This document shows positions 1 to 64,000 of a DNA stretch of 64,000 nucleotides, piece after piece. The stretch lies in the NCBI GenBank assembly GCA_951406725.2, contig OX597814.1, forward strand, positions 4,836,001-4,900,000, read 5' to 3'. The DNA is from Octopus vulgaris. Taxonomy: Eukaryota. The notes under the pieces were generated by a model that did not search any database, was not told the origin of the DNA, and worked only from the letters and a program-made list of their open reading frames with translations. The first letter of the stretch is position 1, and each line of letters begins with the position of its first letter. Position numbers and translations under genes: made by a program.

Positions 1-919
1 GCTGCTATTGTTGATGTTGATAATGCTGTTACATTACGAAGATTCCTCTTCGTGCGACTGGAACAGGTCAGTTTTCCATCAGAATGTTTCAAAGAACTTT
101 TGATACAATGGTTTTTTTCTGTTCTTTTTGCGGTAGCGTTAGGAAATGGAAAACGTTGGCATTTGTGTCTTTCACAAATGTGATGACGGCGTGGAGGAAG
201 CGAAGAAAGTGAGGCAAGTTACTATATAAAACCGAAACCTGGTCACGAATATGGTTCAATGAAAATATCTTCCTGTTTAATGAGGCTGACACTCGCTCAA
301 TGCTATCATTATGAAACCAATTTATATTCCAAAACATTGCCAAAACGAAGATAGTTTCACAGCCTGAATATTTAAAAACTGAAATGGTGATAACAAACTG
401 CAATTCATGGAATCGAGTGACATGCGCATTGAAAGGGAACCCATTCTGTTCTAGAAAATCTCAGAAACAGACGACATTCAAGGCTGAACTGACGTCAGGA
501 ATACTTCGTTCTGTTGTACGAGAAATTGAAATGATTGCATCGCCGATGCATTGTTGCAGCTGTTGCAAACGATTGCACTTGATGTGTAGAACATAGGTAA
601 ATACTTTGAATGCCTATCTCATTTCACATAGTCCGTAGGAAGGAATCGACAGCAAATTGGATACTATTATAGAGAATTTATTCCAATCCGTCTTTTCCAC
701 CCAGCTGCCATTATATAAACGACAGCATAACGAGGAGATCGTTCATTCTTCCTTCGGCTTCCTCGTTCGCCACTTCTTCACCTACTTCCTGCTTCTTCTT
801 TCCTTCTATTCACATTTTCTTTCTCATTTGCATGTCCATTATGATTTCTCCCTTTCTCTCTCTCTCTCTCCCTCTCTCTGTGTCTCTGTCTGTATCTCTC
901 TCTCTCTCTCCATATATAT

Positions 920-968
<49 letters not shown>

Positions 969-1014
969 CAAATTAGAGGTATATTAAGCAGCACTGATTA
1001 AAATAAAGTATCAC

Positions 1015-1096
<82 letters not shown>

Positions 1097-1180
1097 TGTA
1101 GAAAAACATACATTCGGAGAAGCACACACTAAGATGTAGAGCAGTTAATATTATAATGTGGGAGGCTGGTCTCCACCATT

Positions 1181-1246
<66 letters not shown>

Positions 1247-2816
1247 GTAGATATATCCGATATAGATAATATCCAATGTAGATAATGTAGATAATGTAGA
1301 TATATCCAATGTAGATAATCCAAGCTGTGAGCTCTTGAATTACATCGACTTATTTCAGTAATTCGAATCTGTATGTAGATGTTATATTTGTGGAAGGCAT
1401 ACATAGGATTTCAAAATTGTAAGAAATATTTTTTGCAGAGTAACTATATATAAAAGCACAACACTAGAAAAATGTTTGTTATTTTTCATTCACCATTGCA
1501 CTTTCATTTACTAATGAAATATTTGTTCATTTTCTGAATAAAAAATTTTCGATAGGAGATATCTTACACGTTTCACCTACATGTACAACTTTGTAGCTCC
1601 TATTAGCAAATGAAACGTGGGTAATGATGAATAAATAAAAAACATTTTGTCGACCACACAGTATAGTAGGATCAGTTGGGCACCGCCTGTCAGAAATACA
1701 GCACCATGACACAATTCACTCCGCCAGAAATTTGGAAACGACAAACTGTACTGATTGGTATTCGCGCCGGAACCTCCAATACACCCATTATCTCACAAAT
1801 ACCCAGTGTCACTGGCGCAACCAGGGGAATGGTGCCATGGAATTCAAAGTCCCTGAACTTCCAACGCGTTGAAACTGTGCCAGACCTGGTCTCTACGGCT
1901 GATGAGAGGATTTCCCCTGTTTATTCGTCCTTTTTACGTCAATCGTTTCCATATTTCATTTTGTTTTTACTTTAGATATTTACAGATGGCACATGGAGAA
2001 GAGGAAAGAGAGGGGAGAGAGAGGTGGAAAGAGAGAAGAACATGTGTGTATATCTTACGCATACTTTGTGTGAAGCTATAGTAGAATTCACAAGCCTGAG
2101 TCCTCGCAGACTGCAATCGAGCCGGAAGTGTGTGGCTGCGAAACGAATCTCTTAATTATACGGCTTGCCACATCCTCTCACCGTTCTATTTTTTATTGGG
2201 AGTTACAGAAGATATTGTAATTAGAATTAAATTTATAACTAAACAAGAAAATTAGTTTTTGAAAAATTAATTAGTCATTCATTAAATTTCAGCATTTACA
2301 AACATTTTTGAACTGAAAGCTCCCTTTAACTGCTAGAAATAGCAGTCAAAGCACCCTCAAATGTTACACTACATTAGATTATGTAAATTTTTCTTGTTTT
2401 AGTAAATCAGAGACCGTTGCCTGCCAAGTTGTTTAAATAGTTCCAACAATTAACAGACGTCATGTCTATGATATTTGGAAGAGAAATAATAAAGTTACTA
2501 TTTATTCATCAATCACCTCCGGAAGATCGATGGAAAATCAATTGTTCTATTGAAACTTGTTTCTGAATTTGAATGGCGAGAATGCCATTTCCACTGGATA
2601 CCCACGACCAGCAGCAAGTCTACGCAAACACCACCACAAACAGGGATTATCCACCCTTACAAAACAACAACCGATAATTTTAAGGGCAGCTACAAAGAAA
2701 TAAATTTGTAGAGTGGGAGGGAGGGAAGGGGGGACACGTGATACAAGGGGGAATAAGATACACACATTGGCTTATATCTATGTGTCTGTGTATACATATG
2801 CATAAGAAATACAAGT

Positions 2817-2848
<32 letters not shown>

Positions 2849-3213
2849 CATACGTTCAAATATCCATACATACATACATACATTATGGCTACCCACTCCT
2901 TATCGAGTATGGCCATTGCACGAAGCTTAACTGTTATCGGTGCTGTGATCGGACGTGACTTTTTAGCCCAGCCAAAGATCTACAATGTCTTGTACAGAAT
3001 TGGCAACTAATACATACATACATACAAGCATACATACACACAAACAAACAAAAATACTCTGTTGTTGATGTTGAAATTCCAATGAAGGAGTCTTTGATCT
3101 AGGTTAGAAACCGGTTCTTTCTCTATTGGCAAGAAATCTTGAAATAAACTGTATAATTACATACATACATACATACGTACATACATACATACATACATAC
3201 ATACATACATACA

Positions 3214-3246
<33 letters not shown>

Positions 3247-3701
3247 TCATACATACATACATACATACATACATACATACATACATACATACATACATAC
3301 ATGCATAAGGAAAATCGAAATGAAACATGAAAACCGTTACAGAAAGAACAAATTAAACATGGAACACCATTCGTCTGCCATGGAGATTAGAAACTGCGCA
3401 GTGCATATACACAAAAAGTGCATATACACAAAAAGCGCGCGCACAAGTGTGTGTGTGTGTACATATACATACATTCATACATACATACTTACATAGATAT
3501 TGACACACACGTACGCACTTCTTTGATAAAAGAATTCAAATGAAAGCAAGAAGCGTTCAACTAGGACAATAAATATTTGCAAAACCTAAAAATATTAAAC
3601 GTTTGCAAAAAGAACGATGAGAGGAACAAGAGAACATCTATGTGAAGGACATCCTAGAAACAACGAACTCAATACCTCTCCTTATCTGGTTTAATGAGCT
3701 A

Positions 3702-4128
3702 CTAGCAGTATCGCCCGGCGTTGCTCGGGTTTGTAAGGGAAATAACTATATAAGCATTTTTAGGGAGTTATAGCCAAAAAATAGCAAAAAAAAATGCATT
3801 AAAAATGGAAAAAAAATTATGGTAAATCTTTTTTTTAAATCGTTGACTCATCATAGACATTTTTGTAGACATTTTCTGTTTTGGTGTCTTCAAGCCATGA
3901 AGTCGTTGTTCTAAAAGAACGCTGGTCTCCTTGACAACGCTTTACAACGTTGATTTCCTTACACTTCCTTCCCCACAGCTACACAGCTAATACTCAGACG
4001 GGCTCGATATGAATCACGACTATAAGATACCCGAATTTGGTTAAACTGCACCGCAAAATGTGGGAGTAGTTAGGAATCTAAATCGAAGGGGACAGACACT
4101 CACACAACTAGAGTTTTATATATATAGA
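3702..4128 (-). mobile_element. Non-autonomous Helitron
   Basis: Minus strand begins TCTATATATATAAAA and ends in CTAG, preceded by the hairpin cccgagcaacgccggg (3714-3729). It is inserted between A and T with no TSD. Confidence 0.8.
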
Positions 4129-4412
4129 TTTTAGCAATGTCAGCCACATATGAAAGCCAATGTTGTAGTGATTGCAGTGTTAGGTTAAAGAATCCCTCAC
4201 TGAGACTGGAGTGGCACAGATCCAACGTCTAATGAGCAGATAATTAAAAGCCATAACCTTTTCTGCAGAGTACGTTTGAGATTGAGGCTAAGGGGCCACA
4301 GAGATTATCTGCCCTTGTCAAGTGTAGTTTAGTAAAGAATTTCAAAGTGCAGTGTTAGTGTTATTCAGTTTTTACCGAGGGTCTCATGGACTCGCTAAAT
4401 GCATGAAATACC

Positions 4413-4644
4413 TATTTCTTTATTACCCACAAGGGGCTAAACACAGAGGGGACAAACAAGGACAGATAAACGGATTAAATCGATTACATCGACCCCAGTA
4501 CGTAACTGGTACTTATTTAATCGATCCTGAAAGGATGAAAGGCAAAGTCGACCTCGGCGGAATTTGAACTCAGAACGTAGCGGCAGACGAAATACTACTA
4601 AGCATTTCGCCCGGCGCGCTAACGATTCTGCCAGCTCGCCACTT
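4413..4644 (-). mobile_element. SINE family B copy with 17-bp TSD
   Basis: Head gcgagctggcagaatcgttagc, B-box-like gagttcaaattcc, central ggtcgactttgcctttcatcctttc. TSD taaatgcatgaaatacc at 4396-4412 and 4645-4661. Confidence 0.85.
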
Positions 4645-5277
4645 TAAATGCATGAAATACCGTTCATATGAGTGTAGAGAATTGAAAAATATGTTAAGTT
4701 CCTTCGTGAGAGTGACTTGGTATCCCAGATTGCTCTATTGGCAACGGGCTGTATTTTATCGTTTAGCGAATCTCCGACTGTATTGTATATAGGAAAGGTG
4801 AAGGTAGTAAAAGTCTTACTGCTGTTTGCTGATTTCGGATTCAGTGGATCGATTGTCCGAGTGATCCAAGAAATGGTACTGGCAGGAAATGAGCTTGAGA
4901 GAAGGCATTAAGATGGCAGGAAGTAATCTGAAAATGAAAGAGGTGAATAGGATCCGGAGTGGAACGGAAAATGGGATAAATGGATATTGTCCGGAATTAC
5001 AAGGACAGGGAAGAGAGTGTGGTGAAATATGAGCTGGACTTGAACTGGTATTGGAATAGTTAGACATCTGGGCCGAGTAAATTGTGTACAATTCCGTCAG
5101 ATTGAAGGGGAAGAGTATGAAACTAAACTGGTGAGGCTGTGTGGTCAGTGCGCATGCTCGACATGAGGAACAGCATAACAAAGGAAGCTATCGTTGCGAT
5201 TGTTGTTGAAAAGGAAACCATGAAAGTTGTTAGAGCAATGTCCATTGTGATATTTGTAATACTAGAAATATATAAAA

Positions 5278-5492
5278 CGGCGAGCTGGTAGAATCGTTAC
5301 CATACCAGATAAAATGCTTACCGGCATTTCATCCGTCCTGAGTTTAAATTCCACTGAGGTCGACTTTACCTTTCATCCTTTCGGGGTCGATAAAATAAAT
5401 ACCAGTTGAACACTGGGGGGTCAACGTAATCTACTCCCGTCCCCGTCCTCTGAAATTATTGGTTTTGTACCAAAATTTGAAATCGTTATTAG
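5278..5492 (+). mobile_element. SINE family B copy (diverged, alternative tail)
   Basis: cggcgagctggtagaatcgttacc...gaggtcgactttacctttcatcctttcggggtcgataaaataa matches the other family B copies. Confidence 0.75.
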
Positions 5493-5909
5493 AAATATAT
5501 CGTGCATTGCTTAAGTACAACGGTTGCGCTGGAATGGTACCGTTGTTGCCATCGGTGTGGGGTGGGGGGCATCGTTGGAGAATGCTCTGGCAACACGTAA
5601 ATAATCCTTTGTAGAATACGGCTGGCAGCGAAACCATCTTTTGAATGTCATTGTTGGGAACATCAAAGAAGTTAATGGTAGAGTGTAAACGACGAAGAAC
5701 TAAGACCGAGACTTGCACGTAACGCTGGCTTCATGGCATGGGCTCGGGAGCAGGGGGTGCAGGGGGTGTGCTTGAACCCCCTAAAATTTTTGTGGAATGC
5801 AGAATCAAAATTTGCACCCCTACGGTGACTAAAAAGTGGTCGGTTAAAAGTACCTTGAATTAGATTTCTTCGCAAAGAATAAAGAACATAAATAAATAAA
5901 AATAAACAT

Positions 5910-6324
5910 AGTGGCTGTGTGGTAAGTAACTTGCTAACCAACCACATGGTTCCGGGTTCAATCCCACTGCGTGGCATCTTGGGCAAGTGTGTTCTACTAT
6001 AGCCTCGGGCGGACCAAAGCCTTGTGAGTGGATTTGGTAGACGGAAACTGAAAGAAGCCTGTCGTATATATGTATATATATATATATAAGTGTGTGTGTA
6101 TATGTTTGTGTGTCTGTGTTTGTCCCCCTAGCATTGCTTGACAACCGATGCTGGTGTGTTTACGTCCCCGTCACTTAGCGGTTCGGCAAAAAGAGACCGA
6201 TAGAATAAGTACTGGGCTTACAAAGAATAAGTCCCGGGGTCGATTTGCTCGACTAAAGGCGGTGCTCCAGCATGGCCGCAGTCAAATGACTGAAACAAGT
6301 AAAAGAGTAAAAGAGTAAAAGAGT
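5910..6324 (+). mobile_element. tRNA-derived SINE family A (~410 bp)
   Basis: A-box tggctgtgtggt, B-box gggttcaatccc, CORE-like ttgggcaagtg, internal (TA)n(TG)n, 3' ggcggtgctccagcatggccgcagtcaaatgactgaaac and (aagagtaa)n tail. About 10 copies in the window. Confidence 0.88.
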
Positions 6325-6784
6325 ATAACCTTAATTGTAAAAATTCTCGGGCCTGGGTTTGCATCCCCTGAGCAAACTTCGTCCCTGAGCCAGTGCTTTA
6401 TGGTGGAATCAGATAAGAAGGAAATGTTTAAGACATGTTGTAATAATGAAACCACTCTGAGATTATGGCGGGATATCATTTGACAGGAAATTTCTTTACT
6501 GGTGAGTTGACGGTGCTTTGGGAAAGTAAAATCCAGGGGGTTTATGAAGGGAAACGTTTGGAATACAAAGGTTTTATGGAATCGTGTAAGACACGAGCGT
6601 GACAATGTAGGACACTTCAAGTAGAGAAAGGGTATCGTGGATGACCAGCAAAGAACTTGGATGTCTCAGGTGGTTGGCATCGGACTTCAGAAGCCTGAAG
6701 AGAGCAGGGATTGGTGGATTGGAGAAAGAAGCAGAATAATTGCGTTTCGTAGATACGGCGGAGACATGCAGCTGACATCGCTTA

Positions 6785-6942
6785 ACTTTTACTTGTTTCA
6801 GTCATTAGACTGCGGCCATGCTGGGGCACCGCTGCCTTGAGGAATGTCTTTGTCGAATGAATAGACCTCTCCCACTCCACCCCCACACCGCCGGGACCTA
6901 TTTTTCAAGCCTGGTACTTATTCTGTCGGTCTCTTTTGCCGA
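6785..6942 (-). mobile_element. SINE family A, 3' fragment
   Basis: ttttacttgtttcagtcattagactgcggccatgctggggcacc is the reverse complement of the family A tail. Confidence 0.7.
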
Positions 6943-7171
6943 GGAAGTGGTGGACGACGAGGAAGACGAGGACGAGGAAGAAGAAGAAAAAGAAGACGAG
7001 GAGGAGGAGGAGGAGGAAGAAAAGGAAGAGACAGAAGAGGAAGGAGAGGAGGAAGGGAGGAAGAAGAAGGGGAAGGAAGAGGAAGGAGAGGAGAGGAGAG
7101 GAGTGGAGGAGGGGGAGGAGGAGTGGAGGAGGGGGAGGAGGAGGTAGAAGAAGAAGAAGAAGAAGAAGAAG

Positions 7172-7203
<32 letters not shown>

Positions 7204-8243
7204 TGATAAAGACAATGTGGAGCAAAAGAACCTGGATTTTCGTTGGTGCCATCAAATGTTACCCGGCGGCACAAGAGGGGGGGGAGGAGAGATACTGTGG
7301 CAGGATGCTGAAAAAATAATTGTGGCCTTCGATTGGCAAATGACGAAGAGAATGCCCTGCAATCTTATGTCAGATGTGTAAGAGACGGGATGGGCACGGA
7401 TGGAACTTATATCAGGGCTGACCTGGTATTAAACAACCGCAGCAAACACACACGTACACACACACACGCTAACACATACAGACTCCCTCGCTCTCGCTCT
7501 CTCGCTCTCTCTCTCTCTCATACACACACACACGCTAACACATACAGACTCCTCTCTCTCTCTCTCTCTCTCTCTCATACACACACACACACACACACGC
7601 ACACACACACACACACACAAAGCTACACACACAATCACATACAGACACACGGTTTCACACAATTACAGAATAACACACACACACACACACAGAGGCACAC
7701 TCACACACACACACACACAGTCACGTTCACACAGCAACAGGCACCACCACCACCACCAACAACAACAACACCACCAACAACAACAGCAATAAAGTTTATG
7801 ATAAAACATGTCAGCGAGATCTAATGACATTCTCTCAGCCCTAGCAACTTCAGCTCCGACCAATTAACTCGCCGGTTGCTAACCGAGTCCAGCCTCTCTA
7901 ATTACCGTTGCTAAGTTAATATTATCTAATTTCGAAGCTAACTTCATATTCCATTTCGACAAACAATACGCGCCATTAATTCATCTCGCAAATAGTTTGG
8001 CATTTTTTTTTAAATCATTTTTTTTTGGCATATTACTTTTATCTTGCTCTGTTTTTTATTTTTTTATTTTTATACTTACTTTTTTCTGGTATTTATATTC
8101 TTTACCTTTCCTTTTATCATGATTCCTGTATTTTAGTAAATGCGTGTGTATATTAAATGTGTGTTCATGGGTGTGTGTGTGTGTGTGTATTACATATTTA
8201 TGAGTGTGTGTGTGTGTTTGTATATATATACATATATATATAA

Positions 8244-8311
<68 letters not shown>

Positions 8312-8610
8312 GGCAGTGCCCCAGCATGGCCACAGCTCGTGAGCTGAAACAAGATAAAATAAAATAAAATAAATATATATATATACATACATACACACAC
8401 AAAAAATATGGGGGTTTAAAACGATTAGGTACGCTAGGTAAGTGTTGTAACGGATTACTAGAGCTCCAAGGTTATAGCCGAGACGGTTGTTATGGAGCCA
8501 TTGCAGATTTCCGATATGGCGGATATATAATTGTTTAAAGAGGACAACAAACATTAAAGCAAGGCAAACATCTCAAATCATATACAATATCAATTATTAT
8601 TATTATTATT

Positions 8611-11344
<2,734 letters not shown>

Positions 11345-11360
11345 TTATTATTATTATTAT

Positions 11361-11700
11361 TCAAAGTCTTACAGCTGTTTCTGAGATATCCCCGAGTATG
11401 AGATATTCCGTCATCGGAGACAAACCGGGAAAAGGAGAAGGGTAGAGATTAATGAAATGACGATGCAGAGGACAGGATTAAAGGAATAAGAGGAAGAAAG
11501 AGAAGAAGAAAAAAGAAGCATAAAAGTTCACAGTTCAACTTTCTGATCATGTAGAAGAAGGTTCAATCCTGCGTAACTCCATGTGGGTTAAAGTCCTGAT
11601 ATTGTAAACATCCAGAAAAGGGACGCGAACATTTCAACGTTCAATAACAGAATAGTAGCGGAGGTGGCTCTTAAGTGGTAAAAGGAAAGAAATTAAAGAA
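11361..11700 (-). mobile_element. 3' remnant of a Penelope-like element with a hammerhead-like motif
   Basis: Degenerate, frameshifted W-M-F..RTL.PHGV resembles PLE GIY-YIG C-termini (WI..L.TL.P.GLN). It is followed by a hammerhead fold at 11366-11421. Confidence 0.5.
11366..11421 (-). ncRNA. Type I hammerhead ribozyme motif with one core substitution
   Basis: GUCU-CCGAUGA-(stem II AUAUCUC/GGGAUAU)-GAAAC-AGCU-GUA-AGAC. Stem I is GUCU/AGAC, stem III is the palindrome ACAGCUGU, and core U4 reads C. Confidence 0.6.
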
Positions 11701-12021
11701 ATAGAAAGCGAGGTAAATAGAGGTAGATTTGGGATTTGCGGAGGGTGAAAGCTGGAAGTCTCCACCGTCCTGTTTTTATTACCAACTCTGACCCCCCACA
11801 AATGCCAAATTTTATTTTGATTCACGGAGGCAACTGTTTTTCGAAGACACAAATTGTCGGGAATTGCTCGAAATGTGGAGTAGATAAACAGCCGACAACT
11901 AATGAAGGGTCGTTCTTTATGCGACTGGTCTTTTTTCCATTTCTTTCTCTCATCCTTCGTATTTCATGTTGTTTACGTTTTGTGACGCCCTGTACCCATA
12001 TATACACATATATATATATAC

Positions 12022-12129
<108 letters not shown>

Positions 12130-12173
12130 ATGTATGTATGTATATGTATATATATATACATATATATGTACAC

Positions 12174-12205
<32 letters not shown>

Positions 12206-12244
12206 GTGCGTGTGTGTGTATGTACATATATGTATGTATATATG

Positions 12245-12314
<70 letters not shown>

Positions 12315-12526
12315 TGAGCTCCACGCATCCACTTCCAAGTAAGTTTATCTATATCTATGTGTGTGTGGGGGGGTGTAATGTATATGCATGTAAGTGTGTG
12401 TATATATGTATTTATGTATATGTTTCTGCGTAAACATATAGGTATATATATGTATGGCAAGCAAAGTAACTTAGTCGTTAGCAAATCTCCATAAGACATG
12501 AAAGTAGAATCTATACTGAGAAGTAA

Positions 12527-12876
12527 TGCTTGTCGCCATTTCATCATGACTGTTCCGTACGAACCGACGTTCCTACAATTTTAACCCCAGGAGGACGCCT
12601 CTTCTAGCTGGTTGTCGATGCATTCTATATCCGATATGGATTGCAAGCAGGGGAGCGAACGCCTGCCATCTTCTAGCGACTTAACAGGACCACCATACCA
12701 GACCGGTTTCGGGCTATTTTGTCCATCCTCAGTGGTAGGAGTTCGCTCCCCTGCTAGCAATATATATTTGGTACAGACTGCATCGATAACCAGCTAGAGC
12801 AGGCGTACTCTTGGGTTTAAAAATAGTAGTAACGTCGGTTCGTACGGAACAGCCATGTTGAAGTGGCGACAAACAA
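12527..12876. mobile_element. Foldback/MITE-like element, ~145-bp imperfect inverted arms around a ~60-bp spacer
   Basis: ttgtcgccatttcatcatgactgttccgtacgaaccgacgtt pairs with aacgtcggttcgtacggaacagccatgttgaagtggcgacaa. Pairing continues inward to ggggagcgaac/gttcgctcccc. Confidence 0.75.
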
Positions 12877-13269
12877 ATGTGTATGACTATACGTCTGTCT
12901 CTATGCACGTATGTACGTACGTGTACTTGCATGTATGTATGTGTCTATCCATGCATACTTGTGTGCATGTCTTCATGAATACATGCATGTATGCATGTCT
13001 TCATGAATACATACTACATTACTACATATGTGTATATACATTACATACATGTATAAACTCATACATACGTATTTATGTATATATATATATATATATATAT
13101 ATCTATCTATATATATATAAAGTTAACCCAAACAAGAAAACAAAAAAACACAACAACGCAAGGACGTGGAACAAATAAAGTATTATTGGACGCTCAGGGA
13201 AAGAAGGAAAGAAGGAGGGTATATATGTAAGTATATATGTAATGTATGGATGTATGCATGCATGTATGT

Positions 13270-14090
13270 AAGTACGATTTTTCTTTGATTTTATTTTTCT
13301 TTGATTTCACGTGAGTTGAAACTAGTCGCTAACAAAATGACAAGACTTCTTGAGTTTAGAGAGTTTCCGGCGCTTGTGAATATGTGGTTGAGTTGCTGTG
13401 TTGGTTGAGCTGTCCATGCATACACCCAGCTGTGTTCATCTGTTCGTCTAAAGCATCTCAGATGGAGAATCTTTAGAATGTCTTACAGAACTTCATTGTA
13501 CCACTAATAGATTGGATATGGAGAAGCAGCGCCTGTTTCTTTTACCCTTTCTTCGAACAATCTAGTATTTCTAGGTTTTTATGTTAGTTTGTGAGTACAG
13601 TACTTGATGCACCTATGATGTTAGGTACAAATGGGAATTTGTGGTGAGAGTACAAGAGTTGTAAGATCCATATTCTTTCCCCGTAAGCGTTCTCTTTCTT
13701 CAAGATGCTTTCTGGTAGATTCACAACCGCTGGGCAGTGGATCTCTACAACAGCATATGACTTTTGTTCTTTGTCCTCTGCAACAATATGGGGCCTGTTA
13801 TATTTGTTCCGAATTGCTGTTTTGATTCGAAATTACTCACCAATATTCCTTGTTTTTAAAGGCGCGAATACATCCTCGTTCTGACATGCGTTTGATGTCT
13901 ACGCCAAGGCAATCTCTTCTGCGGATAGCATTGTAAATATTATCTGCAACTACGTCACGCCTCGGGTCAAGGAGTATCTTCTGGACAGCGGCTGATGATG
14001 TGCATGATATCTTCCACACTGATAAAGCAGAGCCAACATTTTCTGTTACAACGTAGGAGTTTTGTAGTATCTTTGTTTCTCTTGTTTATC
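13270..14090 (-). mobile_element. Degraded 3' part of an RLE-type non-LTR retrotransposon
   Basis: Frameshifted peptides LCFISVEDIMHIISRCP..RRDVVADNIYNAIRR, IKTATRNKYNRPHIV..VVEIHCPA and LQLLYSHHKFPFVPNIIGA; the 3' end runs into (CATA)n-like sequence. Confidence 0.65.
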
Positions 14091-14096
14091 ATGTAT

Positions 14097-14502
14097 ACTC
14101 TTTTACTCTTTTACTTGTTTCAGTCATTTGACTGCGGCCATGCTGGAGCACCGCCTTTAGTCGAGCAAATCGACCCCAGGACTTATTCTTTGTAAGCCCA
14201 GTACTTATTCTATCGGTCTCTTTTGCCGAACCGCTAAGTGACGGGGACGTAAACACACCAGCATCGGTTGTCAAGCAATGCTAGGGGGACAAACACAGAC
14301 ACACAAACACACACACATACTTATATATATATACATACATACGACAGGCTTCTTTCAGTTTCCGTCTACCAAATCCACTCACAAGGCATTGGTCGGCCCG
14401 GGGCTATAGCAGAAGACACTTGCCCAAGATGCCACGCAGTGGGACTGAACCTGGAACCATGTGGTTGGTTAGCAAGCTACTTACCACACAGCCACTCCTG
14501 CG
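14097..14502 (-). mobile_element. SINE family A
   Basis: Full-length reverse-complement match to 5910-6324. Confidence 0.88.
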
Positions 14503-14521
14503 TATATTATATATATATATG

Positions 14522-14786
14522 TTTCTTTATTAGCCACACGGTGATGCACACAGACAGGACAGATTACAAAGTAGAGCTTTTCTTTTGGGGGAGAGAAAAA
14601 AAGTGGGGGTATCATAAAAGGGAACGAAAGAAAAAGGAAAGAAAAAAGAAAAAATAGAAGAAAAAAGGAAAGAAAAGAAACGATCGATAGGGATCGTGTA
14701 TCACAGAAATGTCATGATGTAAAGTGTAAAGGGGGAAAAAGATAAGGTTTATCCGTGGAAAGAAAAGCCTACGGAAAAGACCATGT
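14522..14786 (-). mobile_element. 3' UTR-like fragment of a LINE (same family as 60100-60215 and 63487-63760)
   Basis: Reverse complement contains gatacacgatccctatcgatcg...gaaaagctctactttgtaa...gtgtggctaataaagaaa, matching 63487-63760. Confidence 0.6.
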
Positions 14787-14811
14787 CTGTATGTATGCAT
14801 GCGTGTTTGCA

Positions 14812-14897
<86 letters not shown>

Positions 14898-15476
14898 AAT
14901 TTTAGAGTAAATTTTCGCCGCTCACCGATTTGGTCGCAAGGTCGTAAAGAAAAGTATCTCGCTTTCCCCATCATCCTTTAAGCCTCAAAAGGGTCTTGCA
15001 CATATTTACAGCCCCAGTTATTATTATGACCATTTGTAGCGTATGAATTAAGAACTTGCGTTCTCACCTCAAGATCTCGAGTTCAGCCATACCGTGCCCC
15101 AGGCGGGTTTGGTGTGTATGATTTTGCTTCATTAATAATAGGTCTAAAGCTGAAAACGTGTCCTGGGTACTTGTAATCAATGCTCCATGGATGTCCCCTG
15201 TCTCTTCTTTATGTTTCTGATCACATTCGTGTCCAGACAGCAGCTGATTTCCACAGCACAAGACATCTTCATGTGATCCCACACGATAATATCCGGTCGG
15301 TTGTGTTTTTACTTGGTGGCTGTTTTCATTTTTAAGTTCCACCATTGCCTTTTTGACCCATTGGTCTCAACAGAGTCAACTTCGTTCGTCTATTGGTGTT
15401 TTTTTTTATATATGTATATATCTATGTATGTATGTATGTATGTATGTATGTATGTATGTATGTATGTATGTATGTG

Positions 15477-15706
15477 TTTCTTTATTACCCACAAGGGGCT
15501 ACACACAGAGGGGACAAACAAGGACACACAAACGAATTAAGTCGATTACATCGACCCCAGTGCGTAAGTGGTACTTATTTAATCGACCCCGAAAGGATGA
15601 AAGGCAAAGTCGACCTCGGCGGAATTTGAACTCAGAACGTAGCGGCAGACGAAATACGGCTACGCATTTCGCCCGGCGTGCTAACGTTTCTGCCAGCTCG
15701 CCGCCT
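15477..15706 (-). mobile_element. SINE family B inserted in (TATG)n
   Basis: Highly similar to 4413-4644 and flanked by (TATG)n on both sides. Confidence 0.85.
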
Positions 15707-15738
<32 letters not shown>

Positions 15739-15802
15739 TGTATGTATGTATGTATGTATGTATGTATGTATGTATGTATGTATGTATGCATGTATGTGTG
15801 TA

Positions 15803-16001
15803 CAGTAATCCCTCGCCATATCGCGGTTTATCATTTAAGCTTACGCCGATTCCCCTGCGGTGTTGTTTTGCACTTATAACAACATAAATATATACAAGTT
15901 TTAAAAATACAGTACAGTACTGTTTCTACTTCGCGGGTTTTCACCTATCGCGGGTGGTGGGGGTTTGGAACGAAACACCCGCGATAGTCGAGGGATTACT
16001 G
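15803..16001. mobile_element. Tigger/pogo-like MITE (199 bp)
   Basis: Perfect 13-bp TIRs CAGTAATCCCTCG / CGAGGGATTACTG with TA on both sides (15801-15802, 16002-16003). Confidence 0.85.
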
Positions 16002-16003
16002 TA

Positions 16004-16850
16004 TGTTCTCTTCTATTTTTGACTAAATTCTTCCTCTGAAAAAGGAGATGGTTTCTAACAAAGACACAAAGCTTCATCGTTGGAACGTAAATAATTCCGC
16101 AAACAGATTATATTTGCAATGTGCGAGTTAGTTGGTTGACTTCTTTTTCTGAAAAGACCAGCTTATCCAGATTATCAGTCACACCAAACTAAATGTACCA
16201 ATTGGAAGCACTCCGTCGGTTACGACGATGAGGGTTCCGGTTGATCCGAATCAACGGAACAGCCTGCTCGTGAAATTAACGTGTAAGTGGCTGAGCACTC
16301 CACAGACACGTGTACCCTTAACGTAGTTCTCGGAGATATTCAGCGTGACACAGAGAGTGACAAGGCCGGCCCCTTGAAATACAGGTACAACAGAAACAGG
16401 AAGTAAGAGTGAGAGAAAGTTGTGGTGAAAGAGTACAGCAGGAATCACCACCATCCCTTGCCGGAGCCGCGTGGAGCTTTTAGGTGTTTTCGCTCAATAA
16501 ACACTCACAACGCCCGGTCTGGGAATCGAAACCGCGATCCAACGACCGCGAGTCCGCTGCCCTAACCACTGGGCCATTGCGCCTCCACGTATGTACCAAT
16601 TATTATTGGTATAAATGTGAATTTATAACCTAGATATAGAAACTGGAGGTTTCGAAACAATTGTTCATTGTCATTGTCTTTCTCTTTGATTTTCAAAGAG
16701 ATTTTCACATCAGCAGGGCAGCTGAGTGCTATGACAACGCGTGCTTTTTCTTGATTGTCCCAAATAACAATATCCGGCTTGTAATGCTTACATTTAACAG
16801 AAATTTTGATAGGAATGCTCCGCCAGTATTCGTTGCATTGACGTTAATGT
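16004..16850 (-). mobile_element. Degraded RLE endonuclease C-terminus and 3' UTR of a non-LTR retrotransposon, split by a SINE
   Basis: KHYKPDIVIWDNQEKARVVIALSCPADVKISLKIKEKD..LFRNLQFLY..YKFTFIPIIIG [SINE] ..DNLDKLVFSEKEVNQLTRTLQ. Confidence 0.7.
16203..16589 (-). mobile_element. tRNA-derived SINE family C with TSD
   Basis: Minus-strand head gtggaggcgcaatggcccagtggttagggcagcggactcgcggtcgttggatcgcggtttcgattccc (A and B boxes). TSD atgtaccaatt at about 16193-16203 and 16591-16601. Confidence 0.85.
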
Positions 16851-17110
16851 ATATATTGGATATTATGTATATATTATCGATATTTATTCCAGGACGGTCT
16901 TTTTTTCCGAACATAAGTACATATGTGTGTGTATGTGCGTGTGTGTGTATGTGCGTGTGTGTGTGTATGTGCGTGTGTGTGTGTATGTGCGTGTGTGTGT
17001 ATGTGTATATACAAACATACATATATAGCTACGTGTGTGTGTATATATATGTATATAATATATATATATATATATATACACGAATATTGTGGCGCATATA
17101 TGGATATATA

Positions 17111-17151
<41 letters not shown>

Positions 17152-17163
17152 ATGCATGTGCAT

Positions 17164-17338
<175 letters not shown>

Positions 17339-17339
17339 C

Positions 17340-17453
<114 letters not shown>

Positions 17454-18288
17454 AAATGCGTTTATATACGTACATATGCATATACATAGTGGTAAGTCTA
17501 TATACATATGCAGATCGATACTCTAATTTATATATATGACTATTGAGCTCCGATGTTTTTCTCTCATTGAATCAGGTATTATGGTCGTAAATCTATTTAA
17601 TATCCTCACAACAACAACAACAACAACGCTCAGTATTGTTTAGTTATCTGTCTTATTGCTATTTTCCAATAAGTCATCGATCAATCGACGAGGGTCACAT
17701 GGGTTTTTCCTATTCCAGATCGATTGGTGAAATGAAATTAAGGCGACACACTACAACAACAACAACAACAACGCTGATTGTTTCCTTTTTCCCGCCGTTT
17801 TCTAAAGAAATCTTCAAATGCCCCCACCCCACCCCACCCCACCCGCGCCTCACATCTCCGTGTCTTGCAACCTGGAGGGAATCAATTCGTCAATGCTATG
17901 TGATTATTCTATGACATGTATTTATGAGAAACTCTGAATAAAACTTGTCTTCATTCCCAGTTTTACGCCATCTTTCTTTTCGACTTAGCATAATTAGATT
18001 AGCCCCACGTCTCTCCCACCCCGAAATCTCTTAAAGAACAACGGCTTCGTCCGACCTAAAGCACGATAATCCTTCGTTAAAAACGACGGAGAAACCCTCA
18101 AGTCTGATGTCACTGGTGAGCACAGTCACACAGCAGATTTCTGCTTCTTTTGACCTCGTCCTCTTCCTCATCCTCATCTTCATCATCATCGTCGTCGTCA
18201 TTGTCGTCGTCGTCGTCGTCGTCATCATCATCATCATCATTATCATCATCATTATCATTACTATTCTTATTCTTCTTATTATTATTAT

Positions 18289-18946
<658 letters not shown>

Positions 18947-19510
18947 GAGAAAGCAGCACGTCATCAAAGCGACGCTCGTGTACAAATATACCCACCATGA
19001 CTACCCATCCGGTAAGGGTACACCAGGCGCATGCATCACAACCATATGTGTGCGACATGGTAACCTAATATCAAGATGAACAACTGGGGCCCAGTTAGAA
19101 TTTTCTTCAAATCGAGTAGTCCATCGCGCTCAAAAGGTTGTTTAAGGATGTTGAACGAAACCACCCATGTTTCCAAAGGTGAATTATTCAAACCCCAAAG
19201 AATCCCTCTCAACACATGGCTATGATGCTCCCCCACTACTTCTGCTCGTGGTTAGAGATGCGCATATCGTCAGTCACTAAGGGACATGCTCGACTGGTTG
19301 AGGTCAAACAACTGACAAGCAAATCTGTGGTATTGAGCAGAATATTTGCTGTAGCCCGTCTTTTATACCAAGACAAAACAATGTACATGATAACACTTCC
19401 AATCAGTTAAGATCAGAAGCCATGAGAGCCACTGCCTGGCACTGCATCGGGGTATTGATAGCACTTCCAATCAGTTAAAATCAGAAACCATGACAACCAT
19501 TACCTGGTTC
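18947..19510. mobile_element. ~550-bp element, copy 2, plus a partial end duplication
   Basis: Colinear with 18289-18838; 19456-19508 repeats the cacttccaatcagtt...cctgg terminus. Confidence 0.7.
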
Positions 19511-19559
19511 GCTAATGCATGCTAATTTAGTCAGGAGGTATTTTGTCTTTGACGACAAC

Positions 19560-20160
19560 AAATCTCCTCAAATCACAAGAATCTTTTTTAGGGGTCTTAC
19601 AAAATAGAGGACGGTACCTTTCTGCATGTCGACAACGCGCGTTTCAATTCGAATCTCTTTCAGTCCTTTTCGTAGTCCTTTGGTTGTTGTGCTAAGTTCA
19701 CCTATTACTACAGGGACAATTGTCATCTTAGCTTTCTATAATCTCTTTATCTCTCTGCCTTGGTCCTAATGTTTCTCATTTTTTCCCCATTTCTTTAGTA
19801 TCAAATCTGCTATCATAGGGAATTGCAAAGTCTATGATCTTGCACTGTTTGTTGATTTTCTCTTCTATAACCACATCTGCTTTTCTGGCCTCAATAGCAT
19901 GGTCAGTCTTTGTGGCAAACTCCTACAACATTTCGTTATTCTCGTTTTCTATCCCAGCCTCTGGTTCGAATTCATACTATTTTTCTGTTGTTTTCAAGCC
20001 ACACACTCGACTAACATCCTAATGCACTCTTTTGCCAATATACTCACGTCTGTTTGTCTTCGTTTTGTGCAGTCACAAAACGTGACTGGTACTCTCGTCT
20101 CCTTTCCTACAGATTCTACATTTGCGATCTGACTGAGTTTTGACAATCTTTGCTTTGATT
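19560..20160 (-). mobile_element. Old R4/Dong-like RLE endonuclease relic
   Basis: GKRVH*DVSR...TDHAIEARKADVVIEEKINKQCKIIDFAIPYDSRFDTKEM..REIKRL*KAKMTIVPVVIGEL, homologous to the RLE at 8720-9110. Confidence 0.7.
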
Positions 20161-20282
20161 AGATTTCTTCTAAGGGCTTAGCAAATGGGAAGCAGTCATT
20201 GAGGTAGATGATAAATATGCTCCGGAATAATCATTTAAAGATGTTTTGTTATATGTTTTTGTTGAAAAATTATGCACCAACC

Positions 20283-20345
<63 letters not shown>

Positions 20346-20372
20346 AAGTGGCAATAAACAGTATTTCTATAT

Positions 20373-20430
<58 letters not shown>

Positions 20431-21759
20431 CAGGGTGGATAAAAGTAAGTAGGCATTAAAAAATTGGTAATAAAATCCATATTCCTTTTACAAATTTATT
20501 GAAACAAAGGATAAATGTTCTTTATTTCATAGGGAAATGAAAGTACATCTTTATATTTCAATGTAAGCACCGGTGGAGTCAATCATTTTCCTCAAACGGC
20601 CAGGGATGGAATGAACAACTTTCCGAAGGACGTCGTCTGAGATATCATTGAGAACTTCCTGAATCCGTGTCTCCAAGTCATCCAGTGTTCGAGGTTTTGT
20701 CTTGTACACCTCCTCTTTGTGTAACTCCATAGGTAAAAATCACGTAGAAGGAGATCTGCACTTCTCCGGAGGCCATTCAGGAGGTCAGCGTCGTCCCATC
20801 CAACATCCTGGAAAATGTTTGTCTAACCACGCACGCATGGTAAGAGCAAAATGGGGTATCGCACTATCCTGCATGAATATCAGGTCACCAATGTTACCCC
20901 AGCCAGACACCGTGGGCCACACGCAGTTTTCGAGCATCTGAAGATAGCGATCCCTATTCATGGTGTCACGCAGAAGATATGGGCTCATGACTTTTTGTTG
21001 ATGTCATTCCGCACCAGACGGTCACTTTTGGTCGAGCTTGCATCCTCTCAACCGTCAGGCTTGGATCCTAAACACACGATGCCCAGGAATGGCAGTTGTG
21101 ACGATTGATGAAACCACCAACATGGAATACAGCCTCGTCACTCCAGACGATGTTGACAAACAATTCAGGCCAATCCTCATGCCAACTTAGCATTAACTCC
21201 CCATATTCCATTCTACGGTCACAGCCTTCAGGTTTTAGCTCCTTCACGTAATGGGGTTTCCACGAACGAAAGTTCAATTCTTTATGCAACACCTTACGTG
21301 TATTGTGTGTCTTGTTAGACCCCTTCCACGAGCTGCTTGACCTGTTGACTTTTGTGGGCTGCGATTAAACATTTCCGGCACTGTTGCCGCGTTCTCCACT
21401 GATCGGGATGTGGCGGGACGGCCACTTCTTCTTGCATCATTCACAGAGTCCGTGGTCATCAGCTTTGCATGACAACTTTTTAATTTCTCCGGACATAGTG
21501 TTGCATGCTTACCTTTCCCTGCACGCCACCATCTCTGAACCAAAGCAATGGAATTCCACACTTCATAGTCTGCTGCTATCTTATCTCACTCCTGAACAAT
21601 CAAAGTACTGGCCATCTGGAGAATAAGAAATAAGACCATAAGGTAATAAGAAATCGCCATTAGTGTTGTCTGTTCAAAAACTGTTTTTGTCATGACTTCC
21701 GTGATACTAAAAAATTCAAAAAGCAATTTCTAATGCCTAGTTACTTTCCCCTCACCTTG
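20431..21759 (-). mobile_element. Full-length defective Tc1/mariner transposon, DD41D (rosa/VS-like), 1329 bp
   Basis: Imperfect ~36-bp TIRs cagggtggataaaagtaagtaggcattaaaaaattg / caatttctaatgcctagttactttcccctcaccttg in TA context. Frameshifted transposase contains RRSGRP, IVWSDEAVFHVGGFINRHN and FMQDSAIPH..W..WPP..DFYLW, with about 41 aa between the 2nd and 3rd Asp after frameshift repair. Confidence 0.88.
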
Positions 21760-21859
21760 TATATATTATTTATATTGTACTTTTTACATTATAACTTTTA
21801 TATTTTCCATGTGATTCTACACGATCTATATATTTTGCATGATAGTTTTTGAATATATT

Positions 21860-21890
21860 TTAATTTTTGAATTTTTTTTTTATATTGCAG
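21860..21890 (+). promoter_or_regulatory. 3' splice acceptor for the GTPase exon (intron in the 5' UTR)
   Basis: T-rich tract ending ttttttttttatattgcAG|ggaatg, 140 nt upstream of the ATG. The upstream non-coding exon was not identified. Confidence 0.65.
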
Positions 21891-22030
21891 GGAATGAAAG
21901 TGTGAAAAGTATTCTACATTGGAACTGGGCTCTGACCGCGATCTGCTAATCAAGAATTCCAACATTAAATAATATTAAACAGTATTGATAACAACACAGA
22001 TTCCAGGATATTTCTTTAGACCGTACCAAA

Positions 22031-22714
22031 ATGCCAAACCCTGCATTGATAGCTCATCGTCGTGGAAGTCTACAACTGTCGTGCCCTGAGAGCGATGCTG
22101 CCGATTATCGAGTGGTGGTCATGGGAGCGGCTCGTGTTGGCAAAACGTGTATCGTTTCACAGTTTCTTCATGACAGATATCTTACTGATTACCATGAAAC
22201 AGTGGAAGAACTTCACAGAGGAGAATTTGTCATGGATGGAACTCGGATTATCCTCGACATTCTTGATACATCCGGTGCTTACCAATTTCCTGCAATGCGT
22301 AAATTAGCGATCTCTACCAGTGATGCTTTTGTGTTGGTGTTCTCTGTAGACTGTGAGAAATCTTTCGAAGAAATGAAAGCGATGCGTGACCAGATCTTGG
22401 AAGAGCGAGAAACGTGTGATTTGCCGATTGTTATTGTGGGGAATAAATCTGACGTAGAAGTGAAGACTCGAATAATTGAGAAGGAAACTGCTGAAGCTTT
22501 GGTTGCTGTGGAATGGGGACATGGTTATGTAGAAACTTCTGCCAAAGAAAAAGTGAATATTGAAGATATATTTAAAGAATTGGTTTATCAAGCGAAAGTT
22601 CAGCAATTTCGACGGATGCCTGCATTCCGTCGAGGGCGAAAATCGATGCCGGAAATATCAATAATGACAACTCATACGAAAAGGAAGAAACGCAATAGTT
22701 GCAATATTTCTTGA
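22031..22714 (+). CDS. Ras-family small GTPase, Rhes/RASD (Dexras)/DIRAS-like, 227 aa, single coding exon
   Basis: Intact ORF with G1 GAARVGKT, switch I YHETVEE, G3 ILDILDTSGAYQFPAMRKLAIS (Rhes/DIRAS-type FPAM motif), G4 VGNKSD, G5 ETSAK, polybasic KRKKR and CAAX box CNIS. Exact orthology cannot be resolved by eye. Confidence 0.93.
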   Translation: MPNPALIAHRRGSLQLSCPESDAADYRVVVMGAARVGKTCIVSQFLHDRYLTDYHETVEELHRGEFVMDGTRIILDILDTSGAYQFPAMRKLAISTSDAFVLVFSVDCEKSFEEMKAMRDQILEERETCDLPIVIVGNKSDVEVKTRIIEKETAEALVAVEWGHGYVETSAKEKVNIEDIFKELVYQAKVQQFRRMPAFRRGRKSMPEISIMTTHTKRKKRNSCNIS

Positions 22715-23030
22715 ATGAAAACGGAGAAGAAGCGGAGGTATTGAACCTAGAACCACTCAGTAAACTAGCAATCGAACAATCAAGCGCCTAAGCGACTCAG
22801 CAACCAAACAAACAATCGAAATTTTACAAAAAAACAAATAAAATGATCACTTAGAAATCAAAAAGAAAAAGAAAAAAAAATTTTTTTTTTTTTTAAATTA
22901 ATTATAAATAATTACAAAAAAAAAATACTAGTAAACCGTAGAAAATATTTCAACACTGCATGGATAGCTGAAGCCATAAAACCATAAATGTGCTACTGTC
23001 AGATATAAACACAGCTGTGTAGGTAGCACT

Positions 23031-23105
<75 letters not shown>

Positions 23106-23418
23106 GAGAAAGAGAGAAAGAGAGCACTGTTACTTATCACATTGAGTCGATGACTAAACGGATTTTAGAAACGACAATACAGGAGTCGATGCTTATCTGT
23201 GCAATCTTTCTTTCTTACTTCCCCTTTTACCTCCGAAGCCATTGTCACATAATGTGATGTTCCACAGATTATCTTAGTTTTCAAGGCGCTAAGCGGCTGA
23301 AATATATTCTCCACCACCATCACTATCACTACCACCACCATCAGTGCAAACGTAATCAGCGGATTACTGCAGTGTTATCTTCACCAGACAATAATTATCA
23401 AGAATGCCTGTATGAAGA

Positions 23419-23486
<68 letters not shown>

Positions 23487-24109
23487 TGATTACACTTTCT
23501 AAATGTGATCATTCGCGTTTCATTGGTCTTTCACAGAATCTCTGTAGAACAACATTTTGCATTTCCCTTGAAGACATTTCTAAAGACAAAAAAAAATGCT
23601 ACAATGTTGTGATTAATTGCGTTGTGATTTCTTTCTAAACATCGGTAGATGATAGTTGTTCATTGATCTGATTGTATTGAACTCTTAATTCTGATTTGAC
23701 TAATTGTCATACACTCCAATACTCGCATACACGCACTCACATATGCATGCATACATACACACATATAACCATCAGGGGTACCATACATAACGTATATACG
23801 CTATTGACAGGCATAATGCTGTGGTTTTTGTCTGAGAAAAAATCTCTTCATGGACATATTGTACTAAAAACAATATTTTAGCGAAACAAACATCCTCTCG
23901 ACAGTGACACGTGGGAACGCAAGACGTGATTCGGCCTTCTTGGGCTTCGTCAAATTCGTCCCCTCCAATATAGAGGAGATAGGGAATTTTATTATTCACT
24001 GATATTGCGGAAAGCTTGCCGGGCTGAAATATACTCAGTGTACATGATGGCGTATATACGTTAGGTTGGTACACAGATAGCTATTTACATTTTATGCGAT
24101 TTTAATTGC

Positions 24110-24187
24110 TGAATGCATACATACATATATACATATATAAGTATATATATGTTTGGGTGCGTGTGTGTACACACATACATGCATACA

Positions 24188-24218
<31 letters not shown>

Positions 24219-24263
24219 GTACATGCATACGTTCATACATACATACATACATACATACATACA

Positions 24264-24294
<31 letters not shown>

Positions 24295-24323
24295 GTACAT
24301 GCATACATACACACATACATACA

Positions 24324-24354
<31 letters not shown>

Positions 24355-24722
24355 GTACATGCATACGTTCATACATACATACATACATACATACGTACAT
24401 ACATACATACGTACATGCATACGTACATACATACATACATACATACATACATACATACATACATACATACGTACATATGTACATGCATACATACACACAT
24501 ACATACATACATACATACATACATTCATACATACATATGTACATGCATACGTTCATACATACATACATACATACATACATACATACATACATACATACGT
24601 ACGTACATACATACATACATACATATGTACATGCATACATACATACATACATACATACATACATACATACATACATACATACATACATACATACATACAT
24701 ACGTACATGCATACATACACAT
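24110..24722. repeat. (CATA)n microsatellite with recurring higher-order variant units
   Basis: Recurring catatgtacatgcatac(gtt) interruptions. Confidence 0.9.
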
Positions 24723-25529
24723 AAATACGCAGTTGTATATAAAGGTGTAAGTGCATGTATATGTATGTGTGTGTGTGTGTGTTTCGTTGAGTGAGTGTGT
24801 GTGTGTGTGAGAGAGAGAGGGAGAGAGAGAGAGGATATTATTACAATAACAGAAACTACACAAATCCAAAAATACTCCAAGAACGTGATTCTACTTAAAA
24901 TGGCTGTTATATATATATTTCTGTGTTTTACAAACTTTACTCAGATATTATAGACCTCTGTCTCAACCGACCCTTTCTTTTATTATCATTGTCACTGTGT
25001 ATTTTTCACATTATCAACCAAAATACTATTTTTTCTATCTATATATGCAATATTATAACAAACTCCTTTCGGTAATATTCTTGGAAAATACGAAAGAAAG
25101 GAACTACGCCAAAGTAATATTCCTGCATTTGTTTCATTCTATCATTTATCTTTCTACTTATAGCATTTCAAGATGTATACCCATTGTTGTTTGTGTAGGT
25201 GTACAATTATTTCGTATGTGTATGTGTGTGTGTGAATGGACGTAGTTTTTTGTTAATATGTTAACAATATATCTATGTGTGAATGGATGTATGTAGGTAT
25301 GTATGTATACTTTGCCAACTTTCTCTGGATGAAGGAAGCCGGACTTATTGTAATATCTCCCTGTGACTGTTTACTGGTTGCATAGCCAAAGCCTTTGGCA
25401 TATTCCATCTGCAAATTATGAACATTACAATTAATACGTAACTCCGAGGTTCCTGAAACAGCTGTCGAGTTATATATTCTCTTCATAGTATTCTGTATTC
25501 TCTATGCTCTATGTAAATATATTATATTC

Positions 25530-25563
<34 letters not shown>

Positions 25564-25661
25564 GTGTGTGTATGTGTGTGTGTTTTCTTTGACAGTATGT
25601 AGATATATGTGTTTATGTGTATGTGTGTATATATGTATATATATATATGTGTGTGTGTTAC

Positions 25662-25697
<36 letters not shown>

Positions 25698-25699
<2 letters not shown>

Positions 25700-25870
25700 T
25701 TGTTATATTTTCTCTCGCTGTTTATTTCTGTGTTCCTTTCTGTCGAAGAGCGAAGGCTCGAAATGTAAAAGACTCTCTCACTTCTCGAGCATTAAACTAA
25801 TACATCTGTTTGTTGTTTACACATTCGTCTTCGTCTTTTGTCGGGGTTTTTTTTTTGTAATTTCTCACTG
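25698..25870 (+). mobile_element. Short hammerhead-bearing repeat (family H, subfamily 2)
   Basis: CUUU-CUGUCGA-A-GAGC-gaag-GCUC-GAAAUGUA-AAAG at 25736-25771; homologous to 28330-28550 and 61081-61300; flanked by microsatellite. Confidence 0.65.
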
Positions 25871-25957
25871 TGTGTGTATGTATATATGTATATATATATA
25901 TGTGTGTATATATGTATATATAAGTCAAGCCTAATTGCGTTTATCTGCATCATTACC

Positions 25958-26034
<77 letters not shown>

Positions 26035-26553
26035 CTGACGTACATTGAATTGTATTGAGGTGCACTCATGTGTAAACAGATATTTCTGATATATTCACGT
26101 TATATTCTACCGAGAGTGGAATATTAATTGGTAGCCTGCTCTTGTGAAAGCTCCGGTGGGGAATAGGATCAGGATTCCCTTACACGTCGTAGACACGCGA
26201 CGGGTTTGGAAATAATGTAAATATTTGATTCGTCTTTAGTTTTAGAATTTCGGAAAACGGAAAATGCACCCGAAAACTACACGAGTGCGCGTGTGTATAT
26301 GTGTATGAGTGTGTGTTCGTGTGTGTATATGTATGCATGTGTATGTAGTGTGTTGTGTGTGGAGGGGTTGTAATGTAAAGTGATGTACACGCAAGGATAT
26401 ACACGCAAAATACGAGAGGCAAATGTAAATATATTTTAACATAAATATTTATTCGTGCTATCTATTATATGTTACATCTACAAATAGATAGATAGATGTG
26501 TATATAGATATATACCTATACACACAAACATACATATACACACATATATCTAT

Positions 26554-26609
<56 letters not shown>

Positions 26610-26827
26610 GTAATTGTTAGATCCAAGCATCTAGGTGTATGAAGTTAGTAAACTTTGAGTTTATACCATGGTTGGTATAAAAAAACAATTTTCGGGAACA
26701 ATAGTAATTTATTAACGTCGGAGGTTGTAGGTTTTTCCCATATCGAAGCTCGATAAGCTGACAAAAAGCACATTTATACTTCGTGGTTAGCAACTAGGGT
26801 TGCTATGGATGCGAATAAAAATCTAAA

Positions 26828-27058
26828 TTGAGGGAACGGAGCAGATAACATCCAGCTACGTATGTTTCCTAGCTACCAGATGCTCGGAAGTAATGATTAC
26901 TCAACGAGAGGATTCCTTAACGACAATGTAATCTTCATATGAATAAGGTATCTTCGGCCTGGTGAGTAGCTAGTGGAGCACTCCTCGTTCAGTAGATATT
27001 ACCTCTGAGGATCTGCAAGCTAGGAAACATATGTATTTTACCTGCTCCATTGTCTCAA
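26828..27058. mobile_element. Degenerate foldback/MITE
   Basis: ggagcagataa..tatgtttcctagct..ttactcaacgag pairs with ctcgttcagta..agctaggaaacata..ttacctgctcc. Confidence 0.6.
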
Positions 27059-27167
27059 TATACATATATGCATACAGGTAAATTAGATGACATTAATTTT
27101 AGCTTTACTTTAGAGTATTGAGCACTCTGTGTCTACTTGATAAATATATACCAAAAGATATACTGAG

Positions 27168-27201
<34 letters not shown>

Positions 27202-27429
27202 ATTTGTGTGTGTGTGTGTGGATAGGGAACAGTTTTGCTTTGTAACCTGTTATATTTAAAATACGACTATGTTCTAGTACCATCTTTTTTATTAAAGATT
27301 TCTTCAAATTTCCCTGTTCGTCTTTTATGTTGGGTTTGAAACAATAACGTTCCTTTATTCTGAAGTTTGTGATTGTGTTTGTCAATGGCGTGTTATCAGC
27401 GTCATCTGTACTATGTCACAAAGGGTTAT

Positions 27430-27930
27430 GGGAATAATTTTATAACTGGTACAAATATATGCATGAGAATACATTTGTTAATAATAAATATACAGAGTAT
27501 ACGTATCAGAAGACATTCGTTAAAAATTACATACAGGGTATATCGATGCGAATACATTTGTAAATAACATTAAACAGTGTACAGATGAGAACGTATTTGT
27601 TAACTATACAGATGCAGTATATGGGTGAGAGTACATATGTAAATAATACATTCACATTATATGGGTGAAAACACATTTGCTAATGATATATACACATTAT
27701 GTAGTCGGAAATATATTCGTTAAGGATCTATACACAGTCTTAACATGAAAATACTTTTGTTTGTAATGCATGCATACACAGTATATGGCTGACGACACAT
27801 TTGTTAATAAGACATTTCCTGAACACGGATGAGAATACATTTGTTAATAAGACATTTACACAGCATTTGGGTGAGAACACATTCGTTGATAACACATACG
27901 CAGTACGTGGCTGAAACTGTATGAAACTAT
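27430..27930 (+). repeat. Degenerate ~40-bp minisatellite
   Basis: Recurring gagaatacatttgttaataa...acagtat variants. Confidence 0.65.
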
Positions 27931-27945
27931 TGTTATGGTCGTTTA

Positions 27946-27976
<31 letters not shown>

Positions 27977-28329
27977 ATGTTCTAAAATTAGACCGATGGC
28001 TGGCAGAAGAAATGTTTTTTGTTCTTTGTTTTTTTTTGTTTTTTGTTTTTTTATGTTTTTAGCCTTCACATTTATTTTCTGAGTTCAAATCCCGCCAGTG
28101 TTATATATATATATTCATATTTCACTCGTTCTGAAATGGATAAAATATGCGAGAGTTCAATATTGGATTTAATCGATTGTGCCCTGTCACCAAACTCTGT
28201 TCTTGTTTAATAATTTTATAATATATAGTATTAAATCTTTTGTTTAACATCTGCAGCCTGCTCTCTGTTTCATTCCTTCACAATATATCACCACTACTTT
28301 ATTATCTCCCCTTCTTCCTAGCTCCCCTG

Positions 28330-28550
28330 TGTGACCTCTCTGTCCGGCATTCGCCATGATAGATCGCTAGCCACTAAACCTTTTTCTATGTTCTCTCCCT
28401 GTTTATTTCTGTGTTCCTTTCTGCCGAAAAGCGTAGGGTCAAAACGTAAAAGACTTTCTCACTTCCTGAGAGTTAAACTAATACATTTGTTTGTTGTGTT
28501 GTTTATACGCCCGTCTTCGTCTTTTGTTTTTTTTTTTGTAAATTCTCACT
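28330..28550 (+). mobile_element. Family H repeat with a degenerate hammerhead
   Basis: cttt-ctgccga-aaagcgtagggtc-aaaacgta-aaag at 28417-28452; homologous to 25698-25870. Confidence 0.6.
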
Positions 28551-28589
28551 ATGTATGTATGTATGTATGTATGTATGTATGTATGTATG

Positions 28590-28662
<73 letters not shown>

Positions 28663-28898
28663 TATTATATTATATTGTAAATACATAAATACATACAAAC
28701 AAAAATACTCTGTTGGTGATGTTGAAATTCCAATGAAGGATTCTTGGATCTAGGTCAGAAACCGTCTCTGTCTCTATTGGCAAGAAATCTTGGAATAAAA
28801 CTGAATAATGACATACATACACCCAATTAGCTAATTCGTGTGCGAAACCGAATGGTAAGATCGGATGAAATGGATCTATAAAGATTAATTACACACAC

Positions 28899-28949
<51 letters not shown>

Positions 28950-29081
28950 AACACACATGCAAACACACACTCACTCTACATTAACTCTAGACTAGATTGT
29001 TCCTCTGTACTTATTAAACCTTTGTTGGTTCGGCTTTCATCATCATCATCGTCATCATCATCATCGTCATCATCATCATCG

Positions 29082-29119
<38 letters not shown>

Positions 29120-29619
29120 GTCGTCGTCGTCGTCGTCGTCGTCGTCCCCATCCGCTAGCACCCTCCCTAACATCATAAAACACCATGCATTCATGTAGAT
29201 AACTATTATATATATATATCATTATATATATTTCTCTCCAAATATATTCCATTAGTGATACTAGTTCCTGCCTACCCGTTTCTCCACCCGGGCCATACCA
29301 CTTCTTTAACCAGAGATGGAACTGTGGAAACAGTTTACCGTTTCTCACATCTCTTTATCTTACATTCTGCATTTACTGGATAAACTTTCTCCATTCTACA
29401 GCGACGACGATGACTACGATAACAAAACAAATAACAATAATAATTGATGCTTGATTATACCAATTTCGCTTCGCTTCCTCTTGAAACAAATTCTTATCGA
29501 CAATATCCATACATATACTTACATATGTATACATACACACACAGTCATATACCTATATACATACACGCATATAATACGTAATCATTGATTCTAACGTCGG
29601 CAGACGGTCTGAAAATTGT

Positions 29620-29960
29620 AGGGAAAAGAGAACAGTCGAGTGTGACGACTAGAATTTGTAACTGGTATTTATTTCGTTTTTCCTGGTAGGAAAAAAGCAA
29701 AATTGATATAGGGGTCAGGGTTTGAAGTCAGAACGTAAAGGGTCGGAACAATTAGCACGAAAAATCTTTTCTGAGACCTCAACGATCCTGCTGCCATCCT
29801 ACCGGAAGGATACGCCGAGCGAAATGCTTAGCGGTATTTCGCCTGCCTTTTAAATAAGTACCAGTTATGCACTGGGATCGATGTAATCGACTTAGTCCGT
29901 TTGTCTGTCCTTGTTTGTCCCCTATATGTTTAGCTCCCGTGGGCAGTAAAGAAATAGATA
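29620..29960. mobile_element. Two SINE family B fragments in opposite orientations
   Basis: Degenerate minus copy at about 29620-29800; plus copy cgccgagcgaaatgcttagcgg...gtgggcagtaaagaaata. Confidence 0.6.
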
Positions 29961-30118
29961 ATAATAACACTCAGTCTCAGAAGCAAACACGTTCTTCTCG
30001 CCACGTTTCTCCCAAAGTATTGCAACTCTCTTTTCAACACACACACACACAACAATCACACACAGAGGCACACATACACATATACACATGCACACACAGG
30101 CACCCATACACAAACACG

Positions 30119-30187
<69 letters not shown>

Positions 30188-31253
30188 CGTAAATTCAACA
30201 TAAAATTCTGAAATATTTCCTTCTTTCTAACGGCCATATTTAGTTCCAGCAATATCTCCCCATTTGGTCGTGTTTCTTACGAGATAAACAACATTTTAGA
30301 CGCACTAATTCGAAATCTTCAATTCGGAATTAACCGTCAAGCCGTATTTAGAATCTTTGTTTAACTCGCCATTCTTCATTTCACCACTCAGCTTATTTCT
30401 TCATATCTTCATGCATAATTTACTTCACTTTAACACTTAACATTTCTATAAATACATTGGACAACATTGAACAAATGAAATAAAAATGTCTAACGCTTTT
30501 AGCTTGAAGTTATAACAAGAGCTGCACATGTCGACCGTTTGTGTGGGCGTTTGTAAAAAAGGCCATCTAAACATCTTTACAATATTCGACTGTGAAATAT
30601 CTGGAACAGCTTTGTCACAAAATCTAAACATTTCACCCGGAGTGTAATAAAAGCTATTTCTCTTTTAATGGTATATTCTGATATAACGTCCGGATGTTAC
30701 AACGGTCGTTTCTTCATATTTGCATGTAGACATCCTGTGTGTAGAGTTAGACGTGTGACTCCTACTGTATGAGTTAGAGTTTCACGTAGACTATTATTAT
30801 TTAGTCGGCTTTCAGTATAGTGGTTAGTCAATATAGTGGTTAGCAGTCTTACTAATTATGGCATACAGAGCGTATGGAAGGGAAATTAAGATAAACACCA
30901 ATGTAAATGCTTAGTTCCTGCGTCCGTTTCACCATTTCAGTTATCTAGAACTTAGCATTGGATGTTGCGAACGCATTTGTATGCCGAACCGCAATGGATT
31001 AAGGAAACCCTTCGTTGCTTTCTGTTACAGAGATTTATTATCCATATACACACATATACATATACACACATATACATGTTACAAGGCGCGACAGAAAAAA
31101 AGAAACTTTTGTATTTTTCACGCCACATTGATGTGACGCCAGACAAATGATAATGGTGGTCTCATGCGGTTAATCTTTTGCTTTAAGTTCGGACCAGTGG
31201 CCATTTGAAAGTTTCATTGTTGCAAAGTTTATCAACAATCTAAAAGGGGCTTT

Positions 31254-31667
31254 GTATTTTTTGGTTATCTCACCCCCATTAAAAAATTATCTCACCCCCC
31301 TTAAAAAAATTGGGTTATCTCCCCCAACTGAAAAAAATTGTTTAATCCTCAATAAAACCAAAAAAAAATGAAAAATTAATAAACATGAAAAGTGAAAAGA
31401 TTAAATATCTTTTTGAATCTGATAACATTTTTATAATAAATCATACAAAACTGAAAAAAATTAGACATTTTAGTGAATCTAATACTAAATCATATCCTTC
31501 CTACTGAGGAGGCCAAACGTCGACAATGTGTTGGAAAACTGAACCAAAAGGATCCAACTCTTTTAATCCAATCTCTTGTCACCACATAAACTCAGTTTTT
31601 AAGTGCGGATATAACCCAATTTTTAATGGCAATTTTTTTAATGGGGGTGAGATAAGCAAAATGTACC
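31254..31667. mobile_element. MITE with ~30-bp TIRs
   Basis: ttttggttatctcacccccattaaaaaatt versus aatttttttaatgggggtgagataagcaaaa, plus sub-terminal repeats. Confidence 0.7.
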
Positions 31668-33390
31668 AGGAGCTTTTCCCGCATCCTGAATCTTTATAGA
31701 TGGTGTGATAGAAAAAGTTCCCATATTTTACAAGGCCATTAATGCAGCGATTGGTGGTAATGATTTCTTCGTTTAATTGATGTCTTGTTTTCTTTCAATT
31801 AGCACCATGGTGTGTATCTGTAAACATCGTTTTTCACATTAGATTGTTGTTGTTGTTGTTGTTGTAGCAGCTATTGTTAGTCGAAGAAACTGCGAAGCCA
31901 GTAATTGTGATCGAGATCAAAGTTAACATTAGTGCGGCTTGAATTCCGAGTAAAATTGGTTGAAATTATAGATTGTTAAAATATTCAACTTACCATTTAT
32001 TCTAATTCTTCACTCGTTTCTCAAAGTTACAAACGATCAATATTCCTTATTCTAGTTTCCGTAAATTAATTTCACTAATTTAATTATGAAAATATTTCTC
32101 AGAGCAATAAACAAAACATGAAACAATATCAGCCGGCTTAAAATATGGCAATCACCATATAACACATTCATTTATTTATGTCTCATTAAATACACGACTG
32201 TGTTCAAGTTTTATCTTTTATTTCTTATATTTTTTGTATTTAATTTGATGTTTTTAGAGTCAGTTTGGAACAATAAAGTTCCTAAATCCATTTCTAACAT
32301 TTCTAGACTTTCATAGCCTCATTATCAGGAATTGAATTAAATATATTTTGTGCTTGCGTTGTTTCTTATTTAATGGTTGAGCTCGTGTTGACATTTACAC
32401 CAAAGGGTTCTTTAAATGTTAACATCATGCATGAAGGGCCACGTGGTGACTGTTCGCTGTGGTCAAGCCATAATTGTATCACAATACAATGCCAGAATGA
32501 ACACACTAACAACACACGCTTCGAAAGAATTCACATGAGGCTACTGACAAAAAAGCCTAACGGTCAAAATTTTTGACTGCAACAAACACATCAACACGTG
32601 ACTGGTGACATATGTGGCTAACGGTCAAAAAACCATTGGCTGGAAATTCTACATTAGAAGCAACATCGATGTCAAGAATACGGCATTCCTGAAAAAGAGA
32701 CTGTGAAGGTCTGGAAACGTTGAATTTGATTTGGGGAATTTTATTGTTCCTAACTGTAAAAGTTAATGTGTGTGTGTGTTCATACATTCATAGATGTGAG
32801 TGTATGTACATATATGTATATACATGCATTTATATTTATGTGTGTGTTTATATACATATATATGTATATGTATGTGTATGTATGTATTTAATCTCTCTCA
32901 CTCTTTGTTTTTCTCTCTCTCTCTCTCTCTCCTTCTCTCTTATCTCCTCTCCTTGATTATCCCACTAAAGGCAAAATCCTAAAATAAGAAAAGATTTGAA
33001 CACAGTCGTATACTTAATGAAACATACATACACGCACGCACGCACACACACACACACACACACATACATACATACATACATACACACACGTATGCATACA
33101 TATAGATACATACACACATACACACATACGTACATACATACACACTCACACATAATACATACATACATATATACATACAGACACACATACATATACACAC
33201 AAGCACAGATACACACATACATGCACACATAATACACACACACACACACACGGTCATTTTTCCATCTGTGTTGACATGAGTTGGAAAACTCGCCATGAGT
33301 TGCCTCATATTGCGAGTCTCTCTGCCCACGCCCACCTTCAAGACTGGTGTTTGTACGTTTCCTTTCGCCTGCTTTCTACGGCCGGATGCC

Positions 33391-33539
<149 letters not shown>

Positions 33540-33568
33540 TAAATGAAAAGAATGGAGTCGAACCAAAA

Positions 33569-33646
<78 letters not shown>

Positions 33647-34686
33647 GCGTGTGTGTATGTGTGTGTATGTGTGTGTGTGTGTCTGTGTGCCTCTGTGTGT
33701 GTGTGTGTCTGTGTGTGCCTCTGTGTGTGTGTGTCTGTGTGTGTGTGTGTGTGTGTGTATGTGTGTGTGTATGTGTGTGTGTGTGTGTGTGTGCGTGTGT
33801 GTGTGTGTGTGTGTGTCTTTGTTTGTGTATGTGTGTGTTGAGCAAACAGGTCCGGCATCTTTCGTGCACAAGAATTCTTATATAACCACAGAATTTTAAA
33901 AAGGAATGCTTGACATGCTAAAAATATCTCGTCAGATCTCTTCCCTCTCCCTCCCTCCCTCTCTCCATCTCTCCCTCCCCCTCTCTCTCTCTCTCTTTCG
34001 CTCGTCCATTGACGTCATCGCTAAGTTTGTTGCACAACAACTGTTAAGATGTTTGTTTGTTTGTTTTTTTTGTTTCCATTTTGTTTTTATTATCTGTTGT
34101 TTTATGGAGGGTTTTTTTTTTCAAATTTATTTCAGAGAATTGTTTGCTCTCACTCATTCACTCACTCACATCTTCTGCGTCCCTCTTTCTCTCCTTACTC
34201 TCCTTTTTTCCTCCTCACCCTCTCTCTCCCTTCCACTCCTACAATAACAAAACTTCACTCTTCATTAAACAAACCAAACAGCGTCTACACGACCACTTAA
34301 TCGGCTAAAAATAGCAGTAATCACTCAAACAATCTTTATAAAATAAGAAGAAGAAAAAGAGGAGAAAAAAACAATACATTGGATAATGTAGTCCTAGATA
34401 CACTACGCCTGAATAAAATACAGGATGGTCACGGCAGGAACATAACTGACTTTACGTTGGTTAATGGCGGACTGAACCACGGAAAATTTAGCAAATTGTT
34501 AATATTTAAAATTAACCAAATTCTCCAGTTGCGGCATCAATTTATGTTTACTGTACAAATACATTCTCGCAGCACTTTCAAGTGGTGGGTATGACTTTCT
34601 CATTACAAATAAAACGTCTTTAAAAATACCTTTGACTGTTGGAATGCGCAGATTTGTTTCACAGTTTGGATATAATCCTTTCTATA

Positions 34687-34749
<63 letters not shown>

Positions 34750-35266
34750 TATGTCGAGTTAAATTGAAAACAATTCTACAGTAAACTGAAGAATTACTCA
34801 ATACAGTTTGTAGAGTATGTATTTTTACAACAAAGAAGGGTGGCGCTGACTGCGAAGTTTTGGCTTACTACCTTCGTCGGAGTATATGTGTGCGTATGTA
34901 TATGAGTATGTGTGTGTATGTATGTGCGTATGTGTGTAAAGCTGGACTCAAGAGTCATCTTCGTAGTCATAAAGCGAGACAGATGAGTGGACAATCTGTG
35001 TAAAAGTCAAGAATTGAATCGTTGAACATTCGGTTCCATAGGCGTGTCTACGAATACACGTGTGTGTGTGTGTATATATCTATTTCGTGTATGTATATAG
35101 ATAGGCTGGCTATCTATGTCCGTCTTTGCATGTTCTTATTTGTGTATGTGTGTATATATATGTGTGTCTGTGTATGTGCATATATGTGTGCCGGCGATCT
35201 ATCAACGAACATATAAAAGCTTACTAGACATTCCGAGCATCTATACTTACATACATACATACTCAC

Positions 35267-35322
<56 letters not shown>

Positions 35323-35336
35323 ATATGTATATATAT

Positions 35337-35393
<57 letters not shown>

Positions 35394-35446
35394 TGTATAA
35401 ATATGTATATATATATACATATATATATATATATGTTATATATGTA

Positions 35447-35527
<81 letters not shown>

Positions 35528-36045
35528 GTTTATACGAGATCCTATTGTACACATTTAATTATCTTATCAATGCACTCACGTGACAAATCCAGTTAGAGAT
35601 TTGTCCTTGCAGTAAAGGTTATATTAATCTCAATAATTGTGAGATAATATTTGTGTTAATTAACGTGATTAATTGGCGGATAATGATCACCCAGACATCA
35701 CTAAACAACACTTCATTTAAAGATGTTCTGGCATCGGTTTTTAATAATGAATTCCTTTATAATTCTTCGTCCAAGACTAGTAAAGACTCTTGTACATTCT
35801 TTTGTTTGACTTACTTAAAATATTTCTATTAAACAATAATAAACATCATCATCATCATCATCACCATCGTCGTCGTCGTCGTCATCATCATTATGACCAC
35901 CACCACTGTCGCCATTCTTTATTTTGTCATACTTGTAATTATTATATCCTCCTTAACAAAGTGTTGAGGTTTTACTTTTCTTCGTAGATTAGGTTCTTCT
36001 TCACCATTATCCTTATCATAGTTCTTCTAATTTCTGTTGTTTTAA

Positions 36046-36260
36046 GGCGGCGAGATGACAGAATCGTTGGCACTCTGGGCGAAATGCTTAGCGATATTTC
36101 GCTCGTCACTACGTTCAGAGTTCAAATTCCGCCGAGGTCGACTTTGCCTGTCATCCTTTCGGAGTCGATAAATTAAGTACCAGTTGCGTACTGGGGTCGA
36201 TGTAATCGACTTAGCCCATCCCCCAAAACTGCTGGCCTTGTGGCAAAATGTAAAGTCATC
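36046..36260 (+). mobile_element. SINE family B
   Basis: ggcggcgagatgacagaatcgttggcac...gccgaggtcgactttgcctgtcatcctttcgg. Confidence 0.8.
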
Positions 36261-36444
36261 GTTTTTTTTTCCCCCTTCGATCCCAGTGAAGCACCGTTGC
36301 CGGGGTTCGATTCCATCAATTTTAAGTAATTGTCATCATCTACTTCCTTGTCTGATGACAAGGTCACGTGGTTGTGATAGATATGATTGGCTTGTCATAA
36401 AGTCTAACTTGTGTGTGAGTATGTGTGTGTGTGTGTGTGTGTGC

Positions 36445-36504
<60 letters not shown>

Positions 36505-36566
36505 CAACACCAAATGGCGGTGCTCCAGCATGGCCACGGCTCGTGAGCTGAAACTAGATGAAATAA

Positions 36567-36612
<46 letters not shown>

Positions 36613-38070
36613 ATATGTATATGGGAATATACATGTATATATATGCACATATATACATATATATAATCATATTATACATTAAAACCTACAAGCATACATC
36701 ATGCATATATATACATCATGCAAATTTGCATACACATACACATACACACAAGCAAAGGTACGGTCATTTATACATACATAAAAATATGCCAAATTACGTA
36801 CATGCCTGCATACACCATACATACATATAAACATAAATACATATATTCATATATATGTGTGTGTGTACAAACATACACGTACACGTACACATGCATACAA
36901 CCAGTTATACATATATGCATACCTAACATCCATCCATACATTCGTATTTGGCGTGGGAGGATATTCATCGAGAATACGACGATAAAAATAGTTGACTTTG
37001 AAGCCATAATTGTCATCGCTATTTTATAACAGGTTAATCTTTAGAGGAATTGCCCGAGGGAACCCCTAATCCAAGATCGTAGAGGTTTTCGACTGAAATT
37101 CGACTTTACCACGCAGAGAGCCTCTACAAACAATATGGCTGGACACGATAACGCAGTTGGAGAACAGAAAGGAAAGAATATCGCCAGAGGCAAGAAGACT
37201 CTTTATTAGCTGCAGTCGCAGGAGAAACCGTTGCTGTAAAATGCGTTTGTCTTAGAGTTATGGACTCTGTATTTGATTTGTCAAAGCATGTAAGACTTTT
37301 CAAAAATTTACTATTTAAGTGCAAATGTGCATGTCTAGATATGCAGCATTCTGCATGAGAATACACACATGAAGCCAAGCATGCAAATCTGCACTTGTGC
37401 TCACTTCAAATATTACACACTCACATACTGGGAAGCATAAATATAATGTTTAAAATTCCAACGAAGGAACCGGTTCTTTCTCCATTAGCAAGAAGTCTAG
37501 AAATAAAACTAAATAAGATACATACAAACAGATACATACATTCGCCGTAATATGAGGAAAATTGGATATGTGTTTGTGGCAAAACCCTTGTTAAATTTAA
37601 GAGCAACATGCCAGACATTATGATCGTGGACTGGGTAAAAGCGTGCACAGTAATTGCCCTGCAACGTTGACCTAATGTTAAAGATAAAAGAAAAAGAATT
37701 TCACTACAAACACATGATGTACCTGTAGACATTCCACTCGAAACATTTACATTTATACCTGTGATTATTAGGGTGGGTGGTTGTGTAACTAACATCCTCA
37801 GAGCCAGTTTCGAGAAAACGGACTTCACAAAATCTGAAAGGACACCGTTAATTAGAAAGCTGGTATTACCACCAATTAATAGAACTGTAAAATATTAAAA
37901 TGTTCCTAGAGTTTGGCCTGTACACACACACATATGTATAGACATAAACAAACACACGTGCATAGACATGCAAACGTGTATGGTCACACACACATATACA
38001 TACATGTATACACGTATGCATACATACACATACAGATACACACATACATACACTATACACGCGCGCGCGC

Positions 38071-38298
<228 letters not shown>

Positions 38299-38328
38299 AT
38301 TATATATGTATATATACATATATATATA

Positions 38329-38394
<66 letters not shown>

Positions 38395-38397
<3 letters not shown>

Positions 38398-38600
38398 ACA
38401 ACTTGATCTCCTGCTGTCCAAGGTCTCAGATGAGCCTACATCACGGACAAAAATTCAAAAGAGGGCAGCAGTATCGAACTCCCTCCTTCACCAAAAGCCA
38501 ATCGCGTAAGAATGGCTATTGAAAAGGTGATTAGACTGTCGGGTGCTCTAGCATGGCCACAGCTTCTGGGCTGAAACATTTAAAAGAATAAAAGAACAAT
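38395..38600 (+). mobile_element. 3' terminal fragment of a CR1-group LINE in (TA)n
   Basis: Encodes [33 protein letters not shown], matching the C-terminus at 45.5 kb, followed by the tail gtgctctagcatggccacagcttctgggctgaaac. Confidence 0.8.
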
Positions 38601-38602
38601 AC

Positions 38603-38688
<86 letters not shown>

Positions 38689-38692
<4 letters not shown>

Positions 38693-38956
38693 GAAGCCCG
38701 TCGTATATATGTATATATATATATGCGCGTGTGTGATTGTGTGTCTGTGTTTGTCCCCCTAGCATGCTTGACAACCGATGCTGGTGTGTTTATGTCCCCG
38801 TTACTTAGCGGTTCGGCAAAAGAGACCGATAGAATAAGTACTGGGCTTACAAAAGAATAAGTCCCGGAGTCGTGTTGCTCGATTGAAAAGGCGGTGCTCC
38901 AGCATGGCCGCAGTCAAATGACTGAAGCAAGTAAAAGAGTAAAAGAGTAAAGAGTA
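38689..38956 (+). mobile_element. SINE family A, 5'-truncated
   Basis: Matches the 3' two-thirds of family A. Confidence 0.85.
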
Positions 38957-38959
38957 ATA

Positions 38960-39035
<76 letters not shown>

Positions 39036-39049
39036 GATATTGACCTGTC

Positions 39050-39440
39050 TGTTTAATTTGAACCCAAGTATGTTTCTATTGATTTTATCCTACATTAACC
39101 CGAATCTTGTTTGTATTTACCAACTCTTTCCATATCAAGCTGTTTCAACGACACTGTTAATCCATATCGCTATTTTCATTGACCTCACCCACCTCCGCCA
39201 CCTCCCTATCTATGTATTACCGCAGCCCTGTATTTCTATTAAACTGTGTCAATATCTCCATTGACCCACTCTCTGTATATTTGTATTAATCATGTTTATA
39301 TTTCCATTGACCCACTCTCTGTTTATATTTCCATTGACCCACCCTATGTACGTATTACTCCCAGCTCTGTATTAACCCACGTTTACGATCCCAATAGAAC
39401 CGTGTTTTCTATTGGTCTAAATCCGTGTTAATCTTTCCCA
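39050..39440 (+). repeat. Degenerate ~25-bp minisatellite
   Basis: Recurring tatttccattgacccactctctgt variants. Confidence 0.55.
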
Positions 39441-40051
39441 CCCGTTCCCGTTCCGGGTGTTTTGTATGTGCAAACAACAATCATCAACATTATCAACATC
39501 AAACTCATTCTGTTTCTGTAAAAGCATTCTAAATAAACTATTTCACATTTTCTTTGGAGTCTGTGTTCGTTTTTATTTGCGGTTTGATCAGAGAATGACA
39601 CTTGATGAATGTCTTCAAGGTGGGCGACCGGAAAAGAAACAGAGAAAGAAATTAGATTTACAACAAACTTCACAGTAGTGGTTCATCCCTTTGTCCTGCA
39701 CAAATAACGAGTTGATCAAATTTACAGTGTCTTTGGTCATAGGTCGACGTCATCATGACTGACCGAGGGCTAAACAATACATACAACATGCCATTCACGT
39801 CGCATGGAAGAAAGAGTCAATTAACTTAAGGGAAAAAAAAACTTCTTGTATTTCTGCTTTTATAGCTATCCTGCTGCGCTGCAAATATTCAATATCAGTT
39901 ACATTCAAAACCACAGCTTCCTCACAATGCAATCATAGATCCGTTTTATGTATCTGTACCTGCAACCACCTCCATTTTACGATGTTTGTCATCGAGGTTC
40001 GATTTTTTTTTTTTCCTTTTTCCTTTCCCTTTTCTTTTAATAATTAACAAT

Positions 40052-40263
40052 ACTTTTTTACTCTTTTACTTGTTTCAGTCATTTGACTGCGGCCATGCTG
40101 GAGCACCGCCTTTAGTCGAGCAACTCGACCCCGGGACTTATTCTTTGTAAGCCCAGTACTTATTCTATCGGTCTCTTTTTGCCGAACCGCTAAGTGACGG
40201 GGGACATAAACACTCCAGCATCGGTTGTCAAGCAATGCTAGGGGGACAAACACAGACACACAA

Positions 40264-40344
<81 letters not shown>

Positions 40345-40503
40345 TACGACAGGCTTCTTTCAGTTTCCGTCTACCAAATCCACTCACAAGGCATTTAGTC
40401 GACCCGAGGCTATAGCAGAAGACACTTGCCCAAGGTGCCACGCAGTGGGACTGAACCCGGAACCATGTGGTTGGTAGGCAAGCTACTTACCACACAGCCA
40501 CTC
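40052..40503 (-). mobile_element. SINE family A
   Basis: Full-length reverse-complement copy with an expanded internal (TA)n. Confidence 0.88.
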
Positions 40504-40581
40504 TTTTCAAAATATAATTTTCAAAATATCAAATGTGATAAAACATGTTGCCCGTTCACCAACAATATGATTATAACAATT

Positions 40582-40790
40582 TAGGGTGTTCAAAAAGTCT
40601 CAAGCGATACTTGGACACTGATCCTTTATTTGCTCCCCAGAAAAAAAAGTCTTGCGGCGTTAAATCAGGTGATCTTGGTGGCCAAAGTCGCTCCGAAATA
40701 ATTCGTTCATCGAAAAACTCTTCAAGTAGCGCCATGGTGATGCGCAGGTTTAAAACAAATTCGCTACGGAAAGACTTTTTGAACACCCTG
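40582..40790 (-). mobile_element. Internally deleted Tc1/mariner (~210 bp)
   Basis: TIRs agggtgttcaaaaagtct / agactttttgaacaccct; retains ISERLWPPRSPDLTPQDFFFWG. Confidence 0.85.
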
Positions 40791-41690
<900 letters not shown>

Positions 41691-42081
41691 TGAACATATT
41701 TGTACGAATGGTTGCATGGCTCAACGAACGTCTCTTGTTTCGCCATGTCTATTTTCGAAGTGGCGACAATGGCGGACCTATCGAGACAATCATTTAGCCA
41801 TCGCCTGTACATTTTGTTGTGTCTTTCTGTCGTCTGCCCATTGTTAGTTTGAAGGAAAGAAGCATAGCAAACGCTTCACAGCTCTACACTTGAGACGATC
41901 CAGTTCAGTGGAAATAGAAAACGAAGTAGATCGTTCATTCATCTATTTTCATATCATTTGTGGCGTCGAAACCACGGCAGCTCGACATCACTGTCAGCAA
42001 CAATAAAGTTTCTCTTTTTAAAAACAGTCCTGCTACCTTGGTAGAGAGTTTCATTGTCGTTAGGTAGATTTGTGTGTGAGC

Positions 42082-42126
<45 letters not shown>

Positions 42127-42253
42127 GGCAAATATGCACATATGCTTTCAATATGTTATATCTGTGTGTGTGTGTGTGTGTACACACATATATACATATA
42201 CAATAATATATATATATACTTACATATAAGAGAACAAAGTGTACGCACGCCGT

Positions 42254-42296
<43 letters not shown>

Positions 42297-42298
<2 letters not shown>

Positions 42299-42698
42299 TC
42301 TTTTACTTGTTTCAGTCATCTGACTGCGGTCATGCTGGAGCACCGCCTTTAGTCGAGTAAATCGACCCCGGGACTTATTCTTTGTAAGCCCAGTACTTAT
42401 TCTATCGGTCTCTTTTGCCGAACCGCTAAGTGGCGGGGACGTAAACACACCAGCATCGGTTGTCAAGCAATGCTAGGGGGACAAACACAGGCACACAAAC
42501 ATATACACTCACACTTATATATATACACATATATACGACAGGCTTCTTTCAGTTTCCGTCTACCAAATCCACTCACAAGGCATTGGTCGGCCCGGGGCTA
42601 TAGCAGAAGACACTTGCCCAAGATGCCACGCAGCGGGACTGAACCCGGAACCATGTGGTTGGTTAGCAAGCTACTTATCACACAGCCACTCCTGCGCC
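42297..42698 (-). mobile_element. SINE family A, head-to-head with the LINE
   Basis: Full-length reverse-complement copy in (TA)n. Confidence 0.88.
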
Positions 42699-42707
42699 TA
42701 TATATAT

Positions 42708-45674
42708 ATGGCACTCACATATGCATGGCACTCACAGAAACGCATCTTGAACCCGATATAGGTGATGCAGAAATACACATGCCGCAATATGCAGTCATAC
42801 GCACAGATAGAAAAGGGAGGAGCCATGGTGGAGTTGCAATGTACATCCGAGATGACCTTACGCCACAGGTCCTGCTGTCATATTCAAACTCAGTGTGTGA
42901 AACTCAAATTGTACACATAAGACAATTGAATATCGTCATATGCACTACATATCGCCCACCAGATGCCCCAAATCACTCAGGCATGTTTGAAGACTGCCTA
43001 ACAAAAATAGGAGAAGTCCTCACCAACCTTGAACAGCACAACAGTGTATTCTTCATGGGTGACTTTAACCTCCCCAATGTGGAATGGCCTGGGGGGCAGA
43101 TGCTCCCAGGGATGACACACCATCAGCAGGCACAGCTGGAGTCCCTGCTCCATCTCACAAATGCCTCTTTCATGGAGCAAATAGTTCTGCAACCAACAAG
43201 GGCAGATAATATACTGGATCTCTGCTTCACAAACAATATGGATATTATCCATAATGTTAATGTGATGCCGACAATGATCTCGGATCACAACATAATAGAG
43301 CTGTCTATGTATGGAACAAAAGCCCCCGCAGACACACAGCCTATACGAAGCACCCACCATCTCTCCAACTTAAACTTTCATAAAGCCAACTGGAAGTTGA
43401 TTGAGAAAGAGATCCTCAAACAGGATTGGCCTGAATGTCTCTCCACACCGGACATAAACATGAAGCACAAACACTTCATGTCCATAATACAAGCCATATG
43501 TGACAAATATGTCCCAATGTGCAGGGCCAGCACACACAAGAACAAAAACAGGATCCCTAGAGAAAGGAGGATTCTTATGAGACGACGGACAAGGATTGCA
43601 AACCGCCTGAGCAAGCACACCAAAAGTGGTGAGAAGTCTCGGCTCGAAAGAATGCTAATGGAAACTGAGAAAAGTCTACATCAGTCCCATGAAAAGGAGA
43701 GAGCAGATAAAGAAGCTTGGGTAATAGAAAATATAAAATCAAACCCTAAAGCTTTCTTTAAGTTTGCCAAAGAGACAGCCACAGTGCACCAGAGAATAGG
43801 ACCTCTCTTCCAAAAAGATGGCTCTCTCACAGGAAATCCCACGAGGATAAGTGAAATACTGAACGAACAGTTTCAAAGTGTGTTCACTATACCTCTAGGA
43901 CACAGGCAAGTAAACAACCCAGAAGAATTCTTTGCCACTTTACCTGCGGCCAAAGAGACAAAAATTAAGTACATCAACATCGAAGATGATGATATCACAC
44001 TAGCCATTGATGAGATTGACACAAACTCAGCTGCTGGACCTGATGGATTCCCAGCGATCCTTCTCAAATCGTGCAAACGAGCCCTTGCAAAACCGCTACA
44101 GCTTCTTTTTCAGAGCTTTCTTGCAAGTGGTAAGCTCCCAGTCAAATTGAAAGAGGGGGTAATATGCCCTATCCATAAGGGAGGTAGCAGAGCAGATGCT
44201 AAAAATTATAGGCCTATCTCTCTGACCTCACACATCAGCAAAGTCATGGAACGAATAGTCCGTAAGAAACTAATCATGTTCCTTGAAGAAAATGACTTGC
44301 TGTCTGACCCCAGCATGGATTTCAACCAGGTAGAAGCTGCCTAACACAGCTCCTGCAACACTATGACTGGGTGTTGAAACAGCTACTAAATGGCTCAAAT
44401 GTGGATGTAATATATCTCGACTTTGCAAAAGCCTTTGATAAAGTCGACCATGGTATGATCTGTCACAAACTGCGTGGTCTCGGCATAGGCGGGAAACTTG
44501 GAGAGTGGCTGCACAACTTCCTAAAAGACAGAAGACAGGCAGCCGTGAGCAATGGAGCCACCTCCAAGGAAACGCAAATAACAAGCGGTGTCCCACAGGG
44601 CACTGTCTTGGGGCCACTGATGTTCATAGTGGCCCTTTCAGACATGCCTTCAGTTGCTACGATGACCACCCTTGCTAGCTATGCAGATGACACAAAAGTC
44701 TCCCACGCAATACAAAACCCTGAAAATATTGCGCATCTGCAACATGAGCTGGACACAATATACAGGTGGGCTGAGGACAACAACATGCAGTTTAATGCAG
44801 GTAAGTTCCAGGCCCTGCGCTATTGACACACAAAGGTAAATGACGTGAAGACTGGATACACTGGCCCAGGAAGAATTGCAATCCCTGAGTCAAAATCAGT
44901 GCGTGACCTGGGCATTGACATGAGCAATGATGCATCTTTCCAAATGCATATTGCTAATCTGGTGATAAAATGCAGACGGCTAGCTGGATGGATTCTCCGA
45001 ACTTTCAGAACAAGAGAGAAGGAGACACTGATGGTCCTATGGAAAACATTCGTCCTCAGCCGCTTGGACTACTGCTCCCAACTTTGGTCACCACACAATA
45101 TAAAACAAACAGCAGAACTCGAAGCAATTCAGAGAAGCTACACAAAGAAAATCGTCTCAATGCAAAATATCAGCTACTGGGAAAGACTGAAGGTATTAAA
45201 CCTCTTCTCCCTAGAGCGGAGGCGGGAGAGATATGCAGTGATATACATCTGGAAAATCCTGGAGGGTCTTGTCCCAAACTTTGGCATTCAAAGTTACTCC
45301 AACCGCAGAACGGGGCGCCGCTGCGTGGTGCCAAGGATTCCAACATCACCATCAAAATACAGGTCCAGATACTGCAACAGCTTGGGTTTCAGAGGACCAC
45401 AGCTCTTTAACATCCTCCCTAAATGCCTGAGAGACTTACATGGTGTGGATGTGGGTTTCTTTAAAACTAAACTGGATCTCTTCTTGTTGGGAGTCCCAGA
45501 TGAACCTACCTCACGACAGGAGACGCGGATGCGGGCAGCAGCATCGAACTCCCTTGTTGATCAAGTGCCACGTATCAGAGGTGGATTCACAAACTAGTGT
45601 AGCTCATTCAGCGGTGGTGCCCCAGCATGGCCGCGGCCTTCCGGGCTAAAACATTTTTAAGGATTTAAGGATTT
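42708..45674 (+). mobile_element. Young 5'-truncated CR1-group LINE ORF2 (APE endonuclease and RT) with one frameshift (~44310) and one stop (44824-44826)
   Basis: ALTETHL..RTDRKGRSHGGVAMY..YRPP..MGDFNLP..PTRADNILDL..SDHNII (APE); NYRPISLTS, QHGF, YLDFAKAFDKVDH, SGVPQGTVLGP, YADDTK (RT); LERRRERYAVIYIWKIL; stop at 45597; 3' UTR ending (ttaaggat) repeats into (TA)n. Confidence 0.93.
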
Positions 45675-46066
45675 ATATATATATATATATATATATGTCT
45701 CTTTTCAAAATATATATATTTTCTTTTCAACGACGGTGCATCAGCATGGCCGCAGCTCTGAGCTGAAACTAATGAAAAAAAAAATAAAAATACAAAATGG
45801 GACAAGAACGCAAAGCATCCAGATAGACGATACACGAAACACGGACGGGTCATTCGATGCTTTTAATCTTCAGTCAAGAACCGGATCATCCTCGCAATCT
45901 CGGCTGATTAATCTTGAGATTGCTCCAATCTGGCCAACCCCAAGGAAAAACTAACCCAAGCGCATTAGATTCCTTGAAAAAAAGCATCGAATGTATACGA
46001 AACAAGGACGGAAAAATGGACGATGTTACGCGAATATAAATACAAAAATAATACAAAAAAAAAATA

Positions 46067-46109
<43 letters not shown>

Positions 46110-46215
46110 GGACATAACAACAATATATATATATATATATAAATACATACATACATATATGCATGCATGCATGCATACATACATGCATACATGCATACAT
46201 GCATACATACATACA

Positions 46216-46249
<34 letters not shown>

Positions 46250-46274
46250 CATACATACATACATACATACATAT

Positions 46275-46420
46275 AAAGGTGATGGGATCCGTTTTCTCTT
46301 TTATCGGTTTTGGGACAATGTTAAACAGGGCAGAGCCTGTTGAGGAAAAGAAATTGTGTCGCAGTGTACCTATATGTTGTGATCGTGAATTGGGCAGGGA
46401 ACGTATGGCCCATGGTCTTT
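46275..46420 (-). mobile_element. CR1-group LINE C-terminal fragment
   Basis: RHNFFSSTGSALFNIVPKPIKE resembles NSLGFRGPQLFNILPKCLRD of the 45-kb LINE. Confidence 0.55.
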
Positions 46421-46748
46421 TTGTGGTTTTTTGTGCAGAGGACACTTGCTACAGCGTAGTTCACTGCACAACACATGCTTTGCAATCTTACTATCTTCCA
46501 CACGAGCACATATAATTGTGTGTGTGCCTGTGTGAGTACATATATATGTGTGTGTGTCCGTGTGTGTATATATATATATTTATATATATATAATAAATCT
46601 CTAAGTGAAGTATAAACAGTAGCTGCACGACATCGTGAAGTATATTTGCTACTTAATTGTGGCTAGCCCTTAAGAGCTGAAGAGGTCTTAGCTTGTAGCC
46701 CCAGGAAGACATCTCCTCCAGTTGGCTATTGATAAACTATCTGTGCCC

Positions 46749-46785
<37 letters not shown>

Positions 46786-46786
46786 G

Positions 46787-46840
<54 letters not shown>

Positions 46841-46920
46841 TTTATACGTATATATATACGTACATACATTATATATGAATATATACGTATATATATTACA
46901 TATTAATATATATGTATATA

Positions 46921-46976
<56 letters not shown>

Positions 46977-47036
46977 TATATAATATATATATATATATTA
47001 ATATATAATGTATGTACGTATATATATACGTATATA

Positions 47037-47757
<721 letters not shown>

Positions 47758-47943
47758 ATATTGCTATATATATAGAGTTTGATATATATATATATATATA
47801 AATATAAGCAAGGTAAAAGTTTTTAGTTTTCATCCCCTTCAAAATTGCTCTTAAATGTGGTTTTGGCCATTTTGACTGCTTCTTCTAGCGTGTAAGGCTG
47901 CCTGTTAAAGGTCGCCTCTCTTGTGCTTGAATGTACACTAACT

Positions 47944-47973
<30 letters not shown>

Positions 47974-47974
<1 letters not shown>

Positions 47975-48385
47975 AGTGGCTGTGTGGTAAGTAGCTTGTT
48001 TACCAACCACATGGTTCCGGGTTCAGTCCCAGTGCATGGCACCTTGGGCAAGTGTCTTCTACTATAGCCTCGGGCCGACCAAAGCTTTGTGAGTGGATTT
48101 GGTAGACGGAAACTGAAAGAAGCCCGTCGTATATATGTATATATATATATATGGGTGTGTGTGATTGTGTGTCTGTGTTTGTCCCCCTAGCATTGCTTGA
48201 CAACCGATGCTGGTGTGTTTATGTCCCCGTTACTTAGCGGTTCGGCAAAAGAGACCGATAGAATAAGTACTGGGCTTACAAAAGAATAAGTCCCGGGGTC
48301 GATTTGCTCGATTAAAGGCGGTGCTCCAGCATGGCCGCAGTCAAATGGCTGAAACAACTAAAAGAGTAAAAGAGAGTAAAGAGTA
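47974..48385 (+). mobile_element. SINE family A
   Basis: Full-length match to 5910-6324. Confidence 0.88.
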
Positions 48386-48850
48386 TATGTAAATTAGTAA
48401 TAATAATAAAGCTAGTCAGAAGAAACGGAGGAATTTTACCTTAATTTATTTTTCTAGAGAAAGTCTTCAGATTTTCAAGAAAACGAACTGAGATGAAACG
48501 AGATGAAATACGGTCAGATAAATAATTACGTCATTATATTTCGGAATTTATCCGTCTCGCGTTTGAGACTACTTGTGACTCTACTCTCAAGTGTTCTCCA
48601 ACGCTAGACGGAAAATTCTCAAATATAATGACATAATTATCGTACTGGATTCCATTCCATTCCATTTCTTTGCAAAATTTGAAGACTTTCTCTGCCTGTT
48701 ATATAAATAAACTAAAGTACAACCACTTCGTTTCTTCAGACTAACCTTATTTACTAATATACTACTCTCCACACTACAGAAACGTTTTATTCCTATACAC
48801 ACACACACACATACAAACACATACGCGTATGTGTGTGTTTATATATATAT

Positions 48851-49140
48851 AGTTAATCCCCCCCCCCAAAAAAAAAAAGAAAACGAAGAAAAAACACAAG
48901 AAAAAAAGCAACAACGCGAGGACATGTAAAGTATTAGAAGACGCTCAGGGAAGGAAAGAAAGGTGGTTTTATGTTTCGAGCAGACGCTCTTCGTCAGAAA
49001 CAGGAGACGGAAGAAAGTCCAAGAGAAAAGGAAAGCGGAGGGAAAAAAATCGCCAACGATCCACGCGTGGTTACATTTTGAAATGACCGGAAGGAAAAGG
49101 CTGAAGAAAAAGTTTTTTCTAAGACAGGGGAATGTAAGAG
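48851..49140 (-). mobile_element. Family H repeat with a minimal hammerhead
   Basis: GUUU-CUGACGA-A-GAGC-gucu-GCUC-GAAACAUA-AAAC at 49001-48966. Confidence 0.7.
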
Positions 49141-49795
49141 AAGGAGGTATCTGTGTGCATGTGTGGGTATGTGCGTGCGTGCAAGTCTGCACGCGTGTGT
49201 GTGTGTCTGTGTGTCTTGTGTGTGTGTGTGTTGTATGTGTGTGGTGTTTGTGTAGTGTTGGCTGTTTATATGCATATGCGATGAAAACATATCAGACACC
49301 GTTTTTAACACATCTGGTGCCTTCATGCAATACTCAGGCTGTGCCCACATGGCATAACAAGGTAAAACAGAACGATAGGATGAGAGTTAAAAGAGCGAGA
49401 AAGGGCGAGAAGGAAGTAGATGTAAAAGGTGGAAGATTGAAAACCGGAAACGACAAAGAAAACACTAAAGAAAGAAGGGGGATTAGAGTTGTGTTCTCTT
49501 TGACCGTAGAGTCTGCGGTACAGCTACTCAATCTGGATGAGGAGGGTTATTTTCTAATTCGCCAACATGAACTTATGCATATGTTTACAACTGCTGATAA
49601 TTTCAGATCTGGAACTCAGCAGTGCAGTAGGGTTCTTAGATCTGAAAAGGATCGGTGTTCTTTCAGCTACGCATAGCTTACAATTTTTTTGATACGTTGA
49701 AATAGGATGTGAACTTTTCAACTATTTTCCATTTTATTGCATTTGGACAAACAAAAGAAAGAATTATTCGACACATTTAGTAGGAATTACATATA

Positions 49796-50010
49796 TTCTT
49801 TTCTGTTCTAGGCACAAGGCTCGAAATTTTGGGGGAGGGGCCAGTCAATTAGAACGACTCCAGTACGCAACTCGTACTTAATTTATCGACCCCCAAAAGG
49901 ATGAAAGGCAAAGTCGACCTTGGCGGAATTTGTACTTAGAACGTAAAGACAGACGAAATACCGCTAAGCATATTGTCCAGTGGGCTAACGTTTCTGCCAG
50001 CTCACTGCCT
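49796..50010 (-). mobile_element. SINE family B (alternative tail)
   Basis: aaggatgaaaggcaaagtcgacct...ctgccagctc. Confidence 0.8.
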
Positions 50011-50064
50011 TAGGGGTTGCATATATTATTATCTATAATGAAGTCGAATGGAACTATTTTAAAG

Positions 50065-50181
<117 letters not shown>

Positions 50182-50312
50182 GGATTGATAGACAGACAAA
50201 TAGATATACTTAATCTTTGTCCGCTTGATAACAAGTGACGATACATTTCGTTGTTAGAACGTTTGAAAGAAATAGCAAAACCGATGAAAGAAAAATGTTT
50301 ATACGTTGTATG

Positions 50313-50455
<143 letters not shown>

Positions 50456-50589
50456 GTCTGTGTGTGTCTGTGTGTGTGTGTGTGTGTGAAATAGTATTTA
50501 TCTGTGTATATATACACAGATAGACAAAGAGAGAAAGAGGAATAGACAGACAGATAGACATACAGACAGATAGATTGTCTGATAGATAG

Positions 50590-52143
<1,554 letters not shown>

Positions 52144-52397
52144 AAGATATAGACGCACATAAAAGGTGTATTTTTCAATCATTCTTTTGTTTGGTTATCG
52201 ATCTTCAGCCCTTCCTCCTCCCTCACCTTCATCTCTCGGTCCTTGTCCCCGTCCCCATCACCCCGACCACCCACCCCCCACCCCCCAGCCCTTCCCACCA
52301 CCCACCTTCACGCCCACGCACCGTTCAAACTCAACAATCTACACCTGGAACGGACAGCAACAATATTTACTGAACATATTCTGGCCGATAATAAATA

Positions 52398-52558
52398 GAT
52401 GATGATGGTGGCGGTGGTGGTGGTGGTGGTAGTGGTGGTGGTGGCGGTGGTGGTGGTGGTGGTGGCGGTGGTGGTGGTGGTGGTGGTGGTGGTGGTGGTG
52501 GTGTCGTCGCTGTAGCCGTGGTAGATTTGGTGGTGGTGATCATCATGATCATGATCAG

Positions 52559-52591
<33 letters not shown>

Positions 52592-52935
52592 GGTGATGAT
52601 GATGATGATGAGGAGGAGGAGGAGGAGGATCAGGATGATGATGACGAGGAGGAGGAGGAGGAGGAGGATCAGGATGATGACGAGGAGGAGGAGGAGGAGG
52701 AGGAGGATCAGGATGATGATGAGGAGGAGGAGTATCAGGATGTTGATGATGATAATGAGGAGGAGGAGGATAATAATGATGTTGATGACGATGATGATGA
52801 TGATGATGATGATGACGATGATGATGAAGATTATCATCCTCATCATCATCATCGTCACTGATCGCTTCATCATCATCATCATAAGGGGGAAGAAGGGGAA
52901 GAGGGTGATGGGGATGATGGTGACGATGACAACGA
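52398..52935. repeat. Compound trinucleotide repeat (GGT/GAT/GAG)
   Basis: Direct inspection. Confidence 0.9.
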
Positions 52936-53073
52936 TAAGCGCAAAATCTAGAAATAAGTTTCTGCGGAGACAAAAATCTGGAAATTTGAATTCTGAAAAT
53001 AGAAACGAAAAGAAAAGATAAAAAAAAAATAAGGTAGCAGGAAGTGATTAATTAGTCAGTCGGAACTGCTGCA

Positions 53074-53119
<46 letters not shown>

Positions 53120-53369
53120 CGCCTTCCCCCACCCCCGACCAACTCCTCATTAAATCACTTCTCCTCGTAAATGCTCCACCTCTTCTCTCGTTCAAAGGAC
53201 ACTAGAATCTTTACACCTTTTAATGAGAAGCTCGCTAACCCTCATCCACCCCCAGCCAGATGCCTTCGACGGCCCTCCCCACATATGCCAGACCCTGTCC
53301 TTTCAACTCTAACAACACCAACCCTAAATGTCCCCTCGCGCACATTTTTACGTCTACCCATGCAATAGC

Positions 53370-53578
53370 CTAATCCAAACATGAAAACACAAAGACAAAA
53401 CACAACAACGCGAGGACGTGAAACAAGTATAGTGTTATTGGACGCTCAGGAAAGGAAAGAAAGAAGGAGGAGTTAACGTTTCGAGCGGAGCTCTTCGTCA
53501 GAAACATAGAAAAAGGAAAGATCCAAGGAAGAGAAGACGGAGGAAAAAAATCGCCAACGATACACACGCGGTCACATA
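53370..53578 (-). mobile_element. Family H repeat with a minimal hammerhead
   Basis: GUUU-CUGACGA-A-GAGC-ucc-GCUC-GAAACGUUAAC at 53505-53472; homologous to 61565-61770. Confidence 0.7.
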
Positions 53579-53750
53579 CATATATATATACCATTTACCA
53601 TATTTTTATTTTTCATTCCCTTCGAAATTTTATCCTTTATTGTGGTTTGGAATTTAACTGTCCTCTCTAGCGTGCAAGAAGTCCTATGATGGATGCCCCA
53701 AACCCATGGTAGTGGAAATTTCAAATATTTCTGATTACCCTTTGATATTA

Positions 53751-53816
<66 letters not shown>

Positions 53817-54035
53817 TCTATGTATATATTCATATGTATATGAATATATATGCGCGTGTGTGTGTGTGAATTAAGGCTACCATTGGTTTCATGTTACGAA
53901 AAGTAGGAAAATATTCAAGTGTCTTAACAATTTTTCAAGCCAATCACATGGAGAAAGGTAGCCTTAATTCACAAATAAAGAAATTATATGCACCAGTGCG
54001 GTGTTGAGCATTCATTTTCGCTGTTCGACATTTAC

Positions 54036-54091
<56 letters not shown>

Positions 54092-54096
<5 letters not shown>

Positions 54097-56280
54097 TAGA
54101 CAAGGGAAATGCAGTTGTAATAATGGATACATCATACTATGGAAATCTTGTAATTTCCTTGCTTGATGACGACCTACATTATGAAAAAATTACCAACTAC
54201 ACCCCACAAAAAATAATGAAAACTCTATCTTCACTAATTAAAACCCATGAAAAGGAACTAACAACCAAAGAGATTGACTTTCTAACAAACTTTAAATGCA
54301 AACCTAGCCTTTTCTATGGTCTGCCAAAAATTCATAAAAGCCAAATTATAAATGAAACCATTAAAAAATCACCAAAGACATACATACACACACCTAACCC
54401 GGGGGACCTAAAACTACGACCCATTGTAGCTGGCCCAACCTGTGAAACACACAGACTAAGTCTATTTATGGACATCCTCCTGAAACCCTTCCTTAAACAT
54501 ATCGATAGCCATATCAGAGATGACTTAGATATGTTAAACCACCTTCCAAAAAAAGCCAAGGAAGAAACAATCCTAGTTTCATTTGATGTAGTTAACTTAT
54601 ATACCAGTATACCTCATAATTATGGACTAGAGGCAATACAGTTCTGGCTGGACCAATTTCCGGAAGAAATACCAAAAAGGATCAGTAAAGAATTCATTAC
54701 TAAATCAATTGAATTCATCCTACATAATAACCACTTCATGTTTGACAATACATTTTACCGTCAAAAATCCGGAATTGCTATGGGTACAAGGGCAGCACCA
54801 GTCATTGCGAACCTAACAATGGGCTACATGGAAATAATCATTTACCAGGAATCTTTATCAATCTTTGGAAACCTCCTTTCTCAATACATAAAAGAGAATT
54901 GGAAACGATTCTTAGACGATTGTTTTATACTCTGGAATGAAAACACAGATAAACTCCTAAAATTTAAAAACCTATTGAACAGCATAAACCCAAATATACA
55001 GTTCACAATGGAATACAACAAAATAGGAGCTCCCGTTCTTGGATATACTAATTAAAAAAATTAACCTTAAAATAGAAACAGACATTTTTTACAAAGCCAC
55101 AGACGCCAAACAATACCTTCTTTTTAATTCATGCCACCCAAGACACACTAAAACAAACATCCCCTTCAACCTTGCAAGAAGGATATGCACAATAGTGTCA
55201 GAACAAAATACCAGGAACTTTAGACTGCAAGAACTCAAAAACACCCTAATTGACAGACATTACCCAGCTCAACACATAGAGGATGGGATCAGACGTGCAA
55301 CAGAAATCAACATAGAAACTTTAAGAAAAGTTCAACACAACAACACACCTTCCCCGAAAATACTACCTTACATATCTACATACAACCCCAGAAACAAAGA
55401 AGCCTTCACCATCATCACCCAGAATTTACCAATACTTCATAAGGACCCCAAATTAAAGGAAATTCTAAACATACACCAAATCATTAAAAGCTACAAACAA
55501 CCTAAATCACTTAAAAAGATTCTCACAAAGGCAAAATTGTTTTCTGAAATTACGGATGCAAAAGTAAAAAAATGTGGTAGATCGAACTGTGCAACATGTC
55601 CAAACCTGCTAGAAGGATCAGAATTCCTCTTTAAAGAGGGACAGAAATTCAAGATCAAATCTAACTTTACTTGTGCCTCTGAAAACATAATTTATGTCAT
55701 AAAATGCTCGGGCTGCCACCAAGACTACGTGGGATCCACGGGACTATCACTCAGACGTAGATGCACACTGCATCGACAACAGATTGCATTCCCAGAATAC
55801 AGAATGATACCTTTTAGTGAGCACATTGAGAAATGCGCAAAGCAACTACTACCACAATTTTTAATCTTTCCATTTTACCAATGTGCTATCGGATCATCAA
55901 CACAAATTAGACTAAACAAGGAAACATTCTTCATTGAAAAGTACAAGCCCAGACTTAACCATGCCAACATACTGATACAGAGAAATTCACACCAAGGGAA
56001 AGGAAAAATTTTAAGCGATTATCTCCCTTACACCGGAAGAAATCACTCATTACCTCCCCTTATTTAGAACTCTTTTAAACATAAACATAACGATAACTCT
56101 ATTCAACATAAACATAACGTCGTAAGAAATTTGAAAAGCTAAACGCTAAACCGGTCTTTCTTCTAAACTATGTCATTGTAAGGAAAAAAAAATTTTAATA
56201 TTCTTCAGACATATTGACGCAAATATATATATTTTTTAACCTTTAAGCCTTCTGTAGTTTTTTCACTTTTTACTATTTTC
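54092..56280 (+). mobile_element. 5'-truncated Penelope-like retroelement (RT and GIY-YIG), Neptune-type, with one frameshift at ~55020
   Basis: DKGNAVVIMD, FYGLPKIHK, LRPIV, LVSFDVVNLYTSIP, GIAMGT, RFLDDCF, FTME/LPFLD, YLLFNSCHP, linker CGRSNCATC, CASENIIYVIKC..C..DYVGST..LRRRCTLH; stop at 56067; starts directly after (TA)n. Confidence 0.92.
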
Positions 56281-56317
56281 TATATATTCAACCACGTGCT
56301 TTCACAAACCAACTTTC

Positions 56318-56419
<102 letters not shown>

Positions 56420-56449
56420 ACACGTATGTATGTATGTATGTATGTATAG

Positions 56450-56640
56450 TCAAAAAGAATAATCGAACATTAAAATTAACAATAGCAGACAACAAGAGGA
56501 CATGCACCTGGCATGTATTAGTTTGACGCTCAATAAAAAGAGAGAGTTTTTGACGTTTTGAGCACAGCTCTTCGTCGGAAATGAGAAGGAGTAAAGCCCA
56601 AAGACGGAAAAGAAATCACCAGCAGCAGGTCTATAGTTAC
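56450..56640 (-). mobile_element. Diverged family H repeat
   Basis: auuu-CCGACGA-A-GAGC-ugu-GCUC-AAAACGUC-aaaa at about 56582-56546. Confidence 0.55.
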
Positions 56641-56671
56641 ATGGCTATATATTGTTGTTTTGTTATTGTTA

Positions 56672-56822
56672 CTTTTACGTCCCCGTTACTTAGCGGTTCG
56701 GCAAAAGATACCGATAGAATTAGTACAAGGCTTAAAAAATAAGTACAGAGGTCAATTGATTCGACTAAAAAATTCAAGACAATGCTCCAGCATGACCGCA
56801 GTCTCATGACTGAAACAAGTGA
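56672..56822 (+). mobile_element. SINE family A, 3' fragment
   Basis: tttacgtccccgttacttagcggttcggcaaaaga...ccagcatgaccgcagtctcatgactgaaacaagt. Confidence 0.75.
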
Positions 56823-56934
56823 AGTCATTCGCTCGGAAATATCATCACAAACAACATGGACAAAGTTTCTTCTTAAGAAAATACATATTCAAATAAGTAA
56901 ACCATAATATCATGAATAGCGAAAGCGAAACCGG

Positions 56935-57200
56935 TCGATATATTTGCATAAGGTGGATGTAGATGTCTTCAAAAAGGAATTAAACATCCTCCTGTTCACA
57001 ATGCCGGATCAACCAACAGCCCGACATGAGATGCAGATGAGGGCTGCGGAATCAGACCCAATTATATACCAAATGTACCAACAGCTGGGACAAAGGTTAT
57101 ATACAGGAGTGGTGATGTGACACACCCAGACTGAGGAAGTCAGTAAGACCATGGTGGTGCTCCAGCATGACCACGGCCGCATATCTGAAACGAGTAAAAG
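56935..57200 (+). mobile_element. 3' fragment of a diverged CR1-group LINE
   Basis: LHKVDVDVFKKELNILLFTMPDQPTARHEMQMRAAESDPIIYQM plus the tail ggtggtgctccagcatgaccacgg...tgaaac. Confidence 0.75.
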
Positions 57201-57275
57201 TATATGTGTGTGTGTGTGTGTTTGTGTGTATATATATACATACTGCATGCACATACACACACACGCACACATATA

Positions 57276-57316
<41 letters not shown>

Positions 57317-57604
57317 GTACATGCGTAGATATACAATGCTTGTATACATTTATGAATATTTATGTAGATAGAGAAAGAGAGGGGGTAGAGATTTCTTTAT
57401 TTAGCCACACAGGGCTTAACACAGAGGGGACAATACAAGGAAGAATTTTCCTTTTTCGAAATTTATCAAAAGGGATCGGAAAAAAAAGACGTTTTGTGGG
57501 GACGTGTACGGAAATAGATAACAAGGTAACGTTTCTTTAAACAATTTGAATTCCCAAAAGGGGAAGAAAATGGTAACCTCATAAAAGGGAAACATCTGAG
57601 CCTG

Positions 57605-57780
57605 ATGCTTAGCGGCATTTCGTCCGTCTTTATGTTCTGAGTTCAAATTCCAGCGAGGTCGACTTTGCTTTTCGTCGTTTTGGGATCGATGAAATACATA
57701 CCAAATGAACACTAGGGTCGATGTAATCGACTCATCCCTCTTCCTCTCCCAAAATGTCAGGCTTTGTACCTAAAGTAGAC
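57605..57780 (+). mobile_element. SINE family B, partial
   Basis: gcttagcggcatttcgtccgtc...gagttcaaattccagcgaggtcgactttgc. Confidence 0.7.
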
Positions 57781-57785
57781 TTTGC

Positions 57786-58190
57786 TCTTTTACTCTTTTA
57801 CTTGTTTCAGTCATTTGACTGCGGCCATGCTGGAGCACCGCCTTTAATCGAGCAACTTGACCCCCGGGACTTATTCTTTTGTAAGCCCAGTACTTATTCT
57901 ATCGGTCTCTTTTGCCGAACCGCTAAGTAACGGGGACGTAAACACACCAGCATCGGTTGTCAAGCGATGTTGTGGGGGGAACACAAACACACAAACACAC
58001 ACACGCACATATAAATATACATATATACGACGGGCTTCTTTCAGTTTCCGTCTACCAAATCCACTCATAAGGCTTTGGTCGGCCCGGGGCTATAGCAGAA
58101 GACACTTGCCCAAGGTGCCACGCAGTGGGACTGAACCCGGAACCATGTGGTTGGTAAGCAAGCTACTTACCACACAGCCACTCCTGCACC
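57786..58190 (-). mobile_element. SINE family A
   Basis: Full-length reverse-complement copy. Confidence 0.88.
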
Positions 58191-58641
58191 TAGACTTGAT
58201 TATTCTCAGAAAAAAAAGGGAAACGGCGTTGGAGTAACAATAATATTCCTGATGAAACGTCTTGCCCTTTGCAATTTGAATAAAATTCCACTGGCTTTAA
58301 TTTACCTTTAATGCCTTTATAATTTGTGAGGTGATGAGATTAATGGTAATCTACCGCCCCGACCCCGACCCACTTCCTCACTCCAAAAGGTGTGTTCTTG
58401 TAGCCATGCGGTACCTCGTTATAATGGAAATGGTGGGGAATTCTGCTAGAAGCAGCAGAGCGGTGGATAGAAACGCGCGTTTTATCAAGAATCTGAATTC
58501 CTACAGAATCATTGCGGAGGCAAATGTACAAATCTTCAAAAGGGGTTTTAAACTTGGGCAAAACCCAGGATTTCTGTCTTATCACACCCACACTCTATTC
58601 CTCTTTATCTTTGTCACGAGGTGTCCTTCCTTTTGGTAAGA

Positions 58642-59056
58642 GGCGCAGGAGTGGCTGTGTGGTAAGTAGCTTGTTTACCAACCACATGGTTCCGGGTTCA
58701 GTCTCACTGCGTAGCACCTTAGGCAAGTGTCTTCTACTATAGCCTTGGGCCGACCAATGCCTTGTGAGTGGATTTGGTAGACGGAAACTGAAAGAAGCCT
58801 GTCGTATATATGTATATATATATATGTGTGTGTGTGTGTTTTGTGTGTCTGTGTTTGTCCCCCTAGCATTGCTTGACAACCGATGCTGGTGTGTTTATGT
58901 CTCCGTTACTTAGCGGTTCGGCAAAAGAGACCCGATAGAATAAGTACTGGGCTTACAAAAAGAATAAGTCCCGGGGTCGAGTTGCTCGATTAAAGGCGGT
59001 GCTCCAGCATGGCCGCAGTCAAAATGACTGAAACAAGTAAAAGAGAATAAAAGAGA
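58642..59056 (+). mobile_element. SINE family A
   Basis: Full-length copy beginning ggcgcaggagtggctgtgtggtaag. Confidence 0.88.
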
Positions 59057-59493
59057 AAATACCACGATACAATTTTTAAGTAGATTTGATTGCTATCTTT
59101 AGCAAGTCAATCGGCAGATTGGCCACGCTCTTGTAACTTCCTGAAACCCATATATTTATTAGTTGTGACTGTAGCAAAGAACAGACTCGAGCCTTTGAAG
59201 TCTCGTTGAAGTTTCGTTTCAAGACTCATTGAAGTCTCATTGAAGTCTCATTGAAGTCTCGGCGTAATACAGTATTTCTTCTGCAAACTAACGACCTGAA
59301 AATAAAACAAAACTTAATCGGGATTCGATTAACTGCGGCTTCCTACGTTGATTTGATTTACGATATTTACTTGGTGCTGCCGAGCTGCTGCAAGTTCACG
59401 AAATATATGCCCCCCCACCCACCCGCTCCACACACACACGGACAAAGATAAGCATATACAGACACACAAAGATATACATGTATGTATGTATGT

Positions 59494-59548
<55 letters not shown>

Positions 59549-59590
59549 GTGTGTGTGCTTGTTTGTGTGTATATTTATATGTATGTATGC

Positions 59591-59622
<32 letters not shown>

Positions 59623-59648
59623 TTGTGTGTACATATAAATATACCCAC

Positions 59649-59716
<68 letters not shown>

Positions 59717-59746
59717 ACATACATATAAATATACACACAAACAAGC

Positions 59747-59804
<58 letters not shown>

Positions 59805-60099
59805 ATGTATGTATGTATGTATGTATGTATGTACGTACGTACGTACGCATATTCATTCATAGAGACGTTTCCACCTGCGCATTTACAAACATAATTATCT
59901 GGATCTAAAAGATTGGTTGACTAAATATTTACGTAGGAAAACTCCCTTGCGTGTGTGTTCATGCTCAGTGTGTCGATAGAAATGGACCTGCACGTGCATG
60001 CACGCAAGCATCTATCTATTTATCTATTTATCTGTCTGTCTGTCTGTCTACCTACCTACCTACCTACCTATCGATCTATCTATCTGTCTATCTATCTAC

Positions 60100-60215
60100 C
60101 TTTTTTTTATTCTTTTGTTTTTTGTTTTTTGTTGTTTTTTTCATCCCCCAAAAGAAAAGCTCTACCTTGTAACTTGTCCCATCTGTGTGCAGCCCTGTGT
60201 GGCCAATAAAGAAAC
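60100..60215 (+). mobile_element. LINE 3' end fragment in (TATC)n
   Basis: catcccccaaaagaaaagctctaccttgtaacttgtcccatctgtgtgcagccctgtgtggccaataaagaaac is identical to the end of 63487-63760. Confidence 0.65.
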
Positions 60216-60266
<51 letters not shown>

Positions 60267-60403
60267 CCTACCTACCTACCTACCTACCTACCTACCTGTC
60301 TATCTATCTATCTGTCTGTCTGTCTATCCGCCTGCCTATCTACCTACTTACCTATCTATCTGTATATCTGTCTGTCTACCTACCTACCTACCTATCTATC
60401 TAT

Positions 60404-60745
60404 CGTGTTTAATGATGCACAGACATGCGCTGAGACTGCGACGTCTCCTTAGTTTCACTGACGACGGTGAACAGGTGTGGTCGCCGTTTGTGAGACGCGC
60501 CTTCCCGCCGCTCGTCTCTTTGACCGAACTGCAATCATGGATCCAGCAGAGACCGAGGCTGGGCGAATGGCACCGCGAGTGTCGCCAAGCTCTGGAGCAG
60601 CTTTGCCGTCCGAGTTCAGACTTGTGTAACTTCAAATCCACCAAGGCGTTCTATAGAGGACTAGTGAAGGTGCGGTCCGATGACATTTTGGGGGGAGAAT
60701 CTGGGCGTCGACAGGAAATACCTGACCTGCCTCTTCATGAAGCAA
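60404..60745 (+). mobile_element. Probable internal ORF2 fragment of an L1/Tx1-clade LINE (post-RT region)
   Basis: Complex peptide [13 protein letters not shown]...QVWSPFVRRAFP...WHRECRQAL...STKAFYRGL begins abruptly after (TATC)n. The clade assignment is from pattern recall only. Confidence 0.4.
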
Positions 60746-61080
60746 GCAGTAACATCGAAAGCTGTGAATAAAAGCAGTCAGTGTGGAAAATGTGGAAGAA
60801 TCAGTCTTCCTCTTGCTGGTTTCACGAACCGCATGAAAAAGCATGATGCTCTGAAGCAGGTAAAGTATATCCGGCAACATGTTTCAGGTGTAACATGAAG
60901 GCGGAAGCTTGAAGAGGCATTTATGAAGTCACACAAGGAAAGGGGCTCAAGAAGACATACTAACACCCTTGCGTATTACAGTGAAATTTACACATACACA
61001 GATACATACACACATACATATACATATGTTTTTGTTATATGGACTTTTCTACTTTTATATATATATATATATATATATAT

Positions 61081-61300
61081 AACGGGAAGGCTTACGAAAA
61101 TAAACAAAAGACGAAGGCAGGTGGAGTAAAAACAAACGAATGCATTTAGTATGGCGCTCAGGAATAGAAATAGAACAAGTCTTTTACGTTTCGAGCCTAC
61201 GCTCTTCAACAGAAAGATACACAGAAAAGAAACAAGGAGAGAAACAAGGAAAGAAAAAAATGCGTGTAGGAGCTAACGATCTATCATGGCGTTTTGACTT
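61081..61300 (-). mobile_element. Family H repeat (subfamily 2) with a minimal hammerhead
   Basis: UCUUU-CUGUUGA-A-GAGC-guag-GCUC-GAAACGUA-AAAGA at 61217-61180. Confidence 0.7.
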
Positions 61301-61509
61301 CGGGCAGAGGTCAGAGGTCAGAGGTCAGACGTTAGACGCTAGAGGGACAGTAGGGGCGATAACAGGTGATGTGTAATGTTGTATGGTGTAGTGTGGTGTG
61401 GTGTGATGTTGTGGGGAGGTGGGGGCGAGAGTGGGGAAAGCCCATGTGGGGTGTGGGTTCGGCTGGGGGTTGGGGTAGAGTGGGGGTTGTGAGGAGAGTG
61501 AGAGGGGGA

Positions 61510-61564
<55 letters not shown>

Positions 61565-61565
<1 letters not shown>

Positions 61566-61766
61566 GACCGCGTGTGTATCGTTAGCGATTTTCTTTCTCC
61601 GTCTTCCCTTCCTTGGGCCTTTCTTTTCCCTATGTTTCTGACGAAGAGCTCCGCTCGAAACGTTAAGTCCTCCTTCTTTCTTTCCTTTCCTGAGCGTCCA
61701 ATAACACTATACTTATTCCACGCCCTAGCGTTGTTGTGTTTTCTCTTTGTGTTTTCATGTTTGGAG

Positions 61767-61770
<4 letters not shown>
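61565..61770 (+). mobile_element. Family H repeat with a minimal hammerhead
   Basis: gtttCTGACGAaGAGCtccGCTCGAAACGTtaag at about 61634-61667; (TA)n on both sides. Confidence 0.7.
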
Positions 61771-61808
<38 letters not shown>

Positions 61809-62104
61809 TAAATTAGAGATAAAACCACTATTAGGCAAATCAAACATACACACACATATATATATATATATATTTGTATATATATATTTAAAATTTATAA
61901 GTTTAAATCATTTAGATATTTTTTTTAATTTTTAACTTTTATATTTTTAAATTAATTTTATGTATTGGCTTGTGTTTTTCACTGTTTGATTTGCCTAATA
62001 GTGGTTTTATCTCTAATTTAATATAATATAATATATTTATACTATAAAATTGGATTTAATCCTAAATCTAATTTTTTCCTGTAAGTTTGGATTTATTCCC
62101 TTAT

Positions 62105-62172
<68 letters not shown>

Positions 62173-62592
62173 TACATATGTGTGTGCATCAGTATATATC
62201 AAATATTCATAGGAATAGTTGATATATATATATACCTATACATATACATATTTCTATATATACATATATATACATATACATATTTGTCTGTCTATATATA
62301 TAGAGAGAGAGAGAGAGAAATAGAAATAGAGAGAAAAAGAGAGATACATATCTGTACACACACATATGTATATATGTATGTATAGGCGTGTGTGGTGTGT
62401 GTGTGTGTGTTTGTATGTCTGTATGTATACGTTCGTGCATATTCATGTGCCCAGTGTTTGATCGATCCTTCGATATTGCTGTCTCGCCGTGAGTATTATA
62501 ATTCTGGTATCGATGACGTGCAACAGATGAAGATGACGGAACGACTTTCCGGTAGGGATTCCACCATTATAACCCTATCAATCATTGCTTCA

Positions 62593-62653
<61 letters not shown>

Positions 62654-62877
62654 TCAATATAGGGTGGCAAAAGAAAAATTTTTGTAGAATTCTTTCGCCA
62701 CCAGCGGCCTAGTAGGAAAAAATTAAATAGTCATAAACTATTTTTACGTTCAACATCACAATCAAGGAACGGCCATAATAGGCCATTCACCCACTAGAAA
62801 TAACAGCCAAAAGCTTTAACCGCAAAATAACATTAATTCTGTAAACCAGGAGAAAATTGAAAAACTTTTACCCTGTA

Positions 62878-62984
62878 ATTTCTTAGACGATGCACCGTTT
62901 CATCTACCGTTTAATGGTAAACTAACCTGATTAAATTAAATCAAGCCAATCCACCATAGGCCCTTAGACTCATCAGTAAGAAAT
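62878..62984 (-). ncRNA. Type I hammerhead ribozyme, copy 1
   Basis: Exact reverse complement of 63164-63270. Confidence 0.85.
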
Positions 62985-63163
62985 AGCCAAGTCGGAACAG
63001 ATATTTTTCACGAGGCATTCCTCTTGCTACCTCGGCAATATCTGACCTAAAATTTTCAAATCGTCGCACTCGCGCCAAATTTATCGGCAGCAAATAAATA
63101 TAAGCCACCGATTCCATTACGGAACTAACCAGAAAATTCATAATTAATCAATATAGGGTGGCT

Positions 63164-63270
63164 ATTTCTTACTGATGAGTCTAAGGGCCTATGGTGGATT
63201 GGCTTGATTTAATTTAATCAGGTTAGTTTACCATTAAACGGTAGATGAAACGGTGCATCGTCTAAGAAAT
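63164..63270 (+). ncRNA. Type I hammerhead ribozyme, copy 2; predicted cleavage after GUC at 63262
   Basis: Stem I AUUUCUUA/UAAGAAAU (8 bp), core CUGAUGA, stem II GUCUA/UAGAU with a 19-bp hairpin extension, GAAA, and near-palindromic stem III ACGGUGCAUCGU ending in the GUC triplet. Confidence 0.85.
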
Positions 63271-63388
63271 TACAGGGTAAAAGTTTTTCAATTTTCTCCT
63301 GGTTTACAGAATTAATGTTATTTTGCGGTTAAAGCTTTTGGCTGTTATTTCTAGTGGGTGAATGGCCTATTATGGCCGTTCCTTGATT

Positions 63389-63451
<63 letters not shown>

Positions 63452-63452
63452 G

Positions 63453-63484
<32 letters not shown>

Positions 63485-63486
63485 TA

Positions 63487-63760
63487 TCTGTGATACACGA
63501 TCCCTATTGATCGTTTTTTTCCTCTTACCCTCTTTTTTCCTCTTTTTTCTTCTTTTTTCCTTTTTTTTTCTTTTTTCCTTTTCCTTTTTTTTGTTCTTTT
63601 TTTCCTTTTACGATCCCTTTTGATCGAAAACCTACGCCACCTTTTTTTTGTTTCTTTTGTTTTTTTTGTTTTTTGTTTTTTTTTTTCATCCCCCAAAAGA
63701 AAAGCTCTACCTTGTAACTTGTCCCATCTGTGTGCAGCCCTGTGTGGCCAATAAAGAAAC
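63487..63760 (+). mobile_element. LINE 3' UTR-like fragment ending in aataaagaaac followed by (TC/TATC)n
   Basis: Homologous to 14522-14786 and 60100-60215. Confidence 0.6.
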
Positions 63761-63847
63761 TTCTCTCTCTCTCTCTCTCTATCTATCTATTTATCTATCT
63801 ATCTATCTCTATCTCTCTATCTATCTATCTATTTATCTATCTATCTA

Positions 63848-63890
<43 letters not shown>

Positions 63891-63947
63891 CTATCTCTCT
63901 ATCTCTCTATCTATCTATCTCTATCTCTCTCTCTCTCTATCTATCTA

Positions 63948-63979
<32 letters not shown>

Positions 63980-64000
63980 TCTATCTATCTATCTCTATCT

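Follow-up and report, generated by a model that had tools for sequence, protein, structure and literature searches.

A non-coding unit with a predicted long-armed hammerhead ribozyme and Penelope-like insertion anatomy in a microsatellite of Octopus vulgaris

An insertion in a (TA)n microsatellite of Octopus vulgaris is probably a non-autonomous, retrozyme-like unit that was mobilised by the machinery of Penelope-like elements (PLEs). It lies in a 64,000-nt stretch of genomic DNA (assembly GCA_951406725.2, contig OX597814.1, positions 4,836,001–4,900,000 of the forward strand), referred to below as the window, which holds one solitary copy of 1.04 units together with an inverted part. The features of the insertion are listed in Table 1.

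Table 1. Features of the insertion and its flanks, in window coordinates
Feature	Positions	Strand	Basis
Left target microsatellite, (TC)8 then (TA)n	62594–62650		Sequence; last AT common to element
3′ copy of the 20-nt terminal repeat	62649–62668	−	Sequence repeat; putative start of cDNA 1
494-nt monomer, 36.6% GC, non-coding	62669–63162	−	Fold and frame analysis
13-bp hairpin across the junction of head-to-tail units, immediately upstream of the 3′ end	62663–62702	−	Mean pair probability 0.98
Predicted type I hammerhead	62878–62984	−	Motif, fold, family variants
19-bp hairpin with 6 G·U pairs, extending stem II	62914–62957	−	Pair probability 0.98
20-nt terminal repeat, 5′ copy (final 20 nt of the next upstream unit)	63143–63162	−	Repeat and family joint
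4-nt overlap, head-to-head meeting of the two 5′ ends	63159–63162		Sequence
Inverted 235-nt copy of 62989–62755, with second hammerhead	63159–63393	+	Sequence comparison
Right target microsatellite (TA)n	63392–63487		First AT common to arm

The main part of the insertion starts and ends with the same 20 nt, spaced by 494 nt. The first-pass annotation of this DNA had reported the same redundancy but counted 18–19 nt, because the outer AT of the 20-mer is common to the (TA)n run. Within 62650–63162 the longest exact direct repeat is 19 nt, against at most 15 nt in 2,000 base shuffles. The annotation had further described an identical inverted copy of 235 bp joined through tggc, and indeed the two arms are 100% complementary and TGGC is common to the 20-mer and the inverted arm. 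In the ribozyme sense both outer ends of the insertion are 3′ ends and the two 5′ ends join head to head, and at its 3′ end the inverted arm is 105 nt less extended than the main part. The terminal redundancy and the ribozyme cut site lie in different places. (TA)n flanks the insertion on both sides, 2 nt (AT) are common to the run and each outer end, and any target-site duplication would be hidden within (TA)n. The sequence beyond the right-hand (TA)n is not a mirror image of the left flank. It begins with a T-rich repeat family (63489–63780, with copies at 60098–60233, 14521–14705 and 57370–57455) whose members are 81–93% alike and end in (TC)n or (TATC)n. The unit was correctly described as non-coding: when looped, its longest stop-free stretch is 68 codons on the minus strand and 44 on the plus strand.

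Partial tandem, inverted truncated 5′ copy and microsatellite target together match the anatomy of PLE insertions given in PMC8557442, which reports partial tandems, inverted truncated 5′ copies and, for Neptune and Naiad, a bias toward (TA)n. The earlier remark that inverted partial repeats are typical of PLE insertions agrees with that account.

On its minus strand the unit carries a predicted type I hammerhead, in which the core elements CUGANGA, GAAA and NUH are all present together with stems I–III. The core consists of CUGAUGA (62976–62970), GAAA (62901–62898) and a GUC ending at 62886, and cleavage is predicted after C62886. Stem I has 8 bp (62984–62977/62885–62878) and stem II 5 bp (62969–62965/62906–62902), while stem III (62898–62887) is self-complementary. 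CUGAUGA and GAAA are 68 nt apart, a distance taken up by the 5-bp stem II, an internal loop and the 19-bp hairpin. The 10.1–11.1 pair is G·U or A-U instead of the usual G-C. The inverted copy has a second hammerhead (core 63172–63178, predicted cut after 63262). The annotation's claim of one hammerhead per unit, repeated in the inverted copy, thus stands as a prediction, with an atypical stem II of 68 nt. Rfam gave no match at the gathering score across the window, and the 21 matches obtained in 62500–63500 at E ≤ 10, the best of which fall on AT runs, include no ribozyme; Rfam is blind to this hammerhead because stem II spans 68 nt. A hammerhead descriptor, written after the motif was seen, matched the window at these two copies alone and gave no hits in 30 locally shuffled windows.

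Stem III and its loop are self-complementary, and two copies pair over 12 bp. A self-complementary stem III is the trait described as letting animal hammerheads cut as dimers (PMC4209133; PMC6765202; PMC3088659). The fold of lowest energy has CUGAUGA wrongly paired to the cut site, and a fold with an open core costs ∼4–6 kcal/mol more. This modelled cost would fit slow or assisted cutting and is no proof of any cutting. Folded as a circle, the minus-strand monomer reaches −142 kcal/mol (z −5.7, 40 dinucleotide shuffles) and the plus strand −87.7 kcal/mol (z −3.4). With 65% of its nucleotides paired and its low GC content, the unit fits the description of retrozymes as non-coding, highly self-paired and below 50% GC. 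The fold is branched, and the hammerhead core occurs on only one strand of the monomer. A tRNA-derived promoter was rejected, as ARAGORN found no genes in the window and no convincing A or B boxes were seen by eye.

The searched stretch or parts of it are present in 20 of the 24 public sequencing runs listed, representing four organisms and one small-share metagenome from 10 studies. Run X20 (share 0.06) was excluded from the evidence. We aligned contigs of four runs: X1 and X6, which we guess to be DNA (organisms A and C), and X2 and X7, which we guess to be RNA. X1, which is possibly the source sample, was read to ∼80%. Matching contigs numbered 4,221 in X1, 11,159 in X6, 112 in X2 and 151 in X7 and covered all 29 bins in each run, although such counts, like summed depth, give no copy number. 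Identities in X1 are widely spread, with 1,547 contigs at 99% or above and 1,325 under 95%. From the contig numbers and the full bin cover we therefore conclude that the family is very abundant and diverse; its unit length is 490–494 nt. Every bin is also reached in X2 and X7, by contigs of runs whose RNA label is a guess and with no silent control.

A head-to-tail joint, 63157–63162→62674, was detected in both DNA runs. For 63162→62674, X1 has five contigs with 40 letters on the short side and five further rows, and X6 has four rows. This joint places the unit head to tail in DNA and indicates that, on that side, the break in the window copy does not mark a fixed end. Tandem copies had been anticipated in the first-pass annotation, and what was found is a unit that behaves as closed and repeating. 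The joint depths, in the hundreds, are small relative to total depths of 1e5–1e6. No head-to-tail joint is among the rows listed for X2 or X7, and the contigs are too short to span two consecutive units that each have a full hammerhead.

Contigs that continue into unlike sequence make up a share of 0 in X1 and X6, 0.01 in X7 and 0.18 in X2. Most of the listed loose ends in the DNA runs read as variants of the unit, and among the junctions and loose ends listed, outside which lie 158 loose-end rows, none leads into an ORF. The annotation had set its proposal against an ordinary pseudo-LTR, in which every copy is the fixed terminus of a coding PLE; the listed rows do not have this appearance. 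One X2 loose end, in (TA)n at 63095, marks a 5′-truncated copy. Two X2 contigs continue for 190 and 255 unlike letters, one of them being a diverged relative. The other, with 255 unlike letters, is aligned up to 62872, and a diverged relative, a chimera and a helper element are all candidates for what follows. Contigs with the same alleles as the window copy and zero differences are found in X2 (records 9 and 11) and X7 (record 32).

The variants in these runs bear on whether the unit acts as RNA. The analysis covers 40 of 72 rows, and the variants, being alleles of related copies, do not count as independent events. None falls on the 11 fixed core positions in the 40 rows shown, where ∼0.9 would be expected, an observation that is weak alone. 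Both free core positions vary, namely N7 (62972) and the cut-site base 62886, where the change from GUC to GUA is the majority form in all four runs. Pair-keeping changes are present in stems I and II: a stem II base pair varies from G·U to A-U, and 62965/62906 from A-U to G-C. In loop III a double change from UGCA to UAUA retains the palindrome, and in the diverged X2 contig the letters of stem III are changed yet paired. Among the confident pairs of the minus strand, 9 of 13 variants keep the pair (4.7 expected); for the plus strand the figure is 5 of 13 (5.2 expected). The accompanying p value of 0.0005 is too low, as the window copy itself supplied the fold and pair-breaking alleles drop out; a strand-symmetric count gives 11 against 3 (p 0.03). 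One common variant, at 62953 and with about half of the depth, disrupts a pair in the long hairpin. Judged from these alleles, the ribozyme looks conserved as RNA.

Older relatives of the unit are likely present in the window. Two pieces in (TA)n, 47802–47946 (+, z 13) and 53597–53752 (+, z 5.5), are similar to the 140 nt that follow the cut site on its 3′ side, as well as to each other (z 11, 75% over 80 nt), and they likely represent an older branch of the family. The piece at 47802–47946 begins within a few bases of the position of the cut site and ends near the 3′ end of the inverted arm. This is a hint that cut RNA may sometimes serve as template and that 62740–62755 may be a recurring start site. 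Weaker similarities picked from 498 tiles (2260–2390, minus, z ∼6; 53900–53970, minus, z 5; 43900–43980, minus, z 4) are not counted as copies.

The window also contains a broken PLE at 54090–56067 (+), with a reverse transcriptase (RVT_1, E 2e-8), a frameshift near 55030, a CxxxxCxxC cysteine linker and a GIY-YIG-like end. It appears Neptune-like, a clade assignment made by motif only. Comparison of the unit with the PLE ORF of the window, the PLE 3′ flank (z 2.6 at best) and the minimal-hammerhead repeats described below gave nothing significant, and no reverse transcriptase and GIY-YIG frame is joined to a unit in the window or among the listed loose ends.

The window is otherwise rich in microsatellites and retroelement remains. 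A second repeat family has a minimal hammerhead core with a short stem II and no stem III (61566–61768, +; 53371–53573, −; 48891–49071, −; 13117–13218, −). Its members are 74–92% alike and lie in microsatellites; they are typical PLE terminal pieces, unrelated to the 494-nt unit. A third, PLE-terminus-like family (61097–61290, 28352–28534 and 25709–25841) includes, near 61190–61210 on the minus strand, a hammerhead-like motif that has decayed. A small element at 61797–62035 consists of inverted arms of ∼50 nt around (TA)n and an AT-rich core. A LINE at 42353–45597 (+), which we take to be CR1/L2-like, encodes endonuclease and reverse transcriptase in three frameshifted pieces, and 9115–10224 (−) is a 369-codon C-terminal fragment of another non-LTR retrotransposon, presumably RTE-like. 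SINE-like repeats occur at 47970–48130, which we assume to resemble an octopus SINE, and at 48215–48360. An intronless frame for a Ras-family GTPase (Rap or Rhes-like) lies at 21992–22714 (+); the best named relatives of the Ras-like protein (22034–22711) come from gastropods and bivalves, at 49–58% identity, which points to a mollusc host distant from those groups.

We propose the following origin for the insertion. Head-to-tail copies would be transcribed into multimers, which the ribozyme would cut into monomers, either slowly or in pairs through the self-complementary stem III, and the monomers may be ligated into circles. The reverse transcriptase and endonuclease of a PLE would be borrowed to nick (TA)n and copy the RNA. 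In the present case priming likely took place on both target strands, each end matching in 2 nt (AT): a first cDNA of 513 nt would start at 62650, just past the 13-bp hairpin, and another of 235 nt would start at 62755 from the other strand. Their 3′ ends would then have annealed through TGGC/GCCA. If both were copied from a single multimeric RNA, the template would need 834 nt (1.7 units, with 86 nt skipped) and two uncut sites. A skipped stretch on one template recalls the twin priming of LINE-1. Alternatively, a circle may have been copied past its start and followed by fold-back on the new DNA, which would give an identical product. With circle and fold-back, the arms would be identical for a simpler reason; a young uniform array likewise accounts for their identity, given the contigs identical to the window copy. 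Both arms cross the cut site, and the template was therefore continuous there, as either an uncut multimer or a re-ligated circle. Between these two we put the linear uncut multimer somewhat ahead. The experimental record of PLEs fits parts of this scheme: a purified PLE protein nicks or cleaves and extends both strands, favouring AT-rich DNA, and it begins at two places within the RNA, taking mostly uncut RNA (PMC11167929).

The first-pass annotation had read the insertion as a reverse transcript of a circular or multimeric RNA placed by PLE machinery, with a template switch as the cause of the inversion. The PLE-type anatomy and the closed unit support the former, with an uncut linear multimer fitting as well as a circle. 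For the inversion, priming on both target strands is at least as good an explanation as the template switch.

We consider it unlikely that the unit instead comes from a coding PLE, as the terminal repeat region of an end with tandem 490-nt blocks, and that the insertion is a 5′-truncated scrap of that PLE. The hammerheads in PLE terminal repeats are type I and have a palindromic helix III (PMC4209133), animal retrozymes are described as close kin of pLTRs (bioRxiv 10.64898/2026.07.22.740005), and the relatives at 47802–47946 and 53597–53752 sit in (TA)n as truncated ends would. Moreover, 55 contigs in X1 and 238 in X6 overrun the ends of the stretch, with the letters beyond falling outside the listed rows. 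However, the head-to-tail joint continues for 40 letters and all bins are covered, none of the listed loose ends enters a reading frame, and no share of the X1 or X6 contigs runs on into unlike sequence.

Another question is whether the element is real but its inverted arm an artefact of assembly or library, or a later fold-back of DNA in the microsatellite. The full identity of the arms and the absence of a strand-change joint among the listed rows of X1, X2, X6 and X7 would fit such an origin, as would the poor assembly of microsatellite-rich DNA. Yet the arm ends cleanly in (TA)n with no mirror of the left flank behind it, and both arms hold the same minority alleles, which polishing with mismapped reads would be expected to pull to the majority. 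Inverted 5′ copies are also a described PLE trait (PMC8557442), and we regard an artefact or a later fold-back as improbable. We regard it as very improbable that recombination spread the family as a DNA satellite whose hammerhead is dead or incidental. The window copy stands alone in (TA)n, measures 1.04 units and has ends of the PLE type, and the variants respect the core and the minus-strand pairing. On the other side, head-to-tail joins do exist as DNA, and transcription is a presumed step of the cycle. A viroid-like RNA replicon was rejected because the unit is abundant in the DNA runs; its branched fold and the core on one monomer strand only also count against it. In viral contigs the gapped core pattern had 14 matches, all lacking stems or further similarity, and the 19-mer had none. 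Elsewhere the matches to the 19-mer (0 and 2 in metagenomes, 1 in genomes) are attributed to chance, as none of the three extends beyond 20 nt.

Mobilisation of animal retrozymes by PLEs has so far been proposed from co-occurrence and sequence kinship, not from insertion products, in the available text of PMC7229834 and bioRxiv 10.64898/2026.07.22.740005. Given the PLE signature on a non-coding unit, the many insertion ends of the family could test this link and tell circular from linear-multimer templates. Since Rfam overlooks the hammerhead with the 68-nt stem II, ribozymes in animal repeats may be undercounted. A bolder reading, which we offer tentatively and think more doubtful than not, is that the family consists of very high-copy, still active circular-RNA retrozymes with an overlooked long-armed hammerhead, whose insertions record PLE priming on both strands. 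If so, they would be direct anatomical evidence that PLEs move animal retrozymes; long-armed hammerheads would be invisible to Rfam and to short-stem descriptors, and some may be hidden in elements considered free of ribozymes, Naiads with ‘half cores’ among them.

Like animal non-LTR retrozymes (PMC7229834; bioRxiv 10.64898/2026.07.22.740005), the unit is non-coding, low in GC and structured, measures a few hundred nt and has a single predicted type I hammerhead; head-to-tail joins, high abundance and a PLE in the same genome are further common features. Its length of 490–494 nt exceeds the 170–400 nt given by Cervera and de la Pena (2020, PMC7229834) and lies inside the 51–972 bp range of Li et al. 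(2026, bioRxiv 10.64898/2026.07.22.740005). It differs in the 68-nt span of stem II, and cleavage and circles are here predicted only; in the latter study 8 of 9 predicted Xenopus retrozymes failed to cleave in vitro. The PLE-type partial tandem and inversion in (TA)n of the window copy also set it apart, no such description being found for retrozymes in the accessible parts of PMC7229834 and bioRxiv 10.64898/2026.07.22.740005. We found no published description of this mollusc's long-armed ribozyme family in the article text that the search covered, and the family is possibly catalogued under another label in Repbase, Dfam or another repeat library; the literature search likewise gave nothing on hammerheads with a long stem II. 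The cephalopod Naiads are called long inactive (PMC8557442), and 31 recently active PLE families are reported from one octopus genome in a paper whose available text does not mention ribozymes (PMC13282606).

With the pseudo-LTRs of PLEs, whose hammerheads are minimal or have a palindromic helix III, the unit has in common the type I topology, the palindromic helix III, the partial tandem and the inverted truncated 5′ copy (PMC4209133; PMC8557442), together with two different 3′ ends and the (TA)n target of Neptune and Naiad (PMC8557442). Unlike them it has no ORF, and its 3′ ends are 105 nt apart, compared with 30–40 nt in PLEs. PLE hammerheads are described with a helix II of 7–8 bp, a short loop and G10.1-C11.1, from which those of the unit differ (PMC4209133; PMC8557442). 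Non-autonomous Chlamys PLEs (MRC1) are likewise non-coding, with pLTRs and head-to-tail insertions, but they are green algal, and canonical hammerheads are reported in only two Chlamys subclades (PMC8557442). The ‘HHR_half_core’ motifs of Naiad resemble the unit in their (TA)n target and in core halves that are far apart, by 35–50 nt (PMC8557442), whereas the unit has all three stems and the cut triplet at 68 nt. Animal retrozymes and their proposed link to PLEs are already published (PMC7229834; bioRxiv 10.64898/2026.07.22.740005). Taken together, these comparisons suggest that the unit works like an animal non-LTR retrozyme or a non-autonomous PLE.
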